Source: Promethearchaeia archaeon
Lineage (GTDB): Archaea > Asgardarchaeota > Lokiarchaeia > Sigyniarchaeales > SOKP01
NCBI GenBank assembly: GCA_029856145.1
Contig: JAHQWK010000026.1
Location: forward strand, 27,628 to 91,627
DNA: 64,000 nucleotides
Reading direction: 5' to 3'
Shown here: positions 1-64,000 of the stretch, piece by piece
Position numbering within the stretch: the stretch's first letter is position 1
Layout of the letters: the number at the start of each line of letters is the position of its first letter
The notes under the pieces: model-generated
The model's input: the letters and a program-made list of their open reading frames with translations, nothing else
What the model was told of the DNA's origin: nothing
Databases searched by the model: none
Program-made: the position numbers and the translations under genes

Positions 1-1
1 A

Positions 2-820
2 GTCAAATAAGATTCTTCCTTTTGGCCTAGGACATAACCATTGAACGGCTTCACTAATCACGGAACTCATATTTACACCAATAGCATTTCCCAAACCGGG
101 GAGATGTACTACACGCCCTCCCATATCTAGAGGATCTCGTGCGACAGCAGTCGCATAATTATTATTTCCGTCTCGATTAGCTAATTTTATCGTATCTGCT
201 CCAGCAGAAGTACCAAGTAAAATATCCCAATATAAAAAATCCATCCAAGTACCTGCAGAAGAGAATTTATCTCCAACATCATAATATTTAGTTATAGGAT
301 GCCGAAAAGAAACATTATGACTTGTTCCCGATAGATAGGCAAAATAAGTCCCCCACCCGTGATCTCCTAATGATTCAGGAATGAGAATGCCTTCATAGCA
401 AAGATAAGGTAGAGCACTGTCAAAACTTAATAATCCCCCTCCACCTAACCAAAACTCTTTTACATGTTTTGTTATATTTTCCCTAGGTAAATTATCGACC
501 ATAATAAAGAGATCAAAGTCTGCTGTCATTAATTCATGATTGTATATATCTGTGCATGTTAATTCTGTTACCTGATGTCCTTCAGATTGTAAAAATCCCA
601 TCAATTCGTTATAATCATTTGTGTATGTTCCACCCGCAGAGTATGATGTTTCTGTTGTATTCGGTTCATTATATATAGCAATACGAATTGTATTAACTGC
701 AATTTGGGAAGTTTTTAGATTAGTAGTCACTGGTTTCTCCGAAATAGTCTTTGGTACAAATACAAATTGTAGTATCAATAGACTAATGAAAATTGTTAAA
801 CAAAAATTCATTTTTTTCAT
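2..820 (-). CDS. Secreted/surface protein with a class-I GATase-like (DUF4350-type) domain, 3'-truncated by the window edge
   Basis: Hand translation from ATG 820: MKKMNFCLTIFISLLILQFVFVP (signal-like)...IRIAIYNEP...GFLQSEGHQVTEL...FDLFIMVDNLP...VKEFWLGGGGLLSFD...RPKGRILFD; open to the window start; missing from the ORF track. Confidence 0.7.
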   Translation of the reverse strand, partial: MKKMNFCLTIFISLLILQFVFVPKTISEKPVTTNLKTSQIAVNTIRIAIYNEPNTTETSYSAGGTYTNDYNELMGFLQSEGHQVTELTCTDIYNHELMTADFDLFIMVDNLPRENITKHVKEFWLGGGGLLSFDSALPYLCYEGILIPESLGDHGWGTYFAYLSGTSHNVSFRHPITKYYDVGDKFSSAGTWMDFLYWDILLGTSAGADTIKLANRDGNNNYATAVARDPLDMGGRVVHLPGLGNAIGVNMSSVISEAVQWLCPRPKGRILFD

Positions 821-1040
821 TGGTTTTCACATTTTTTCTAAAAGTTTTTTATCAGATAAATATGTATGACATAGAAGATTATTTCTCTATTTAATATTAA
901 TGTTATTCGTTACAGATTTGTTAAAAGTTTTTTTACGGATTATTCTTGATTTAGTATGGATTGAATTGGGGGAAATTTATGATTTAAAGATTATATTTAA
1001 AATTAACAAAAAAAATATAGAATATGAACAATTATATTAT

Positions 1041-1775
1041 ATGGAGTTTTTTAGCCAAAGATTTGATGATATTAAAAAATCAAAAAATCCCGAAGTAATA
1101 AATGATTTTTTAATAAAATTGAGTAAAAGCCCAAATATTGAATATTTTTCGATTTTAGACTATTTTATAGACGAGATAGATATCCAAATATTAGAGAAAG
1201 TTAAACTTAACCTTGTATTTTTAATAGGTGAAATTGGTAAGGGCTCAGTTATAGACACTAAATATTTAGAGTTTTTATCTAAGACCTATTATTCATCAGA
1301 TAGATGGATTCGGAATGAGATTATCCAAGCGTTTGGAAAAATTTTAAAGAAGACTGAAATATCGCAAGATGCCATTGAATTAATTGGATATGCTATAAAT
1401 GATGAATATCCGCCAATTAAAGTTAATGCTCTTAGAATCTTGTTAAATTTAGATGATATTCCTCTTTTTGTAAGAAGAAATCTTTTTTTTACACTAAATT
1501 TAAAAAATTCAGAATTAGAAGAATTATGTGTGAAAATTTTTGAAAAATTTCTTCCAGACTTTAATAAATTGTTTAACTCACTGAACTATTCAGATAACTA
1601 TTTAATCTTAAAACCAAAAGCAATTAGGAGTTTGCTAATAATATATTTTAAATCTCCTATTAATTTAGAATCATTTCGGAAAAAGATTTCATCCTCAAAT
1701 TGGGAAATTGAGCATAGAGAGAGATATCTCAAAGAGATTGATACTTATGAAAAAATTCTATTAAAAAAAATATAA
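1041..1775 (+). CDS. HEAT/ARM-repeat protein
   Basis: HEAT-like SSDRWIRNEIIQAFGKI and NDEYPPIKVNALRIL; ATG 1041 (MEFFSQ) preferred over the low-complexity extension from 900. Confidence 0.65.
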   Translation: MEFFSQRFDDIKKSKNPEVINDFLIKLSKSPNIEYFSILDYFIDEIDIQILEKVKLNLVFLIGEIGKGSVIDTKYLEFLSKTYYSSDRWIRNEIIQAFGKILKKTEISQDAIELIGYAINDEYPPIKVNALRILLNLDDIPLFVRRNLFFTLNLKNSELEELCVKIFEKFLPDFNKLFNSLNYSDNYLILKPKAIRSLLIIYFKSPINLESFRKKISSSNWEIEHRERYLKEIDTYEKILLKKI

Positions 1776-1785
1776 AGAATACGAT

Positions 1786-3006
1786 TTATTGATATCTTTT
1801 AAGAATCTCATTCAAATCTTCATTAGATAATACTATTTCATTAAAAATTTTAATTAATATTTTTATAATTTCTCTAGGATTGCCTTTAGAACGGTTATAA
1901 ATATATTTTAGTACTATTTCGTTAAGTGGATAATAAGAATCTGAAAAATCCCTGAAATAATCAAAATAGTTAATATTTCCGAAAAAAAATTCTAAATTTT
2001 TCTTATAAAATGTAGAAAGGTCCTTTTCTATAAAGTTCGATAAAATAATAGGTTCCTTCAATACATTTAAGAGATGGCTATTTTTATCTTCAAATTTATC
2101 TTTAATTTCCTTATAATAATCAACTGATTTCAGAGTAATAATTATTCTTAGACCTTTAATTTTATTTAAATTAAGAATTTTGTCTAATAATTTCTCCGCT
2201 GTATGCTTTTCTGGCGATTCTCTGCTCCCATAAAGCCAGCTTCGATCAAAAACTTCTTCTTTTTCTTCTCCTATAGATATAGGTTTCATCATAGAAATAA
2301 TTTTTTCGAAATCATCGATAAATAATACACTATTTACTATTGAATTTTCAACTAATACTTTCAGCATTGTATAGGAGTGATTCCTTCCCCTTAAGTCATG
2401 ATTTAAATTTAGTCTTGAAAGTTCTCTTATATCTATAACTTCTCCTAAAAACCATCTCTCAGCTTCTATTTTTTTATATGGATCAAGTTGATGAGCTGTT
2501 AATGCATTTATTATATCCATTATTGCTGTTTTATGCTCAAAGTTTGGTGCCCAACTATCAAAAGCAACCTTTCTCACCTTCTCGATATCAGCTAAATGAA
2601 AAAAACCATACTTTCGCTCTAAAGCACCCCATTTATTACATAATCTTCTCGCAATATTCCTTAAAACTTCAATACCCATACTTTCAATAAACTCTGAGTA
2701 TGTATAATAATAAAACTTCTTAATAACATTCTCTAATGAAACATAGATGATATTATAGTAATATAATTCATGTTTTAAGGCCCAAAATAAATGTGTTTTC
2801 CCATTACCTACACCTCCTATTATAGGTAGAATAAAATTTTCATCTTTTTCAATTACATCAATAATAGAATATAAGAAGTCTTGCCTTGATTGAACTAATC
2901 CAATATCCTCTTCAATTTCTCCTGTAGACACAAATTTTTTAAAGGGAGAACCTGTGAATTTTAAGAGATTAAGCAGTTTTTGTTGTTTATTTTCAAAAAG
3001 GAGCAT
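1786..3006 (-). CDS. P-loop/AAA+ ATPase
   Basis: Walker A GGVGNGKT, Walker B VLFIDDFE, C-terminal GNPREII sensor-2-like motif. Confidence 0.8.
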   Translation of the reverse strand: MLLFENKQQKLLNLLKFTGSPFKKFVSTGEIEEDIGLVQSRQDFLYSIIDVIEKDENFILPIIGGVGNGKTHLFWALKHELYYYNIIYVSLENVIKKFYYYTYSEFIESMGIEVLRNIARRLCNKWGALERKYGFFHLADIEKVRKVAFDSWAPNFEHKTAIMDIINALTAHQLDPYKKIEAERWFLGEVIDIRELSRLNLNHDLRGRNHSYTMLKVLVENSIVNSVLFIDDFEKIISMMKPISIGEEKEEVFDRSWLYGSRESPEKHTAEKLLDKILNLNKIKGLRIIITLKSVDYYKEIKDKFEDKNSHLLNVLKEPIILSNFIEKDLSTFYKKNLEFFFGNINYFDYFRDFSDSYYPLNEIVLKYIYNRSKGNPREIIKILIKIFNEIVLSNEDLNEILKRYQ

Positions 3007-3023
3007 TTTTAAATCGGTTTACT

Positions 3024-3647
3024 TTAAGATTTTAATTCTTCAATTCCTAAAATTATAATATATTCAACTACTTTATCATCCACGTTGATAATTGATTCGT
3101 AACTTATATTAAGTTCGTCATTTTTATCTCTTCCAACAATCAAGCAATCGTAAAAAACTGGATCACCATTATCATCAATAACTACTCTATCAGCAATAAT
3201 AATACCATTCCGGATCATTGAAATAGGATTTTTTAGTATCTCACCTTTAAAAAAATCTAAATGATTAAGTCTAAATTTGGGATCGTCTAAAAGTAAGCCT
3301 GCTGTGTGAAGTAAATTAATAGTAAAAGGGAAATCGTTCGAAAATTGACCTTGATCATATTGTTCCATAGTATTTTCGGGTATTAAAATAGAATATTCCA
3401 AAGGGATCTCATTTAAATTCCATTTAAAATTCATACTTCTTGAAAATGGGTTAATATTTTTTTCGACTTTTTCGAACCCTACAAGTAAGCCTTCAGATAT
3501 ACTGATTCCTTCTAATTCTGATACAATGATGTTATCAGAAAAGATTATTTTATCTTGCCATTTTGATATAATTGAACCCGTAAATTTTCCATTGGTTTGT
3601 ATCCCTTTAAAAGAATCATATAAGATAAAATTGGGTGAATTTGTCAT
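3024..3647 (-). CDS. Hypothetical protein
   Basis: 207-aa ORF co-oriented with, and 18 bp from, the ATPase. Confidence 0.6.
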   Translation of the reverse strand: MTNSPNFILYDSFKGIQTNGKFTGSIISKWQDKIIFSDNIIVSELEGISISEGLLVGFEKVEKNINPFSRSMNFKWNLNEIPLEYSILIPENTMEQYDQGQFSNDFPFTINLLHTAGLLLDDPKFRLNHLDFFKGEILKNPISMIRNGIIIADRVVIDDNGDPVFYDCLIVGRDKNDELNISYESIINVDDKVVEYIIILGIEELKS

Positions 3648-3782
3648 GGTAACTATTTTTTCTTCAGTATTAGCGACTCTTTTTAAGCAATTATTTCACA
3701 TTTATATCATTAATCTTATATATAAATACTTTCCATATATTTTTTGGTAGAATATACAATAGATATTAACTGATAATAAAAA

Positions 3783-5030
3783 ATGGGTTCTTCCATCCTT
3801 TCTCAGAAAATTTCAGAGCTATCTAAATCAGAGTTATTAGATAGAGCGAGTCAGTTCATTTTTTCAACTGGTTTAAATGATGGAACATCAAAATTATGTA
3901 AGGCAAATATGAAATACGGCTTAGCTTCATTCCAGCTTATCCAAGAAAAATATGGATTTGAACCAAAGGCAACTTTTATATCTTCTCCTGATGAAACCAT
4001 CTCTAGAAATAAGTTTAGATGGAATTCAGGGATAGGATATGGTGGAAAATTAAATTGGGGGCATGGAAATGATAAAATAATTTTTCTTAACACAAAACCG
4101 AACTGTTGTGGTATTTTAGTTGGGGGGTTAGAAGAATTACCAGATCCGTACAATTTAATCAAAAAAGTTGATAAAATTAAATCAGAAGAGCTATACTATG
4201 ATCAGATTAGAATTAATTGGGATTATGGAATATCTAATCATTTCATTAATTGCCTTGAAACTAAGAACTTATCTGACTTGGATCTTCCTCCATACGTATT
4301 TCTTATTCATGGTTCCGCTCCTGAATTTAGAGACGATAGAGACGATGGTTTTGGACTTTATATTGACAAGTCAAAAAAACTAAGAGATATTGCGATTGAA
4401 GAAAAAAGTAAGTTTGGTATACAATACATATTATTGGATTCTAATGCTAAAGAATATCTTGAATTAAACAAAAGAGCTTTAGAATTTTCAAATTTAAAAA
4501 GGAAAATTATCGCCGATAATCTTTTTGATTATGGATATGAAATTATTTGTAATCAAGCACACCAATTTTTAAAGGATTACAATAATATGTATTTAGGAAG
4601 CAATTGTACGGATAAAAATTGTGAACTGATTAAATCAAATATTTTTCCGACAACTCTTAGAGCAGATATTGCAGCTTATTTATTTAAGGGAAAAAAAAAT
4701 TTATCTGAAAGAACACTTAAAAATCAAAACCTCTTAGAAAGGGGAGAAAAATTAGAACTCTTAGACTTATTATTAAATGCTAATATACTTCCACATGGTG
4801 GAGGCTATAAATTTACAGATACGGAAAATGTGCTAGATATATTAGAATATAAAGACCAGAGATACTTTGTTACATCTTTAAAATCAAATGTTAGTAGATT
4901 AAAAATAATTAGAAATGTAAGTGATTTACAATTTGAATATCGAGGACGTGATATTATTCTTAAAACTATTCAATTAGATCTTGGAGATATAATTGCTAGA
5001 CTGAATCCGTTGTTTTCATTAAAACTATAA
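3783..5030 (+). CDS. Divergent RtcB-like (RNA ligase fold) protein
   Basis: Motifs in RtcB order: SPD, GIGYGG, PNCCG (cf. DINCG), SNHF (cf. GNHF), IHGS (cf. HSGS), AHQ (cf. AHN), PHGGG (cf. HGAG). Confidence 0.6.
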   Translation: MGSSILSQKISELSKSELLDRASQFIFSTGLNDGTSKLCKANMKYGLASFQLIQEKYGFEPKATFISSPDETISRNKFRWNSGIGYGGKLNWGHGNDKIIFLNTKPNCCGILVGGLEELPDPYNLIKKVDKIKSEELYYDQIRINWDYGISNHFINCLETKNLSDLDLPPYVFLIHGSAPEFRDDRDDGFGLYIDKSKKLRDIAIEEKSKFGIQYILLDSNAKEYLELNKRALEFSNLKRKIIADNLFDYGYEIICNQAHQFLKDYNNMYLGSNCTDKNCELIKSNIFPTTLRADIAAYLFKGKKNLSERTLKNQNLLERGEKLELLDLLLNANILPHGGGYKFTDTENVLDILEYKDQRYFVTSLKSNVSRLKIIRNVSDLQFEYRGRDIILKTIQLDLGDIIARLNPLFSLKL

Positions 5031-5031
5031 T

Positions 5032-7113
5032 TTATTCTATTCTTGCTCCAAGTGGAAGATCTTTGTCAGGCACTAAAATTGATACATTATCACCTTCAAC
5101 AGCCGCTAGAAGCATTCCATGACTCAATATTCCTCTTAATTTCCTTGGTTCTAAATTCGTTAAAACTATAATTTTTTTTCCTTTTAAATCTTCAACTTTA
5201 TAATGCTCAGCTAAACCAGCTACCAAAATTCTTTTTTCAGTTCCCAAATTAATTGATATTTTGTAGAGTTTATCTGCTTTTGGAACTTTTTCAACATTTT
5301 CAACCAAAGCAACTCGAATATCTAATTTTTTAAAATCTTCATATGAAATCAGGTCTTTCTCACCTTCTTCTGGTTTTTTTTCTTTTAATTTTTTATATTC
5401 TTTTTTAATATCCTCAATCTCTAATTTTTGAAAAAGAGGTTTAGGTTTCTTAATACCTATTCCTGCTTTTATAGAATTTTCATTAATGCTATCCCAAGTT
5501 AACTCTTTTAATTTAGGAGCATTTAGATAAGATAAAATCTTTTCGGAAGTTTCTGGTATAAATGGACCTAATAATACTGCTAAAGCGTATACTGCTTGAG
5601 AACATATATTAAATATATGTCCAGCAGCTTTTTTATCTTCTTTAATTAAATGCCATGGGGCCTTTTGATTTAAAAATATGTTCCCTTCTTTTCCAAAATT
5701 GACTATATCTCTTATTGCTTTTCTTATTTTAAAATTAAGTAGACTTTCTCCTACTTCGGCACTAATATTATTTATCCTTTCTATAAACTTTTTATCAGTT
5801 TCGTCATATTCTATTTTTTCCGGGATTTTACTGTTAAATTGCTTTTCTATAAAGGTTAAAGTCCGATGGACAAAATTACCGATATTATCATTAAGGGTTT
5901 TTATATTATTTTCAAATTCAGACCATAGAAAAGAAGTATCACCTGTTTCTGGGCGATTAAATATCAAATTAAATCTCCAGTAATCGAGAGGAGCTAATTT
6001 TAATGCGTCATCAATCCATATCCCAACTCCTCTTGATTTAGAAAACTTTTCATTCTCATACAATAACCATTCGGTTGATGAAACGTTATATGGTAATACA
6101 AGTTTATCACTTTCTTTTTTGTCTTTATTATACGCAATTAATAATCCTGGAAATACAATTAAGTGAAATATAATATTATCTTTCCCTATAAAGTAGACCG
6201 TTTTTGTATTAGGATCTTTCCAAAAATAATCAAATTTATCGGGTTCATTAATCAGCTTATCTGCCCATTCTTTTACAGCAGTTATGTAGCCTAATACGGC
6301 CTCGAACCATACATATATAGTTTTATCTTCAGCACCCTTGAAAGGTGCAGCAATTCCCCAATCTAGATCTCTTGTAATTGCTCTTTCATGTAAGCCCTCT
6401 GCAATCCAGCTTAAACACATTTGTCGAGCATTAGACGGTAGAATTTCATTTTCTTCAATTAACTTTTTTAACTGATCCTGTAATTGAGATAGATCTAAAT
6501 ACCAATGTTTTGTTTTTCTAATTACTGGAGTATTTCCACATATTGCACATCTAGGTTCAAGAAGTTCTAATGGAGTTAACAGTTTTTGGCATTTATCACA
6601 TTGATCTCCTCTAGCACCATCATCCTTACAGTTAGGACAAGTTCCTTCTACAAATCTATCAGGTAAGAATAAATCATTATTTTCACAGTAGAGTGATTCT
6701 ATTTCTTTTTCTATTATAAATCCATTTTTCTCGATATCCAAGTATATCTTTTTCACAAGTTCAATATGAGTAGGATTATGAGTTATAGTATAATTATCAA
6801 AAGAAATAAGCCATTTTTCATGCAAATCTTTAATAATTTTATGGTATTTAAACGCTAGTTGTTCAGCAGAGATATGTTCTCCAGTAGAAGCGTTTATCTT
6901 TTTTGCTTCCACAGAAATGGGTGTTCCATGAGAATCTGATCCAGAAACAAACACTACTTCTTCTCCTTTCATTCTCAGAAATCTTGCAAATACATCTGCG
7001 GATAGTGTACTTCCAATTAAATTCCCTAGATGTGGAGTAGCATTCACATAGGGCCATCCTGATGTTACTACCCATTTACCTTTCTTTATGTTAACTAATT
7101 TAATCGACCTCAA
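5032..7113 (-). CDS. metG: Methionine--tRNA ligase with C-terminal tRNA-binding (Trbp111-like) domain
   Basis: PYVN..PHLGN (HIGH), Zn knuckles, YVWFEA, GKDNIIFH, KFSKS, C-terminal LDIRV...NLEPRKLRGILSHGMLLAA; exact start uncertain. Confidence 0.97.
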   Translation of the reverse strand: MRSIKLVNIKKGKWVVTSGWPYVNATPHLGNLIGSTLSADVFARFLRMKGEEVVFVSGSDSHGTPISVEAKKINASTGEHISAEQLAFKYHKIIKDLHEKWLISFDNYTITHNPTHIELVKKIYLDIEKNGFIIEKEIESLYCENNDLFLPDRFVEGTCPNCKDDGARGDQCDKCQKLLTPLELLEPRCAICGNTPVIRKTKHWYLDLSQLQDQLKKLIEENEILPSNARQMCLSWIAEGLHERAITRDLDWGIAAPFKGAEDKTIYVWFEAVLGYITAVKEWADKLINEPDKFDYFWKDPNTKTVYFIGKDNIIFHLIVFPGLLIAYNKDKKESDKLVLPYNVSSTEWLLYENEKFSKSRGVGIWIDDALKLAPLDYWRFNLIFNRPETGDTSFLWSEFENNIKTLNDNIGNFVHRTLTFIEKQFNSKIPEKIEYDETDKKFIERINNISAEVGESLLNFKIRKAIRDIVNFGKEGNIFLNQKAPWHLIKEDKKAAGHIFNICSQAVYALAVLLGPFIPETSEKILSYLNAPKLKELTWDSINENSIKAGIGIKKPKPLFQKLEIEDIKKEYKKLKEKKPEEGEKDLISYEDFKKLDIRVALVENVEKVPKADKLYKISINLGTEKRILVAGLAEHYKVEDLKGKKIIVLTNLEPRKLRGILSHGMLLAAVEGDNVSILVPDKDLPLGARIE

Positions 7114-7182
7114 TACTTGAATTTATTAATAAAAAGAATCCTAAGCTTAAATAATTTAAACAAAGTAAGTATAAATAATTGG

Positions 7183-8364
7183 TTATTCAAAGATTATTTT
7201 TGCTCCACAATATCGGCAAGCTTTAATTTCCTTGTACATCTTTTGAAAACAAGGTTCATGATAATAGGCAGTACAATTTTCACATTTATAAACTTTAAAA
7301 TCACCTAGGAAAATACTATGACAATAAGAACAAGATGCATCAATTTGATCGATTTCATCATCAGGTACTAATGTCACCTCCGTCTCCAGAATTTCATCTT
7401 CTTCTGCAATCTTTATTTCTGGGAGTTTTTCTGTTTTCTCTTTTACTAGTTTTAATGCTGCTCTCGGCAATTCTAACAAAAAGAAACAAAAAGGGCATCG
7501 AAACACATTTTCTGTGTATTCACTTTTCTTAGCCCACATAGCAGCACAAGAGAGATGCATTGCTCGATCGCAACTAGGGCAATAGCGTCCCTCACCTAAG
7601 AAATCAGACCCAGTAACTGCAGCTTTAACAGAGTGACAAATCTGACATTTCTCTTGTCCTCTACCTCCTCCTTTCATCATTAACTTAATATCTGGTAATG
7701 AGGGCCTTCTTAATGGAAGTGCGATCTCACTGATTAAGGGTGCAATTTTATCATTTTTATCCGGGGAGAAATAATCTGTAGTTTCTCTCACTTCTTTTTT
7801 GGAAGCAAATTCATTTCCTGCATTAATAATTGCTTTAGAATTATTAAAATATTCAAAGTCTCCTCCAGTTGATTGTGTTATTCTTTTTAATGAGTCTTCA
7901 CCATGATCCTGTACACCACCTAATTGACAAGCATCAATAAATACACCTAAACCCTTAGCAATGTTGACTATTTTTCTTAATTTACTGATGTCATTATTTA
8001 GTTTATTATCTGTAATAATAAATATACGAGCAGTTTTTCCTCCCACTTTACGCATCTCTTCAACAAGAATTTGAAGTGCAAAAGCAATACCTTCGTGTAA
8101 TAATCCTTGACCTGAAATTTGAACTTTCTTCAAGGATTTAATTAACTTCTCTTCTTCGTATGCAAAATCAATTAATTTCCTTGTTATATTCCCAAATGTA
8201 ATTATTGATATTCGGTCTTTCAAATCAATAGATAATTTTGATTGAATGAAATTCTTTGTTGCTTGTAATTCAATAGCTAATCTACTCGGTTTAAAATCTT
8301 TTCTTAACATCGACCTAGATGCGTCTAAAAGAATAACTGTATCTTCAATTTTCTGTACAGGCAA
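7183..8364 (-). CDS. VWA-domain protein with two C4HC3 RING/PHD-like zinc fingers (Ssl1/p44- or Rpn10-like VWA)
   Basis: MIDAS DASRS in LLDASRSMLRKDFKPSRL; fingers CQIC..CPSC..HLSC..CPFC and CSYC..CENC..HEPC..CRYC. Confidence 0.8.
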   Translation of the reverse strand: MPVQKIEDTVILLDASRSMLRKDFKPSRLAIELQATKNFIQSKLSIDLKDRISIITFGNITRKLIDFAYEEEKLIKSLKKVQISGQGLLHEGIAFALQILVEEMRKVGGKTARIFIITDNKLNNDISKLRKIVNIAKGLGVFIDACQLGGVQDHGEDSLKRITQSTGGDFEYFNNSKAIINAGNEFASKKEVRETTDYFSPDKNDKIAPLISEIALPLRRPSLPDIKLMMKGGGRGQEKCQICHSVKAAVTGSDFLGEGRYCPSCDRAMHLSCAAMWAKKSEYTENVFRCPFCFFLLELPRAALKLVKEKTEKLPEIKIAEEDEILETEVTLVPDDEIDQIDASCSYCHSIFLGDFKVYKCENCTAYYHEPCFQKMYKEIKACRYCGAKIIFE

Positions 8365-8454
8365 TTTATCCCAAAATTATCTTATTTATGAAAAATTAAT
8401 TAAATAATAGTAGTAGAATCTTATAAATTTCTATATCTGATTTAAAGTACTTTA

Positions 8455-9807
8455 TTATTTTAAATAATTATAAGCAAATAAAGTATAGACTTTAATGGCA
8501 TTAATATAATCTTTTATTTCTATATATTCATCAGTTGAATGAGCACTTGCACCACTTCCAGGTCCAAACATTATTGTTTTAACACAATAACCCGTATTAC
8601 GGAAATGAGATGCATCAGCACTAGCAGGAAATAGGAGGTAAAATGGTTTTTTATTATACGCTTCTTCGATTATCTTATAAAAACTTTTCAAAATAGAAGA
8701 TTTTTTCCAGTCTTTCCAGTATGATGGTTCAGAATATTGAATATTTTCTATATATACAAAAACTTCTTTTGGTTCACCTACAGGTTCACTTTTTAAAATA
8801 TATCCTAGATCTTCTTCAATCAACTTTTTTAATGCATTAAAAATAGGATCTATATTTTGGCCAGGCAATAATCTAAAATCTATGATAGCTTCACATCTAT
8901 CGGGTACAACATTATCTTTTATTCCTCCCTTAATGATTGTTAAGCTTTTCGTAAACTGGGTGAGTGATTTTAAAACACTATTTAAAATTGGTTGTTCATT
9001 TAGAATTTTTTCTAGAACTTCTGGACGGGGAAGGGCATCACTTATTAGCTTTTTTAATTCTTCTAATGAAAGTGGTGGTTTAATTTTTGGAAGATATTCA
9101 TCTATTTTATCCAAATTATGAATAATTTCACTCATCATATAGATTGCATTTTTTCCCATAAATGGCCATGAAGAATGAGTGGAAATTCCATTTGTGATTA
9201 TCTTTATGATAAGACGTCCTCTTTCACCGATACTTATAACGTGAGGCAAAGGTTTAAGCCTTGTTGGTTCAGCAACAATGCTAAAATTAGGCTTAATTAA
9301 TTTTAATTTATTTTCAATGCACCATTTAGCACCATATACACCCCCAGTTTCCTCATCTGCAACTGCATTCACTATTAAGTTTCCAGAGAGTTTGATTCCT
9401 AGTTTTTTTAGGATTTTTAGAGCGATAACAATTCCCGCTAATCCACCTTTCATATCTGTTGTACCTCTCCCATAAATATACTTATTTCTTTTGATAGTAG
9501 CAGATAATGGCGGATATTTCCATTCCTCTACATTTCCAGGGGGAACAACATCCATATGTCCATTATATAATAAATTTTTTCCTTCAAAATTATCATTTAA
9601 ATATGCAATTAAGTTAGCACGGTTATCACCAAAGGAAAAAATTTCAGATTTTATATTAGAATATTTTAAATATTTGTCAATTATTAGAGCTACATTCTTC
9701 TCATTCCCAGGAGGATTGTAAGACTCAGCTTGAATTAATTCTTGGAAAAAAGTGATATATTCCTCTTGATTCTGTTCAATTTCTTTTAATATCTGATCCT
9801 CACTCAT
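8455..9807 (-). CDS. M20 family metallopeptidase/deacylase (ArgE/DapE-like)
   Basis: GHMDVVP, GRGTTDMKGG, DEETG, AEPT, AHSTDE. Confidence 0.92.
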   Translation of the reverse strand: MSEDQILKEIEQNQEEYITFFQELIQAESYNPPGNEKNVALIIDKYLKYSNIKSEIFSFGDNRANLIAYLNDNFEGKNLLYNGHMDVVPPGNVEEWKYPPLSATIKRNKYIYGRGTTDMKGGLAGIVIALKILKKLGIKLSGNLIVNAVADEETGGVYGAKWCIENKLKLIKPNFSIVAEPTRLKPLPHVISIGERGRLIIKIITNGISTHSSWPFMGKNAIYMMSEIIHNLDKIDEYLPKIKPPLSLEELKKLISDALPRPEVLEKILNEQPILNSVLKSLTQFTKSLTIIKGGIKDNVVPDRCEAIIDFRLLPGQNIDPIFNALKKLIEEDLGYILKSEPVGEPKEVFVYIENIQYSEPSYWKDWKKSSILKSFYKIIEEAYNKKPFYLLFPASADASHFRNTGYCVKTIMFGPGSGASAHSTDEYIEIKDYINAIKVYTLFAYNYLK

Positions 9808-9973
9808 TTAAATTTTCCTTTAAGTTAGTTTTTATTATAGATATTAAGAAAGATTTAGAATTTTATAAAATTTTTTTAAATCGGGAATTTCCTTAATAAA
9901 ATTAAAAAATTTAGGAAATTTTAATACTTTTAAATTATTTTATAAACAAAAATTAGATATTACGGTAATTTTA

Positions 9974-12900
9974 TTGATTCGACGAAAAAAAGAGATAAAA
10001 CGAATATTTATTACCGCACTTTTCATTGTTACAATTTGTTTGTCTAATGTGCAGATATTAAATAATTTTATTGTATTTCAAGATGATAAAATAAATAATA
10101 ATCTTGATGACGAACTCATAGATGAGAATCTTCAAAGTTCTAACCGTAATATTGATGAAGTATTTGCAAATTCTGGTGTAAATCAAGATGTTAGAATTTA
10201 TACAAGTAATACATCAGTAAATTTACAAAATAATGAAAAATTCTTTGAAATTCCTTCACTTGCTTCTCGAGATATGTCTCTTGTTTATGGAAATTTTAAT
10301 TTTACATTTCAAAATAACTTTACCACAGATTATGTTATAGAGGATTATGATGCTCTCTACGCAAATGATTTTATCGCTTTTGATTATGATACAGATTATT
10401 CAGGTATTACTTACAATAATGGTACGCGACTTGATGGAGGTTGGGATTATTTATGGGACGATTTAAATTCTACATCTATTTATTTTGATGCTGAAAATGG
10501 TTTACTAAATTTTACCATTTCGGCTAATTTCACAGGCACTTCATATACTTCTGGAGTCATTAATGGTAGAGTTCAGTTTAACCGGTTAAAAATTCTTGGT
10601 TTCATCACTTCATTAGTTTTTAGACTTTATGCAGATGCAGATCTCACAGTGAGGATATATGATAATTCACATTCTACTTGGATAGATGTGATATCTGGGC
10701 TCCCTATTAACAGTAGTTTTGGTAGACAAAGAATAAATGAGCATATCATTAATGAAAATTTAAATTTCATCGATTTAACAGACACTTGTCATTTACAGTT
10801 TATTTTTGAAAGATCTGATCAAACCCAATTTGAGGCAAGGATACATGGATTTGAGATGCAATCTACTTATGCTTTTGATATTCCTATCACTAGTCAAGAG
10901 TATGTGGCATTAGAATTTGATTTAAGAGGAGAAGAATCAACAGTTAACGGGTTTTATGCCTGGATAAGAACCCTCGATCTAGTAGAAGCTGCTACCACGG
11001 AATTAAATATATCTCTATATCGAGCGGATAGAACGGTTATAAGAACCCCCAGTAATTTAAGAAATATTGATTTAGAGCCAAATTATAATGAGATGATAGA
11101 TTCTGTGTTAGTAAATGGATATAATGGGGATAGTTTAACGCATTTTAAATTTGACATAAGTAATACAGGAAAATTGAACCTTTATAATTATTTTATCGTT
11201 ATCAAATCTAATAATCTTAATGAAGTTTATAGTTTGGTAACATTGCCTCATTACTATTTTGGAGATGAAACAACCGACCATCAATTAAAAACAACTCTAG
11301 ATGATGGAAACAATTGGAGTAATGCTGAACAGGTAATTCCCACTACCACATCAACATATTTATCAGGACAGTTAGACGCCAGCTCATTTAAGTTAAATGT
11401 AACAAGAGGATATATGCCATCAGATTTCATTGTGAATGATAACCATACTTTAAGAATTCAAGATATACCATTAGAAAATTTCGAGGATGATGCATTCCCT
11501 TATAATGAAAGTTCATACTTAACATGGGGTTTAGGTCAATGGAAACATGATTTTCCAACAGCTATCGAGGATGACCCTTCAAATCATTTTCGAGTGGATC
11601 TTACTTGGAATAAATCTATTACTAAAGGATTTAAATTCAATGTATCATCATGCTCTGTGAATGCTTACTGGATTGAACCTGCGGTAAGCACATACACCGC
11701 ATACTATAATATTGATCCTGAATGGTTATTTACTTACGATTTGGATAAAAATGATCCATCTTTCACATATTGGGAATTTCTTGAGTTTTGGTATGTCTTT
11801 CATGATTATTTTACTGCTTATAATGTAACAAATCCTATTAATGAAAAGATCCTTCCGCAAGGAGAAGAACAAAGTATAATAACTGAAGACCCAAGTAAAA
11901 ATAAAATAATTGTTCAAAATGATATTATAACGCAGAGCGGATTTTATACTCTTAATTTAACTTCACATAATTTTATCTATGATATGCATAGTTATATTAA
12001 TTATAAAGGAATATTATGGGAATCAAACGGTTTTATGAATGGAGATAATATATCTCTTCGTGCTGATATACAAGATCATAAAAATAATGCACCTAAGAGC
12101 GATGATTTAAATGTAATTCTTTTTTACCCAAACGGAACAGAATTTATTGAACTGAATTCTTCAAATGGTCTTATTGATGATTCTATATTATTTTACGATT
12201 TTAATAACCAAACAATTCTAGATGTTACAAAAGATCTCACAATTTTTGGAGAATATCATTTAGGTTTCTTTTGCTTTAATGGTTCTGCTATAGGATGTAA
12301 AAAATTAACGCTTTACATTGATGTATATGATATTGAATTATACAATCTTGAATATTATTCATTTTTAAACGCGAATATACTTGATGGAGAAATAAAAAAT
12401 AAGGTTTTCCAGAATTATACTATGTTAGTAGCTTCTATAAACGATACAACAGGAGTTTCTATGCCAAACTTCTATCCAATCAATAAGACTGATTTAAATG
12501 AAGTATTTTCTTATGAGGTTGGTGGACAAGATTTAGAAATTATGATCACATCTTTTTTACAGAGTGAAAATATTATAAATCCCGGTGAAACGATAAATAT
12601 AAACATAACACTCCAAAATCTACATGAATTTATTTCCTTTGAAGTGATGGTTGAAGTAAAATTAGTTTCCTTCATAAATGAAGAATGGATTATCGCAGAA
12701 GATACATCTAATTCCGTTCTATTAGAGTTTTCAGGACATCCAAATGATAATAAAGAATTTAGCTTGGATCTTACAATTCCCAATTTAGACGGGGGTACTC
12801 ATATCTGGAAAGGTGTTAATGCTCCAATCAGATTAGGTGGTGCAAAAACAATAGTAGAGATTTATATAGATGATCCAACCCTTGTTGGTGTATTTGAAAG

Positions 12901-14077
12901 TCTGGATTACTCATTGGTGAGTAATGAAACTTCTGATAATTTTGAAGGTTACATTCTTGGAATGAGGGTAGCAGAAGAAGCAACAAGTAGGTCTATCTTA
13001 TATGATTTTGAAAGAGATGAATGTATTTATTTTCCTGATGCTTCAAAATTCCTAGTTAATATAATCGATCAAAATTATGTAAGTAGCTATGAACAATTTG
13101 CAGATGAATTTTTCTTAAATCTCAATAGTAAATTTATGAATATTACTATAGATCCTATCAATCCTATTAAAGGACAAACATTCAATTTAAGCTCCATCTT
13201 AACCACTGAGTTTGGAGATACCTTATCCGGAAAAAATATATCATGTCAATATTTTAATGATAATGATATCTGGATTGACAAAGGTTCAGATATTACTGAT
13301 TCAAGTGGTTATACTAATTTTTTTATAGACACTCAGACAATTGATTTTGGAGATGAATTATTGCTTAGATTAAATTGGGTTGGTGATACCATAAATGGGA
13401 TTACAAAAAATATCTCAGTAAATATTATCAGTGAACAAAATAATCTTTCCATATCAATAAACCAAAACGATGTTGCTATTTATCAAGGAAAAACCACATC
13501 TTTTAATATTAGACTTGATAATATTGGAGATTCAAATTTAAGAATCACCAATATCACTATCGAGCTAAACAAAGATCAACAATATTCGATCGTCGAAATA
13601 GACTATATTACATTAAGTTGGTTTCGAGCAGGAGAAAGTTCTTTATTGATTGTAGAAGTCTCAGTTAAAGATGTTAATAGGGTTATAATTTCAATATCAA
13701 TAACCGCACAAAATATTCTTACAAACGAAAGTATCATCGTTTCTAAAGAGAAGACATATAACACTTTTCAAATACCTATTTTTGATTATCTAATTCAATA
13801 TTTTATGGGAATGATTGTAGGTCTTATTGCCTTAATTTGGATCATTACTTTATTATATGCGAGGCATACTAAAAAACAAATTGAAACTCCAATTGAGGAG
13901 AAGCCTGCAAAGAAACCACGAAGAGGATACGTCCCTGTAGCTGAATTAAAAAAGCCTAAGCCAGTCAAAAAAATAGTAAAAAAGAAAGAAGAACCTAAGG
14001 AAGAAGAAAAAACGGATTTAGATTCTCTTCTGGAAGAAAGAGGACTAGCTGATAAAAAGAAGAAATCTGAAAAATAA
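9974..14077 (+). CDS. Large single-pass surface glycoprotein-like protein
   Basis: N-terminal signal/anchor, beta-rich N-x-S/T-rich ectodomain, C-terminal TM (YFMGMIVGLIALIWIITLLY) and K/E/P-rich tail. Confidence 0.8.
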   Translation: MIRRKKEIKRIFITALFIVTICLSNVQILNNFIVFQDDKINNNLDDELIDENLQSSNRNIDEVFANSGVNQDVRIYTSNTSVNLQNNEKFFEIPSLASRDMSLVYGNFNFTFQNNFTTDYVIEDYDALYANDFIAFDYDTDYSGITYNNGTRLDGGWDYLWDDLNSTSIYFDAENGLLNFTISANFTGTSYTSGVINGRVQFNRLKILGFITSLVFRLYADADLTVRIYDNSHSTWIDVISGLPINSSFGRQRINEHIINENLNFIDLTDTCHLQFIFERSDQTQFEARIHGFEMQSTYAFDIPITSQEYVALEFDLRGEESTVNGFYAWIRTLDLVEAATTELNISLYRADRTVIRTPSNLRNIDLEPNYNEMIDSVLVNGYNGDSLTHFKFDISNTGKLNLYNYFIVIKSNNLNEVYSLVTLPHYYFGDETTDHQLKTTLDDGNNWSNAEQVIPTTTSTYLSGQLDASSFKLNVTRGYMPSDFIVNDNHTLRIQDIPLENFEDDAFPYNESSYLTWGLGQWKHDFPTAIEDDPSNHFRVDLTWNKSITKGFKFNVSSCSVNAYWIEPAVSTYTAYYNIDPEWLFTYDLDKNDPSFTYWEFLEFWYVFHDYFTAYNVTNPINEKILPQGEEQSIITEDPSKNKIIVQNDIITQSGFYTLNLTSHNFIYDMHSYINYKGILWESNGFMNGDNISLRADIQDHKNNAPKSDDLNVILFYPNGTEFIELNSSNGLIDDSILFYDFNNQTILDVTKDLTIFGEYHLGFFCFNGSAIGCKKLTLYIDVYDIELYNLEYYSFLNANILDGEIKNKVFQNYTMLVASINDTTGVSMPNFYPINKTDLNEVFSYEVGGQDLEIMITSFLQSENIINPGETININITLQNLHEFISFEVMVEVKLVSFINEEWIIAEDTSNSVLLEFSGHPNDNKEFSLDLTIPNLDGGTHIWKGVNAPIRLGGAKTIVEIYIDDPTLVGVFESLDYSLVSNETSDNFEGYILGMRVAEEATSRSILYDFERDECIYFPDASKFLVNIIDQNYVSSYEQFADEFFLNLNSKFMNITIDPINPIKGQTFNLSSILTTEFGDTLSGKNISCQYFNDNDIWIDKGSDITDSSGYTNFFIDTQTIDFGDELLLRLNWVGDTINGITKNISVNIISEQNNLSISINQNDVAIYQGKTTSFNIRLDNIGDSNLRITNITIELNKDQQYSIVEIDYITLSWFRAGESSLLIVEVSVKDVNRVIISISITAQNILTNESIIVSKEKTYNTFQIPIFDYLIQYFMGMIVGLIALIWIITLLYARHTKKQIETPIEEKPAKKPRRGYVPVAELKKPKPVKKIVKKKEEPKEEEKTDLDSLLEERGLADKKKKSEK

Positions 14078-14128
14078 AAATTTCCACTTTTCTTTTATTC
14101 AAATCTTTTAAAAAAAAGAGAATATAAT

Positions 14129-14482
14129 TTAAAGATTACTTATTGAAATCAAGTTTCTTTTTAAGAGTCCAAGGGAACTCCTTCCATCAACTCCAGCTAA
14201 AGCGATTAACACATTTTTCTCTGAACCCACTAAAACAGCATACCCATTGTCAAGTTCTATTGTTGTGGTTTTTAAAGAACCTTTTCCAATATCATTACCT
14301 AAAGTGTTAGAATCTTTAACAATTTTAGCACAAGCTTTTGCAATTTTCGAATGATCCATATCAGTAATTGTTTGACCTATGATAACTTTCCCGTTCGCGT
14401 CAGCAGCTATTAATCCCTCTGTTTCGGGTACGATATCCATCAGTTCCGCCAATTTCTTTTCAAGAGTCTTTTTATCAACCAT
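14129..14482 (-). CDS. Roadblock/LC7 (MglB-like) domain protein
   Basis: 117 aa; LAELMDIVPETEGLIAADANGKVI...TTIELDNGYAVL...SSLGLL. Confidence 0.85.
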   Translation of the reverse strand: MVDKKTLEKKLAELMDIVPETEGLIAADANGKVIIGQTITDMDHSKIAKACAKIVKDSNTLGNDIGKGSLKTTTIELDNGYAVLVGSEKNVLIALAGVDGRSSLGLLKRNLISISNL

Positions 14483-14629
14483 GGTATTTTTCCCTTATAT
14501 AATCATTTCAATAGATTAGAATTCTGACATTGGTTAAGAAATTATCTTAAATAAATATATAGTTAAATATATCGTTTAAGGAATTTAAATTTATCAAATA
14601 TAAAAAAGGAAAAGTGAAAAAATAACTTT

Positions 14630-14926
14630 TTATTTTAGAATGATTAAAATCAAATTCTCTTCTAATGCTATCATTGTTTCTCTTGATTCTCCGCCTACTG
14701 ATGTTTCTAATCTTATAAAACTAAGATCTCCTTCATTTAACGCATCTACAACTTGACGTCCTTTCCCGATGAGTGAAGTAACATAGGCTGCAATTTCTTC
14801 TGAAATATTTATTTCCATATTTGAGTCTATTGGTAAGCCTGATGAATCACAGATAATAACGCCACGAATTCCCTCACGCTCCTCAAAGCGCCTTATGATA
14901 GCTTTGACCTCTGCTCGATTTATAAT
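14630..14926 (-). CDS. Roadblock/LC7 protein resembling dynein light chain roadblock; probable ATT/ATA start
   Basis: Track ORF 14630-14818 extends in frame to (I)INRAEVKAIIRRFEEREGIRGVIICDSSGLPIDSNMEI...; AGGTG SD-like sequence just upstream; no ATG/GTG/TTG before the in-frame TAA at 14963-14965. Confidence 0.85.
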   Translation of the reverse strand: MINRAEVKAIIRRFEEREGIRGVIICDSSGLPIDSNMEINISEEIAAYVTSLIGKGRQVVDALNEGDLSFIRLETSVGGESRETMIALEENLILIILK

Positions 14927-15053
14927 CTTAACTACACCTTTAAAAAAAAATATTCTAAATTTTTAGATATTATAATAATAAGATTATAGGTTTTTAATAA
15001 TTTATATGACTTTTCAATAAATTAATTTTTTTACATGAGTTATCTAAGTATCA

Positions 15054-15689
15054 TTAATTCAAAAAATAATTTCTAAACATATTTAATTCTCTCTCTTCTC
15101 TAACAGATGTAATACCCATATGTCCTGGAAATATAAGAAAATTGTCTGAAATTTCTGGATTATACATAATCTTATTTTTTATACTTGAAAATAAAACCCG
15201 CGGATCTCCTCCTCCAAGATCAGACCTCCCAATACTTCGACGAAAAATTAAATCACCGGTAAAAATTACTCCATCTATATTTTTGCCATCGTATTCTTTT
15301 GGGTCTTTTGAATAATATGATAATGAACCTGGAGAATGTCCGGGAGTTTCTAATACAATAAGTGTCAATTCTCCAATCTTAATAGTGTCCCCTTCAGAAA
15401 GCCATCGATTAGCTTCTTTATGTCTATAAATACCAGAATCAAATTCCTTTTTATTGAACATTAATGGAATATTAAAATATCTCAGAATTTTCCCAAGTTT
15501 TAATGTATGATCATAGTGTCCATGCGTTAATAACAGACTAATAGGATTTACATTTAATTCTTCGATAACTTTAATAATAGTATTAGGTTCACCACCGACA
15601 TCAATAATGACTACTTCTTTAGTTTCGCTTGAACCAAAAATGTAGGAGTTAGTGCCAAGAGGCCCCAAAATTAGTCTTTTTAATATCAA
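15054..15689 (-). CDS. MBL-fold metallo-hydrolase (glyoxalase II-like)
   Basis: THGHYDH, TPGHSPGS, FTGD, PGH. Confidence 0.93.
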   Translation of the reverse strand: MILKRLILGPLGTNSYIFGSSETKEVVIIDVGGEPNTIIKVIEELNVNPISLLLTHGHYDHTLKLGKILRYFNIPLMFNKKEFDSGIYRHKEANRWLSEGDTIKIGELTLIVLETPGHSPGSLSYYSKDPKEYDGKNIDGVIFTGDLIFRRSIGRSDLGGGDPRVLFSSIKNKIMYNPEISDNFLIFPGHMGITSVREERELNMFRNYFLN

Positions 15690-15736
15690 AAAATATACAC
15701 TTCTTTAGGTATTAAAGGTAAAAAAAAATTGAGATG

Positions 15737-16021
15737 TTATTTTTTCAGCATTTGGTTGAGATCATTTAATTTATTATAGAGTTCCAAACCCTTCTCTGTA
15801 AGTTTAATATACTTTACTTTGCTTGTATTTTCAATCTCTATTAAGCCTTTCTTGATTAATTCCTCTTTCACTCGAAAAAACGAATTATAGTATGAAAATT
15901 TATTTAATTCGTTGTAAAATGTATGCTTATCTGCCCGATAGTCTTTTTGGTTAATAAGAACCTGGTACGTGTCCTTAAAACCTTTCTTTTTCATTAATCC
16001 TATTAAATCTTTAAATATCAT
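15737..16021 (-). CDS. Small winged-helix DNA-binding protein
   Basis: ELIKKGLIEI...YIKLTEKG wing motif. Confidence 0.7.
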   Translation of the reverse strand: MIFKDLIGLMKKKGFKDTYQVLINQKDYRADKHTFYNELNKFSYYNSFFRVKEELIKKGLIEIENTSKVKYIKLTEKGLELYNKLNDLNQMLKK

Positions 16022-16358
16022 AATAAGTCCTATACCTAATTAAAATGTCTAGAATATCTTACTAATTTGTAATGGGAAATTAAAAAACATTAAAAAATCT
16101 TTTGATTAGAAATTATTCATTCGAAAAGATTAAATTTGAAGTTTTATAACAAAAATTTTTGTTAATTTAACTATTATATTGAAAATTGTTCACTTGCAGA
16201 TTTGATGCGCTCCCTTTGTCTATGGATATTTTAAGAGATAGTGGGAAAAATGTGGGAAAAATTTAAATAAGATCAATATAATATAATAAATAATTGATTA
16301 AAAAATTAAAAAAAAATTAAAAAAAATTTAGGAGGAAAAAGAAAAAAAGTAAACAAAA

Positions 16359-16517
16359 ATGTTAAAAAAGATCAGTTCAGATATTATTAAAAGTGTTGAA
16401 AGAAGCAATAAGCAAGTGAATAAGATTCCTTCCTTAGATCATTCTAAAATAACGGAGAGAATTTTAGAAAGCTTTATCGAGGGTATAAACAAAAATAAGA
16501 AAATTGATAACCCATAG
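16359..16517 (+). CDS. Small hypothetical protein (52 aa)
   Basis: MLKKISSDIIKSVERSNKQVNKIPSLDHSKITERILESFIEGINKNKKIDNP*; below the track cut-off; upstream AGGAGG is distant (16330). Confidence 0.4.
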   Translation: MLKKISSDIIKSVERSNKQVNKIPSLDHSKITERILESFIEGINKNKKIDNP

Positions 16518-16602
16518 TAAATATAGTTTTTTCTTAAATCTTAATTTTTTGTATTTCTAAACAATAATTTCTTAATTCTTTATTTATTTTAGTATTATAT
16601 CT

Positions 16603-17496
16603 ATGAATACAGAATCAGCAGACATAGTTATTTTAGGACATTTAGCTAAAGATATTATTGAAATTGATGGAACAAGCTATACAAGTCTAGGAGGAGCAGT
16701 TTATTATGGGGGAATGGCTGGATCTCATATGGGCCTAAAGATTACAGTTATTACAAGATTAAAAGAAGATGATTTTTCACTTTTAGAAGTTTTTAAAAAA
16801 AATGGAATAAAATATTTCGCATATCCTTCTGAGGAAACTTCGGGTCTACGAAATATTTATTCGTCAAAAAATATGGAATTTAGGGATTATAAACCGCTTG
16901 GGTTTGCCGGTTTGTTTAAAAGGGAAGAGATTCCTGAGTTTAATCCTCCTCCAAAATTTTTTATTATTAGTCCTATTGTTGCGGGAGAAATTAATTTAGA
17001 ATTATTGGAACATATAAAAAAGAAATACAATAACGTATGTCTTGATATACAAGGTTTTATTCGATTAATAGACCATGGAAAAGTGTTTTATTCTACCCTT
17101 TCTCTAAAAGAAAAGAAACAAATAATTTCTAATATAGAAGTATTAAAGCTTGACCAAACTGAAGCAGAAATTTTAACATGTCATCAAAATATCAATCAAG
17201 CAGCCAAAAAATTAGCCAAATTTGGACCAAATGAAATTTTAATCACCCATGAAAAGGGGATTTCTTTATATACTTCTAATTCAAAATTTACTTTCCCTTG
17301 GAAAAATAAGAATTCAGTAGGAAGGACTGGAAGAGGGGATACTGTTTTTATTAGTTATTTGGGGTCGAGGTTAGATAAGAAGCCTGAAGAATCCTTAAAA
17401 TTTGCCGCAGCTCTTACATCTCTTAAATTAGAATCTCCAGGGCCATTTAATCTACCATTATATCAAGTTGAAAGTTTAATTAAAAAAGAGTATTAG
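16603..17496 (+). CDS. PfkB family carbohydrate kinase
   Basis: LGGAVYY, LDIQG, GRTGRGD (cf. DxxGAGD). Confidence 0.88.
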   Translation: MNTESADIVILGHLAKDIIEIDGTSYTSLGGAVYYGGMAGSHMGLKITVITRLKEDDFSLLEVFKKNGIKYFAYPSEETSGLRNIYSSKNMEFRDYKPLGFAGLFKREEIPEFNPPPKFFIISPIVAGEINLELLEHIKKKYNNVCLDIQGFIRLIDHGKVFYSTLSLKEKKQIISNIEVLKLDQTEAEILTCHQNINQAAKKLAKFGPNEILITHEKGISLYTSNSKFTFPWKNKNSVGRTGRGDTVFISYLGSRLDKKPEESLKFAAALTSLKLESPGPFNLPLYQVESLIKKEY

Positions 17497-17503
17497 TTCA
17501 AAC

Positions 17504-18247
17504 ATGAGACTTGGAGGAATAGTCGATATTTCAACAAAGGATATTCCGGGAAGATCCAGTATGGTCCTTTTCACTGTAGGGTGTAATTTTAAATGTGAGT
17601 TTTGTTATAATAAATATCTTTTACAGCCTAATATTGGGAGAGAATATGAAATTAAAGAAATAATTGATAAAATAGCCACTAATTCATTAGTAAGCGGAGT
17701 AAGCATTACTGGGGGTGAACCAACTCTACAAAAAGATTTACTTGATCTATGTAAACAAATTCAAAAAATTGATAAATATATAAGTATAGATACTAATGGT
17801 TCAAATCCAGATGTCATAATAAAAATTGTTCCATTCATTAATAGAGTCGCTATGGATTTAAAAGGTCCACTAATTCCAGGAAAACTTGAAAAAATCGCAG
17901 GTGTTAAAGTAGAATTAGATAAAATTTTAGAAACTATAAAATTTTTGAATGACCAAAAGCAGATTGATTTTGAAATACGTACTACTTACATAGGAAAATT
18001 ATTAGATGCTGCTGATATTGACGAAATTATAACCTTTCTTAACAATGTAGGATTCAGTGGTAATTTCGTATTGACACAATATCAATTTCTTGAAGGTGTA
18101 GGTGATGAATACAAGAAGATTTTTTCAAAACCAGAGCATGATATTTTAGTAAAATTAATAGAACTATATAAGCATAAAGATTTGTTTTTTAAAATATTTT
18201 TACGGGATGATGTTGTAGGATATTGTAGCATCAATGAATTAAAATAG
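17504..18247 (+). CDS. Radical SAM glycyl-radical activase (anaerobic RNR-activating, NrdG2-type)
   Basis: GCNFKCEFC, ITGGEPTLQ, DTNG, MDLKG, EIRTT. Confidence 0.88.
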   Translation: MRLGGIVDISTKDIPGRSSMVLFTVGCNFKCEFCYNKYLLQPNIGREYEIKEIIDKIATNSLVSGVSITGGEPTLQKDLLDLCKQIQKIDKYISIDTNGSNPDVIIKIVPFINRVAMDLKGPLIPGKLEKIAGVKVELDKILETIKFLNDQKQIDFEIRTTYIGKLLDAADIDEIITFLNNVGFSGNFVLTQYQFLEGVGDEYKKIFSKPEHDILVKLIELYKHKDLFFKIFLRDDVVGYCSINELK

Positions 18248-18255
18248 AGTAATAA

Positions 18256-19584
18256 TTACTTTTTTAGGGTTTTTGTTTCAATTTTCGATTTCATCGCATA
18301 GAACACTATAATTCCACAGACAATTATTATTGATTGAATTATTATAGTAAGCAATTTAAAAGTAAATAATAATCCAATACATGTAATTGCCCCTAATAAA
18401 GCAATTATTGGCACCCACTTGATATTTGGTTTAAGTTTAAAGGGTCTTTTCACATCTGGTTTAGATTTTCTCAATGCGATTAAACTAATATTAACCAAGA
18501 TAAAAGTTATGAGAACACCAAAAACAGTAGCATCTGCTACAATTGAAATATCAACAAGGAAAACTGGAATTATTGTAAAAACCATGGTAAATAATATGGC
18601 TAGTATAGGTGTTCTGTGTTTAGGTGAAATCTTTTTCAACCCTTTTGGAAGAGCTTTATCTCTTGCCATACCATACATCATACGAGAAGTAACGATTAAC
18701 ATGATAAGGACTGTATTAGCTGTAGCAAATAGAGCAATTAGCGACAAAAGTATGCCTCCAAATGGTCCCAGAATTGTCTCAGCAACATCCTTTAAAGGAG
18801 CGTCGGAAGCAGCAATTGTGGAATAATCCAAGATACTCACTATTGAAATTGCAGTAAAGCAATATAGAATTGTGGTAATAATAATTGAATATATAATAGC
18901 TTTAGGAAGATTTTTATGAGGTTCTTTTACTTCTTCAGCTATGTTAGCAATATCTTCAAACCCTATATAAGCGAAAAAGATTAACGCAACTGCGGAAAAG
19001 ATTACTGTAAAAGATGAACCCGTGGGAAGGGTGAAATAATTTGGTTCTTCTGTCCCAAAAAAACCAATTATTATAATAATAATTAAGCCTGATGCTTCAA
19101 TTAAAGTAAATAAGATATTAGTTCTGGTTGATGTTTTAATCCCTACAAAATTAATTATGCTTAATATAATAATAAGTAAAATTGCGAAAATAATAGTTAA
19201 AAAGACTGAGGAAATTCCAAATAAAGTTGATAGATAATTAGCGAAACCTAGAGCAACCGTAGCTGCAGAAAAAATACCTGAAAAAATAATAATCCATCCT
19301 AAAATAAATGATAGATCCCTTTTCTTAAATGCCTCTTCTGTATAGACAAATTCAGCAGCACTTTTAGGATACATTGCGGAAAGTTCAGCATATGACAAAC
19401 CAGTAAAAGCGCCAGTTATAGATGCCAATATAAATGCTAGCCATGATAGATTCCCGGTAGTTCCTACAACGTCACCTATTAAAGCATATATTCCTGCTCC
19501 TAAAACATTTCCCACTCCATATGCAGTAAGTGCAAATAGGGAAACTCTGCGTTTTAATTTAGGTTTCTTTTTTACTTCTTCCAT
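18256..19584 (-). CDS. APC family amino acid permease
   Basis: GNVLGAGIY, YAELSAMYP, FFAYIGFE, SRMMYGMARD; about 12 TM. Confidence 0.93.
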   Translation of the reverse strand: MEEVKKKPKLKRRVSLFALTAYGVGNVLGAGIYALIGDVVGTTGNLSWLAFILASITGAFTGLSYAELSAMYPKSAAEFVYTEEAFKKRDLSFILGWIIIFSGIFSAATVALGFANYLSTLFGISSVFLTIIFAILLIIILSIINFVGIKTSTRTNILFTLIEASGLIIIIIIGFFGTEEPNYFTLPTGSSFTVIFSAVALIFFAYIGFEDIANIAEEVKEPHKNLPKAIIYSIIITTILYCFTAISIVSILDYSTIAASDAPLKDVAETILGPFGGILLSLIALFATANTVLIMLIVTSRMMYGMARDKALPKGLKKISPKHRTPILAILFTMVFTIIPVFLVDISIVADATVFGVLITFILVNISLIALRKSKPDVKRPFKLKPNIKWVPIIALLGAITCIGLLFTFKLLTIIIQSIIIVCGIIVFYAMKSKIETKTLKK

Positions 19585-19691
19585 GGTTAGTCCCTTTTTG
19601 AATATAAATAATTATTATTTCAATTTTATAAAAAATGTAGTTTTTTTTAGTAGTGATTTTTTGCATGTTTTATAGAAAAATTAGAATTTAT

Positions 19692-20207
19692 TTACTTCAA
19701 TTTCTCAGGTCTTACTATGCATGGTTGCTGTACATGTCTATGTTTTTTTGTTTGTTGTAATCTTATTTCTCTCTTTCCCTTCGCATCTTCATAGCGACGC
19801 TTTTCTTCTTCTGTCTCTGGAATTATTTGAGGAATCTCCGTTGGTTTATCATTCTCATCAAGAGCAACAAAAGTAAGATACGCCGATCCTACATGGGTAT
19901 GTGTTCCTGTTCTCAAACATTCTGCTTCTATTCTAACTCCAATCTCCATGGATGTCTTTCCAGTGTAATTAATTGATGCTTTCGCGAATACTAAATTTCC
20001 AATATATACAGGCGAGATAAAATCCATCCTATCGAGTGAGGCTGTTACGCAATTAAGATGCGTGTGTCTTGCTGCTACAATGGCACTAGCCTGATCAACA
20101 AGCTTTAAGATATAACCACCGTGGACATTACCTGCGACATTAGAATGCTCAGGCATCATAACTTGTGCTAATTCTACTTTAGAACCTGATACTTTTTTAT
20201 CTTTCAT
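19692..20207 (-). CDS. Acyl-CoA thioesterase (hotdog, YciA-like)
   Basis: N.AGNVHGG.ILKLVD, TGKTSMEIGV. Confidence 0.92.
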   Translation of the reverse strand: MKDKKVSGSKVELAQVMMPEHSNVAGNVHGGYILKLVDQASAIVAARHTHLNCVTASLDRMDFISPVYIGNLVFAKASINYTGKTSMEIGVRIEAECLRTGTHTHVGSAYLTFVALDENDKPTEIPQIIPETEEEKRRYEDAKGKREIRLQQTKKHRHVQQPCIVRPEKLK

Positions 20208-20255
20208 AATTTAATCAATTTAACTGAAAATTTTTAAAATTAGAAAAATCCATTA

Positions 20256-20516
20256 TTACCCAAAAGGTATAATGGTACTTAAATAAATTATTAAAATGAT
20301 AGAGGCGATAATGAGTATTGGTATAATTATTAAACTATATTTTCGTACTTTTCTTGGAAATTTCTGTTGACAATTTGCACAATTTGCAGCAGGAGCGTTT
20401 GTTCTCTTAGAAAATCCATGTGTTATGTGATCTTGGCATAAAGGCTTTCCACATATAGCGCAATTGGAAACCGCTTCTTTTCCACATTCAGTACAAGTTT
20501 CCATTTTAATACTCAT
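20256..20516 (-). CDS. Small zinc-finger protein with C-terminal TM anchor
   Basis: CTEC..CAIC..LCQDH..CANC plus hydrophobic C-terminus. Confidence 0.7.
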   Translation of the reverse strand: MSIKMETCTECGKEAVSNCAICGKPLCQDHITHGFSKRTNAPAANCANCQQKFPRKVRKYSLIIIPILIIASIILIIYLSTIIPFG

Positions 20517-20622
20517 TTTATATCAAATATATGTTTAATTATTCATTTAGGATTATAAAAACTTGGTTAATAATCAATAAGGATTTGGTTTTTATAATAC
20601 TCCAACTGTGTTTATATTATAA

Positions 20623-20980
20623 ATGAAGTTATTGAAAAGGATAGGGAAAGAAAATCTATATAAATATATAGGAATTGCTCTTATCAGCTCGAGTTTAATT
20701 TTAACAATAATCTCCATTTCATATGCCTTTTTTTTAAGTAACCAAAAAATTTCTTATTTCGATAATGAAAATATTGATGTAGAATCAATTTCAGTAGAGA
20801 TGCACGATGGAGTAATTATTAAAGGTATAATTTATGTTGATAAAGATCTCAAAGAAAATGACACAAACTCAATCCCAACAATTCTATTACTTCATGGCAT
20901 TAATGGAAGAAAAGAACATAAACTAGATATAGTGTATCAATATGTAAAAATAGGTTTGCTGTTATTTCTGTAGAACTAAC
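20623..20980 (+). pseudogene. Truncated alpha/beta hydrolase
   Basis: TM, then PTILLLHGING (oxyanion loop); a 1-nt shift at ~20957 restores GFAVISVEL; homology then stops with no GxSxG. Confidence 0.65.
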
Positions 20981-21081
20981 GTTTTGTTGTATTCTACATG
21001 AAAGTATTCTTTAGAATAATTTAATATTTTTCTTAATAATAAGGAAAGATTGTAAAAATCTCTTATCCCTCCTCTTAATTT

Positions 21082-21927
21082 TTATCTTAATGGATATTTT
21101 GGCTTTCTCTTTCCAAAGAAAGCGTTAGCAGCTTCATTTACATCTTTAGAGGAGAAAGTTAAAACTATTGAGCTATTTTCATATTGTAGCATGTTATTTA
21201 AACTTGGAGAATCTAGTGATAAATTAAGGGCTTCTTTCGTCATACGTAAACCTAAAGGGCTTTTAGTCAATAATTCTTCTGCCAATTTTAAAGCCTCATC
21301 CAATAAATTTTCTTTCTCTACAACTTTTAGGATAAATCCTATTTTCTCAGCTTCTTTTCCAGAAACACCCCTACCGCTATAGATTATTTCAACTGCTCTG
21401 GAAAGATTAATTAGACGTGGAAGGAAGTAGCTACTTCCCATATCCGCCCCGGTTAAACCAATATTAATAGAAGCATTTATAAAATTAACATCATCACTGG
21501 CAATTCTAATGTCAGAAGCCATTGCAAATCCAAATCCACCTCCTGCTACTGAACCGTGAACAGCCGCTATAATTGGTTGAGGAATTTTCCTCATTTTCAT
21601 GATGATCTGAGTTATACGCCATTGATGATACATTTTTCTTTTTATTGGCTCTGACGTATTCAAGTAATAAAATTTTTCATATCCTTTTGGATTTCTCTTC
21701 ATATTTAAGATTAAACCTTCTTGTAAATCTGTTCCTGCTGAAAATGATCTTCCTTCCCCTCTTAAAATTAATACTCTAATTGATAAATTCATCATTAATT
21801 GATCCAATACGTGATGGATTTCTTCTTCCATTTGAAATGAGATTGCATTTAATTTCTCAGGTCTGTTTAATGTTAAAATTCCGATGCCATTTTCTCTCAA
21901 TTCAAATTTAATGGTTTTATATTCCAT
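21082..21927 (-). CDS. Enoyl-CoA hydratase/isomerase (crotonase)
   Basis: LNRPEKLNA, FSAGTDL, IAAVHG.VAGGG, SDIRIA. Confidence 0.93.
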   Translation of the reverse strand: MEYKTIKFELRENGIGILTLNRPEKLNAISFQMEEEIHHVLDQLMMNLSIRVLILRGEGRSFSAGTDLQEGLILNMKRNPKGYEKFYYLNTSEPIKRKMYHQWRITQIIMKMRKIPQPIIAAVHGSVAGGGFGFAMASDIRIASDDVNFINASINIGLTGADMGSSYFLPRLINLSRAVEIIYSGRGVSGKEAEKIGFILKVVEKENLLDEALKLAEELLTKSPLGLRMTKEALNLSLDSPSLNNMLQYENSSIVLTFSSKDVNEAANAFFGKRKPKYPLR

Positions 21928-21952
21928 ATATTTTCACATTTTTTTCAATTAT

Positions 21953-22813
21953 TCATGATTTTGGATATTTTGGTTTTCTTTTTTCGAAAAATGCATTAAC
22001 TCCTTCTAAAAGATCCATAGATGTTGAACAGAGCATCTGTGAGCGGTTTTCTATTTGCATGATTGTTTCCAAACTAGGGGAGTCAAGTGATATATTAATA
22101 GCTTCTTTTGTCATTCTAAGCCCGAGTGGACTTTTAGTAAGTAAATTTTCTGCTATTTCCATTGCAGCTTCTTATAATTTAGTCTCATCACCTATAATTA
22201 CTTTCATGACAAGTCCAATTCTTTCAGCTTCATTAGCATCTATGAATCGACCTGTATATAATATTTCAGCAGCTCTAGACATGCCAATTAGTCGAGGCAA
22301 ATGATAGCTACTCGCTAAGTCAGCACCAGAAAATCCAATATTTATGAACGAATTCGCTAATTTTGCATTTTCTCCCGCAATTCTTATATCTGCTGCTAAA
22401 CCTAATGTAAAGCCTGCTCCTGTGGCAGGTCCTTGTATAATGGCAATAATTGGTTGACTTATTTTCCTCATTTTAACAATTAGTTGGCTAGCTCTAGCTT
22501 GTGCATATATCTTAGCTTTGATTAAATCTTTATCTGGGGCTCTCATGAAGAAAAATTTCTCTTTCAGTTCCTCTGGCTTTTTTTTTGATTGAAGAACTGT
22601 AGACTCTTTTAAATCTAATCCAGCGCAAAAGGCTCTACCGTCAGCTTTTAGAATGAGAACACGACAATCTAAATTTGTCATTAATTGATCGAGTAATGTG
22701 TGTAAATCTTCAATCATTTGAAAATTCAAAGCATTTAATTTATTTGGACGGTTAAGGGTTAATATTCCAATACCGTCCTCTCTCAATTCAAACTTTATTG
22801 TCTCAAAATTCAA
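21953..22813 (-). pseudogene. Crotonase paralog interrupted by one in-frame TAA
   Basis: The two track ORFs share a frame: ...GDETKL-TAA(22172-22174)-EAAMEIAENLLTKSPLG, matching the neighbour's NLLDEALKLAEELLTKSPLG. Confidence 0.85.
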
Positions 22814-22956
22814 TTTTTAAACCTCAAGAATAAATAATTATTTTAACTAGATATCTTAGATAGGGTTGAATTACTTAAAAATCCATAAAAAGTAAGTTAA
22901 TATCAAATGATTAAATAAATATAGTAAACCTTTTAGATACGATTTAAAATTCAATA

Positions 22957-25362
22957 ATGATTTCAATAACTAATAGCTCATCAAGAAGAACTCTCAAGTT
23001 AAAACAGAAATTACTTTCAAGCAAGTATGAATTATGCATTGAAAGGATGAGATATTTTACTGAGATTTATAAAAAATATCCCAATGATCCAGAAATTATT
23101 AAAAGAGCTAAAGCAGTTGCTCATACTCTAAAAAATATGACAATTTTCATCAGAGATAATGAATTACTAGTTGGAAATGAAACGAGTAAAAATTTAGGTG
23201 AAAAAATTAATCTTGATTTATACTCGTATGATGGAACTTTGAATAATCATCGGATAATTAAAAAATATGAAAAAAGAAAATTACATCCTTTTTTTATAGG
23301 AGAAAATGAAATTAATGAATTATTAGATATTATTCCTTTTTGGAAAGGTAAAGCTTTATATAGCGATATTATCTCGCAAAAAGTTTATGATGAAAAGTTA
23401 ATTAAAGGAATGGACAGAATTAGTTTAGCAGCTCCTAATATTGCTATAGCAAATGGGACTAATGAAGGCCATATATGTGTTGGATATGAAAAACTACTAA
23501 AATTAGGGTATAAAGGAATTATTAAAGAAGCTGAATCATATCAATCAAAAATAAAAAATGACGACATCAAACATAAAGAAAAATTTAATTTCTATGAAGC
23601 TGTAAAAATTTATTATAATGCAGCTATTCAATTTTCAAGGAGATATTCTGATTTTGCCTATAACTTGGCTTTAAATGAAAAAAATGAGCAAAGAAGGAAA
23701 GAACTTGAAATTATTGGAGCAATGATGGAGAAATTTACCAAGGAAACTGCTAATTCGTTCTATGAGGCAATTCAATTTATACACTTCACTCAAAATATCA
23801 TAAATATAATTTACCAAAGAAGTGTCGTCGCTTTAGGTAGGTTAGATCAAATTCTATGGCCATATTATAAGAGAGATAAAGAAAAAAATAAAATTACACA
23901 AGAATTTGCGTTAGGATTAATTGAAGAATTAAATTTGAAGTTAACTTGGAATGTGACATTATTACCAACAGATTATACTACTATCTCAAATGCGATTGGG
24001 TTAAATACACAAACAATTACCATTTCAGGTGTAGATAAAGAAGGAAAAGATAATACAAATGAACTTTCTTATCTTTTTCTTTATGCTTATAAAAATCTAA
24101 AAGTATTTTCAACGGATTTATCTATTAGAGTTCATAAGAACAGTCCTAAAAAATTTATAAAAGAAGCAATAAAAGTTTTTCGATCAACATCAGGAATGGC
24201 TTTTTATAATGATGAAGTGCTCATCCCAGCCCTAGTAAAAGCGGGTTATAGTTTAGAAGATGCGCGTACTTACGTTATTATCGGATGTGTTGAACCAACA
24301 GGTCAAGGTAATAGTTTTGCTGCAACTGCGCGTATGTTTATGAATTTACCCGGAATTTTGGAATTGGTTTTAAACAATGGATATAGTAATTTATCGAAAA
24401 TGGTGGACGGCTTACAAACTGGAGATCCTGGTTCTTTTAAAACCTATAAGAGTTTCTATGATGCATACAAGCGACAATTAAGGTATAATATTAAAAAATC
24501 TGTAAAAATTGCGCAAATAGGAGATAAAGAAGCAATGAAGTTCTTCCAACATCCATTTCTATCAGCTACCATAGAAAGATGTATGGAAAATGGAACTGAT
24601 TATGTATGTGGGGGAGCGAAGTACAATTTTTCTTCTATTACTGCTTATGGTTTTGCTACTTTAGTTGATTCACTCTATAATATCAAAAAGGTTGTTTATG
24701 AAGAAAAGTTAATGCCTTTGTCAGAACTTATCGATATATTAAATTCAAATTTTGAGAGTCAAGAAACTTTTCGGCAAAGGTTAATAAATAAATATGAAAA
24801 ATGGGGAAACGATAAGCAAGAGATTGATTCATTAGCTAATGAATTATGGGATTTGTTTTGTATTGAGGTAATAAAACATCAACCAATTAGAGGTGGACGA
24901 TATAGTGCTGGTGCTTATTCAATGGGAATTCATGTAATGGAAGGAATTTTTACACAACCAACGGCAGACGGTAGAAAAGCTATGGAGGCAATCTCAAATA
25001 GTTTATCTCCGGTAAATAATGTGGAAAAAAATGGACTTACAGCAATTCTAAACTCAGTAGCAAAACTAAATTATGATTATGCTACTAATGGTATCGCCCT
25101 AAATATTCGAATCCATCCTCAAAATCTTATGAGTGAGGAAAATATAGAGAAGTTTTATTTTCTTTTAAAGGGATATTTTGACAAGGGGGGGATGCAGATA
25201 CAACCAACCGCAGTTTCAACTGAAACACTTAGGGATGCTCAGAAACATCCTGAAAAATACCCTGATTTAATCGTAAAAGTGGGAGGGTATAATGCCACTT
25301 TTATTGATCTGGGAACTCCAATTCAAAATGATATCATTGATAGATTAGAGCATATTTTATAA
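22957..25362 (+). CDS. Glycyl-radical enzyme (PFL2/eliminase-type)
   Basis: LGRLDQ.LWPYY, Cys loop GCVEP, Gly loop LIVKVGGY. Confidence 0.92.
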   Translation: MISITNSSSRRTLKLKQKLLSSKYELCIERMRYFTEIYKKYPNDPEIIKRAKAVAHTLKNMTIFIRDNELLVGNETSKNLGEKINLDLYSYDGTLNNHRIIKKYEKRKLHPFFIGENEINELLDIIPFWKGKALYSDIISQKVYDEKLIKGMDRISLAAPNIAIANGTNEGHICVGYEKLLKLGYKGIIKEAESYQSKIKNDDIKHKEKFNFYEAVKIYYNAAIQFSRRYSDFAYNLALNEKNEQRRKELEIIGAMMEKFTKETANSFYEAIQFIHFTQNIINIIYQRSVVALGRLDQILWPYYKRDKEKNKITQEFALGLIEELNLKLTWNVTLLPTDYTTISNAIGLNTQTITISGVDKEGKDNTNELSYLFLYAYKNLKVFSTDLSIRVHKNSPKKFIKEAIKVFRSTSGMAFYNDEVLIPALVKAGYSLEDARTYVIIGCVEPTGQGNSFAATARMFMNLPGILELVLNNGYSNLSKMVDGLQTGDPGSFKTYKSFYDAYKRQLRYNIKKSVKIAQIGDKEAMKFFQHPFLSATIERCMENGTDYVCGGAKYNFSSITAYGFATLVDSLYNIKKVVYEEKLMPLSELIDILNSNFESQETFRQRLINKYEKWGNDKQEIDSLANELWDLFCIEVIKHQPIRGGRYSAGAYSMGIHVMEGIFTQPTADGRKAMEAISNSLSPVNNVEKNGLTAILNSVAKLNYDYATNGIALNIRIHPQNLMSEENIEKFYFLLKGYFDKGGMQIQPTAVSTETLRDAQKHPEKYPDLIVKVGGYNATFIDLGTPIQNDIIDRLEHIL

Positions 25363-25434
25363 TTTTTTGTAGAAGTTTTAAATGAAACTATCCTACAAGA
25401 TATTAGAATAGAAAAACCATTTGTTATTTTCACC

Positions 25435-25938
25435 TTGTCAAATTGTTATCTCTGTAATGTTGAAATAAAGGATCTCCCATACAGATGTAAATTTTGTGGT
25501 ATGATTTTCTGTAATAAGCACAGATTACCAGAAAATCATGATTGTCCTTTTGATTTAAGACAAAAAAATAAAGATTTTAACTCTTTGGATAAACCACTCT
25601 ATCAAGATGCACTTGATTTTATGGATAAAGACATAACTGTAGCTAAAATTTATGATTACGTAACAACAAATCAGATGACTAAATTAGAAGCAATAGAATT
25701 GTTGAATTATTTCCTAGAAAGAATTGATAATAAAGAAATTAGAAGGGTAAGCATACTTGCTTTCAAAATTTTAGAACTTAGAAGTGATAAAGCCTATAGT
25801 GTTCTAGAAAATTGTCTTCTTTCAGATGAAGATCCTAGCGTGATAAAAAACGCAGCAGATATTTTAAGATATCTGTTCCCTAAGAAGAGTAAAGAATTAT
25901 TAAATTGGATAAGTAAAAATGATAAGAATTTGAAATAA
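25435..25938 (+). CDS. AN1-type zinc finger plus HEAT-like repeat protein
   Basis: CYLC...YRCKFCGMIFCNKHRLPENHDC; C-terminal LLSDEDPSVIKNAA. Confidence 0.85.
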   Translation: MSNCYLCNVEIKDLPYRCKFCGMIFCNKHRLPENHDCPFDLRQKNKDFNSLDKPLYQDALDFMDKDITVAKIYDYVTTNQMTKLEAIELLNYFLERIDNKEIRRVSILAFKILELRSDKAYSVLENCLLSDEDPSVIKNAADILRYLFPKKSKELLNWISKNDKNLK

Positions 25939-25951
25939 TAACTAAAATAAA

Positions 25952-27262
25952 TTAAAATAAATTATTTTTTCTTTTTAGAATTAGACTTTCAATCTCTTCA
26001 CTAAGTTCTTCAACTTCCTTCTTATTATAATATTTTTTTACTCGAGTGTGCGCAATCCACCATAATATTAAAGTAACGGTCATTCCTATAATAGAACTAG
26101 AAAGAAATAAGTTGGTTACTCCAATTGTCTCAGATAATGGTCCAGTTATTATAGATGCAATAGGAACTATAGCAGATGAGATGGCCCAATCAAGAGAAGA
26201 CAACCTTCCCATTTTATCTGCTGGAACTTTTAATTGCATTATAGTTAAATAAATAGTATTAAGGATAGGAATAGTAATACCAGTAATACTGACTACAATA
26301 CCCATCATTAGAAATAATTGATAAGGAGTTAAGGCAATAATACCACTATTCATCATTAAGAGGAATTCAAGTCCAAAGTAGATGAAAAGAGCATGTTTCC
26401 ACTCTTTCTTTATGGAAGTTAACAGTGCACCTAACAGCATACCCCCATTCATGAAAACCATAAGAAATGCCAAATTTGATATATCACCTGAATGGCTATA
26501 TTTAATGAAATGCGGCATCAATATATTAACTGGAACTAATAGAAAGTTAATAAACATGGATATGAGAAGCATCATAAGAAGATCTGGAATTGATTTCAAT
26601 GTACGGATTCCACTTTTAAATTCTTCTAGAAATGATATCTTTTCAACAGTCGTAACTTCCTTCTTTAATTTAGGAATTTTAATTACTAACAAAGGAATAA
26701 TAGCTATGATAAATGTAAGTGGATCAATCCAAAGTATGATTTCAAACGGAATTAACGAGAATAACAAAGCGCCAATTACAGGTCCTAAGATTTGAATGAA
26801 ACTTCTAAAGAAAAAATTAACCCCATTCATTCTACTTAATTTTTCCTTGGGTACCATCGTCGGAACAATAGCACTTACTGTAGGGATATGAAAACCTTGG
26901 AAGATTCCTAGCAAACTCATTATTCCAACTATTAATATTGGGTTCACCACTCCAAAGTTGAAGATAATAATTACAAGAAGCATTACATATGCTTGGAGGG
27001 AATCAACTACTACTATAATTGTCTTCCGATTCCATTTATCAATTACCACACCAGATATTGCAACTACGATTGTCATTGGTAATATATAAAGAAAAGATGC
27101 TAATGAAAGAAGCATCGTGCTCCCTGTAGAGTCAGTTATCCACCAAATTATCGCAAAATGTGAAATTGATGATCCTAACACAGTAAATAACTGTCCTATC
27201 CAAAAAAATATATAATTTTTAAAAGTTTTTTGATTTGCTAAATTTTCTATTATGTATATCAC
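25952..27262 (-). CDS. MFS transporter, DHA3/MefA-like exporter
   Basis: FWIGQLFT.LGS, GVVIDKWNRK, PTMVPKEKLSRMNG; 12 TM. Confidence 0.92.
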   Translation of the reverse strand: MIYIIENLANQKTFKNYIFFWIGQLFTVLGSSISHFAIIWWITDSTGSTMLLSLASFLYILPMTIVVAISGVVIDKWNRKTIIVVVDSLQAYVMLLVIIIFNFGVVNPILIVGIMSLLGIFQGFHIPTVSAIVPTMVPKEKLSRMNGVNFFFRSFIQILGPVIGALLFSLIPFEIILWIDPLTFIIAIIPLLVIKIPKLKKEVTTVEKISFLEEFKSGIRTLKSIPDLLMMLLISMFINFLLVPVNILMPHFIKYSHSGDISNLAFLMVFMNGGMLLGALLTSIKKEWKHALFIYFGLEFLLMMNSGIIALTPYQLFLMMGIVVSITGITIPILNTIYLTIMQLKVPADKMGRLSSLDWAISSAIVPIASIITGPLSETIGVTNLFLSSSIIGMTVTLILWWIAHTRVKKYYNKKEVEELSEEIESLILKRKNNLF

Positions 27263-27297
27263 CTTATTTTTTGCATTTTGAAAAAAAAAGAAAAAAA

Positions 27298-28584
27298 TTA
27301 GATTGAAATATTTTCTATTTGACTATTGATTTCTTCGAGTGCACTTTTACTATCAATATCAACTTTTCTAATACCTGTGAAACTCCAAAAGCCAAGTGTA
27401 CAAATTACACCGAGGAATCCACTATAGAAAAACAACGACGGAATACCTAAAATTAAGGCCATTGGCCCTGCAAGTAATGCGCCTATTGGTGATATCGCTG
27501 AAGATAAGGCATGATCAATTGAAGTTACTCTTCCCATTTTATCAATAGGTACTGTAGTTTGTAAAAACGTTTGATAGAGAGCATTTATTATTGGTAAATT
27601 AAACCCTAAAATAGCCCCCCCTAAACCTATAATATAATAGTTACCTATAGGTGCTATCGCAAATATCATGTATCCTATCAAAGCAATTATAATACTAATA
27701 AAAATCACTCTGAGTTTATTTTTCCAATTCTTCTTAATTGAAGTAACTAACGCTCCAGCAATCATACCACCTGTGAAAGTAATTTCAGCTAATGCTAAAT
27801 GCCCGACGCCCCCTCCATGATTATCAATGATGAATAAAGACATAAGTGCGTTAACAGGTTGGATTAAGAAATTTAATAACATCGATAGGATTACCATAAT
27901 CACTAATCCAGGAATAATTTTTAATGTTTTTAGACCTAATCTAAATTCTTTGAAAAATGAGCTTTTTGCCTTTTTTTCTTCAGTATGATTGACTTGTCTC
28001 ACAGAAGGGATGTTTATCAGTAATAGTGGTATCAATGCAATAAAAAATGTAATAACGTCCACCCAGAGAATCATATATACTGATAAAAAAACTAACATCA
28101 TTGCCCCTATAAATGGTGCTAAAAGCTGAACTACACCTGTAAACAAAAAGTTAACCCCATTAATTCTTGATAGCTTATCTTTCGGAACCATTGTTGGAAT
28201 GATTGCATTAACAGTAGGTACATGGAATGCTTGAAATACACTGCGAAGGCTGATAAAGAGATAAACAATCCAAATATCTGGACTCCCAAAATAAAAGATA
28301 ATTATCAAGAGAATCGTAATATATGCTTGTAATGAATCTACAACTATAATAAGTACCTTTCGATTAATTCTATCTGCAATTACCCCTGCAAAAGGCATAC
28401 AAATAGTCATCATTAGTATATATAAAAATGAAGCAAAAGCACTTATTATGGGATCGTTGTAAATATCTGCGATCCAAAACGTTATTACAAAAAATACCAC
28501 CATCGAACCAAGCAAAGAAAATAATTGGCCACTCCAAAAAAATAAATAACTCTTAAATGTTCCCTTATTCGCAATTTCTTCCAT
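27298..28584 (-). CDS. MFS transporter, DHA3/MefA-like exporter (paralog)
   Basis: FWSGQLFSLLGS, GVIADRINRK, VPIDKMGRV. Confidence 0.92.
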   Translation of the reverse strand: MEEIANKGTFKSYLFFWSGQLFSLLGSMVVFFVITFWIADIYNDPIISAFASFLYILMMTICMPFAGVIADRINRKVLIIVVDSLQAYITILLIIIFYFGSPDIWIVYLFISLRSVFQAFHVPTVNAIIPTMVPKDKLSRINGVNFLFTGVVQLLAPFIGAMMLVFLSVYMILWVDVITFFIALIPLLLINIPSVRQVNHTEEKKAKSSFFKEFRLGLKTLKIIPGLVIMVILSMLLNFLIQPVNALMSLFIIDNHGGGVGHLALAEITFTGGMIAGALVTSIKKNWKNKLRVIFISIIIALIGYMIFAIAPIGNYYIIGLGGAILGFNLPIINALYQTFLQTTVPIDKMGRVTSIDHALSSAISPIGALLAGPMALILGIPSLFFYSGFLGVICTLGFWSFTGIRKVDIDSKSALEEINSQIENISI

Positions 28585-28653
28585 TCTTTATCCCCTAATT
28601 TCCTAATTTTTTTTTAATATATTTAATTAAATTTTTTTCTTAAATTATTCATT

Positions 28654-29763
28654 TTAGATTTTCCACTTTCCTTCTTCATAAATTATATTACTATCGGCTA
28701 CAATTTTTGAACCTGGGACTTTCATATCTTTTAGTAGATCCCAATGAATTGAAGAGACATTTTTTGAGCCAGTCCATTCGAAACCTAAACCTAAAGCACA
28801 ATGTAGTGTACCACCCATTTTCTCATCAAATAACATATTCTTAGTAAATTTCGTAACCCCATAATTCGTTCCGATAGCAAATTCACCTATTCTATTAGCA
28901 TTCTCTATTTTTAATATTTCTTCGAGGATTTCTTCACCTTTTTGAGCTGCCGCTTTAATTACTATTCCATCTTTAAACTCTAAATAGATATTTTCGACTT
29001 CTTTCCCCATATATATCCCGGGATATGTAAACCTAATATGCCCATTAACAGAATCTTCTACAGGACCAGTATAAATTTCACCATCAGGTAAATTTCTCTG
29101 ACCACTGCAATTTATCCATTTTCGACCCTTAACTGACAATAATAAGTCTGTATCTTCTCCAATAACGTGAATTTCTTTAACACCATTTAAATAATCAACA
29201 AAAACTTCTTGTTGCCTTTGCATTTTGCGCCATTCCTCAATAGGATTCTCTTTATCTAGGAACAAACTCTTGGTTATAAAATCGGAATATGAAAATAAAT
29301 CCATATTTGCTTCTTGGGCATAAGCGTTACAAGCATAGGGAAGTACCATCCACTTTAATTCTCCTTTAGAAGTCCTTTGCTCATAAATCTTCATCAATTC
29401 TTTCCTTTCGGGAGCACTCCTATATTTAGATAATATTTCGGGATTAATGTTACTATATTTGCGTGAATTATAATCTGCTCGTATTTCTATTATATGATCA
29501 GCTTCTTTAGATGCAAATTCTTCAATTTTATTAACATATAACAACTGTTCTTCTGAAGCAAATTTATAAAAAGTTTCTCTTATTCCTTCAATACTAGGCT
29601 TAATTATTGGATGAGCCCCAACTTTAATAACTTCTAGGTTTAAAACTTGAAATAAATCTTGTGCAAATGCAGGTCCACCTATATAAACCGTATGCCCCTT
29701 CTTTATCTCAAGTGAATATTCTACCACAATCTTAGCCAGTTTTTCATAAATTGGATTAATCAT
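28654..29763 (-). CDS. Aminopeptidase, M29 (AmpS/AmpT) family
   Basis: NLPDGEIY, GEFAIGTN, LFDEKMGGTLHCALG, SSIHWD. Confidence 0.93.
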   Translation of the reverse strand: MINPIYEKLAKIVVEYSLEIKKGHTVYIGGPAFAQDLFQVLNLEVIKVGAHPIIKPSIEGIRETFYKFASEEQLLYVNKIEEFASKEADHIIEIRADYNSRKYSNINPEILSKYRSAPERKELMKIYEQRTSKGELKWMVLPYACNAYAQEANMDLFSYSDFITKSLFLDKENPIEEWRKMQRQQEVFVDYLNGVKEIHVIGEDTDLLLSVKGRKWINCSGQRNLPDGEIYTGPVEDSVNGHIRFTYPGIYMGKEVENIYLEFKDGIVIKAAAQKGEEILEEILKIENANRIGEFAIGTNYGVTKFTKNMLFDEKMGGTLHCALGLGFEWTGSKNVSSIHWDLLKDMKVPGSKIVADSNIIYEEGKWKI

Positions 29764-29785
29764 TTTATATAATCACCTTTATTTA

Positions 29786-30715
29786 TTACATTTTATCAAT
29801 TAATTCATTCAGCTTTGAAATAACTTCTTCTGAAGAGCTCGTGAATTTGAAAACACCTTCCTCAAGAGTACCCTCAATTCCATCCGCAACTATCTCATAA
29901 ACCATATTCTCAGCATCTTCATTTGATTTATCTAACGCTTGGGCAAATTTATCAATTGGTAAATTATTAAGGAGCTTGATTAAACCACTTACTCTCTTTT
30001 TAATCTTTTCCTTTTTATCAGGTTCCAAGATAATTGCTGTCTTAATTTTTGGCCTTCCTTTCTTTTTTCCAAATTGCTTTCCAAGTTTTTCACCTATTTC
30101 CTCTATACCCGAGTCTTTTACCACTTGCTCAATATCTTCTCCCATTAACTCCAAATTGCGCCCCAATTTTTCCAATTTTGCTAAATCTCCAATGTTATTT
30201 TTAACAAATTTCATAGACTTTCGAACCAACTCTGAAACTGAAGCACCTAAACCATCTGCCCAATCTCTCCACTCATCACTCATTTCAGGATCAACAGAAA
30301 TGTTTATCCTTGATACTTTCTTTTTTATGTTTTCTATTCTTTTTCTCACTTTTTCATCAAATTTCGCTTCATGTTTTTCAAATTTCTCTTTCAGACGTTC
30401 AAGCTTGTCTTTCGCATCTTCAATATGATCTTTGGCATCATCTCCATATTGCTCTAATTCTCCTTTTATATTTCCAACTTCATTAAGTAAACTTTCTCGT
30501 TCTTCCATAAGTTCATCCAATTCATCCCTCAAATCGTCTTTTATATCTTCAGCCTCATCTTTTAAATCTTCAATGACATCCTTTAATTCATCATGCAAGT
30601 CGTCTAATTCAAAATTCAATTTGTCCTTTAAGTCATTTAATTCCCATTTTACTTTACTTCTCTCTCTTTCCTCTTCATTTAATTCTTTTTCATTCCATCC
30701 TTCATCATTCGACAT
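29786..30715 (-). CDS. Acidic coiled-coil plus ribbon-helix-helix (CopG-like) protein with C-terminal helical domain
   Basis: Long D/E heptad N-terminus; RINISVDPEMSDEWRDWADGLGASVSELVRKSM is an RHH pattern; AGGAGG SD. Confidence 0.7.
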   Translation of the reverse strand: MSNDEGWNEKELNEEERERSKVKWELNDLKDKLNFELDDLHDELKDVIEDLKDEAEDIKDDLRDELDELMEERESLLNEVGNIKGELEQYGDDAKDHIEDAKDKLERLKEKFEKHEAKFDEKVRKRIENIKKKVSRINISVDPEMSDEWRDWADGLGASVSELVRKSMKFVKNNIGDLAKLEKLGRNLELMGEDIEQVVKDSGIEEIGEKLGKQFGKKKGRPKIKTAIILEPDKKEKIKKRVSGLIKLLNNLPIDKFAQALDKSNEDAENMVYEIVADGIEGTLEEGVFKFTSSSEEVISKLNELIDKM

Positions 30716-30784
30716 TTTAATTCCTCCTAATTTCTTTTATTTTTTTTTCATTATTTTTTAATTTTAATTCATATATACTTAATT

Positions 30785-31468
30785 CTAATATAACAAATCT
30801 CTTTCTGTAATTTGAATAGGTTCATTAGCCAAGGTTGCTTTTTTGTGAACCTCAATACTGTCAACATAATAAAGGTTTCCTGAAATCTCCGTTCCCTCAC
30901 CAATATAGACATTTCGCCCTCTAACATCTCCTACAACAAAAGATCTTATAAGATCAACATTGTTTTTAGCGAAAATGCTTCCATGCACTTTACTAAGATG
31001 TTTATAAATACTTTTACCCAACGAACGTTCACGACCTAGAGTTACATCATTTCCAGATACATCTCCATGAATTGTTGATGATCCTGTAATTTTAATCAGT
31101 TTCTGAGATGAGATTCCACCTTTGACACTTGCAGAACCTGAAATATTAATTCCCTGAAGAGCCTCAACTCTATCTCCTACCCTTAATGAACCTGAGTTTA
31201 CTAATGTTCCTTTAACTAATATCTCCCCTCCAACTGTCATTGAACCAGAAGATTTTGCATTACCATCTCCATGAAGGGATCCTATAAGCCTAAACGAGCC
31301 AGAACTTTTGACATCACCATGAACAGTCAAACTCCCTTCCCCCCTCAATGAACCAGAGGATTGAAAGCCATTACACTCAAAATTTCCCTTTATTTTAGCA
31401 GAGCCCGAAATATGTATCTCATCATCAATTTTTCCCCCCGAAAGGGTTCCTGATCCAGAAATTTTCAT
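30785..31468 (-). CDS. Polymer-forming cytoskeletal (bactofilin-like) beta-helix protein
   Basis: Repeated I/VxSSGSxxVxG units throughout; GGAGGT SD. Confidence 0.8.
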   Translation of the reverse strand: MKISGSGTLSGGKIDDEIHISGSAKIKGNFECNGFQSSGSLRGEGSLTVHGDVKSSGSFRLIGSLHGDGNAKSSGSMTVGGEILVKGTLVNSGSLRVGDRVEALQGINISGSASVKGGISSQKLIKITGSSTIHGDVSGNDVTLGRERSLGKSIYKHLSKVHGSIFAKNNVDLIRSFVVGDVRGRNVYIGEGTEISGNLYYVDSIEVHKKATLANEPIQITERDLLY

Positions 31469-31530
31469 TTTTCTTACCTCCCTCTTTATTTTTTTTTTTT
31501 TTCTAATTTTATTTTTAAATTAATTTTTTA

Positions 31531-32259
31531 TTATATTTTCCCAACTGGTGCCAGATAAAGAGTGATTTCGTTCTCTCCATCGACACCAATAAATTTATCA
31601 AGTTCATCTTGCTTATATGCAACAATGGCACATGTACCAGTACTTATTGCCTCACACGCAAGATAAAGGTTTTGGCAAATATGACCAACTCCCATTAAAA
31701 TATCTTTAAGAGAATCTTCTCCATATCGCCACTCCAATCTATATGGTCTAGCAGTCCAGATAAAAACAACAGATGCTTTTCCAATAAAGGCTTGCCCATG
31801 GCACACTTCGACTAATTTCTCAGATAGACCAGTTTTATTAGTGTCTAAAACCAATAATTTATGTTCTACTGCTAAATATCGATATAATCCAGGCGCTAAC
31901 CCTTCAATATTATTTACTACTAAATATGTTTCATATGGATGCATTGCTCCACCAGAAGGAACTGTTCGTTTAGTTACCAACCCACCACGAGCAAGTTCCT
32001 TTACTCCTTGTGTAGCCCATAGCAAAAAAGATAATTCCTCTATAGTTAATTCAGCTTCAAGATACTTTCGACGACTTTCTCGATTATTTATTGCCTGCAT
32101 TAAGGAAATATCATCTAATTTAATAGAATCATGTGATATTAAGTCAATTAATCTAGCATCTTCAGGATACGGCTTTTGGATTGGAGGGATAGGAAAACCC
32201 TTCATTTGATCTGTTTCATCTTCCAAAACCGGATTTTTAAGATATTTTCGATATTCCAT
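31531..32259 (-). CDS. SagB/ThcOx family FMN-dependent dehydrogenase (nitroreductase fold)
   Basis: RESRRKY, ELSFLLWATQG, RTVPSGGAMHPYETY, GLYRY, WRYG, GHICQNLYLA; GGAGG SD. Confidence 0.9.
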   Translation of the reverse strand: MEYRKYLKNPVLEDETDQMKGFPIPPIQKPYPEDARLIDLISHDSIKLDDISLMQAINNRESRRKYLEAELTIEELSFLLWATQGVKELARGGLVTKRTVPSGGAMHPYETYLVVNNIEGLAPGLYRYLAVEHKLLVLDTNKTGLSEKLVEVCHGQAFIGKASVVFIWTARPYRLEWRYGEDSLKDILMGVGHICQNLYLACEAISTGTCAIVAYKQDELDKFIGVDGENEITLYLAPVGKI

Positions 32260-32280
32260 GTTATAATTCCTCCTAGTTAA

Positions 32281-32376
32281 TTAATAATATCGTTTAGCAC
32301 GAATTTGAGCATCCAACTTAGCTTTTAGATCCTTATAATACTCATATCCAATTTCTTTTCTTTCTATTCTTTTCAT
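32281..32376 (-). CDS. Tyr-rich micro-peptide A (31 aa), candidate precursor peptide
   Basis: MKRIERKEIGYEYYKDLKAKLDAQIRAKRYY*; GAGGT SD upstream; paralog of 32469-32552. Confidence 0.75.
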   Translation of the reverse strand: MKRIERKEIGYEYYKDLKAKLDAQIRAKRYY

Positions 32377-32439
32377 TTTTTTAACCTCTAATTCATATTT
32401 ATTTCTTTTCTTTATGATGTTTTAATAATTTTGATGATC

Positions 32440-32468
32440 ATGATAAAAAAAAATAAAAAAAATTGTAT
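32440..32468 (-). terminator. Possible oligo-U terminator/attenuator after peptide B
   Basis: Two long T runs on the minus strand immediately after the stop codon. Confidence 0.4.
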
Positions 32469-32552
32469 TTAATAATACATTTTATCAACAAACGCTCTTT
32501 TAGCGTCAAACTGGGCTTTAACATTTTTGTAATATTCATAACTATTTTCCAT
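32469..32552 (-). CDS. Tyr-rich micro-peptide B (27 aa; 32 aa if started at 32567), candidate precursor peptide
   Basis: MENSYEYYKNVKAQFDAKRAFVDKMYY*; GGTGA SD at 32561-32565. Confidence 0.75.
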   Translation of the reverse strand: MENSYEYYKNVKAQFDAKRAFVDKMYY

Positions 32553-32595
32553 TTTTTTTTTCACCATTTTTTTATTTTTTTTTTAATTTTTTTTT

Positions 32596-32770
32596 GAGTG
32601 TGTATAATTTTTTATTCTCTGATCATGAAGTGTGTATTATCATATTTAAATGTTGTGTATTGAAGTGTGTATTTTTGATCGTAAAAAGTATGAATATTAA
32701 GGGGAAGAGACGTTCTATTCATGCTTTAGTGAATTGCATGGGGGGGTGTACTAAAAAATTCAATACACAA
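32596..32770 (-). promoter_or_regulatory. Promoter of the peptide/SagB cluster with repeated TGTGTAT boxes
   Basis: Minus-strand TATA TTTAAATA at 32643-32650; TGTGTAT at 32599, 32631, 32654, 32666; inverted ATACACA at 32763. Confidence 0.6.
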
Positions 32771-32809
32771 AAAAAATTTAAAAAAAAAATAAAAAGATTA
32801 AATAGAATT

Positions 32810-33142
32810 TTATCCAGCAGTACTAGCAGGGATTAATAGAATATCGTCACCATTATTTACGTCATAGTCTTTTAATGAGCTATTTTCATCCATTGTAACG
32901 CCACCAGATGATAAATGAAAATCATTAGGATCAAGTCCATATAAATTTCCTAATGTATGTTTAATATCATTCACATTATTACTGTCATTCACAGTTAATT
33001 TTTCTTTCTTTTCACCAGGACCAATTGTTGACATGAAGTATAAAGTTAATTTCTTTCCTGCTGAAGGGGTTTTAGACGCGGGAGTTTTAGATTTTACTGG
33101 TTCTTCTCCACCCAAATTTTCATCAAATTCATCAAAACTCAT
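32810..33142 (-). CDS. Ubiquitin-like (beta-grasp) protein with disordered N-terminal extension, ending in AG
   Basis: LTV.....VNDIK..LG...GLDP.DFHLSSGG..MDE.SSLKDYDV.NGD.ILLI...TAG. Confidence 0.8.
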   Translation of the reverse strand: MSFDEFDENLGGEEPVKSKTPASKTPSAGKKLTLYFMSTIGPGEKKEKLTVNDSNNVNDIKHTLGNLYGLDPNDFHLSSGGVTMDENSSLKDYDVNNGDDILLIPASTAG

Positions 33143-33458
33143 TCATATCACTTCCAAATTTTTTATTAATTTTGTTTTTTTTATTTTAAATTTACTTATA
33201 CTTAATAAAATGGCATTAAAAATTTATTATAAAACCCTTTGGAATGATTTTGAAGTTTTTTAAGATTAGTAAAGGAGATCGCATTATACTTGATAGTTAA
33301 ATAAAAAAAGAGGGAAATTAAAATTGGATTTCAGTCTAAAGTGCTGATGATCAATCCGAAAAGTTGTTTCCGGAAATGATCTTCAAATTTTCTGATTTTC
33401 ATTCATAAATGGACAATAACATCATATCTTATAATTATTTTTCTAATTCCTTTTCCTC

Positions 33459-33632
33459 TCATTTTTTTAAACCCCTAGTTAATAAATTATCAACACACTC
33501 AATATGTGTTTTCAGATCTTCCATGAAAAATATAGACTTCAAAACCTTTTTGTTTGTTGATTCCTGAAGCCTGTTTATATGACCAGAAATCATTCTAACT
33601 TCTTCTAAAAATATATAATATTCTACTGACAT
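33459..33632 (-). CDS. Small hypothetical protein (57 aa)
   Basis: ATG 2 nt after the stop of 33635-33916; MSVEYYIFLEEVRMISGH...RGLKK*. Confidence 0.35.
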   Translation of the reverse strand: MSVEYYIFLEEVRMISGHINRLQESTNKKVLKSIFFMEDLKTHIECVDNLLTRGLKK

Positions 33633-33634
33633 TT

Positions 33635-33916
33635 CTAATCACTTAATTTGCTTATTAGGTAATTTATTTTGATTAAATGTTGATGTATTTCAAATAGGTC
33701 CCCATCAGCAAATTCATTCTTCAAAATTGCTTGGTAGAGAAGATCTCTTTCGGAAAAGGGGATTTTTTCTGTTCCTGCATATAAGTCTGGACTCCTTTTT
33801 GATTCTCCAAATTCAGAAAATGAAACTATGATATCAGCAAAATTGATTGGCTCTATCCTCAGAATTTCCTGATTAATGACTATCTTATATTTTTTACCTA
33901 TAGATTTAAAGCTCAT
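33635..33916 (-). CDS. Hypothetical protein
   Basis: 93-aa ORF with ATG start. Confidence 0.5.
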   Translation of the reverse strand: MSFKSIGKKYKIVINQEILRIEPINFADIIVSFSEFGESKRSPDLYAGTEKIPFSERDLLYQAILKNEFADGDLFEIHQHLIKINYLISKLSD

Positions 33917-34147
33917 AATTTTAATATAGACAAGCTTCGATATATAGTTTTTATTGCGGAACTTTCTGCGAAGTTCGAACTAAAGAAAAAGAATTAAAAA
34001 CAAACCTAACTTTTTTTAATAAATTTTAGGTGTTTAACTGATTAAAATTAGTAATTTCTATTATTGTATCAATCATAGGAAAAACTACATGACTCTAACG
34101 CTTTTAAATTAAAAAGATAAATTTGTATCTACTAATCGATATAAAAA

Positions 34148-34396
34148 TTGAATATTAGAATGACCAGAGAAGTTCCACAGAATAAAATATGTGTGGATTG
34201 CGGAAAATTAATATCTTATTCAGAGTTTTTAAGGGATAATCCTTCTATTTCAGAATTAAGAGCTAAGGATTTATGGAATGATTCTATGATTACTATTTTT
34301 TGCCCCGATTGTTATTTCAATCGGCCTGAAAGGCCATTTAAAGTAAAACGGGGTTATTTTAATTATTATGGTAAGTCTCGATCATACCATAAATAG
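34148..34396 (+). CDS. Small Zn-binding protein
   Basis: CVDCG ... FCPDCY. Confidence 0.7.
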   Translation: MNIRMTREVPQNKICVDCGKLISYSEFLRDNPSISELRAKDLWNDSMITIFCPDCYFNRPERPFKVKRGYFNYYGKSRSYHK

Positions 34397-34515
34397 AAGG
34401 AACTCAATTAATAATATCTTTTCGTCTGACATATTAATTTGACATATTACGTATATTCCAACTTCCACTTTTTGTTGTATCTATCTTTATTAATGCAAAG
34501 TTTCATTGAGAAATC

Positions 34516-34752
34516 ATGTATCAAAGGTGTATAAGTGAAAAAATGGATTATTCAGAAACATTTTTAGAAATGCTTCAATTTCTCCAACTTACTTATAAAA
34601 AATTCCCTAAATTCATGATAGAAATCATGGCTGAGAATTATGGCATTCCCCTTAATGAGATTAAACCATTAATGATAAAATTCAGAAAACAAGGAATTTT
34701 ACTAATATTAAAAGAAGAAGGTTATACTTTTACATTAAATAATAATTTCTAG
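34516..34752 (+). CDS. Small winged-helix-like protein
   Basis: IMAENYGIPLNEIKPLMIKFRKQGIL...EGYTFTL. Confidence 0.55.
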   Translation: MYQRCISEKMDYSETFLEMLQFLQLTYKKFPKFMIEIMAENYGIPLNEIKPLMIKFRKQGILLILKEEGYTFTLNNNF

Positions 34753-34903
34753 TTTTAAATAGAAACTTTCCCTACTTATACGACTTTTTTGATGACTTCA
34801 AATAACATAGATGAATTTTAAATAGTTAATTCTCATATTAATATTCAAACTCATAATTAAATCAAGAAATCAAAAACAACAATAATTTCTTAGAGAATAG
34901 AAA

Positions 34904-35113
34904 TTGCGAAAAAAAACTGATCTTAATTTAATCATTGGAATTGTAATATTTTCAATTGGATTGGTTTCGGCTGCGTACAGCATTATAACATTAATTATAA
35001 GCTTATTGGTTTGGTACACGGGAATTATTGTATACGTGAAAGATCTACTATTTGAATTGGTGTTTATACTTCTTGGATTCCTTATAATTAGAAATCGCAA
35101 GATTAAGCAATAA
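34904..35113 (+). CDS. Small 2-TM membrane protein
   Basis: Two hydrophobic segments with basic termini. Confidence 0.45.
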   Translation: MRKKTDLNLIIGIVIFSIGLVSAAYSIITLIISLLVWYTGIIVYVKDLLFELVFILLGFLIIRNRKIKQ

Positions 35114-35227
35114 CAAAGTAAAAATCGTGTAATAAAAAGAAAATTGAAATCCACTTAATTTTTTAATACTTCTTTTTTTTTATTTTCCTAGATTCTTGAC
35201 ACTGGATTTATAATTCTAAACTATTAT

Positions 35228-38122
35228 ATGATTATTAATAAACGCAAAATAAAATCGATGAAAAATTCTCATATAGGAAATCTATTAAGTCAATATGGAG
35301 AAAATGTTAAGGGGATCTTAGCTGTTTTAGTTTATAAGAGGAGAGAATCGGCTCTTATAGAAGAAATTATAAATCCTCATATTGATGAGCCCCAAGTTCA
35401 TGTAAATTATAGTTTTATTAATGAATTAATTAAGAATCTTAAAAATGAATTTGGAGATGATAAAGACTTCCTGATAATTAGAGAACTATCCAGAAAAAAA
35501 GTGGTTTCATGTTCACTAGGGTTCAATTACATTCTAATAACAATAGCATCGAAAAAAACTTCTGATATCGAATTAAAAATATATTCCACTCACATTGCTG
35601 ATGAAATTGAGCGGTTAGAGGAAGAGACAGAACTAGAAAGTCTTAGTTTGAAGATCCCTGGTATTATAAAAGTATTTTCAAAAATAAAAAACGCTAAAAT
35701 TTCTACAAATAAACTCTCTTTAAAGGTTATAGTTCTTGGAGATTACCAAGTGGGTAAGACATCATTAATTAATGCATTCACTGATAAAAAATTTAAAGTC
35801 AGTTGGAATCCTACTGTCGGTTTTAATGTATACAAAAAGATTTTAAATATTGATGATACTGTTGTAATGAATTTAGCAATATGGGATACTGGAGGTTTTT
35901 CAAGCCAAATTTCTCCAACAAAAGAAAAGATTTTCAATTTCGCTGATGCTGCAATTATTGTTGTAGATAAAACACATCAAAATATTTTAAAAAGTATATT
36001 AAAATGGTATAATGAAATTAAAAACTCTTTAAATCAAGAAATACCAATTTTTTTAGCAATAACTAAGAATGATCTTAATGTAGAAGAGGGTCATTTAGAT
36101 TTAAAAAAAATTGAAGATTTTACAACAAATTATCAAATTGAGTATTTTTTAGTTTCAGCTAAAAATAGAGAGAATATGGATGAATTATTTTTTGAAATAA
36201 TTTATAAGATTATCAGTTTAAGAACAGAACAAAATTCTTATGGAGTATTTGAAGAAATTGATAAATATAAAGGTAATTATTTAACCCCCATAGAGATCAA
36301 TGCTTTGAAAGATTTAGAACACCTAATAATAGAAAGCTTAAATATTCAGGGTGGATACTTACAACAAATAGGAAGAAAAGTGGAAGAAAATGGAATCCCT
36401 GTAATTTATGAAATTGATCAAGCTTCATTTGGTGTTAAAATAGAAGATGGTAATGTTATTGGGTTAGGTTTATTCAATTGTTATTTAAAAACGCTACCTG
36501 AATCAATTTTTTCATTCAAATTCCTTAAAAAATTAAATTTGCGTTGTAATCAACTAATACAATTACCTGAGGTGATTCTGAGATTAGAATCTCTTGAATG
36601 GCTAGATCTTGCTTTAACAGATTTAAAAACTCTTTCGGAATCTATTGGAAATCTAAAGAAATTACGATTTTTGTATCTTGAAAATAATTCTTTAATAACT
36701 TTACCGAGTTCGATTGGAAATCTTGAATTTCTTCAAAATTTACATCTAGAAAACAATCCGATAAAATCTCTTCCAAATGAAATGAGTAATTTGCGATCCT
36801 TAGAGAAATTATGGTTAGAAGCACCAACTTATTTTTATAAAGGAGCATTAGAAGAATTACCTGAAGAATTTGGAGATCTTCCTTTCCTTCAAGTATTAGA
36901 TTTAAGTTCATGTGAAATAAAATATCTTCCCAATTCTTTTGGGAATCTTAAATCACTCAGGATTTTAGATCTATCAAATAATAAATTAGAATCCCTTCCA
37001 GATACATTTGGGAATTTAAAGATGTTAGAAATTTTAAACATAGGAAATAATAGGTTAAAGTTTCTCCCAGATTCGATAGGAGACCTTCCAAACTTAAAAC
37101 AAATATACGTATCCAAAAATCCATTACGAAAAAAAGCTTCTGAAAAATTTAAAGCCTTAGCATTGAAATCAAAAGGCTTGAAATATAAGAGATTGATAAA
37201 ACTTTCAAATATTTGCAAACAAGAAGAAGGAGTACAAAAAATTGAGAAAAATGGAATAAGCAAAAGAAAAACCGGAAATATCTTAAAACCATTGACTTAT
37301 GCTAGTACTGTGGCATTTTTAGGATTATTAACCTTTTTTTCATTTAAAATTAATTCTCAGACGCTTGATATTACGATATGGTCGCTGTTTGCTTTGGCAT
37401 TTTTTATAAATTTCTTGATTGGTACCTGTATTATTGCTAGTATATCAAGCTATTTTAAAGTTTCATCAATAGTTTTTACTCAAAAAATTATTAAAATCTT
37501 TGATATACTTGTAATTCTCTATTTTATTTGGGCTATACGTGCAATGATTAGAATATTTTTATCAATTGAGTTAATTCCCTCAGTAAATTTCTTATTTGAA
37601 TTCTCTGTTCCACAATGGATGCTAGACTTCTTAGTTAATCTAGGTTATAACGAAAGTTTGACGTTCTTAGAAAACATGGATATCTTTTTTGGACATTTCT
37701 ATTTAAAGATTTTCAGTATTGCGCTTGTTTTTTGGGCATTATATCGAAATGGATTTGGTCATATAAGAAAAACTATATTTGATGAAAAAGCAAATAAAAA
37801 TCTATGGATATTTCTAATTATTGGATTATTTGGAGCTTTATCTCTGGCAATTATGAATTATAGCAATTTAGCACCATTTTTAGGTATTGGATATAATATT
37901 GGAGTCATTATTGGTTCATCTCTTTTTGTTTGGGAGATCAATAAAGTTAAAAAAATGTTTTTTTATTATTATCTTTTGTTAATATTAGGTGGAATTGTTT
38001 TAATTTGGATTATTTCTTATTGGAACATTCTCTATTCATTGATAATAAGTGTTATTTTGATTTTCTTATTTTTTATACTTAGAACATTGCAACATAAAAA
38101 AATTAAATATTATCTGTACTGA
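35228..38122 (+). CDS. Rab/Ras-like small GTPase - LRR - polytopic membrane fusion protein
   Basis: G1 GDYQVGKT, G2 PTVG, G3 WDTGG, G4 TKND, G5 SAK; about 9 LRRs (LxxLxLxxNxLxxLPxxIG); about 8 C-terminal TM helices. Confidence 0.9.
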   Translation: MIINKRKIKSMKNSHIGNLLSQYGENVKGILAVLVYKRRESALIEEIINPHIDEPQVHVNYSFINELIKNLKNEFGDDKDFLIIRELSRKKVVSCSLGFNYILITIASKKTSDIELKIYSTHIADEIERLEEETELESLSLKIPGIIKVFSKIKNAKISTNKLSLKVIVLGDYQVGKTSLINAFTDKKFKVSWNPTVGFNVYKKILNIDDTVVMNLAIWDTGGFSSQISPTKEKIFNFADAAIIVVDKTHQNILKSILKWYNEIKNSLNQEIPIFLAITKNDLNVEEGHLDLKKIEDFTTNYQIEYFLVSAKNRENMDELFFEIIYKIISLRTEQNSYGVFEEIDKYKGNYLTPIEINALKDLEHLIIESLNIQGGYLQQIGRKVEENGIPVIYEIDQASFGVKIEDGNVIGLGLFNCYLKTLPESIFSFKFLKKLNLRCNQLIQLPEVILRLESLEWLDLALTDLKTLSESIGNLKKLRFLYLENNSLITLPSSIGNLEFLQNLHLENNPIKSLPNEMSNLRSLEKLWLEAPTYFYKGALEELPEEFGDLPFLQVLDLSSCEIKYLPNSFGNLKSLRILDLSNNKLESLPDTFGNLKMLEILNIGNNRLKFLPDSIGDLPNLKQIYVSKNPLRKKASEKFKALALKSKGLKYKRLIKLSNICKQEEGVQKIEKNGISKRKTGNILKPLTYASTVAFLGLLTFFSFKINSQTLDITIWSLFALAFFINFLIGTCIIASISSYFKVSSIVFTQKIIKIFDILVILYFIWAIRAMIRIFLSIELIPSVNFLFEFSVPQWMLDFLVNLGYNESLTFLENMDIFFGHFYLKIFSIALVFWALYRNGFGHIRKTIFDEKANKNLWIFLIIGLFGALSLAIMNYSNLAPFLGIGYNIGVIIGSSLFVWEINKVKKMFFYYYLLLILGGIVLIWIISYWNILYSLIISVILIFLFFILRTLQHKKIKYYLY

Positions 38123-38228
38123 ATTATCGTATTATTGAATAATTTTAGCTTTTTTTGAATAAAACTTTTATATTTCTTTCTATTATTCCATCTCAATAAT
38201 TAAAAATACTAAGTTAATATATGGCATA

Positions 38229-38609
38229 ATGCAAATAAACAAGGATAAAGATGAAAAAGAAGTAATTAAAAAAACTATTCTGGATTATTATCATGAGGGC
38301 CATGTCAAAAGTGATCCAGAGCTATACGAGAAGATTTTGCATGATAAATGGAAATTTTTCTTTTTTGATAAGGAGGGGCAATTTAGAATTGTTAATAAAG
38401 AAGAATATATGTCATGGTATGATCCTAAAAATGTGAATGAAAACTTAACTTGGAATACAGAATTTTATAACATTGATGTAACAGGGAATAATGCTGCAGT
38501 GAAACTAAAAATTGAAAATGAAGAAGTTGGTTATATTGATTACTTTAACCTTATGAAAATCGACGGTAAATGGTGGATCGTCCATAAGCTTTCTCATAGT
38601 ATTAAATAA
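38229..38609 (+). CDS. NTF2-like (Lumazine_bd_2) protein
   Basis: IDVTGNNAAVK...YIDYFNLMKIDGKWWIVHK. Confidence 0.85.
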   Translation: MQINKDKDEKEVIKKTILDYYHEGHVKSDPELYEKILHDKWKFFFFDKEGQFRIVNKEEYMSWYDPKNVNENLTWNTEFYNIDVTGNNAAVKLKIENEEVGYIDYFNLMKIDGKWWIVHKLSHSIK

Positions 38610-38616
38610 TCTTCTT

Positions 38617-39399
38617 TTAATAGTTAAAATTAGCGTCGAATCCAAACAATGAATCTTGAATTTTAGTTTTAATCTCTTTTGATATATTTTTCACGATATC
38701 CTCATGAATATATTCTAAATATTCTAAGAGCACTTCTTTAATTATAGGTTCAATTTCTCTTGTTAATTCATCAATAATTTCATGTTTTTTTAAATAAGTA
38801 TCTTTGAAACTTTGTAAATAGTTCCTATTCAATTGTTTAAGCCATGCTTTCCCTTTAATTTCTAACATGCCCAGAATTTTTCTAGATTTTGCTGCATTAA
38901 AATGCTTAAACTCAAATTCATATTTAGTCAATTTCTCTTCAAAATGTCTAACAATTAGGGTTTTTTCTTTTAAATTCAATTCTGCTTTAGAATTCAAAAA
39001 AAGAATAATCATGAATTTATCAAATAGAAAAAAAATTTGAACTTTAATATTAGAGCCATGGATTTCTAAATTTGATATATTTTGAATATTTGTTTGTCCT
39101 GCAAATGATCTAAGTGAGCTAAAATACATTGAGATTAAGTCAATTTCTAAAAACGTTTTCTCATTTTCTGATAAATAAGATTTTATTGGCCCAAAGTTGT
39201 TTTTATTCTTAGAATCATATTCAATTACCATTAATGTATTTCCATATTGATCCGCGATTAGAACTCCAATTATGGGAGGAATTTTGTTAAAATTACAAGA
39301 GTTATAGGCACTTTCAGTTAAGATTTTTTCACGATTTTCTTTTAGTTTTTCATTTTTGTTATTTTCTTTTAGATAATAATTATTTTGACCTGTTTCCAT
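38617..39399 (-). CDS. Longin/roadblock-like domain protein
   Basis: IIGVLIADQYGNTL...LISMYFSSLRSFA...ISNLEI...FMIILFL. Confidence 0.55.
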   Translation of the reverse strand: METGQNNYYLKENNKNEKLKENREKILTESAYNSCNFNKIPPIIGVLIADQYGNTLMVIEYDSKNKNNFGPIKSYLSENEKTFLEIDLISMYFSSLRSFAGQTNIQNISNLEIHGSNIKVQIFFLFDKFMIILFLNSKAELNLKEKTLIVRHFEEKLTKYEFEFKHFNAAKSRKILGMLEIKGKAWLKQLNRNYLQSFKDTYLKKHEIIDELTREIEPIIKEVLLEYLEYIHEDIVKNISKEIKTKIQDSLFGFDANFNY

Positions 39400-39564
39400 T
39401 AAAGAGTCCTCAATTGATAGTAATCATAAAATTCAAGCATAAACAATTAAAAACACAAATCTCTTTAAAAATGTAAGAGAGATAAATGAATTTTGAAAAA
39501 AGTAAAGACTTAAAATAAAAAAAAAAAAACTCATAACATATTAAAGAGACAAGAATAGGTATGT

Positions 39565-39720
39565 ATGGTAGCAGGTGCTACAGTTATATCTCTCATCTCA
39601 ACAGCTTTACCTTTATTTACTATCCCTTTTTCTTATGTAATTAATAAAGAAACAATTTCAAAAAACGCCTTTATGGGAATAATAATAACTTTAATAGGAG
39701 TTTTAATCATTTTATTTTAA
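39565..39720 (+). pseudogene. C-terminal remnant of an EamA/DMT transporter
   Basis: MVAGATVISLISTALPLFTIPFSYVINKETISKNAFMGIIITLIGVLIILF* matches the EamA C-terminal pattern; the N-terminal part is absent. Confidence 0.6.
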
Positions 39721-39966
39721 TAAATCCACACTTAAGCTGGTAATGTTAAATAGTTTTAAAAACTAAATTTTAAGTTAATTTTTTATTTATTTAAAGAAAA
39801 TATATATATGAATATATATACAAATTTCTTATATAAAAAAAGTATATATAAAAAAGGAAAAGATATGTCTTAATCATAACTTTTAAATATATACTTTTAT
39901 ATACAATAGTAGATATGAGTATATATTAAAATAAAATTAAATAAAAAAGGCGAAAAATACAAAATT

Positions 39967-40071
39967 ATGTCTGTTAAAAGTTTGTATGAAATTCTATTAG
40001 CTATTATTGGAATTTCGAGTTTAGCAGGACTTTGTATTGTTATTATGGTAATTGCTGGTCTATTTGTTTAG
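39967..40071 (+). CDS. Single-TM micro-protein (34 aa)
   Basis: MSVKSLYEILLAIIGISSLAGLCIVIMVIAGLFV*. Confidence 0.4.
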   Translation: MSVKSLYEILLAIIGISSLAGLCIVIMVIAGLFV

Positions 40072-40346
40072 TTTTCTTTAGAGACCAAATAGAGACCAAA
40101 TTTTTTTCTATTGTCTTCTATATCTTCATAAATACACCATTCAGAAACAAGGTCATTTTCGATCCTAGCCTTCCAAATTACATAATCCTTTTCTAAAGAA
40201 TCTTTTGACAATTCCTTATATGAGTCATTTGCTCTATCAATAAAAATATGATCTTCAGTCTTAAGATTGGATAATCCTTTAATATCCTGATTATTAATAT
40301 ATTCATTAAACTGAAGAGCTATTAATTTTGGATCTTTTAATTTCAT
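40068..40346 (-). pseudogene. SnoaL/NTF2-like protein, apparently internally deleted
   Basis: IALQFNEYINNQDIKGLSNL.TEDHIFID start and IWKARIENDLVSEW.IY end, with the central strands missing (92 aa). Confidence 0.5.
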
Positions 40347-40457
40347 TACAATTCTCTGTAGACTTAATAAGATTTATCTTATATAATATGGTAATTTTCT
40401 TATTCTATACAATATAAAATATTCTTAAAATTTATATTACTAATAATAAACTCTGTT

Positions 40458-40835
40458 TTGAATAAAATGATTTTCCATACATTTGAAGAAGTTATGTGGT
40501 TTTTAGTCTTTTACCTCATAGTTCTGTTAGTAATGGCAATTTTCTTGAAACTTGCTTTGGGTTTCTTTAGTAAAGCGAGGAATACTAATTTTGGCAATGT
40601 TTTTTTAACGGCATTCTTAATTACTGTAACTTTTGCTTTAGTTTTTTTGTTTTTAGGAGGTTTGGTCGCTTGGTTGGTTGCTTTCATCATAGCATGGTTA
40701 CTTATTTGTGTCAGCCATAATGTAGGATTTTTAAGTGCAATTGTTATAACTGTTATAGCTTTTCTATTATATGTTCTTGTTGTTATCTTACTTAGTGCCT
40801 TATTGCATGTAACAATTAATATATGGCTATTCTAA
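40458..40835 (+). CDS. 4-TM membrane protein
   Basis: Four hydrophobic segments. Confidence 0.7.
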   Translation: MNKMIFHTFEEVMWFLVFYLIVLLVMAIFLKLALGFFSKARNTNFGNVFLTAFLITVTFALVFLFLGGLVAWLVAFIIAWLLICVSHNVGFLSAIVITVIAFLLYVLVVILLSALLHVTINIWLF

Positions 40836-40966
40836 ATCTCTTCTTTTCTTTTTTTATCTTATGAGTGAAGCCTTTGATGAAAAAATCAATTTTGGAAGAT
40901 CCGACATAAAAATTATATGAATCTTTTTTATCGACAAAAATATATAATAATCCCTTAATAGTGTGA

Positions 40967-40974
40967 TTTAAATA
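40967..40974 (+). promoter_or_regulatory. TATA box for the putative ncRNA
   Basis: TTTAAATA about 23 nt upstream of the first stem (40997). Confidence 0.45.
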
Positions 40975-40996
40975 TGAATCCTTCAAAGTATATATT

Positions 40997-41343
40997 GTTC
41001 ATTCCTAACGGTTTGAACGTCGAGAAGAGGTATTGTTACCTCAATGCATTGGCACCGTAAGGTAATCAGTAGCGATATGAAAAGAGATTATGTGTAAAAG
41101 CATAATTCGAACTAAAATATAGGCCATTAGGTTTATATTCGGTGTTCGATCTGGCTAGTTCGCAAGAATTAGTAAGGTTATCAAACGATAACACTATTCA
41201 AAGAATAAGAAATTATTTTATGTATGGTATTTCTCTTCATGACGTAAATTGATTCAATGTTTTGTAAATTTTTCCACGAAAGTGAAAAAAAAATAATACC
41301 GTTTGCATGCGAAAACCTTCAGGTATTCATTTGCAACTTCTCG
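40997..41343 (+). ncRNA. Large structured non-coding RNA of unknown class
   Basis: No ORF; nested stems closed by CGAGAAG/CTTCTCG; GNRA hairpins ACC-GTAA-GGT, CTAGTTC-GCAA-GAATTAG, CAC-GAAA-GTG; see findings. Confidence 0.7.
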
Positions 41344-41502
41344 TCCCTTCTTTCTTAATAACTTTTAAATTCAAACTTAGTTTTTGTGAAAGATTCACTA
41401 AATAAAATTAAAAAAAAATCAGCCTTTTTCTTTCTTTAGTAGCTTTAAAGAAAATATATATTTCTTAAGTAAGTATGTAAAGAAAAAATTTAAAACTAGA
41501 AC

Positions 41503-41694
41503 TCAGAATACTATATTTTTACTTCTCCATAATTTTACAAATTTTCTGAAGTCTTCAACAGAGATTCCTAAGTCATTATGTTCTTTCTTAGTCTTCTTCT
41601 TTTTTTTGATATGTGTCGGTTTGGATTTTACACTTAATTCCCAATCATAATAAGAATCTGGACTAGTCACAAGAAGAAGATTGAAACTATTCAA
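41503..41694 (-). pseudogene. Short ORF or gene remnant
   Basis: 63-aa ORF with weak TTG start; no recognisable domain. Confidence 0.3.
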
Positions 41695-41768
41695 TATAAG
41701 TTGAAGGAGTCCGACAAATTTTAGATAAATATATAGTAAAGAGTCCTGAAGAAAAAAAAATAACCTTT

Positions 41769-42248
41769 CTATTCGATCTCAATTCCACAACTGGGACATA
41801 TTTTAGCACTTTCTTCTATCTGTTTTCCACAATAAGAGCAATATTTAATGTTAAGTCCCTGAATCACATTAGGGTCCATAATTTTTTCCTGTTTTGAGGT
41901 TTTTCCATAAGTGTTTAAGAGTGAAAATAAATGAGAAAAAAGACCATTATACCAAGATTGTTTTAATTTTTCAACTCTAAATATATTTCGAGCAAGTGGT
42001 GTCGCTTCAACTCTAATTAATGTTTGGTTTCCTTCCAATGTATAAAAATTTATTAGAATTCTCTTTTTCCAATTTGGATCATGACCGGTGTTAGTCATCA
42101 TTGTTCCTTGTTTCGCCTTAATAAATATAGGTGGTGTTGATGTTTTAATTTTTGCTTTATATTGACCATTTAACCATTGTATTGTTAGATCAAATGCCTT
42201 ATGAGGATCTATTTGAACTTTTTCCTCATAAATTACATTTACTTTCAT
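41769..42248 (-). CDS. Protein with C-terminal zinc ribbon
   Basis: YCSYCG...KICPSCG. Confidence 0.8.
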   Translation of the reverse strand: MKVNVIYEEKVQIDPHKAFDLTIQWLNGQYKAKIKTSTPPIFIKAKQGTMMTNTGHDPNWKKRILINFYTLEGNQTLIRVEATPLARNIFRVEKLKQSWYNGLFSHLFSLLNTYGKTSKQEKIMDPNVIQGLNIKYCSYCGKQIEESAKICPSCGIEIE

Positions 42249-42488
42249 AATTAATTTGTAATTCGTATTCTAAATTAAATTACCCATTTCTGTGATCTAT
42301 AAATTAATCAATAAGACTATGATAAACTTAAATATAAAACCAAGGAAGTCCTCCAAAGACAGTGACAAACATTAATGTTACTCGTAGTATAATTCCTGGA
42401 AGAATATTTTTAGGTTTGGGACTTAAAAAAGCTATTAAAGCTTGTTGAAAAAATATTAATAAATAATCTATTGGAGAATAATAAACTA

Positions 42489-44222
42489 TTATCTTCTTTC
42501 TCGAACAATTGGAAACATTTTATTAAAAAACAGAGTACCAAATATGATGCTTACAATATTTGTAATCCCATAAAATATTGCAATAAGAGTTAATTGCTGG
42601 TAAATAAAGAACATAAGGATAAAAGATAAGAGCCAAAAACTAATGATATATTGGATGCAAACTATTAATGTCCATTTAAAAATTCTCTTCTGTGGATTAA
42701 TATCACCAATTACATAACGCTTTCCAAATTTATTAAAAAAGTAAATTTTTAATTCATAGGTTAAAATAAGTAGGAACCACACAAAGGGAGTAGCTATTAA
42801 GGAAGCAAAAAAGAAAATAGGAAATTTTGGAGTTAAAAAATACATAAAAGAAGGAGAAAATAGAGCTATAGTCTGTAATGTTATCATTAGTATTAGTTTT
42901 GCTTTAACCCTATCTCGAGGTATTATTGGCAGTGCTGCTAATACAGCTTCTCCTGAAACGTCAATATTAGATATCCCATATACTAGCATACTAGAGATTA
43001 TAGGGAAAAAGAATAATATACCTAAACAATAGAATATAGTATCTCTTACTATCCAGATTGGAGTAGAACCAATCCCGACATTATATGAGAATATGAAAAT
43101 ACATGATAGTATTATAGGCATAACTAATGATAGAAAGACTTTAATATCATGTGAAGCTACAGAAAGATCTTTACGTAAAAATGCACTTACAGAAGTACGA
43201 GTTTTTATTTTAACTTGAATTTCATCTTTTACATATATTTGTTGAGTATTTATTGAACTTGAGTTTGTGATTTTAGAAAGTACTTTTGATGTTTTCATGT
43301 GGATTGTATAAGTTATTAGAAGAAAAAGTCCTAATCCAACAAATGTACTAGTCCACAGGTTAAAAGAAATTTGAGAAGGAGTAATTACTAAAGATAATAT
43401 ATAACTGGGGTTAAATGGATAAGGAAGAGTACTAAGGATTACATTAGTTAATGAAGCGTGTTCATAAAAACGAATAAATTCAAAAATATCACTTATAGAA
43501 CCTAATACCCACTGGATAATATATATACTACTAAGAATCACAGCGATATAACTAAATATATTGAGTAACCTAATCATAAGGGCTTTTTTTGAATTAGTTC
43601 TATTAGAATATAAAACTCTGTGGAGTCTTTCTCCTAATAAAATAAGTAGATCGAAAGAAAACACAATATTTACAACTGAGATACCGAGGCTAACAATGAA
43701 AACCAATATGTTTTGTGTTTGAATTAACAATGTAATTGGAAATCCAAATACAATAAATATAATAGGAATATCAAAAGTTCGAAAAATTGTTAAATAAGCT
43801 AATTTCTTTAATCTATCTCTTGAGATAGGCAGAGTTTCAAACCACCTAAAAATCAGTCCTGACATTACCATACTAGATTCCAATATTCCCATAAGAAAAA
43901 AATTAAAAAACTGCAAAACAAAATACAATCCAAAAAATATAATACCCGTTAATGTAGTATTCTCCATTGAAAGTGGATACAAATTAAGACTTTGAATGAT
44001 TTCTAAATAAGTTAAAATCAGAAGTATTGGTAAAATCCCAAAAATTACAGAATAGAGTAATTTAGTTGCAATAACTTTGACTTTAAAAGTTCTCCGTCTT
44101 TTTTTATATCTTTCTAAAAATAATGATTGATATGAGCCTTTAGCTTGAAGTAATGATTCTAAGAGAAGCTCTCGATTAGCATATTTTGCAATAGTATAGA
44201 GACTTAAACTTTTTTCTGTCAT
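42489..44222 (-). CDS. Polytopic membrane protein, ABC-2/exporter permease-like
   Basis: About 12 TM in two halves, each with LPI (ETLPISR, AALPIIP); AFLRKDL motif. Confidence 0.7.
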   Translation of the reverse strand: MTEKSLSLYTIAKYANRELLLESLLQAKGSYQSLFLERYKKRRRTFKVKVIATKLLYSVIFGILPILLILTYLEIIQSLNLYPLSMENTTLTGIIFFGLYFVLQFFNFFLMGILESSMVMSGLIFRWFETLPISRDRLKKLAYLTIFRTFDIPIIFIVFGFPITLLIQTQNILVFIVSLGISVVNIVFSFDLLILLGERLHRVLYSNRTNSKKALMIRLLNIFSYIAVILSSIYIIQWVLGSISDIFEFIRFYEHASLTNVILSTLPYPFNPSYILSLVITPSQISFNLWTSTFVGLGLFLLITYTIHMKTSKVLSKITNSSSINTQQIYVKDEIQVKIKTRTSVSAFLRKDLSVASHDIKVFLSLVMPIILSCIFIFSYNVGIGSTPIWIVRDTIFYCLGILFFFPIISSMLVYGISNIDVSGEAVLAALPIIPRDRVKAKLILMITLQTIALFSPSFMYFLTPKFPIFFFASLIATPFVWFLLILTYELKIYFFNKFGKRYVIGDINPQKRIFKWTLIVCIQYIISFWLLSFILMFFIYQQLTLIAIFYGITNIVSIIFGTLFFNKMFPIVRERR

Positions 44223-44595
44223 TTAATTCTTTTTTATTTATTTCAATTTCTACTTAGAACTCTCAGTATTTCTTATAGTACTTTAATGATAGCATATTTA
44301 TTATAATATTATTGTTTAAGATATACAACAAGTTAGCATTATTTTTAAATGGAATATCTGAGTTCAATATATATCTTTAATATCTATGGGAATTTAGCTC
44401 TTTTTATGAATATCTCAGCTAAAAATTATTTGCATTCTTTTAGAGTAAAATCTCATACCTTTGATGATTAGTAAAATTAAAAATGTTAGTGAATAAATTA
44501 AAATCATTATCTATAAAAGATTTTAAATCTAAGATTGGTAACACATTAAAATAGCTACAAAAAAATGTAAAAGATAAGTGTTAAATAGAAAATTA

Positions 44596-45978
44596 TCAAA
44601 AACTTATATTTTCTTCATATTTAAATATTTCTTCATCATTAGGAATTAATATAACAAAATCACTACCTTTTGAGTAATCATCTGAGACTCTATTCTCTAC
44701 CCAAATTTGTCCATCATAGCTATCTATTATGCTTTTTACAAGAGATAACCCCAATCCCATACCACTAACACTTCTTATTTCATTATAGGCTCTTTCGAAT
44801 ATTTTTTCTTTCCTGATATTATCAATTCCAACTCCATTATCGATAAATTCTAGTTTTAAAAAACATTTTCCATTTTGCAACACACTTGAAGTTTTAATAA
44901 TAATTTCTATTACGGAATTTTCATTATATTTCACAGCATTAGTTAGGATGTTTACAAAAATATCATTTAAGAGCTCATTTGCTCGCACATATAATTTATC
45001 ATTAATTAAATCCATCTGAAGATTAATATTTTTTGCAGGATAAGATTTCTTTAATGTTCTTACAGATTTCTTCAATATTCTTATAAGTTCAATTCTTTGA
45101 ATAGATTTTTTAATCTCCTCAAGTTTAGATAGTTTACGTACATTAGAAATTAATTTAGAACCTATTATTACTTGATTTTTAATTATTGATAAAAATTCTG
45201 TTATCTTCATCTCAGAATTTGGTTTATTCAAGTAAAGATTACTCAATTCTGTTGATGATAAAATATTTTGTAGGATATTATTAAAATCATGAGCAAATAG
45301 ATCCTTATAAAATTCAGCTCGATTAAAAGCATCCTTAAAATCATTTTCAATTTTCTTAAGTTCTGTAATATCTTTGATATATTCAATGATACTCCTAACA
45401 TTATTATTTTCATCCATTAAGGGAAAAGTAGATACATAAATCCAACCTTTTATATCATTTTCTGATGGGTAGGGTACAATTTCTGTATGCATTTTACCTG
45501 TGTTGATAGTTTTAATGCTTGGACACCAAGGACATTTAGATATTCTTTTTTGATAAACAGAATAACATTTTTTGCCTATCAAAGGACTATCTAACTCATA
45601 CATTTTCTCCATCCAATGATTTGCCTGAATAATATTTAAATCGAGATCGAGAATACTTATTCCATCTTGAATACTATCGAAAATATTGTTGATGAATTTA
45701 TTTTTTTCTTCTAATTCATCGATTAATTTATTTCTATTTCGATAATAATAATGTGTAATTACACCAAAGAATAATAGGAAAGAACAAGCAATTGAACGCA
45801 TCCATAATTCATGAGGATCAATTGTAAAAAGATGTTCTAAAAATGTATCTTCAATCTCAAAAAGACTTGTATGCAATAATGCCTCAATTATCCAGAAAGA
45901 AATGCATAATAAAACGCCAATAAGAATGAAACTGTAAGAGAGGATAAATTTCTTTAGATGGTTAAAATTTAACGTCAT
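44596..45978 (-). CDS. Membrane PAS-domain sensor histidine kinase
   Basis: 2 TM, PAS with CY...CPWCP, H-box AHDFNN, NILTNAVKY, DNGVG, GMGLGL. Confidence 0.93.
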   Translation of the reverse strand: MTLNFNHLKKFILSYSFILIGVLLCISFWIIEALLHTSLFEIEDTFLEHLFTIDPHELWMRSIACSFLLFFGVITHYYYRNRNKLIDELEEKNKFINNIFDSIQDGISILDLDLNIIQANHWMEKMYELDSPLIGKKCYSVYQKRISKCPWCPSIKTINTGKMHTEIVPYPSENDIKGWIYVSTFPLMDENNNVRSIIEYIKDITELKKIENDFKDAFNRAEFYKDLFAHDFNNILQNILSSTELSNLYLNKPNSEMKITEFLSIIKNQVIIGSKLISNVRKLSKLEEIKKSIQRIELIRILKKSVRTLKKSYPAKNINLQMDLINDKLYVRANELLNDIFVNILTNAVKYNENSVIEIIIKTSSVLQNGKCFLKLEFIDNGVGIDNIRKEKIFERAYNEIRSVSGMGLGLSLVKSIIDSYDGQIWVENRVSDDYSKGSDFVILIPNDEEIFKYEENISF

Positions 45979-46175
45979 TGCTTAAAATTCTACGTTAAGT
46001 AATTATTCCTATACGTTTATAATTATGAAAGATTTTTCTTTTAAACTTTGTTGTAAAAATAGGTTTTAAAAATTAAATCTCCAAGTTTAACCCCAAATAT
46101 TTGTTAATTTTAAAAATTTCATATTTATACTTATTTAACTTAGAATAAAAAATAAAAAGAAAAAATCAGAGCGAA

Positions 46176-47462
46176 TTATTTACGAATTGGTGGTTTTATT
46201 AAAAATGCTAAAACAATAGCTCCTATTGATAAATATGCCATTATAATAAATAGTACTAAGTAGCTCCCAAAAACTGTAACAAATAGATTTACACCAACAG
46301 CACCTATAAAGCCTGCAATCCCATAAGCAGTGAACACCATCCCATAATTAGGACCTATATTTTTCGAACCAAATAAATCCGCAGTAGCAGTTGGAAATAA
46401 ACTAAAATTACCCCCAAAACAGAAATAAATTGCACATGTTATTATCAAAAAATAAACCTCGTTAAAGTTTGTAGTAAAGTAAAGAAGCAATAGAATTGCT
46501 TGAGTTGAGAACATTATTAACATTGCTTTCTGGTATGTTATTAAATCAGCCATCTTACCCCATACAATTCTTCCTAGACCATTAAACAGTGCTGCTAAGC
46601 TTCCTATTAGTACAAAATCAGCGATCCCAATAACATATATGAAATTTTCGCTTACATCAACTGTTTTTGCGAAAGAAGCATATGAACCAATTACCATTAA
46701 CCCAGACATGGCACTTAAGATAAAAGTAGCCCAAAGCATCCAAAATTGAGGGAGTTTTATTGTTTGCTTTCGTTCAAATTCAAGTCCAGAAATTCCACTT
46801 TCCTCTGAGGGTGGTGGTGGAACCCAACCTTCTGGTGTCCAACCTTCAGGAGGATTACTTAATGTCATTGCGCCTCCAACTATAAGAACTAAATATATAA
46901 TTCCAAGTATAATAAACATTAGAGGTATGTTTGGGGATATTGTTGATACAAAATTAGGATGGTCAGTCTCCAGACCTGTTGGGTTTGCAAGTGCTTTTAT
47001 TACGTAATTGAATATAAAAGATCCTGCTCCAAATCCCGCTACGGCAATTCCATTTATGAATCCTTTTTTGTCTGGAAACCATTTACTTGCCGAAGCTATA
47101 GGACAGACATAACCAAACCCTATACCTGCTCCAAAGATGACACCATATGTAATTAGTAATCCAATAAATGTAGTCATAAATGCTGATATAATTACACCTC
47201 CACCCATTAAGATTCCTCCAAGGATAGCAATATTTCTTGGACCATATTTTTGTTGTAATTTTCCCGCAAAAACCATTGTAATAGCAAATGACAATAGTCC
47301 CATACCAAAGATATACACTGTTAATTCCCTGATCTCATTTAAATATGGACTGATAAAAATAGTAAGTGTTCCCCAAGAATATATTGTACCTAATGCCAGT
47401 TGGATCATAATAGCGCCAATGACAATAATCCAACGATTTCTAATTTTTTGTTCCTCAGACAT
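46176..47462 (-). CDS. MFS transporter, oxalate/formate antiporter (OFA) family
   Basis: LGTIYSW, GIGFGY, KWFPDKKG, NGLGRI.WG, GGNFSLFP, NYG. Confidence 0.92.
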   Translation of the reverse strand: MSEEQKIRNRWIIVIGAIMIQLALGTIYSWGTLTIFISPYLNEIRELTVYIFGMGLLSFAITMVFAGKLQQKYGPRNIAILGGILMGGGVIISAFMTTFIGLLITYGVIFGAGIGFGYVCPIASASKWFPDKKGFINGIAVAGFGAGSFIFNYVIKALANPTGLETDHPNFVSTISPNIPLMFIILGIIYLVLIVGGAMTLSNPPEGWTPEGWVPPPPSEESGISGLEFERKQTIKLPQFWMLWATFILSAMSGLMVIGSYASFAKTVDVSENFIYVIGIADFVLIGSLAALFNGLGRIVWGKMADLITYQKAMLIMFSTQAILLLLYFTTNFNEVYFLIITCAIYFCFGGNFSLFPTATADLFGSKNIGPNYGMVFTAYGIAGFIGAVGVNLFVTVFGSYLVLFIIMAYLSIGAIVLAFLIKPPIRK

Positions 47463-47665
47463 TTTTCATTTCACTATGATAATTATATAAGTTTTAAAAT
47501 TTTTTGATGGATAAAAACATTCTTTTAATATTTTAAAAATCGTTAAGCAAAGCTTCTTATCGGATTTATACAAAAACGTGAATTTTTTGAGGTTTTTATA
47601 AAAAAATTAATTAACATATTGTATATTAACAAGTTTTATATCAAAAGGATATTCGTGAATTTCAT

Positions 47666-48679
47666 ATGAGATTTATATCTGGCTTAAAGAATTTATCAAG
47701 AAAGACACTTTTATTAATCATATTAGTTCTTTTTCTCATTTCTTGGTTTTTGTTTGTAATTGGGTTCGATCTTTTTTCAAATATTGAATTTAGCAGGTAC
47801 TTTTTATATTTTCTCGGAATATTAGCAGGATTTACATTAATTTTATTTATAATATCATTTATAAAACCCATTGATAAAATGGGTATAGTTATTATAATTA
47901 TAGCAGCAATTTTGACGTTACCTGTTATGTGGCTTTTTAGCTGGATTATAAATTTCTTTTATATTTTCTGTTTTCTTGCAAATGCAGCTGTAACTGCTTT
48001 TTTTGCCTATAAATTTGGAATGGATACTTCAATAACGGTTGACGATTATTTGTATAAAAAAAAGCGCTCTAGAATATTCACACGGATAATAGAATTCTTG
48101 ATCTTTTTATTTCTCTGTTGGCTGTTTATTTCAATAACTATTCGATTTTTCAGAGAGTATCCTATTATAGGGGGTGATAATTTTGCTAGAGTTTTTGTTA
48201 ATCTCTTTTGGGTGGATCTAGTCTTAATAATTATAGTATTACTGAAATTGATCTTTACAAAAAAATTAGCAGCTTATATTACATTTTTCGAGGTCATAAT
48301 TTTCTTTTACGTTCTTTATCTTGTAATTGATCTTTGGTTAGAATTCATCCTTCTTGATAGTGCGGGATATGATATTTTGTCATTTTCTATTGATTTGCTT
48401 TTATTCATATATGTTATCGGGTCAATCTATGACAGAGTTGATTATATAAACGAAAAACTTAAAATATTTAGAGCAGATACAATAGCATTATTTGTCATCT
48501 TAATGAAACTAATAGTTCAGATTACCAGCATTATACAAGAATTATATTTACCCTATATCCCTGCAATAATACTTCAACAAATAATATTTCAGGTACTAGT
48601 GTTATGGTTTTTCTTTATTATCTTTACTATTATAATCGGGATATACACTATTTTTAAACATAAAGAAGGTAGTTCCTAA
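47666..48679 (+). CDS. Polytopic membrane protein
   Basis: About 10 hydrophobic segments. Confidence 0.75.
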   Translation: MRFISGLKNLSRKTLLLIILVLFLISWFLFVIGFDLFSNIEFSRYFLYFLGILAGFTLILFIISFIKPIDKMGIVIIIIAAILTLPVMWLFSWIINFFYIFCFLANAAVTAFFAYKFGMDTSITVDDYLYKKKRSRIFTRIIEFLIFLFLCWLFISITIRFFREYPIIGGDNFARVFVNLFWVDLVLIIIVLLKLIFTKKLAAYITFFEVIIFFYVLYLVIDLWLEFILLDSAGYDILSFSIDLLLFIYVIGSIYDRVDYINEKLKIFRADTIALFVILMKLIVQITSIIQELYLPYIPAIILQQIIFQVLVLWFFFIIFTIIIGIYTIFKHKEGSS

Positions 48680-48774
48680 AGCAAAGATCGTTGAATTTTC
48701 ACTCAGTTAATATTTTTAGGAAATAATTCCTAATAACATATAATATGAATTAAATTGATTTAGAAATCAAAATT

Positions 48775-48996
48775 ATGAGAAAAGATATTAAGAAATTACT
48801 AATTATTATTTTCAGTATAATCGGCTTAGCGGCAATAATTACTGTTGTTACTTTAGTTTTTATCAATGCTGGAACTAATGGTGGTGGAGGATGAGGTTGT
48901 GTGATAATTAACTTTCAAATATTCGATTCTACGATAAATCGTTTAATAAATCCTATTTTCGAGCAATTACAGAATTTTGCAATATTTTCAATATAA
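48775..48996 (+). CDS. Single-TM micro-protein: 39 aa to the TGA at 48892, or 73 aa if that TGA is selenocysteine
   Basis: MRKDIKKLLIIIFSIIGLAAIITVVTLVFINAGTNGGGG-TGA-GCVIINFQIFDSTINRLINPIFEQLQNFAIFSI-TAA. Confidence 0.5.
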
Positions 48997-48999
48997 TAA

Positions 49000-49066
49000 T
49001 CCGAATGAAATGATTCTTGTTAATAAATGTGAGTAGCAAGTTGATCCGTCTAGCAAAGGCTTCGGA
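49000..49066 (+). promoter_or_regulatory. SECIS-like / K-turn RNA element
   Basis: ATGAT(49010)...TGAT(49042) core, CTTGTTA/TAGCAAG helix, AAA at 49025, closing TCCGAA/TTCGGA. Confidence 0.45.
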
Positions 49067-49138
49067 AAAAAGAACAAAAATGAGTTATTATAAAAGATAA
49101 TATAAAATTTTATTATTTAGATTAATTTAGGGGTACTT

Positions 49139-49291
49139 ATGCTTAAAGCAATATTATCAGTAAATGAGAAAAAGATTCCATTGAAAGATTTTATGCAAGA
49201 GATGCTAACGAACATTATCTTAGGTTATATAAAATCAACAAAAGGGACTCCTGAACATATAGAAAAGATTACAATTGAAATTAATTTATAA
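49139..49291 (+). CDS. Small protein resembling the archaeal MobB C-terminal domain (50 aa)
   Basis: MLKAILSVNEKKIPLKDFMQEMLTNIILGYIKSTKGTPEHIEKITIEINL*; AGGGG SD-like. Confidence 0.55.
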   Translation: MLKAILSVNEKKIPLKDFMQEMLTNIILGYIKSTKGTPEHIEKITIEINL

Positions 49292-49392
49292 TTCTTCCTT
49301 TTTTTCTGTGATTTAAAAGATTCTAAGATATTTTTTAAAAATTTATATTCCTTCTTAATTTTAATTAATTATCAATTCTACTACAAAGAATA

Positions 49393-50277
49393 ATGAAATT
49401 AGAACCAGAATGTATTGGTTGTCTCTTTAATCAAATGTTAAAGGCATTTAGATTACTCCAGCCAAACTATTCCCGAGAAATTATTATTAAAGCTCAGAAA
49501 GAACTCATGGAATATCTTATGAATTTCGATATAACTCAAAACGCAGCTCCCATCCTTGGAAAGGTAACATATAATATAATCTCAGATCTATTAAATAATG
49601 AAGATCCATATCATGATCTTAAAATTCAATATAATAGCCTAGTTCTGGAGTTTTTTGATGATATTATGAAAATAATTGAAGATGCAGAAGATCCTTTATC
49701 AAAAGCGATTTTGGCTTCAGCCCTTGGAAATACGATTGATTTTGCCAGCCAACACGAAATGGATGTTTTATCTGATCTAAAAAAATTTGCAATTGAAGAT
49801 TTAATTATAAATGATTATGTAGAATTTCAAAAATCGCTTGAAAATACAACACATTTGTTAATTATAGGAGATAATGCTGGAGAGATAGTTTTTGATAAAA
49901 TTTTGATTATAATTATTAAAAAGTATTACCCAGATTTAGAAATTGTTTATTCTGTGAGATCTAAACCCATTATCAATGATGCCACCCTTAAGGATGCCAG
50001 ATTCATTAATTTAACCGATTTAGTACAGGTTATTGAGTCAAATGATGCTCCTGGAATAATCTTATCTGAAACTACAGAAGATTTTAAAAACAACTTCCTT
50101 AAGAAGAATGGTGTGATTTTATCCAAAGGTCAAGGGAATTTTGAGAGTCTTTATGGTATGACAATTCCCCAAAAAGAAGTCTATTACTTATTAAAAGCAA
50201 AATGTAATTTAATGGAACGAATATTTGGGGTTAAACTTGGAGATTTAATTTTAAAAAAAAAAACTAAAGGATTTTAG
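49393..50277 (+). CDS. DUF89/ARMT1-like damage-control phosphatase
   Basis: ECIGC, DPY, GNTIDF, DNAGEIVFD, PIINDAT, KGQGNFESL, AKC. Confidence 0.92.
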   Translation: MKLEPECIGCLFNQMLKAFRLLQPNYSREIIIKAQKELMEYLMNFDITQNAAPILGKVTYNIISDLLNNEDPYHDLKIQYNSLVLEFFDDIMKIIEDAEDPLSKAILASALGNTIDFASQHEMDVLSDLKKFAIEDLIINDYVEFQKSLENTTHLLIIGDNAGEIVFDKILIIIIKKYYPDLEIVYSVRSKPIINDATLKDARFINLTDLVQVIESNDAPGIILSETTEDFKNNFLKKNGVILSKGQGNFESLYGMTIPQKEVYYLLKAKCNLMERIFGVKLGDLILKKKTKGF

Positions 50278-50762
50278 TTGGTTGATTTCGTTCTTAATTT
50301 TTTAATTGCATCAGTGAAAAACCCAAAATCTCCAATTTCGGATCCCTTTTGCGAATCTTTAATCCTATTAAAAAATTCTTCAATTTGTGTAAATAATATA
50401 TTTTTAAATGAAGTAAATTGACTAACTTCATTACAATCTTCATTAATTTCCCTACGATATAATGAATAGAACATATCTAATGATTTTTCTGCTTCTGCTC
50501 TTATGTCATGTTTAATGAACTCCTTATCAAGAATTGCTACAAAAATCAGATTGTATTTATATACTACAATCATTTCTACGTCAAGTCCTTTAATGTTAAT
50601 CTCTTCAATCTTCCCTAAGTTTTCTCCGAATAATCCTAATGCACCAACAAAAGAAGACAGTAATACTGGATTAATTTTCGTATCTAAAATAAGGTCAAGT
50701 AAATATTCACCTGACTCTTTACAAATAATTATCCCCTTTAGGAGCTTATAATCGTCAGTAAT
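50274..50762 (-). CDS. Longin-like domain protein; probable ATT start
   Basis: Track ORF extends in frame to (I)TDDYKLLKGIIICKESGEYLLDL...NPVLLSSFVGALGLFGENLGKIEEINIKGL; no ATG/GTG/TTG before the upstream TAG at 50802-50804. Confidence 0.75.
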   Translation of the reverse strand: MTDDYKLLKGIIICKESGEYLLDLILDTKINPVLLSSFVGALGLFGENLGKIEEINIKGLDVEMIVVYKYNLIFVAILDKEFIKHDIRAEAEKSLDMFYSLYRREINEDCNEVSQFTSFKNILFTQIEEFFNRIKDSQKGSEIGDFGFFTDAIKKLRTKSTN

Positions 50763-50971
50763 AATTATCCCTGTTATTAATCTAATTAATACTCTAAGTA
50801 ACTAAAAATAATTTTGTTTAATATAATCATCTAATTTATAATTTTAATAATAGGATATATTATCTGGACAATAGGGTTACAATCCGATTATCAAGTTTAT
50901 ACTGCTTCATTGATTCGTGACGGTGACACATACAACAAATAATTTTATTATTAAGAGAAAAAAGTATATTA

Positions 50972-51823
50972 TTATTTTTCTAAAATATTTCTAATTTTTT
51001 TAACAGTTTCTTTAAATGCTTTAGTTGATTTACTTTCTGGGTACTTTATAATAAACGGTAATCCTTGGTCCCCTTGTTGACTAACTTCAGTTTCAAAAGG
51101 TATTTTCCCTAATAATGGAATATTAAAATCTATAGTAGCTTTCTCCACTCCACCAGGAGGGTATAAATCTACATATTCTCCACAATGAGGGCAATTAAAG
51201 CCGCTCATATTCTCAATTATTCCAAGGACGTTTCTCTCCATTACTATTGCCATTTTTATTGTTTTCCTTGCATCCATTAAAGCAACTTCTTGAGGAGTAG
51301 ATACGATCACCACATTTTCATCTGGTATTAATTGTAAAATATCCAGAGTTTCATCAGAAGTACCAGGCGGTAAATCACAGATTAAATAATCAAGTTCTCC
51401 CCACTCTGCATCTCCTAAAAATTGTCTCACAGCACTCATCTTCATTGGTCCTCTCCAAATCACTGGCTCGTCTGGTGTAAGAGTTAAAAATGCCATACTC
51501 ATAACCTTTAATTTTAATGGTCCATCAATAGGATAAAATCTTTTAGCTTCAGAATCAACTCTTGGTTTCAATTCTGGGTTAATTCCGAGCATTTTTATAA
51601 CATTCGGTCCTGTAATATCTACGTCTAGAATTCCAACTCTCAATCCTACACTAGCTAAACTCATGGCAAGGTTAATTGCAATAGTGGTTTTTCCTACTCC
51701 ACCCTTCCCCGAAATTACTACGATTTTGTGTTTAATCTTTTCCATATTTTTTTTAATGTTCTTTTCTCTCTCGTCTATCATCATTTCTTTCAAATCAATA
51801 TCTGGAATCTCTTTTTCTGACAT
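50972..51823 (-). CDS. mrp: Mrp/NBP35 (ApbC) Fe-S cluster carrier ATPase
   Basis: SGKGGVGKT, DVDITGP, WRGP, DLPPGTSD, ENMSGFNCPHC. Confidence 0.95.
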   Translation of the reverse strand: MSEKEIPDIDLKEMMIDEREKNIKKNMEKIKHKIVVISGKGGVGKTTIAINLAMSLASVGLRVGILDVDITGPNVIKMLGINPELKPRVDSEAKRFYPIDGPLKLKVMSMAFLTLTPDEPVIWRGPMKMSAVRQFLGDAEWGELDYLICDLPPGTSDETLDILQLIPDENVVIVSTPQEVALMDARKTIKMAIVMERNVLGIIENMSGFNCPHCGEYVDLYPPGGVEKATIDFNIPLLGKIPFETEVSQQGDQGLPFIIKYPESKSTKAFKETVKKIRNILEK

Positions 51824-52064
51824 ATTTTTTAATCACTTCAATTTTTATGATTATATCTTTATCGTTTTAATATTTAATTAATGGAAAAAAGAAGTTGTTT
51901 TAACATTTTCTTTAATAAATTATGAAATTTTCTGAATTTTCGGTTATAATTTTAAGTCTTATTATAAGTCTTTTATAATAAATAAACTAAAGAAATTAAT
52001 AAATCTCAAAATATTATTCTTTACTGGAAAACGTAGAAAAATTAAATCATCAAGGTGTTTTTGA

Positions 52065-52550
52065 ATTCCAGTAAGTAACTTTATGGAACTTTACAAATTT
52101 TTACCCAAGACTAATTGTAAAAAGTGTGGGAAGCCTACTTGTATGGCTTTTGCATTAGATTTGTTACAGGGAAAAGTAAAAGTTGATGATTGTACCCCAC
52201 TTTTAGAGCTTAAATATAAAAAGGATTACGATAACTTAAAGGAGTTATTAGGAGCTGATGAGGGTAAGGAAAAAGAGCTCAGAATAGACGTAGATACTGA
52301 TTTATGTGATGGGTGTGGTATTTGTGTTACAGTATGCCCTGTAAATGCTAGGTATTGTCCTCCAACCTTAAGCGGAAAAGCACCAGATTATCCACCTGAA
52401 AAACATCAATTATTTCAAATTAAAGGTGGAAAATGTGAATTATTAGCTATAAAATATTGTCGAAGAATAGAAGCACAAGGGCGAGAAAGAGAATGTCGTG
52501 TCTGTGAGACATATTGTCCTCGTGATGCTGTTAAGATTGATTATGTATAA
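52065..52550 (+). CDS. Fe-S domain plus ferredoxin (Fwd-associated)
   Basis: LPKTNCKKCGKPTCMAFA...C; CDGCGICVTVCP; CRVCETYCP; AGGTG SD suggests an ATT start at 52065 (ATG at 52083). Confidence 0.85.
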   Translation: MPVSNFMELYKFLPKTNCKKCGKPTCMAFALDLLQGKVKVDDCTPLLELKYKKDYDNLKELLGADEGKEKELRIDVDTDLCDGCGICVTVCPVNARYCPPTLSGKAPDYPPEKHQLFQIKGGKCELLAIKYCRRIEAQGRERECRVCETYCPRDAVKIDYV

Positions 52551-52583
52551 TTTTTAATTTTATTTTAGAATATATTTTTAAAA

Positions 52584-53900
52584 GTGTATAATATAATGAG
52601 TAGTAAACGAGTTACATGTTCAGGTTGCGCGCTATTATGTGATGATATTATTGTTAAAAGTGATGGATTATACATTGATGAAGTTTTAGGAGCATGTTTG
52701 AAAGGGAAAGAGAGATTTGATCAAGTAACAGCCAAAAATCGAATAATTAATCCTCAAATTAAAAAGAACGGAGAATTAGAGAAAGTACCATTTAATGAAG
52801 CATTAAATGAAGCTGTTAATATTATTAAAAATTCCTCTAGACCTCTCTTATATGGATTTTCAACAGTTAGTTGCGAAGCTCAACTAAAAGGGATTGAGCT
52901 TGCAAAAGTGATCAATGGGTTTATAGATTCTAATTCTGTAATCTGTCAAGGAAGGGTTTTGAATAAATCAAAAGAAACTGGAATTACATTGACTACAATC
53001 ACAGAGATTATTAATAAGGCGGACTTGTTAATTCTATGGGGTGCTAATGCAGCAGAATCAATTCCACGTTTATTAAATAAGGCTCTTTTTTCACGGGGAA
53101 AGTTTAGAATGACTGGAAGAGAAATTAAAACATTAATTGTTATCGATCCAGTAAAAACTGCCTCATTTGGAGTAATGGGAGTAAGAGATATTGCACTTCA
53201 AATTGAAACAGGAAAGGATATTGATTTAATTCGTGTTTTAAAAGAGGAATGTTGTAAAGCAGATAGTATTCAAGATAATGGGGTGGCAGGTATAGATAAA
53301 GATGATCTTAAAAGATTATTACTTCATTTAACCGGGGCTGAGAATGGGGTTATTTTTATAGGTCAAGGGCTTTTAAGACCTCAAACTAGAGAAGATGTTA
53401 TTAAGGAATTACTTGAATTGGTACAATTAATAAATGTAAAGCAACAAAAAGGGCGTATTTCTGTTCTAATGTTAGGAGGTCATTATAATATGGCAGGGTT
53501 TGACCATGTTGCTTTGTCAACTTTCGGGAAAAATCACAGCTTACAGTTCTCAAATAATTGCCTAATTGAAACATCTGAAACAATAGTTTCAAAAATAGAA
53601 AAGGAAGATTTTGATTGTTCTATAATTGTAGGAACCGATCCAGTCTCGCATTTTCCTTCTATATTAAGTAAAAAATTAATGAAACAACCATTAATTCTTA
53701 TTGATAATAAACAATCAGCAACGTCTTATGTGGCAGATGTTATCTTCCCATCAGCTATAACTGGGATTGAATGTGGAGGATTAGCCTATCGAATAGACCA
53801 TGTCCCAATCGAGTTAAAAAAAATAATAAATCCTCCAACTAATGTTGATAATGATGAGAAAATTCTAAATAAAATTATTAATGCATTAAGAGGGGTTTGA
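52584..53900 (+). CDS. fwdB: Formylmethanofuran dehydrogenase subunit B-like (divergent)
   Basis: CSGCALLCDD..C, PLLYG, ICQG, WGANAAESIPR, GHYNMAG, GIECGGLAYRID. Confidence 0.85.
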   Translation: MYNIMSSKRVTCSGCALLCDDIIVKSDGLYIDEVLGACLKGKERFDQVTAKNRIINPQIKKNGELEKVPFNEALNEAVNIIKNSSRPLLYGFSTVSCEAQLKGIELAKVINGFIDSNSVICQGRVLNKSKETGITLTTITEIINKADLLILWGANAAESIPRLLNKALFSRGKFRMTGREIKTLIVIDPVKTASFGVMGVRDIALQIETGKDIDLIRVLKEECCKADSIQDNGVAGIDKDDLKRLLLHLTGAENGVIFIGQGLLRPQTREDVIKELLELVQLINVKQQKGRISVLMLGGHYNMAGFDHVALSTFGKNHSLQFSNNCLIETSETIVSKIEKEDFDCSIIVGTDPVSHFPSILSKKLMKQPLILIDNKQSATSYVADVIFPSAITGIECGGLAYRIDHVPIELKKIINPPTNVDNDEKILNKIINALRGV

Positions 53901-53904
53901 AATT

Positions 53905-54276
53905 ATGGATATGATAGTTAATACCATAAGAATGATCGCTTATGATCAAGTTAGGGAGTATTCTTTTGGAGACAATAATTCTTTGAAGGAGAAATTAGGG
54001 ATTGGATTCATAAATCCTGAGGATTTCAAAAAATTAAACCTTAAATCAAGTTTAAATCTTAGATTAACAAATAATTTTGGTAGTGTTGTTATAAAGCCAA
54101 AAGAGGACAAAGATGTTCCAATAGGAACAATTATTATACCAGTATCTATTTGGGCAAATCAAATAACTGGAATCGAAAATGATGAACTTGTTTATAAGAA
54201 TATAAGAGTTTCAATAGAAGTAACGTCAGATTCAGTTTTAGGATTAAAAGATATATTAAATTCAATTAATGAATAA
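53905..54276 (+). CDS. fwdD: Formylmethanofuran dehydrogenase subunit D-like
   Basis: INPEDFKKL...FGSVV...VP.GTIIIP...WAN; molybdopterin dinucleotide-binding fold. Confidence 0.8.
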   Translation: MDMIVNTIRMIAYDQVREYSFGDNNSLKEKLGIGFINPEDFKKLNLKSSLNLRLTNNFGSVVIKPKEDKDVPIGTIIIPVSIWANQITGIENDELVYKNIRVSIEVTSDSVLGLKDILNSINE

Positions 54277-54295
54277 AAAATTAAGAATTTTAGAA

Positions 54296-55966
54296 ATGGA
54301 TAAATTACTTATCAAAAATGGTTTAGTGTTTGATCCTATCAACAAAATTGAAAATGAAAAAAAGGACATATTAATAGAGTCCGGCAAAATCGTAGAAGGG
54401 TTTAGTAATCAAAAGAATGTAAAGGAGATTGATGCAAAAGGAAAAACCGTCATACCAGCAGCTATAGATATACATACTCATGTAGCATCTCAACAAGTTA
54501 ATTGGGCTCGATTATTAGGAACAAATCATAATTTATTTAAGGAAATTTGGAAGGGTTTAACTCTAAAGAATATCGCGAGAAATTATATTTCTAATGGATA
54601 TACTTTTATTCTTGAAGCCAATGTATTCCCATCTTTAGCAAAACAAACTATATTTAACTTTAGACAATTACCAGTAATCGATAAGGCAATGTTATTGAAT
54701 GTTAGTAACTTTTGGCCTTTAGAGTTAGAATTTCAGAGAGGAAAAATTGATGATATGGCAGTATTTTTATCAGATCTTTTATTAAAGACATATGGGTTTG
54801 GATTTAAAGTCTATAATCCTTTTGAAAATGAAGCATGGAACTTTAGAGAATTAAGAGATAATGTTTCTCAAAAGGGAAGGTTATATAATTTTTCAGCTCT
54901 AGATGTGTATGAAAATTTAGTAAAGTGCAATGAAACATTGGGATTACCACATTCAGTTCACGCACATATTGAGGGATATGAAACTGAGATTGGTAAAAAT
55001 AATCTTTTTACTATATTAGAAAAGTTAATCTCATTAGATCTAGAATCCAATCAAAAAACTAATTTAAATATAAAACGAGATCAAATTTTTCATATTGCTC
55101 ATGCTAATGCATATAATCTTGATGGGAATAATAAGGGACTCGTCAATCTTTTGAATGAAAATCAGCGTTTTGATATTGATCTAGCATTTATAGGGTTTAA
55201 TCAGGTAAATCCCTTAATATCATCTGATAGAAGACTCATTAATTCTATGTTAACAGAAGATATTATAGATAATCCACATAAACTGATAAGTTCCGCTGTA
55301 GAATTTGAAGGAGATTCATTTATTTCAATGAGAAATTTCAATAAAGATAATTACCATGATTGTATTTTGTGGGCTAACGCTCTGGATTTAGCTTTAAATG
55401 TTAAGAATAAATTTCAAGTAAGTTTCTCTTTAAATTTTCCTAATTATGCGAATATTACAGATATTCCCGAAATTATTACTTGGTTAATAAGTAAAAATGC
55501 TCGTGAAACTTTTATGAAAGATATGAATAAAGATTTCCTAAAGGATAATTCTCTAATTAATAGTGATAAAATTCTAAGCTTTTCTGATTTTGTATGTTTA
55601 ACAAGAGCAAGTCCCGCAAAGGCTCTCGGATTAGGAAGTATTAAAGGAAATCTTGGTAAAGGGGCTGATGGAGATATAAATATCTTAAACATTAATATTA
55701 ATGAAGTAGATATTTCAAAAGACCATCAAAATTTAAAAAAAGCCTTAACAGACATTGAATATGTTATTAAATCAGGAAACATCGTTAAAAAGAAAGAAAA
55801 TCTTAATTTAGATCTACAGGGGGCAATTTTCTGGTCTGATGGTAAAATCGAAAGTAACCAATTTGTTATTGGAAAGAAGGAAGAATTTTACCAAAAGTAT
55901 TCATCAATGTTTTATAACTCGCTTAAAATATCAATTGATGAGACCTTTTTAAGAAAAATTGAGTAA
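54296..55966 (+). CDS. fwdA: Formylmethanofuran dehydrogenase subunit A-like amidohydrolase (divergent)
   Basis: LLIKNG.VFDP.N, IDIHTH, GFKVYNP, LGLPHSVHAH, TRASPAKALG, GADGDI; MDKLL start preferred over 54269. Confidence 0.85.
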   Translation: MDKLLIKNGLVFDPINKIENEKKDILIESGKIVEGFSNQKNVKEIDAKGKTVIPAAIDIHTHVASQQVNWARLLGTNHNLFKEIWKGLTLKNIARNYISNGYTFILEANVFPSLAKQTIFNFRQLPVIDKAMLLNVSNFWPLELEFQRGKIDDMAVFLSDLLLKTYGFGFKVYNPFENEAWNFRELRDNVSQKGRLYNFSALDVYENLVKCNETLGLPHSVHAHIEGYETEIGKNNLFTILEKLISLDLESNQKTNLNIKRDQIFHIAHANAYNLDGNNKGLVNLLNENQRFDIDLAFIGFNQVNPLISSDRRLINSMLTEDIIDNPHKLISSAVEFEGDSFISMRNFNKDNYHDCILWANALDLALNVKNKFQVSFSLNFPNYANITDIPEIITWLISKNARETFMKDMNKDFLKDNSLINSDKILSFSDFVCLTRASPAKALGLGSIKGNLGKGADGDINILNININEVDISKDHQNLKKALTDIEYVIKSGNIVKKKENLNLDLQGAIFWSDGKIESNQFVIGKKEEFYQKYSSMFYNSLKISIDETFLRKIE

Positions 55967-56071
55967 ATTGACTTTGTTGTCATTTTACAGATATATCAAA
56001 AAGTTTATAATCATCTTTTCTAATATTTTCATACATTCGAAAAAATTGATATTCAGAATTAGTAATCCAAT

Positions 56072-56722
56072 TTGATAATTATGAGTGAACCCTCTAATAA
56101 AAAAAAAAAATGTCCTCAATGTGGTAAAAAAAATATACCCGAGGATAAGTTCTGCACTAATTGTGGATTCGAACTTAAGGAATATAGTCCTGGAGATTTT
56201 GTCATTATGGAACATCTGAAAGGATCTTTATATGGTAGCATAGCTTGTTTGACTATCTTTATAGCATTCATGATATTAGTAACAGTAGCTGTAAGTTCTC
56301 AATATGGTATTCAGGCAATTATCCCTCTGATAATCATATGGCCCATTGTAATAGGATTTATGTTCTGGGCATCAAGGTATTTACGAGGACTTTCTAAAAT
56401 CAGAAAATTCATTATCACAGGTGAATATATTGAAATTATTGTTCCACATAAACCTTATTTTAGAGTGAATTGGTCTGAGTTTGACGCAATCGAAGTCCAA
56501 AAGCGAGATCATCAGACTTGGGCTGTATTGCCAGGAAAAGTCATAATAGGCCCGAGATTTATCTACTTTAAGTTAATCTTTAAAGGTAGTAATTTTACCG
56601 AAAGTTATGAATTTGAATCGGGAAAAGATTTTAAAAGAAGATCACGGAAAGAAATATTGATTGCTCTAGAGGAATTTGCGCAAAAGATGAATAAAGATTA
56701 TAACGGACCAACAAAAAAATAA
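56072..56722 (+). CDS. Zinc-ribbon, 2-TM membrane protein
   Basis: CPQCG...FCTNCG, two TM helices. Confidence 0.8.
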   Translation: MIIMSEPSNKKKKCPQCGKKNIPEDKFCTNCGFELKEYSPGDFVIMEHLKGSLYGSIACLTIFIAFMILVTVAVSSQYGIQAIIPLIIIWPIVIGFMFWASRYLRGLSKIRKFIITGEYIEIIVPHKPYFRVNWSEFDAIEVQKRDHQTWAVLPGKVIIGPRFIYFKLIFKGSNFTESYEFESGKDFKRRSRKEILIALEEFAQKMNKDYNGPTKK

Positions 56723-56758
56723 TTTACTTAAAATTTTCTTTTTTTTTAATCCTTAAAC

Positions 56759-57268
56759 TTAAGTATCTAATTGGGTTCCACAGGAAACACAAAAAGTACT
56801 CTTTTTGTTATTTGCTTCACCGCAATGGACGCAAAATACTTTTGATAAATTCGCAATTTGATGTTCCGAAATTTCTTGGATTTTATCAAGATTAGCTAAG
56901 AAATTATGGTCGATTTCTTTAACCAATTTCATAGGGGTAATGTCCATTTCATAAGCCCATTCTTTCATCATGTCTTTTGGTACTTTTGATGGTATACCCT
57001 TTCCAAAATTTGAATAATTAGCAGAAACGCTAACATATGTAGTGTTATCAGAAGGGTTATAACCAAAAGTCATTTCGTACGTTTCACCCATAGACGTACC
57101 ATAAAGATGTGTTGAAAAACCATGACGTATTCTAAGCTTACGAAATAAATTATTTGTAGATATATACTGATCTTTTATTTTACCCTTATGATTCTCAAAA
57201 AATACTAACGTTCTATTCCAAGCATCTTCTAAGGATAAATTAATTGCGTAATATCCATATCTTTTCAT
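56759..57268 (-). CDS. Protein with C-terminal zinc ribbon
   Basis: FCVHCG...FCVSCG. Confidence 0.8.
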   Translation of the reverse strand: MKRYGYYAINLSLEDAWNRTLVFFENHKGKIKDQYISTNNLFRKLRIRHGFSTHLYGTSMGETYEMTFGYNPSDNTTYVSVSANYSNFGKGIPSKVPKDMMKEWAYEMDITPMKLVKEIDHNFLANLDKIQEISEHQIANLSKVFCVHCGEANNKKSTFCVSCGTQLDT

Positions 57269-57545
57269 AATTTGTAATATTCCAATCTTGTTTTAAATTT
57301 TCTTATTTTTCATAAATTTATTAATATTTAGTAAAAAAAAAGATAAAAATTAAAATATATAGGAGTCCAATTTTTCATTCGTGATCTTAATATTTAAATT
57401 AGACTTTTTCGTGAAAGTACTGGTTCTGCTGGAAGTCGAGACAATTTTCCACTAATGTGGGATAAACATTTATATTTTTAAATAGTTCCAAATCTTATTA
57501 TTATAATAGATCATAAAAATTATCATATTAAAATGGTGTATTCTA

Positions 57546-58814
57546 ATAACAATATCAAATGAAGTTGTACAGAACGAGAAAATACGGACTATTGTTAATT
57601 CGGCTTATGAAGATAAAGAATTCATAAGCCTAATGAAAGGCATCACGATGGAATCCATTGAATCTAATTCTTTTTATAAAGAATTTGCTATTAAAGAAAA
57701 ATTTAATATGGATGATGTGAATCAAATGGATGATTTAGCGCTAATACCGTTTATAACTGCAGCTACTTTCAAGGAGTCAGCGGGGATGTTTAAAAAATTA
57801 TTGAAAATTCCCTTAGAATCCCCTGAGTTCAAGACTTGGAATGTTTCTTCTTGTACAACTGGAGATCCATCTTTAGTAGGGAGATCTTTAGATGATATAG
57901 AGTTTTTAGCCAGCATGACCATAAAATGTATTTATGAGTTCATCCCAATACCGATGGAGGAGCATAATCAATACGAGACTATTTCGATGAATTTTGCCCC
58001 CAATGTTACGTTTTTAAATCGGATTGCGTTGAGATACACTGATTTGAGACCCGTGAAATTATATACTAGCACTTTAAACGAAATTACTACTAAAATAACA
58101 AAACCAAAGTATTTGATTAAATTCTTTATCTTCAAAGCATTTAAAGAGATAATCAAGAGACGTAGTTTAGTGGGTGCTTTTGGAATTAATGCTAAACATG
58201 TAATAAAGACAATCAACAAGAATTCAAGTAAACCCGCTGATAAACAAAAAAATATTTCAATTGGGGGAAGTCTCCAATTATTAAACACGTTCATGAATAA
58301 GTACTTGAAAGAAGCAGATATAAAATTTGATTTACCCAATAGTTATATAACTACAGGTGGCGGGGGATGGAGTGGACATAAATCTCAACTAAAGTATCCT
58401 CCCATAGAAAAAACACAATTTGTTTCAGATTGCATCGAATTTTTTGGAACTAAATTTGAAAATATTACCGATATGTACGGTTTTACAGAAACACCAATAG
58501 TTTTTGGCAGTCATTGGTCAGACAAGTATAAGGAATTTATATTTCACTGTCCACCTCAAGCTAGAATTATAATTAGAGATATGAATACTTTAGATCCTCT
58601 AAGAAATGTGGGTGATAAAGGTTTTTTGGAAGTTCTTACCCCGTTTGGAGTAGCTGCCTCCGTAAATCATGCTGTTTTAGTCGATGATCTAGTAGAATTA
58701 GTATCAAAAAATAAGTGTCATGAATGTGATTATGAAGGTGATACTTTTATAGTTAAAGGCAGAATTGAAGACAAAGAAGGACTCGGATGTTCATCACTCG
58801 TTGAATGGATATAA
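57546..58814 (+). CDS. LuxE/PaaK-like acyl-protein synthetase (adenylate-forming)
   Basis: IPFI....FK, SSCTTGDPS, TGGGGW, DMYGFTE, GRI....GLGCS; frame extends to ATA 57546 behind GGTG (track start 57633). Confidence 0.75.
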   Translation: MTISNEVVQNEKIRTIVNSAYEDKEFISLMKGITMESIESNSFYKEFAIKEKFNMDDVNQMDDLALIPFITAATFKESAGMFKKLLKIPLESPEFKTWNVSSCTTGDPSLVGRSLDDIEFLASMTIKCIYEFIPIPMEEHNQYETISMNFAPNVTFLNRIALRYTDLRPVKLYTSTLNEITTKITKPKYLIKFFIFKAFKEIIKRRSLVGAFGINAKHVIKTINKNSSKPADKQKNISIGGSLQLLNTFMNKYLKEADIKFDLPNSYITTGGGGWSGHKSQLKYPPIEKTQFVSDCIEFFGTKFENITDMYGFTETPIVFGSHWSDKYKEFIFHCPPQARIIIRDMNTLDPLRNVGDKGFLEVLTPFGVAASVNHAVLVDDLVELVSKNKCHECDYEGDTFIVKGRIEDKEGLGCSSLVEWI

Positions 58815-58820
58815 ATCCTA

Positions 58821-58940
58821 GAATTCTCATTGAAATCAGACTCTGAATTTACCTTTCCAAAATGATAAACTTTACTAGATTAAAAATTAAAATTGCTATA
58901 AAAATAAGAAAAAGAAAATAAAAAACTTGCTCTAGAACAT
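58821..58940. repeat. Dispersed repeat copy 1 (120 bp, includes the 38-bp core)
   Basis: Matches 61692-61811 with 3 substitutions. Confidence 0.95.
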
Positions 58941-59196
58941 ACTCCTTTTCATCTCGTCTCATCTCAATCCGCTTTTCTCCAAACACCCTTCAACCGTACC
59001 CCCGTCTTATACGCTTATTAAATTTCCAATAAAAAACGGAACTATCGTGGAAGTATCGGAAGCTCAATTATAAATAAAACTATTGTTCAAAATTTAATTA
59101 ACAATTATTAAAATGCAATTTAATTTAAATCTTTAATAAAGAGGAAATGAAAATGGGAAAAAAAAATCGAAAGAAATTCAAAAAAAAGCAGAAACA

Positions 59197-59655
59197 TTGG
59201 GTCTTAAAAACTTACAGAAATATACTTTTTTTGGTCAACGTAAAAAAGGGGCAGCTATTTTGAAAACAGAAACAAAAAAGCATACTTTTAGACATAATAT
59301 GCCCAAATTTTTAATTAAGATTATAAAATGGTTAGAGAGTATCGATCCCTCAACTCAAGAAACTGACGCTGGAGGTGGCAGGAATGTTACTTTTTACTTA
59401 CTTTCACCGCAAAAAGGCGTATATATTGAAGTAGATGACAGAATTGCTGGTGCGCTTGATATTCCACGTAATCATGTATATAAAATGGATATTTATGGGC
59501 AAAATGAGGATTCTATTAGACAAATTGTTAAAATGGTCAATGATCAATGGAAAGAGGGAATTTTAGCTCACCTTGATTTGAAAAAAATTGAGAAAAAGTT
59601 TAAAATCAGCTCAGAAGAGGTAATTAGTTCTTGGAATCAATTTCTAATCACTTAA
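59197..59655 (+). CDS. Hypothetical protein; 5' end possibly frameshifted at an A9 run
   Basis: 152-aa ORF; upstream GAGG and ATG 59153 join this frame only via a shift in A9 (59158-59166). Confidence 0.6.
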   Translation: MGLKNLQKYTFFGQRKKGAAILKTETKKHTFRHNMPKFLIKIIKWLESIDPSTQETDAGGGRNVTFYLLSPQKGVYIEVDDRIAGALDIPRNHVYKMDIYGQNEDSIRQIVKMVNDQWKEGILAHLDLKKIEKKFKISSEEVISSWNQFLIT

Positions 59656-59691
59656 TTTTGAAGTAAAAAAATTAAAAAATAATAATTAAAT

Positions 59692-59898
59692 ATGGTGAAA
59701 AGATTGAAAACAGGTTATTATTTTGTTATATGGGCAATATTGACTTTTCTCTTAGCCTTAGTTATTAATTTGGCGTTTTGGGGAGTATTAATAGGGGGTA
59801 ATGCTGAATACTGGGGATTTCTATTTACCCAAGGTTTATGGACGTTTCTTGTCGGCGGAATTGGCGCTTGTATAATCATAGTCTATTTTAATTTTTGA
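59692..59898 (+). CDS. Small 2-TM membrane protein
   Basis: 68 aa, two TM helices. Confidence 0.6.
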   Translation: MVKRLKTGYYFVIWAILTFLLALVINLAFWGVLIGGNAEYWGFLFTQGLWTFLVGGIGACIIIVYFNF

Positions 59899-59908
59899 GG
59901 GAAATATA

Positions 59909-61669
59909 ATGAAAAACAAAAGCAAATTGAGACTAACCCTAATAATAATTGGGATAGTTTTTACGTTATCAACCATAAGCAATTTTAATATCATTAATGA
60001 CCATGGTGAAAATGATAGGACCACTGAAATTCGAGACGAGAGAAATTTTAAAAGTCTCAAAAGTTCAGGTTATTGGAACCTAGATTTTATACATGTTGAT
60101 TACAACTGGACATTTACGTCAATAGACTATGATTGGTGTAGCGGCGATGGTTCATGGGGTAATCCCTTCCTAATTGAAAACGTTACCATTAATGCTCAAG
60201 ATAGTGTAAGTCCTATCGTTATTGAAAATAGTAATGCTTATTTTATAATTAGGAATTGTACACTTTATAATGCAAGCTCTTTTCCTTATACCGGCATCCT
60301 CTTAAATAACACCTCTAACGGTACAGTAATAAACAATTATTGTCACGATCTCTATGCAGGAATCCATTTAGAAAATAGTGATAACAACACGGTCTCGGGG
60401 AATATCGCCAGTGATAATTATGTTGGGATATATTGTGGTTATTTTAGTCATAACAACACGATTTCAGGAAATAACATCAGTAACAACAGTTATGGAATGT
60501 TGTCAACTTTAAGTCATAACAACACGATTTCTGGAAATACTGCCAATAACAATCATAATTTTGGAATAGACTTACATCTTTGTGAAAATAACACGATTTC
60601 TGGAAATACTGCCAATAACAACAGTTTGGGATTCACGATAGAAATGTGTCATTACAGCAAGATTTTGGGAAATACCGCTAATAACAACACTAATGATGGA
60701 TTTTTACTTAGTAGTGGTAATAATTACACAGTTTCGGGAAATACTGCTAATTACAACAAGCGTGATGGAATATACTTATCAGGGTGTAATAAATTTCCAC
60801 TAGCTTATCATTTCCATTCATCGGTCTCGGGAAATACTGCTAATTACAACTCCCGAGATGGAATACGGTTAATTAATAGTAATGACCTCGTGGTTTCGGG
60901 AAATAATGCTAATTACAACTCCCGCGATGGAATATACTTATGGGGGTTCAATTATGATGATAACGCGGATAATATAGTTTCGGGAAATACGCTTAGTTAC
61001 AACACGGTATATGGAATAGAATTATCCCTGGAGGGTCATGACAACACAATCTTTTTAAATAATTTTATAAATAATGGGCAAAATGCTTTAGATGATGTTG
61101 GATATATTAACCGGAAAAACAGGTGGGATAATGGAGAAATAGGTAATTCTTGGGATGATTATATCGGTGTGGATCTTAATGATGATGGGATTGGAGATTC
61201 ACCCTATTTAATCAATGGATCAGCAGGAAGTATTGATCGTTATCCTATTTTTGATGATGGTCAAGACGATTTTACCCCCCCGATTATCGCTATAATCGAG
61301 CCTAGTGATGGAGAGGTGTTCGGCGTATCTCCTCCCCCGTATGTAGTCAATATCACAGAACCTATTTTGGACACTGTCTGGTACACAATGGATGGAGGAG
61401 TCCACAACATTACAATTACGGTATTTACTGGAAGTCTTGATGAAAACATATGGAATACTCTTTCTGATGGTCAAGTTACGATTATTTTTTATGCGAATGA
61501 TACCAATGGAAATATCGGCACAAACAGTGTCATTATAATTAAGGATACCATTGAAGAATTTCCTCTCACATTAGTCATTATCGTAATCTCATCAATTGCA
61601 GGAATAGGAGTAGCGGGAGTTTCGATGGCTCTGTTACGTAAAAGAAAACGAATGAGTAAAGTTATATAA
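59909..61669 (+). CDS. Secreted right-handed beta-helix (NosD/PbH1) protein with Ig-like domain and C-terminal TM
   Basis: Signal peptide, GDGSWGNPFLIEN, about 10 NNTISGNTANNN repeats, GNSWDDY.GVD.NDDGIGD.PY, TM+RKRKR. Confidence 0.9.
   Translation: MKNKSKLRLTLIIIGIVFTLSTISNFNIINDHGENDRTTEIRDERNFKSLKSSGYWNLDFIHVDYNWTFTSIDYDWCSGDGSWGNPFLIENVTINAQDSVSPIVIENSNAYFIIRNCTLYNASSFPYTGILLNNTSNGTVINNYCHDLYAGIHLENSDNNTVSGNIASDNYVGIYCGYFSHNNTISGNNISNNSYGMLSTLSHNNTISGNTANNNHNFGIDLHLCENNTISGNTANNNSLGFTIEMCHYSKILGNTANNNTNDGFLLSSGNNYTVSGNTANYNKRDGIYLSGCNKFPLAYHFHSSVSGNTANYNSRDGIRLINSNDLVVSGNNANYNSRDGIYLWGFNYDDNADNIVSGNTLSYNTVYGIELSLEGHDNTIFLNNFINNGQNALDDVGYINRKNRWDNGEIGNSWDDYIGVDLNDDGIGDSPYLINGSAGSIDRYPIFDDGQDDFTPPIIAIIEPSDGEVFGVSPPPYVVNITEPILDTVWYTMDGGVHNITITVFTGSLDENIWNTLSDGQVTIIFYANDTNGNIGTNSVIIIKDTIEEFPLTLVIIVISSIAGIGVAGVSMALLRKRKRMSKVI
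60375..61010 (+). repeat. Coding tandem repeats of beta-helix turns
   Basis: Recurrent ataacaacacgatttcNggaaat / tcgggaaatactgctaattacaac units. Confidence 0.85.
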
Positions 61670-61691
61670 TATTTTTTTTCTCATTTCAAAG

Positions 61692-61811
61692 GAATTTTCA
61701 TTGAAATCAGACTCTGAATTTACCTTTCCAAAATGATAAACTTTACTAGAATAAAAATTATAATTGCTATAAAAATAAGAAAAAGAAAATAAAAAACTTG
61801 CTCTAGAACAT
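61692..61811. repeat. Dispersed repeat copy 2 (120 bp)
   Basis: Near-identical to 58821-58940. Confidence 0.95.
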
Positions 61812-61949
61812 TTTCCATCAACTCTACTCAACTCAAACCTTCTAAATTTTTATTGGAATTACATAAAAAATATCAATTAATGGACTCCCACTCATTAATC
61901 AGTTATCTTTGAGATGAATATATTAAAACCTAAAAAATAAAATTCGAAA

Positions 61950-62699
61950 ATGAAAATGTCAAATATAGGTGTTAAAAAAGAATTCCATGATTTTGGTAAA
62001 TATATTCAAGTTGCTGCAATTTTAACGATTGTTAGCATTACCACAGGAATAGCTGGTTTTATAGCATTGATTTTTATTTTTATTGCAATGGGAAGTCTTA
62101 AAAGGGCAAATTATACCTTAAATAACTCGTCGTTACATGAATTTCGCTCAAAATATATCAAGGGTTTTATTTCAAGAATATGTGGTATGGTCGTCTTGAT
62201 TATCGGAGGTGTTAACCTTGCTTTATTTTTCTTTATCCCAACCTCGTTCCCTATCTATATCTCGCTCTCTATACCTATAATTCTTATGATATCGGGTATA
62301 GTGTTTACATATGTAGGCGTGGCAGCTGAAATGAAAGCGTGGAAAAATCTGAAAATATTTTTTGAGAATAATTTTAAGATGTTTCCAGCTAATATATCTG
62401 AAGAGGCAATTAAGGGATGCGATAAACTAAAAAAAGGTACACTCTTAAGTTCATTATGGTTTTTAATCGTTCCGGCAATCATCGGATTTATCTATCAAGT
62501 TAAAGGATATTTTATGCTAGCAACATTAAACAAATTGTCGGCTAATGACGCTCCAGAATCTTCAGAACTGCAAGTAGACTTACATAGGCCTCAACTAATA
62601 AAAAATCCTGAAAGAAAAATCAATTTTTGCCCAAATTGTGGAGCCAAATTATCTAAACTAGGAAACTTTTGTGCTTTATATGGTTCAGAGATTAGATAA
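61950..62699 (+). CDS. Membrane protein with degenerate C-terminal zinc ribbon
   Basis: About 4-5 TM; FCPNCG...FCALYG (last Cys replaced by Tyr). Confidence 0.75.
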   Translation: MKMSNIGVKKEFHDFGKYIQVAAILTIVSITTGIAGFIALIFIFIAMGSLKRANYTLNNSSLHEFRSKYIKGFISRICGMVVLIIGGVNLALFFFIPTSFPIYISLSIPIILMISGIVFTYVGVAAEMKAWKNLKIFFENNFKMFPANISEEAIKGCDKLKKGTLLSSLWFLIVPAIIGFIYQVKGYFMLATLNKLSANDAPESSELQVDLHRPQLIKNPERKINFCPNCGAKLSKLGNFCALYGSEIR

Positions 62700-62791
62700 T
62701 ATTTATTTTTTTTCTTTTTATAGTTTTTTATAAATATTTACAAAATTATTGTTCTAATGCTATTTACTGTTTTTGGATAATTTTTCAAAGA

Positions 62792-62829
62792 AATTTTCAT
62801 TGAAATCAGACTCCGAATTTACCTTTCCA
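62792..62829. repeat. Dispersed repeat copy 3 (38-bp core)
   Basis: AATTTTCATTGAAATCAGACTCCGAATTTACCTTTCCA. Confidence 0.9.
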
Positions 62830-62925
62830 TCCAAATTTTCATTAAATTTGGGATAAAAATTAAAAAAAGTAAGGACCCTTCTATCCACTTATTTTACAGA
62901 ACAAAACTCTTTATACATTTAATTA

Positions 62926-63609
62926 TTAAGCTGGTATAATGAATGGAACGATCGTAAGGAGAATCGTAATAACAGTAAGTAACTTAGATAAGAATTTAGC
63001 CTTGATTAAAGGAGTCTCTATTACTTTAATGAGCAGCTGAAGATAATAACTTTGAGCAGCATAATTTTCTACCTTTTCATGTTTATAGTAATCATTCAGT
63101 AGATTTTTTTTTAATTCTCCCTTTGTTTTTTCAGATTCTTTAACATAATCTAATATTGCCCAAATAAGCGTTACGAGAAAAAGAGTAGAAAAGCCAAAAT
63201 AGACCCAAATAAAAATGCTTAGTACGCTTACAGCTTCAATAAAACCTAAAAATATAAAAGAAAGAAAGAAATAACCATAAACGAATTGTCCAGCGTACAG
63301 AACAAGGGGAGAAACATTCACAGAATTAAAAACTAAGAGGGAATTCTCTGGGTGGTCATCATGTTTCTGCTGCCATACAAATACAATCATACTTAAAAAA
63401 AAAGCAAGGGTAAGTAAGAGCATGAATGAAAGAAGCAGGTCGATGAAAAAATTCGGGATTAATAAGATAAAAATAATAACTAGAGCTATATTTATCAATG
63501 GAAGAAGACCAAGAAGATCCCTTTTACTTAGTATCATAGGCTCTTCTACTTCTGTTGGTATCCTCAAAGGACCACCTTTTCTTTTTGGTTTACTCGATTC
63601 ATCACTCAA
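62926..63609 (-). CDS. Membrane protein (about 5 TM)
   Basis: 227-aa hydrophobic ORF, TTG start after GGTGAGG. Confidence 0.7.
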   Translation of the reverse strand: MSDESSKPKRKGGPLRIPTEVEEPMILSKRDLLGLLPLINIALVIIFILLIPNFFIDLLLSFMLLLTLAFFLSMIVFVWQQKHDDHPENSLLVFNSVNVSPLVLYAGQFVYGYFFLSFIFLGFIEAVSVLSIFIWVYFGFSTLFLVTLIWAILDYVKESEKTKGELKKNLLNDYYKHEKVENYAAQSYYLQLLIKVIETPLIKAKFLSKLLTVITILLTIVPFIIPA

Positions 63610-63890
63610 GGTCGTTATGCCTCACCCATATACTTTTCAAGTATCGTTTCTGTTATGACAAGTTTCAATTTGCATATATATCATAAAAGGATTAGTATGT
63701 CTAATTTGCCAATATTTTTAAATTTTATAAGAAAGGTTCTTGAAATATACCAAAATTCTCTGCAGATATAATTAGTTTTTCTTAAATGAATTATTTAAAA
63801 TTCCAACCTTCTTTTTTTATTCTTTTTCTAAGAATTTCATGCTAATTTTCTTTAAATAGATATTTTAGTGAATTTATAGTTTTTCACAGG

Positions 63891-63928
63891 AATTTTCATT
63901 GAAATCAGACTCTGAATTTACCTTTCCA
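63891..63928. repeat. Dispersed repeat copy 4 (38-bp core)
   Basis: AATTTTCATTGAAATCAGACTCTGAATTTACCTTTCCA. Confidence 0.9.
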
Positions 63929-64000
63929 TCCCAATTTTAATAGAATAAATAACCTGTAGTAGGATTAGAAATAGAATATAGATTCCCAAAACAATAGTAA

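Follow-up and report, generated by a model that had tools for sequence, protein, structure and literature searches.

A TACACA-boxed promoter common to micro-peptides, a candidate ribbon-helix-helix regulator and MefA-like transporters in Loki-type Asgard archaea

Tandem genes for peptides of 20-31 aa, with their own SD motifs, dedicated exporters and a regulator, are known from aureocin A70 (aurABCD) and psm-alpha. In ThcOx, the leader-binding clamps are N-terminal (PMC5108345). Bactofilins are co-encoded with a DNA-binding regulator of their own operon in BacR(YhbD)-BacEF of Bacillus subtilis and in Cap0037-Cap0036 of Clostridium acetobutylicum (PMC13649987, PMC5050335), and whiB7 is under the control of a uORF and a terminator (PMC10727445).

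The locus studied here lies in a window (the whole stretch of DNA analysed, 64,000 nucleotides) of a Promethearchaeia archaeon genome, and its features are presented in Table 1. A preliminary description had taken it for a RiPP-like system, in which twin minus-strand micro-ORFs precede a SagB/ThcOx flavoenzyme and a co-oriented gene run ending in two MefA-like exporters. The coordinates, sequences and SD motifs of the micro-ORFs all check out, and the run of genes is borne out, with gaps of 92, 21, 62, 69, 22, 69 and 35 bp in transcription order. Peptide B has a further in-frame ATG at 32567, which overlaps the SD motif and is missing from many homologues.

Table 1. Features of the micro-peptide locus, in transcription order.
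Feature	Position	Strand	Context	Basis or remark
Inverted TACACA box	32764..32769	+	~115 bp upstream of TATA box	
Two TACACA boxes	32654..32671	-	Immediately 5' of TATA box	Candidate operator
TATA box TTTAAATA	32643..32650	-		Sequence; kept in compared loci
TACACA box at +14	32631..32636	-	Between TATA box and inferred start site	
TACACA box at +46	32599..32604	-	Within 5' leader	
Peptide B	32469..32552	-		27 aa, ENSY class
Double U-tract (T8-A-T9) with conserved ATCA(C/T)GATCA motif	32433..32462	-	3' of peptide B	Candidate aCPSF1 terminator
Peptide A	32281..32376	-	U-tract absent 3' of ORF; stop, then next SD	31 aa, KRIE class
Single-domain SagB-type nitroreductase	31531..32259	-		242 aa; TIGR03605 139.6 bits (cut-off 78.4)
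Bactofilin-like beta-helix protein	30785..31468	-		227 aa; PF04519 above cut-off
Acidic coiled coil, ribbon-helix-helix (RHH, ~135-170) and PCI-like winged helix (~232-308)	29786..30715	-		Candidate regulator; sub-cut-off Pfam, model
M29 aminopeptidase	28654..29763	-		PF02073 259.9 bits
MefA-like (DHA3-type) MFS transporter 1	27298..28584	-		Domain matches below Mef cut-offs
MefA-like MFS transporter 2	25952..27262	-		Domain matches

Among the genome's 22,208 short ORFs, the family profile places only peptides A and B and a third copy on contig C7 above background, and the likeness between A and B exceeds chance. The claim that selection acts at the protein level was upheld: across 22 orthologues of the 27-mer, the in-frame dN/dS is 0.29 (codon bootstrap range 0.14-0.58, with sequence pairs that are not independent), whereas the shifted frames give 0.91 and 1.11. 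These values indicate purifying selection on the peptides, with dN/dS of about 0.3. The micro-peptides are genuine members of an overlooked family in Loki-type Asgard archaea, whose 109 sequences come from ORFs of 22-41 aa in over 50 genomes, mainly of two genera. Family peptides match nothing in Pfam or NCBIfam, a comparison of the peptide profile with the genome's large proteins returned no mimicry match, and an Rfam search gave nothing. Our literature search turned up no account of the peptides, of the regulator or of the motif.

Two sequence traits attributed to the pair do not hold for the family. The C-terminal YY, proposed as a shared signature, ends only 16 of 92 members, and an invariant YY signature was dropped; nor are family members essentially devoid of Cys, Ser and Thr, the mean being 2.9 such residues per peptide. 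An aromatic last residue is found in 71/109 family peptides, compared with 11% of the genome's proteins. The motif hydrophobic-x-x-hydrophobic-K-x-x-hydrophobic, picked post hoc, occurs in 81/109 peptides against 17 in shuffles (maximum 29). No excess amphipathicity was found (the hydrophobic moment on the Eisenberg scale is not above that of shuffles, with mean z from -1.1 to +0.8 by class), and the family peptides are not hydrophobic, unlike most secreted antimicrobial peptides. As to double-glycine leaders, an ELxxI-like helix is present and no Gly-Gly site was found in the family.

The promoter carries a feature that the preliminary description had not mentioned, as it had not mentioned the double U-tract behind peptide B. 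Intergenic clusters of at least three TACACA boxes occur twice in the 3.55-Mb genome, each preceding these peptides. The +14 box is at the same offset in 23 of 37 loci, and inverted boxes at -116 to -120 recur in about ten. Searches for sigma-70 promoters and hairpin terminators found none.

The same motif was followed into two closed genomes. In Ca. Lokiarchaeum ossiferum it marks two MFS operons together with four arrays that hold 13 peptide genes in total; the six boxed promoters of this genome stand before the peptides with the RHH gene, before three free arrays and before the two MFS operons, which have no leader peptides, and 11 of the peptides lie in arrays without MFS or RHH genes. In P. 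syntrophicum MK-D1 the motif marks five peptides, the regulator and one MFS gene: four near-identical peptides precede bactofilin and RHH genes, and one precedes a DHA3 MFS gene. RNA reads fall on one MK-D1 peptide gene, and published RPKM values are 277 for the peptide, 327 for bactofilin and 331 for RHH (PMC7015854 Suppl. Table 3). A metatranscriptome run that contains 0.32 of the sequence words of the region is not counted as evidence here. Among related loci, peptides are present by rule at 50/55 (two of the five exceptions fall at contig ends, and other searches supply a peptide at two more), the RHH gene at 54/55, and one to four MFS genes at 47/55, with contig ends cutting several of the remainder. 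Selected peptides travel with MefA-like exporters, as the preliminary description had it. The comparison indicates that what is conserved is one promoter type, a TATA box framed by phased TACACA boxes, common to peptide arrays, the RHH/coiled-coil/winged-helix protein and MefA-like MFS transporters, and that this regulon belongs to the order holding P. syntrophicum and Ca. L. ossiferum, as one operon here and split over loci elsewhere.

Two U4 tracts form a strong terminator (PMC8716108). U-tracts lie 3' of 32/35 non-last and 21/23 sole peptides (53/58 first or sole), compared with 2/28 last peptides; a double U-tract also follows the gene for MFS transporter 1. This distribution is consistent with a reading in which the peptides are leader or arrest peptides, the ribosome on the ORF deciding aCPSF1 termination at a U-tract a few bases past the stop; translation stress would then switch on efflux pumps, peptidase and nitroreductase, as with the whiB7 uORF or tnaC. 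The efflux cargo fits, as do the motif Lys, which lies 13-15 residues before the stop in most classes while N-terminal length is more variable, and the Trp 9-10 residues from the end in 12/13 L. ossiferum peptides. Nevertheless, free promoter-peptide units whose next gene is convergent are retained in species pairs, the L. ossiferum MFS operons have the promoter without a leader and most of its peptides have neither MFS nor RHH genes behind them, and tandem copies that are nearly identical point to dosage. No covariation was seen for a long-range pairing between the U-tract and the A-rich leader or SD (p 0.71). We consider attenuation rather unlikely, though still a live reading.

Among the partner genes, the RHH assignment is made below cut-offs. 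Pfam RHH matches have an E of 0.11 for this protein and of 5.6e-5 for its L. ossiferum orthologue, and five homologues all have RHH-clan matches, the best at E 5.6e-5 and every one under cut-off. The RHH region is poorly modelled as a monomer; a fold search with the model gave weak winged-helix/PCI matches only (E > 0.001), the protein family has no TPR match, and DUF4004 (PF13171) reaches 13.7 bits against a cut-off of 27 (E 0.08, winged helix only). The bactofilin, whose closest look-alikes beyond Asgard are from Bacillota, is present at 49/55 loci and missing at others, including that of L. ossiferum, and the M29 aminopeptidase is an optional member (18/55). A ubiquitin-like gene lies upstream at several loci, and an ENSY peptide also occurs at a locus with another regulator type.

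These partners bear on two further readings. The peptides could be intracellular effectors of a stress regulon, acting as a switch by binding the RHH protein or bactofilin through the helix, or docking on the 20S proteasome through the aromatic C-terminus in an HbYX-like manner. The basic character of the peptides and the acidic coiled coil of their constant partner are consistent with this, as are the aminopeptidase in the operon and the upstream ubiquitin-like gene, and the HbYX (hydrophobic-Tyr-X) ending is found in peptide B and 23/26 ENSY peptides, which are related sequences, against 1.5% of the genome's proteins, while 13/13 L. ossiferum peptides terminate in two aromatic residues. However, HbYX is found neither in peptide A nor in the MK-D1 array, four of the seven classes lack it, peptides persist next to RHH copies that lost the acidic domain, the ENSY peptide at the other regulator type does not fit, and the constant MFS link is left unexplained, so that we regard this reading as rather doubtful, though likewise live. 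Alternatively, the co-occurrence of an RHH protein, phased repeats and bactofilin recalls a ParB/centromere-like or cytoskeletal module, in which the boxes would serve as the centromere, the RHH protein would be the adaptor, bactofilin would form the filament and the peptides would be subunits; yet the boxes lie on both sides of the TATA box at constant spacing and are also found ahead of MFS operons and free arrays, and bactofilin is missing at many loci, L. ossiferum's included, which makes such a module extremely improbable.

Tailoring by the flavoenzyme, which the preliminary description placed at the heart of the system, fares poorly. The SagB-like gene starts 21 bp after peptide A, its product passes the TIGR03605 cut-off, the peptide adjacent to the enzyme ends Y-Y or Y-F at 4/4 enzyme loci, and the helix with a variable tail resembles leader plus core. 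Yet the enzyme is found at 4/56 loci (3 in the 55-locus set), peptides occur at nearly every enzyme-less locus, and the same classes occur without it, also in the closed genomes. On the bactofilin tree, enzyme loci group in a single nested clade (SH-aLRT 90; one change); on the RHH tree their distribution needs three changes, hence the operon looks mosaic. Relatives of the enzyme at 68-75% identity adjoin flavodoxin, prismane or ESCRT genes and have no such peptides; the small ORFs that the preliminary description expected beside related enzymes are absent outside the four-genome clade, and SagB-like paralogues are common (36/41 relatives). The 242-aa enzyme aligns to ThcOx 250-454 only, and no leader-binding domain (peptide clamp/RRE) was found on it or among the cluster's Pfam matches. 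The Lys-Tyr of the ThcOx WKY, which we take to be the catalytic motif, is aligned to WRY here, with Tyr retained and Arg in place of Lys. YcaO, already noted as absent from the window, was also not found genome-wide (PF02624), either in MK-D1 or in the four genomes with the enzyme, which are 88-97% complete; the control was positive in 5/14, and no other modifying enzyme conserved with the peptides was found across loci. The RiPP reading fails at the system level, and the phylogenetic pattern indicates that the enzyme is a recent clade-specific add-on, accessory cargo and not the peptides' core partner; that it modifies the peptides as RiPP precursors at least in the four-genome clade is very unlikely. 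Small ORFs next to a gene annotated as SagB are not enough to make a RiPP cluster. What stands of the preliminary description is the real, selected peptides with their MefA-like exporters; its alternative of a regulatory or stress operon is closer to the evidence than tailoring.

The explanation that we tentatively prefer is that the peptides carry no modification, work in trans and are handled by the exporters under the same control. The candidate RHH protein would bind the TACACA boxes and control its own regulon, terminators behind first peptides would raise peptide mRNA above downstream mRNA, and the peptides would act in trans through a conserved helix and a C-terminal part that varies and is usually aromatic. 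Their most likely fate would be export by the MFS proteins of the regulon, intact or after trimming by an aminopeptidase, to serve as signals or antagonists particular to each lineage; the regulator may be held and released by bactofilin in the way that BacE/F handle BacR, and the nitroreductase would be accessory cargo. Against this count the non-amphipathic, non-hydrophobic character of the peptides, the lack of a C39 peptidase-ABC exporter (PF03412) in the five genomes searched, and the terminator-like tracts, which suit attenuation equally. Genes 3' of some free arrays could be cis targets, DHA3 transporters are known for small molecules, and binding, export and the peptide products themselves are predicted, the first for a protein assigned below Pfam cut-offs. 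The more specific proposal of an Asgard peptide communication or warfare system, with MFS-exported lineage-specific peptides sensed via a regulator of RHH type that has no kinship with the peptide receptors of bacteria, is possible but somewhat unlikely. At stake are a role of peptides in signalling or conflict between Asgard archaea and their neighbours, and peptide-dependent attenuation in archaea. Given that the regulon lies in two cultured organisms, both long-cultured Lokiarchaeia, either outcome is testable (locus tags DSAG12_01949-01951, DSAG12_01052; NEF87_004384, NEF87_000139).

In comparison with azol(in)e RiPP clusters (SagB/ThcOx/McbC dehydrogenases), the window presents a SagB-type flavoenzyme, short ORFs, a peptidase and exporters, but YcaO and a leader-binding domain are missing, the enzyme is absent from 52/56 loci, and WKY is replaced by WRY. 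RRNPP systems (Rgg/SHP, Rap/Phr, PlcR/PapR) likewise have short peptides with a basic N-terminus and variable C-terminus, an exporter, a peptidase and one regulator; the constant regulator here has RHH, coiled coil and winged helix and no TPR, however, and the peptides have no hydrophobic signal region. This genome also has a separate wHTH-TPR system with similar micro-peptides. With BacR-BacEF the locus shares a bactofilin gene in a candidate regulator's operon (49/55 loci), although the regulator is not DUF4004, bactofilin is optional here, and peptides and MFS are undescribed there. The whiB7/wblC systems (PMC10727445) resemble it in a self-controlled regulator behind a uORF and terminator and an MFS transporter in the regulon; they have a hairpin terminator in place of U-tracts, whereas selection acts on the individual residues of the Asgard peptides, which occur in several copies and often stand free. 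Aureocin A70 and psm-alpha share the multi-peptide tandem arrays, individual SDs, exporters and regulator, but use ABC export, while the Asgard regulon combines MFS export, an RHH regulator and peptides without excess amphipathicity, separated by archaeal terminators.

On sequence comparison, the conserved core of the system is a promoter with its regulon, and the peptides at its head are real genes. The two small ORFs, SD motifs and gene run of the preliminary description were all present as stated. The window's genome belongs to the Lokiarchaeia, its homologues carrying names that indicate Promethearchaeota, and two further genomes of its order were recognised through exact protein matches as P. 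syntrophicum MK-D1 and Ca. Lokiarchaeum ossiferum. With the bactofilin and RHH genes as anchors, 92 small ORFs were collected in 51 genomes, nearly all preceded by an SD motif and arranged in arrays of one to three; the peptide set later comprised 109 distinct sequences. A profile search placed the family in 50 of the 135 genomes of its taxonomic family, in two genera, and the peptides form seven sequence classes with hardly any cross-scoring. Judged by dN/dS, they are under coding selection, as had been proposed: the 27-aa class presents an in-frame value of 0.29 (bootstrap range 0.14-0.58) and three other classes 0.19, 0.27 and 0.43, against mostly 0.6-1.1 in shifted frames, and one small class (n = 5) presents 0.77. 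The C-terminal YY, noted earlier as shared by the two peptides, ends only 16 of the 92 ORFs; the last residue is aromatic in 71 of 109 peptides. A hydrophobic-x-x-hydrophobic-K-x-x-hydrophobic motif, picked after inspection, occurs in 81 of 109, versus 17 in shuffles. A third peptide copy lies on contig C7 of the same genome, with the same upstream DNA and without any operon gene.

TACACA boxes lie on either side of the TATA box at set distances, close to -99, -21, +14 and +46, and in the window's genome intergenic box clusters stand ahead of peptides only. Ca. Lokiarchaeum ossiferum has six boxed promoters, selected for the spacing of their motifs among the hits of looser pattern searches, which also produce chance matches at control level. 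They stand before two peptides with the RHH gene, before three free arrays, and before MFS genes, namely two MefA-like ones and an MdtH-like run; all 13 of its peptide genes end in two aromatic residues. In P. syntrophicum MK-D1, bactofilin and RHH come after four near-identical peptides, and a DHA3 MFS comes after one further peptide. The peptides of both species match the window's family in position, promoter and size, their sequence likeness being undetectable. Comparison shows a promoter motif common to peptide, RHH and MFS genes. The annotated MK-D1 peptide DSAG12_01949 has an RPKM of 277, the next genes 327 and 331, and neighbours about 170-230 (PMC7015854), which is weak evidence given the flat baseline and that repeats can share reads.

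The operon has six large genes: two for MefA-like MFS transporters and one each for a SagB-type nitroreductase, bactofilin, coiled-coil protein and M29 aminopeptidase. Gene content at 55 related loci (RHH 54, peptides 50 by rule, bactofilin 49, MFS 47, M29 18, nitroreductase 3) shows that peptide-locus genes co-occur and that oxidase, peptidase and bactofilin are each optional. In the coiled-coil partner the coil is acidic and is accompanied by an RHH-like segment (Pfam matches below cut-off in five homologues) and a PCI-like winged helix; across 301 phylum genomes the protein was found in two families of one order only. At four loci (L140, L143, L144, L256) truncated RHH genes have lost the acidic coiled coil and open with a peptide's start (MEN..., MKRTERI...), being fusions by deletion; three are second loci in their genomes. 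L. ossiferum NEF87_000591 (L261; 168 aa), within the boxed MdtH-like run, has an RHH-like N-terminal pattern by eye and no Pfam match.

The scarcity of the nitroreductase tells against its proposed place as the peptides' core partner, as does the check suggested at the time: neither a peptide array nor a box cluster was found beside relatives at 68-75% identity, whose neighbours are flavodoxin, prismane, ZIP or ESCRT genes. On the bactofilin tree the four enzyme loci, the window's among them, group as a single nested clade (SH-aLRT 90), which they do not on the RHH tree; the enzyme may have a local role within this clade. It aligns to the flavin domain of ThcOx only, whose leader-binding clamps are N-terminal (PMC5108345), and YcaO was not found in enzyme-bearing genomes. 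A RiPP made from the peptides by the SagB enzyme is very improbable.

Terminator-like U-tracts follow 32/35 non-last, 21/23 sole and 2/28 last peptides; two U4 tracts are strong aCPSF1 terminators, which the Loki enzyme uses (PMC8716108). This distribution, and the motif Lys lying 13-15 residues ahead of the stop in most classes, would fit attenuator leaders, of which whiB7 is a case (PMC10727445); we consider this rather unlikely. What speaks against a role in cis alone is that species pairs retain free promoter-plus-peptide units whose next gene is convergent, that L. ossiferum keeps its peptides apart from the MFS operons, and that identical copies have been amplified. Hence, trans-acting products made in excess are favoured. 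Exported, unmodified products are our tentative reading; intracellular effectors, proteasome docking included, are unlikely, and a partition or cytoskeletal module is hardly plausible. On the export reading, the RHH protein would bind the TACACA boxes, the MFS proteins would carry the peptides out, and bactofilin and regulator might form a switch, by analogy with BacR-BacEF (PMC13649987) and Cap0037 (PMC5050335). The transporter is suggested as partner because micro-peptide, U-tract and MefA-like MFS recur under a second regulator type (wHTH-TPR). ENSY-class peptides occur at such loci in two genomes (L249, L258), an apparent peptide exchange between regulons. Some second-genus genomes (L187, L190) have large genes, wHTH-TPR-like by N-terminal likeness only, downstream of the MFS and convergent to the RHH-MFS operon.

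Coordinates of features at and around the compared loci
Feature	Coordinates	Observation
Ubiquitin-like gene	window 32810-33142	directly upstream of operon, also in several relatives; paralogues at 95%, 91%, 67% identity elsewhere in genome
AN1 zinc finger + HEAT-like protein	window 25435-25938	convergent with the end of the operon in some twelve relatives
Second bactofilin paralogue (L149)	G000:C23:18373-19017	49% identity; without boxes, peptides, RHH; widespread in genus
CopG-like gene, small (G017)	L125:2314-2745 (operon orientation)	just upstream of boxed promoter; one genome only
Nitroreductase relative	L240:3235-5606	75% identical; between ESCRT genes (Vps4, Snf7) and pfkB
wHTH-TPR regulators (L322, window's genome)	G000:C3:139993-143700; 147548-151100	each divergent from a micro-peptide of 25-27 aa that is weakly like the ELII class (3-9 of 200 shuffles score equally high), with a U-tract and zinc-finger micro-ORFs alongside; first continues into MefA-like MFS
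ENSY-class peptide, locus syntenic to wHTH-TPR system	L249:3145-3232; L258:1-520	followed by longer ORF (about 80-codon), then MFS

Comparative evidence for the regulon is strong, and cultured models exist. The peptide family, regulator and TACACA motif appear undescribed, with no description found in the literature searched. By their defining tests, the system falls outside azole RiPPs, BacR, RRNPP systems, double-glycine bacteriocins and PSM-like peptides; peptide, exporter and regulator together make up a layout of a known kind.

Follow-up and report, generated by a model that had tools for sequence, protein, structure and literature searches.

A lineage-restricted class of large, modular structured RNA in Lokiarchaeia

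What does the gap without open reading frames (ORFs) at positions 40967–41360 of this 64,000-nt stretch of DNA (the window) encode? The gap lies between a 125-aa membrane-protein gene upstream (40458–40835, +) and two convergent genes downstream (41503–41694 and 41769–42248, −). An initial annotation, made from the letters alone, read it as an independently transcribed large RNA of ribozyme-like complexity, perhaps an undescribed Asgard class, and all the motifs that it quoted are present where it placed them. Our analysis leaves little doubt that the gap holds the stand-alone gene of a structured noncoding RNA (ncRNA) from an undescribed family, although the ribozyme-like character did not hold up.

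A stand-alone gene with its own promoter

The + strand of the ncRNA folds with an energy of −103.4 kcal/mol (z −5.9 vs shuffles), far from chance and as highly structured as had been claimed; the same shuffle test gave z −4.2 for the − strand. Ranked by GC-corrected energy among the genome's 2,316 intergenic windows of 300 nt, the locus comes fourth, outranked only by the signal recognition particle (SRP) RNA and two 16S windows. The gene is single-copy in its source genome (G000). Across homologs, UUCG and GNRA tetraloops number 215 in the sense and 24 in the antisense direction, bearing out the earlier assignment to the + strand. The 5′ end was placed 30 nt past the first T of the TATA box and the 3′ end in a pyrimidine tract that is likely an archaeal U-rich terminator. 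The downstream gene is convergent to the ncRNA in 42/56 loci, the window included, and no conserved ORF was seen inside the ncRNA across members; together these observations argue against a leader or an mRNA. Further upstream in the window (35228–38122, +), a 964-aa protein appears by eye to be a eukaryote-like fusion of a roadblock/longin-like N-terminus, a small Rab-like GTPase, leucine-rich repeats and a multi-pass membrane C-terminus.

Table 1 Features of the ncRNA locus (window coordinates).
Feature	Position	Strand	Evidence or remark
Upstream box 1, CGAC + A-tract, 65 bp before TATA (candidate transcription-factor site)	40901–40912	+	58/84 members
Upstream box 2, repeats box 1 directly at a spacing of 30 bp (~three helical turns)	40931–40940	+	58/84 members
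Promoter-proximal element ending TTAATAG (candidate BRE region or third site)	40945–40961	+	TTAA.AG invariant in alignment A2
TATA box TTTAAATA	40967–40974	+	near-invariant; fixed distance to RNA start in all members
ncRNA, L type, ~355 nt	40997–41352	+	fold z −5.9; RNA-library contigs
H0, 5′ hairpin, 0/1/2 copies in homologs	40997–41018	+	93% paired vs 79% null, 0/300
P1, closing helix 41021–27/41337–43, GAGAAG/CUUCUY invariant	41021–41343	+	member alignments
P2, 41029–37/41292–300, 9 bp, missed by the initial annotation	41029–41300	+	93% vs 75% null, 0/300
P3, 41041–51/41255–65, variable-domain stalk	41041–41265	+	91% vs 78%, 0/300; 5 two-sided changes
Small GUAA hairpin	41054–41063	+	comparison with C-type members
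P5/P6 stalk and five-hairpin 'star'	41064–41254	+	helix tests; module recurrence
Star hairpins Pa; Pb	41086–107; 41108–148	+	Pa, Pb2 0/300
Module hairpins c (GCAA); d (AAAC); e (GAAA)	41154–173; 41177–192; 41193–228	+	Pc 0/300; Pd, Pe1 1/300; Pe3 3/300
P7 hairpin; GAAA in the loop, which varies among homologs	41269–41289	+	member alignments
P8, 3′ hairpin; loop houses extra units in trimeric members	41303–41336	+	member comparison
Pyrimidine-rich tail, CCUU conserved	41344–41356	+	RNA-library contigs of three studies stop at 41342–41348

The promoter is as distinctive as the RNA. CGAC stands at exactly −65 and −35 from the TATA box in 58/84 members, and the layout TTAATAG-N5-TATA is near-invariant. 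No other site in the genome has this double-box promoter (score 79 vs −4 for the next), and a search for the double-box pattern over 150 genomes gave 36 matches, 33 of them at the promoter of this RNA. Two of the other three lie in coding DNA and one precedes a small regulator-like gene. The boxes, which are not transcribed, are thus conserved and travel with the ncRNA, lending indirect support to the idea that a dedicated factor may bind the two CGAC boxes; the promoter would then define a candidate Asgard transcription-factor site. Elsewhere in the source genome, 12 intergenic sites have a single CGAC box, without a clear pattern, and none was found at the promoters of neighbouring genes. 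A shared regulon was considered and rejected, as this is the one gene of the source genome with the double box. The double box before the regulator-like gene (L365; G055:C1:5440109–5440146, −) belongs to another family and precedes a small protein that is ribbon-helix-helix-like by eye; it may be a chance match or possibly a lead to the type of factor.

RNA libraries point to transcription in sediments. Fourteen sequencing runs on record as RNA contain the ncRNA stretch; the runs were selected because they contain it. Contigs of the runs used, which exclude some with small word shares, were aligned to a 6-kb region. In three studies the contigs cover the ncRNA only and not the neighbouring genes, with short stray pieces in the flanks. 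One contig spans 41013–41343 (100% identity, depth 69), another 41162–41348 (100% identity), and the third study contains many variants from relatives within 41014–41342 at depths up to 531. A contig from a fourth run, flagged as probably DNA, covers 40999–41408 at 100% identity. Transcript ends had been foreseen near 40997 and 41350; the contigs indeed end at 41342–41348, although contigs cannot prove strand, ends or expression level. They support, indirectly, the view that marine sediments contain the ncRNA as a discrete and abundant transcript, the high abundance being suggested by contig depth. The conserved promoter, the U-rich end, the covarying fold and contigs confined to the RNA collectively support the earlier view that it is independently transcribed. 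Several RNA contigs start at 41013–41020, near the H0/P1 boundary. In addition, a 388-nt contig (run X11, record 11; depth 28) joins 41212 back to 41019 (2 × 194 nt); a circle, a duplicated allele and a library artefact are all candidate explanations.

A fixed frame carrying a variable number of modules

The ncRNA is built on a frame in which the hairpin H0 is followed by P1, which closes a three-way junction with P2 and P8; P2 closes another with P3 and P7, and P3 leads into a variable domain. Helices were tested against a null in which parsimony substitutions were re-dealt along the tree in 300 runs. H0, P2, P3, Pa, Pb2 and Pc did better than 300/300 null runs, and Pd and Pe better than nearly all. 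Compensatory variants of P2 occur in all architecture types. An alignment of 52 units, fitted to the model, has 88.6% of its cells paired (37–42% in slid controls) and two-sided change in 77/88 pairs (48 in shuffles). An all-against-all single-pair G-test with a parsimony null gave no significant pair (best E 2.5), at the low power afforded by 35 similar sequences.

Most helices proposed in the initial annotation are kept by compensatory change. Tree-aware support was obtained for its 5′ hairpin GTTCA/TGAAC, which actually has 9 bp and a 4-nt UAAC loop, for the helix GCATTG/CAATGT, which extends to 11 bp, and for the GATTATG, long TCGAAC, GCAA and AAAC hairpins. The closing helix CGAGAAG/CTTCTCG (P1) is retained and near-invariant, and hence uninformative for covariation; its invariance is partly a product of the search patterns used to collect members. 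For other elements the pairing stands while the covariation test says less: ATGAA/TTCAT draws weak support (36/300 null runs as good), the core pairs of AATCAGT/ATTGATT are kept as counted without a null, and ACC-GTAA-GGT is kept and variable (121/300 as good). The 3′ hairpins with GAAA and TTCA loops occur in almost all members, with weaker or no tree-aware support. Three hairpins were given up. GAGGTA/TACCTC was matched by 47/300 null runs, and its 5′ strand pairs with 41292–41300 to form P2 instead. TATTC-AAA-GAATA (79/300 null runs as good) and AGAAAT/ATTTCT (third pair broken in 33/35 homologs) are replaced by a hairpin with a GAAA loop at 41193–41228.

The proposed long-range pseudoknot AACGGT/ACCGTT also fails. 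Three of its six pairs need bases already held in the stem of the 5′ hairpin and in P2, and two of the remaining three are broken in 10/35 and 11/35 homologs. It did score above its null (0.82 vs 0.55), but against competing helices and these broken pairs. Furthermore, two homologs (L015 and L059) have no H0 at all; H0 is doubled in the L016 type. Among L-type members, no pseudoknot of at least 3 bp at 80% or more was found at unpaired positions, nor was a conserved kissing loop.

Conservation is concentrated in stems. The bases invariant across the family are paired ones, found in hairpin d and on either side of the two basal junctions. Most loops interchange between UUCG, GNRA and others (those of S-type members are mostly UUCG), and junction linkers are constant in neither length nor sequence. 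The window RNA has four GNRA loops, and L-type members keep unpaired A-rich loops at 90–100%.

One fixed frame, P1-P2-P3, carries all versions of the RNA, about 240–745 nt overall. The members fall into type S (26 members, 241–314 nt), type L (39 members, about 330–385 nt, the window RNA included), type C (5 members, 664–669 nt) and type D (14 members, 731–745 nt). All types contain the three-hairpin module c-d-e: S and L have one copy, D three and C four. Type C consists of an S domain, two further modules and an L domain, all inside one P3. The L form may have arisen from C by loss of the segment between two UUAAUC repeats, with ACC-GNRA-GGU left as a stump; the GUAA hairpin of the window RNA is probably such a remnant of the first S-type arm after an internal deletion. 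Type D comprises whole-unit trimers: a single promoter precedes three homologous units, and both the 13-member consensus fold and L081 place the additional units inside the P8 loop. In the L081 trimer, the P8 strand of the first unit prefers the last unit as its pairing partner (−12.2 vs −1.9 kcal/mol), as does its P1 strand (−8.0 vs −5.7 kcal/mol); this first-to-last pairing is explained by simple insertion into the P8 loop. The frame tree implies at least 8 changes of architecture; the variable domain is exchangeable as a whole, and the module has been multiplied by three independent routes. In the P8 loop of three g14 L-type members (L061, L065 and L067), a short internal duplication forms two small hairpins, a second sign of insertion tolerance there.

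Distribution, genomic context and comparison with known RNAs

The family comprises 84 distinct homologs, all from Lokiarchaeia genomes or sediment metagenomes; metagenomes contributed 39 further loci, and the genome-derived members span three genera (g1, g14 and g17) of one family. BLAST detected the ncRNA in 17/24 genus relatives at 73–90% identity. A sequence-only model used for the L-type searches (R1) and a structured model built from S-type members only (R2) agree on its presence in 56–57/130 family genomes (34/51 in g1, 21/42 in g14 and 1/6 in g17), and 31/39 genus genomes of at least 90% completeness carry it. The S-type-only covariance model matches the window RNA at E 4e-15, and units 2 and 3 of the trimers, both left out of the model, at E 1e-6 to 1e-17. 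Neither R1 nor R2 found a credible homolog in any other family or among 150 genomes from across the phylum. When 185,579 species genomes were scanned with a promoter-plus-P1 pattern, 52 matches came up; they are Asgard or archaeal metagenome-assembled genomes (MAGs), mostly Promethearchaeota, except for one chance match in Bacteroidetes; the latter was dismissed as a homolog because it does not fold (z +1.0). Weak matches in G186, G031, G090, G092:C142 and G120:C113 were likewise discarded, since they look like coding DNA. Searches of viral contigs, phages and plasmids returned nothing.

Presence is patchy within the family. Contiguous empty sites are seen at the polB locus described below and, in G004, G089 and G097, at the locus that the ncRNA occupies in the window. 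Absence is genuine in some lineages, and several near-complete genomes lack the RNA. Genomes carry one or two copies, with paralogs or tandem copies in G120, G138, G018 and G133. In L074 (4150–4600; G012:C21:18787–19082), a degenerate second copy without a recognisable promoter lies 2.4 kb downstream of an intact gene. Descent of a eukaryotic RNA from the ncRNA is unlikely, because it is confined to three genera, is dispensable and was not found in the single-contig genomes of other families searched.

No neighbour gene is constant across the ncRNA loci. The commonest upstream neighbour is an operon of a small gene and a family B polymerase (polB, PF00136), at 26 loci in two genera, and this polB-adjacent position is probably the ancestral site. 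Structured RNAs of 200–400 nt, often beside one polymerase gene, include omega-RNA/HEARO, retron msr-msd and DRT ncRNAs; the ncRNA differs from these in that its neighbour is PolB and not a reverse transcriptase (RT), TnpB or IscB, and the link is non-obligatory. We also rejected a role as PolB cofactor: linkage is not obligatory, polB is near-universal (126/150 genomes, irrespective of the ncRNA), in this genome it lies on another contig than the ncRNA, and some polB-locus sites lack the RNA. Directly behind the ncRNA, a small ORF of ~55–63 aa (…SYYDWEL…; 41503–41694, −) has conserved counterparts in G004, G089 and G097; it is found again just after polB in genus g15 (L360). Given these occurrences, the ORF probably encodes a genuine small protein, which may link the window's locus to the polB locus.

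The patchy distribution with clean empty sites, the several genomic contexts and the 26 polB-adjoining loci could also be seen as marks of a selfish or neutral element, such as a MITE/REP-like palindrome, a mobile-element relic or the RNA of a polB-linked system. We consider this highly improbable. With one or two copies per genome, the loci show no terminal inverted repeats, target duplications or neighbouring transposase or RT genes; the tetraloop strand bias and G-U-tolerant covariation mark the element as RNA, promoter boxes that are not transcribed are conserved, and the polymerase gene is near-universal and on another contig here. A mobile-element RNA or MITE was specifically rejected given the single copy in the source genome and the lack of a linked transposase, RT, nuclease or terminal repeats.

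Comparison with Rfam 15 gave no match over the ncRNA at E ≤ 10 and none at gathering in the window; the S, C, D and g14-L members had none at E ≤ 5. No description of this RNA was found in a literature search with subscription journals mostly outside its coverage. We regard this lineage-restricted class of large structured RNA as real and undescribed. The earlier suggestion of an undescribed Asgard class stands in that neither Rfam nor a paper matched and all named genomes are Promethearchaeota/Asgard, but the class is narrower, with three genera only.

The previously noted absence of RNase P, SRP, group II domain V and riboswitch signatures agrees with motif counts across the family. The ncRNA resembles archaeal RNase P RNA (RF00373) in its ~300–350 nt, closing helix, nested three-way junctions and hairpin before the 3′ strand, but it has no P4 pseudoknot, and CR-I and CR-V motifs occur in 0/84 members. 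That it might be the RNase P RNA missing from the source genome was rejected, as relatives carry both RNAs: a canonical RNase P RNA lies elsewhere in 20/24 genus genomes, including 14 with this ncRNA. RF00373 was not found in the source genome (a 97%-complete assembly), G010 or G015, which in the source genome is probably an assembly gap. G017 has two tandem RNase P RNA matches (C66:15325–15981, partly in L030; 130 and 91 bits), an apparent duplication. Archaeal SRP RNA (RF01857) is alike in size, closing helix and own TATA promoter; its helix-8 SRP54 motif is found in 0/84 ncRNA members, and the source genome encodes its SRP RNA on a different contig (G000:C23:12880–13199).

Signatures of group I and group II introns, hammerhead and RNase P occur in 0–10/84 members, the loose intron and ribozyme patterns in 5–10/84. 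An intron or self-cleaving ribozyme was rejected, the RNA being intergenic with its own promoter and no Rfam match. More broadly, we regard a ribozyme or catalytic RNP as very unlikely. Size and multi-junction complexity would suit one, as would the clustering of invariant bases at the two basal junctions and the invariance of some unpaired bases in the L type. However, L, S, C and D members have no Rfam match, known signatures are limited to the counts above, junction linkers vary, and the ncRNA neither lies within nor borders a mobile or spliced element. The description as ribozyme-like thus lapses, with no surviving pseudoknot, no conserved ribozyme signature, invariant bases in helices and loops that mostly swap freely.

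Regulatory and tRNA-related RNAs were compared as well. A riboswitch or T-box leader was rejected, with the convergent downstream genes and UGGNACC in 19/84 members; T-box resemblances (UGGNACC, CCGUU and GGUGUGA) are not conserved or fall inside stems. A box C/D or H/ACA guide RNA was rejected too: box C is present in 4/84 members, and the internal loops inspected contain no K-turn. A tRNA or tmRNA was dismissed (no ARAGORN call; CCA end in 0/84). Elsewhere in the source genome, ARAGORN calls a tRNA-SeC at C8:~12915, and apparent intron-containing tRNA genes that it missed lie at C3:125878–126300. The ncRNA could in principle bind a small molecule or ion, or act in trans on the ribosome or tRNA as a stress or dormancy RNA switched on by a CGAC-box factor; the dedicated upstream regulatory layout and the high apparent abundance in sediments would fit. 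Such a role seems quite unlikely to us, given no tRNA-like end or K-turn, UGGNACC at the frequency just stated, the negative ARAGORN result and a variable domain that is swappable wholesale.

A putative binding platform

The combination of invariant paired bases, exchangeable loops and a multiplied module favours a binding platform over a single active site, and we tentatively propose that the ncRNA works as a binding platform, scaffold or sponge. It would be a folded, trans-acting and multivalent platform whose partner, most likely a protein, would read the conserved helices beside the junctions (GAGAAG/CUUCUY, GUA/UAC and UCAAU/AUUGA) and also the UAUC/GAUA stem of hairpin d. Added modules, fused units or a duplicated gene would give a lineage more binding capacity, and the RNA would be useful to its host, not essential. 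Gene neighbourhoods and polB co-occurrence identified no binding partner. Repetition of the module could also be neutral expansion, and the conserved unpaired A-rich loops of the L type also fit RNA–RNA tertiary packing.

The sponge RNAs CsrB, CsrC and RsmZ act in trans, have repeated modules in variable number and a regulated promoter, and occur as paralogs in some genomes. The ncRNA is alike in its repeated modules of variable number, its own promoter and its paralogs in some genomes. It differs in having no repeated single-stranded GGA loop motif, its repeats being whole stem modules; its conservation lies in stems within a nested multi-junction fold, and no CsrA-type partner is known.

An RNA-only quaternary assembly like those of ROOL, GOLLD and OLE, with GNRA/A-minor docking and the D trimer as a covalently fused oligomer, is an unlikely alternative, yet one with points in its favour. 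ROOL has been described as a large and abundant RNA that is not essential and has no linked protein,(PMC12286853) a profile that the ncRNA shares, with abundance suggested by contig depth. The four GNRA loops and conserved unpaired As of the window RNA and the clade of fused three-unit genes also fit, and the ncRNA resembles all three RNAs in its large covarying multi-junction fold, stand-alone gene and GNRA loops. Unlike the ROOL and GOLLD cages, which rely on kissing loops or pseudoknots,(PMC12286853) it has no conserved element of either kind in the L type. Moreover, simple P8-loop insertion explains the pairing of the trimers (L081 and the 13-member consensus), the S-type loops are mostly UUCG, and the ncRNA was not found on phages. 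It further differs from ROOL, GOLLD and OLE in having no sequence or Rfam match, in being archaeal and chromosomal with no link to phages or tRNA islands, and in its variable module number and double-box promoter. There is a small chance that the ncRNA is the first archaeal 'ornate' RNA machine, abundant and separately regulated, whose modules assemble into an ordered oligomer or multivalent particle; if so, the natural three- and four-module alleles would be covalently fused versions that reveal the stoichiometry of the oligomer.

Whether as a binding platform or otherwise, the family is a clean case of a large RNA gaining domains. Its members form a natural series in which one frame carries 1, 3 or 4 modules and the 5′ hairpin may be present or not; together with the fused trimers and the genomes with empty sites, this makes structure and binding directly testable with in-vitro transcripts.

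Three other AT-rich intergenic stretches of the source genome also fold well (C23:7904–8200, C13:104269–104690 and C7:192900–193430). They have no similarity to the ncRNA family and are candidates for further RNAs or inverted repeats.

Follow-up and report, generated by a model that had tools for sequence, protein, structure and literature searches.

A putative small bitopic membrane selenoprotein encoded by a lokiSECIS-bearing minigene of Lokiarchaeia

Layout of the locus

The window, which is the whole stretch of 64,000 nucleotides of Promethearchaeia DNA that was analyzed, contains a short open reading frame followed closely by an RNA hairpin (Table 1). With the standard code the frame encodes 39 amino acids and ends at a TGA (48892-94) placed after the motif NGGGG. 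Past this codon it continues through Gly-Cys and 31 further codons up to a TAA (48994-96), and reading the TGA as selenocysteine (Sec) would give a product of 73 residues with Sec as U40. These elements had been outlined in a first-pass annotation from the ATG at 48775 to the TAA, including the basic N-terminus and the single transmembrane (TM) helix, and all its coordinates held on re-verification. Four Lys or Arg residues precede the helix, whose mean Kyte-Doolittle value over 21 residues equals the family median. Across the family the linker has a median of 10 residues (range 5-28) and is net negative in 60/77 members, only 11/77 having a Lys or Arg in it. In the typical member Sec is followed by x-Cys and by a tail of 13-33 residues.

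Table 1. Predicted elements of the minigene and of its 3' region, numbered as in the window
Feature	Position	Strand	Basis
Selenoprotein ORF	48775..48996	+	73 aa with TGA as Sec; 39 aa with TGA as stop; homologues
Basic N-terminus, residues 1-7	48775..48795	+	Predicted cytoplasmic (positive-inside rule); net positive in 74/77 members
Single TM helix or signal anchor, about residues 8-30	48796..48864	+	KD21 = 3.0; family median 3.0
Polar Gly-rich linker, residues 31-39	48865..48891	+	Acidic or neutral across the family
In-frame TGA, predicted Sec40	48892..48894	+	TGA in 24/24 syntenic loci (neighbour-selected) and 8/8 SECIS-DNA-selected loci
Cys42, U-x-C partner	48898..48900	+	Cys at +2 in 53/91 loci; in 27 more it lies elsewhere within 4 residues
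Amphipathic tail, also UGA-to-SECIS spacer	48901..48993	+	Variable in sequence and length
Type I lokiSECIS	49000..49066	+	Consensus in PMC4989117
lokiSECIS outer stem	49000-05/49061-66	+	Fold and relatives
lokiSECIS 2-bp stem	49007-08/49045-46	+	Fold and relatives
lokiSECIS AUGA	49010-13	+	Fold and relatives
lokiSECIS upper stem	49014-22/49034-42	+	Fold and relatives
lokiSECIS loop	49023-33	+	Fold and relatives
lokiSECIS GA	49043-44	+	Fold and relatives
lokiSECIS side hairpin	49048-60	+	Fold and relatives

The neighbours of the minigene in the window encode an MFS transporter, an ARMT1-like phosphatase and an Mrp/NUBPL ATPase. The flanks are lineage-specific: in the genus of the window they comprise a membrane protein gene and one of 50 aa, and in another genus two genes that by eye resemble those of a sugar kinase and of a TrmB regulator. 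The downstream genes vary between genera both in kind and in orientation (the 50-aa gene, a TrmB-like gene, genes on the opposite strand). No neighbour is common to the whole family; therefore, the minigene and its SECIS form a self-contained unit. The analysis revealed no partner or substrate and no functional neighbour that is conserved. Up to two genes away in either direction there is no conserved modifying enzyme or exporter, and no conserved feoB adjoins. The 50-aa ORF of the window (49139-49291) is itself conserved, often just 3' of the minigene within the genus, and has no Pfam match. One RNA contig of 175 nt in one metatranscriptome spans 49033-49207, the selenoprotein ORF itself lying outside it.

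The 3' element and the Sec machinery of the host

The hairpin behind the frame had been likened in the first-pass annotation to a eukaryotic SECIS. The published lokiSECIS consists of AUGA, a 9-bp stem, an 11-nt A-rich loop with G as last base, and then GA or AA (PMC4989117). The window element agrees with type I in its AUGA/GA core, in the dimensions of stem and loop and in being close to where a coding sequence with UGA ends. Seven of the nine positions of its upper stem are paired, the two beside the core being U-U (seven to nine pairs in relatives), the A-rich loop of 11 nt ends in AG, and AUGA lies 16 nt past the first base of the stop TAA and 118 nt past the UGA. A strict lokiSECIS pattern was scanned over both strands of the 3.55 Mb genome, with five order-3 Markov genomes as control, and gave 7 matches versus 0-2 (mean 0.6) in the simulated genomes, which together with the dimensions upholds the earlier description. 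The matches correspond to VhuD-type genes on contigs C2, C30 and C25 (the third), to a Prx-like gene, to the window gene, to a tandem-UGA gene and to one likely chance match; four of the seven stand behind known selenoproteins. The fold energy of the window hairpin alone is unremarkable (z -1.49), no Rfam model, SECIS included, matches it, and a loose SECIS pattern was set aside as uninformative, having 506 matches.

The lower part of the element had been considered a weak helix I. It is not simply weak: a 2-bp stem closes the kink-turn and is joined by an outer stem of 6 bp and by a side hairpin, relatives show compensatory changes, and the three parts are also found in the VhuD SECIS of the same genome. 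In an alignment of 20 relatives 89.5% of the cells pair and two-sided changes occur at 12 of 21 pairs; covariation is 0.36, compared with 0.19 after shuffling and no more than 0.13 after sliding, although these values, like the p-values, are overstated because kin are not independent. The 91 family loci have a loop of 11 nt in 85 cases, G as its last base in 89 and GA in the core in 90, traits that are partly imposed by the filter. A model built from the SECIS of this family alone recovers the elements of the three VhuD genes and of the Prx-like gene in the same genome.

Two further loci of the genome were observed in the course of these searches. A gene of 158 aa (L125:1032-1508; G000:C9:170437-170913, + strand) contains two in-frame TGAs side by side, reading HAD-U-U-AD here and C-U-U in its paralogues, and has a lokiSECIS of its own. 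It has matches in 69/81 genomes of the class, nearly all with at least two TGAs, and none in Pfam. A SECIS-like element (L124, G000:C22:125125-125206, + strand; E 1.6e-7 with the family model) stands behind a 64-aa hydrophobic ORF that has no TGA; there is no obvious Sec gene upstream, and the element is possibly an orphan remaining after Sec loss.

The genome has the components required for Sec insertion, whose absence had been named beforehand as grounds for rejecting the proposal. The tRNA-Sec (C8:12915-13007) and SecS (C8:11546) are located on the same contig beside an EFSec-like factor (C8:17129) that scores just under the SelB cut-off, and a PSTK-like kinase, also under its cut-off, is found at C4:30233. 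Two tandem SelD genes (L023 and L024; G000:C9:622849-624880) each have Sec at an in-frame TGA and a SECIS-like 3' element. SecS is present in 152/161 genomes of the class. A likeness between G-G-U-G-C and the SelD loop was dropped, the SelDs of this genome reading HGUSCK and FGUNCK, and a motif scan of the genome for known selenoproteins was noisy.

Conservation of the UGA and of the frame beyond it

The first homology search gave 21 homologues of the same genus with an in-frame TGA (E 0.01 or better), of which 20 are true members. With profiles, further members came to light throughout family f1 and in three genomes of family f6, which belongs to another order; in two large genera of Lokiarchaeia 47/53 and 39/42 genomes have a match, which in a few cases is weak and TM-only. 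Outside the class only weak TM-type matches were obtained, and members were found neither in the other Asgard classes searched nor, with the queries used, in three closed genomes of family f2 (4.3-6.0 Mb). Relatives within the class provide 91 distinct TM-UGA-SECIS loci, a count for which a SECIS was required and in which a few short-distance cases are possibly false.

A sample without query bias was obtained by choosing 29 loci only by the upstream neighbour, a gene of 337 aa. The minigene is present in 24 of them, always with both TGA and SECIS, and the remaining five lack both. The own stop of that neighbour varies (TAA/TAG/TGA 20/2/2), and TGA accounts for 14% of stops in the window genome. 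In one genome (G031) minigene and SECIS are both cleanly absent between the usual neighbours. The two co-occur, are lost together and shift jointly between differing neighbourhoods. Starting from the other end, the exact SECIS DNA pattern has 8 matches over 185,579 genomes, all behind a TM-TGA minigene.

No clean orthologue with Cys for Sec, by which a selenoprotein is usually confirmed, was found in 400 genomes of the phylum or among 1.84 billion proteins. Database homologues of full length that have Trp in place of Sec were discarded, as they would be code-4 gene calls and not real substitutions. A degenerate paralogue (L118:~2980-3500), which has a short local duplication, reads G-C-N-C (Cys-x-Cys) with no TGA and retains a SECIS overlapping its end; it is a possible Sec-to-Cys change or a pseudogene. 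Two poly-Gly TM ORFs (L069, L074) that have neither UGA nor SECIS were not accepted as orthologues, since an intact member is present elsewhere in their genomes. Small TM proteins with Cys-x-x-Ser/Cys repeats from family f18 of another Asgard class (L129, L130) were also rejected, their likeness to the family being limited to the TM. Several genomes of the genus have second copies (L131-L135, L137-L140, L085), paralogous minigenes with a TM, a long acidic linker and C-x-U or C-x-x-U, most of them with a SECIS. In family f4 a TM minigene is followed by U-G-G-U-C (L198, G045:C1:3353687-3353824); it has no SECIS by the filter used and is a possible divergent member.

The stretch past the UGA is open in 50/74 members, versus a mean of 18 and a maximum of 27 in shuffles. 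Over 21 close pairs the head has a dN/dS of 0.37 and the tail one of 0.66 (p 0.006), and tail amphipathicity exceeds that of shuffles in 33/38. Therefore, the tail would be translated but loosely constrained; the coding signal beyond the UGA is significant and weak, and the tail is poorly conserved, only one to three residues remaining in 7/91 loci. Homologues thus keep the TGA, with a SECIS 3' of it and a frame that is mostly open, and not the Gly codon or different stop that would have argued against the initial proposal. A Cys is found within four residues of Sec in 80/91 loci (+2 in 53, -2 in 11, elsewhere in 16) and is lacking there in 11, so that the partner changes side from some members to others. 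The U-x-C motif first noticed in the window is consequently the majority form and not a universal one, since C-x-U, U-x-x-x-C and Cys-less forms exist. One member reading U-P-C-U (L044) may have a second Sec.

Later TGAs behave differently from the conserved one. While the latter lies 37-125 nt upstream of the SECIS AUGA, 14 of 17 later TGAs are within 18 nt of it or overlap it, and presumably act as terminators. This arrangement is the one expected from the minimal-distance model of PMC4989117.

A proposed mechanism, its rivals and known relatives

Taken from the sequence, the window very probably contains a real gene of 73 residues whose apparent stop is read as Sec. We have high confidence that the UGA is selected together with the 3'-UTR lokiSECIS, the simplest reading being recoding to Sec by tRNA-Sec and EFSec. 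That the locus is a stand-alone minigene of Lokiarchaeia (Promethearchaeia) for a small bitopic membrane selenoprotein is likely. In the proposed mechanism the basic N-terminus would stay inside and the helix would serve as an uncleaved anchor. The net positive N-terminus and the net negative linker, by the positive-inside rule, place Sec outward at about 10 residues from the membrane, a topology predicted from charge bias only, and the flexible Gly or acidic linker would hold the selenol just outside the membrane. Sec would cycle with the nearby Cys as a selenenylsulfide; in members lacking Cys, the role of the latter could fall to a partner protein or to another copy. A Cys that may stand on either side of Sec would be in line with a Se-S ring that forms reversibly or with a metal site of two ligands. 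The tail may be an optional amphipathic anchor and would at the same time keep the UGA at a distance from the SECIS that allows recoding. As there is no enzyme fold, the protein is probably an accessory subunit or a scavenger, and with neither fold nor operon partner its most likely role would be that of a redox or soft-metal accessory. We lean slightly towards a redox or soft-metal ligand or accessory for other envelope proteins, with cycling between Sec and Cys or a partner.

The TGA could instead be the true stop of a 39-aa membrane peptide, with the hairpin as an unrelated K-turn/L7Ae site or an element of another gene. Selection that is stronger on head than on tail, truncated forms in databases and a tail nearly absent in some members would agree with it. 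However, the site is never TAA or TAG in the neighbour-chosen loci, the frame beyond it is kept open, and the hairpin has lokiSECIS dimensions, resembles the VhuD SECIS and is lost and moved along with the minigene, while the upstream 337-aa gene that it might serve has no in-frame TGA; a true stop is hence very improbable. Recoding might also take place for the sake of regulation, as a selenium sensor whose read-through acts on the fate of the mRNA or on a gene further downstream, or as a sink tuning the supply of Sec-tRNA. A minimal protein with a dispensable tail and no enzyme fold would suffice for it, but the downstream genes differ by genus and orientation, and the conserved TM helix, the charge bias and the mobile Cys partner imply a function at the protein level, which leaves regulation unlikely.

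The order basic-hydrophobic-polar is also that of a signal peptide, and small SGUG selenopeptides (selenobacteriocin) are listed for bacteria. Cleavage would release a secreted Gly-Sec-x-Cys peptide acting as metal scavenger or RiPP-like product. However, about 23 hydrophobic residues in a row are many for a signal that is cleaved, the alignments show neither a conserved cleavage motif nor a lipobox, the nearby genes provide no conserved modifying enzyme or exporter, and members ending as U-G-stop would release only about 10 residues, so that we regard secretion as rather unlikely. The gene might also be a true homologue of SELENOK/SELENOS that persists in archaea as a relic of their ancestral family, which would be in keeping with the Asgard host, with the single TM, the lack of a fold and the Gly-flanked Sec, and with 7 loci that end within three residues past Sec (e.g. 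PPPNGGG-U-G-stop). Against it stand a charge bias implying N-in/C-out versus a type III protein with cytosolic C-terminus, a short and non-basic linker, the lack of a Pfam match and the restriction to one class, with absence from the other Asgard classes searched; such homology is quite improbable. That an Asgard fold-less single-pass Gly-Gly-Sec protein was the ancestor or a direct relative of SELENOK/SELENOS, its outward topology being later rearranged at the ER, is likewise improbable.

SELENOK/SELENOS proteins are defined by an N-terminal TM, a region rich in Gly, Pro and positive charges, Sec second or third from the C-terminus, and a cytosolic C-terminus of type III (PMC10650576). The minigene product resembles them in being small, with one N-terminal TM helix, a Gly-rich unstructured stretch and Sec after Gly-Gly, and a minority of members has the near-terminal Sec as well, the likeness being striking in those that end in PPPNGGG-U-G-stop. 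In contrast, its linker is acidic or neutral, its predicted orientation is the opposite and there is no detectable sequence similarity; among the defining traits the window gene has the single N-terminal TM, but neither the Gly/Pro/basic region nor, with U40 of 73, the near-terminal Sec, and its charge bias predicts the opposite of a cytosolic C-terminus. Hence, from the comparison made in the first-pass annotation the resemblance in layout stands and membership in the family does not, and the likeness is probably convergent. Small bacterial Cys/Sec peptides (PF12669; selenobacteriocin TIGR04081; KCU-star NF033934) are likewise short, with a Gly-flanked Cys or Sec. PF12669, the FeoB-associated Cys-rich membrane protein, also has a TM helix, and it is touched by only one member of the family (E 0.11).

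Relatives in recoding mechanism are the lokiSECIS genes of Lokiarchaeia (VhuD/HdrA, VhuU, PrxL, SelD; Mariotti 2016, PMC4989117; PMC11227280), with which the minigene shares the recoding signal right after the stop, the host machinery and, for the VhuD SECIS of its own genome, the flanking stems. It differs from them in having no enzyme fold, in its membrane anchor and in that no Cys homologue was found. Seven selenoprotein families, none of them eukaryote-specific, have been reported in Asgard archaea (Huang 2024, PMC11227280); in Pfam and NCBIfam the minigene matches none of these (SelD, FrhA/VhuU, HdrA, FrhD/VhuD, Prx-like, AhpF-N or DsbA-like domain). Neither database has a fitting family, only weak TM-type matches, with no NCBIfam selenoprotein model among the matches listed, and none of the 119 families in a 2026 inventory of prokaryotic selenoproteins (PMC13188914) fits. 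One relative is annotated at NCBI as a truncated hypothetical protein of 48 aa (MFX1570865.1). The family is apparently absent from published Asgard selenoprotein lists in the open-access literature.

The initial suggestion of a possible new Asgard selenoprotein is therefore supported, in the form of what appears to be a real family operating on a known recoding system, for which we infer the function. The seven published families all came from homology to known ones, and the minigenes would escape such searches because they are tiny, truncated by gene callers and without a Cys homologue. They would represent a candidate fold-less membrane selenoprotein in archaea, with a layout otherwise familiar from eukaryotes, and the origin of SELENOK/SELENOS-type proteins, by descent or convergence, becomes testable. 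The natural distances between recoded UGA and SECIS and those of the terminal UGAs bracket the minimal recoding distance of the lokiSECIS. Moreover, the whole cassette takes less than 300 nt and could be a handy reporter of how an archaeon lacking SBP2 reads a eukaryote-like SECIS.
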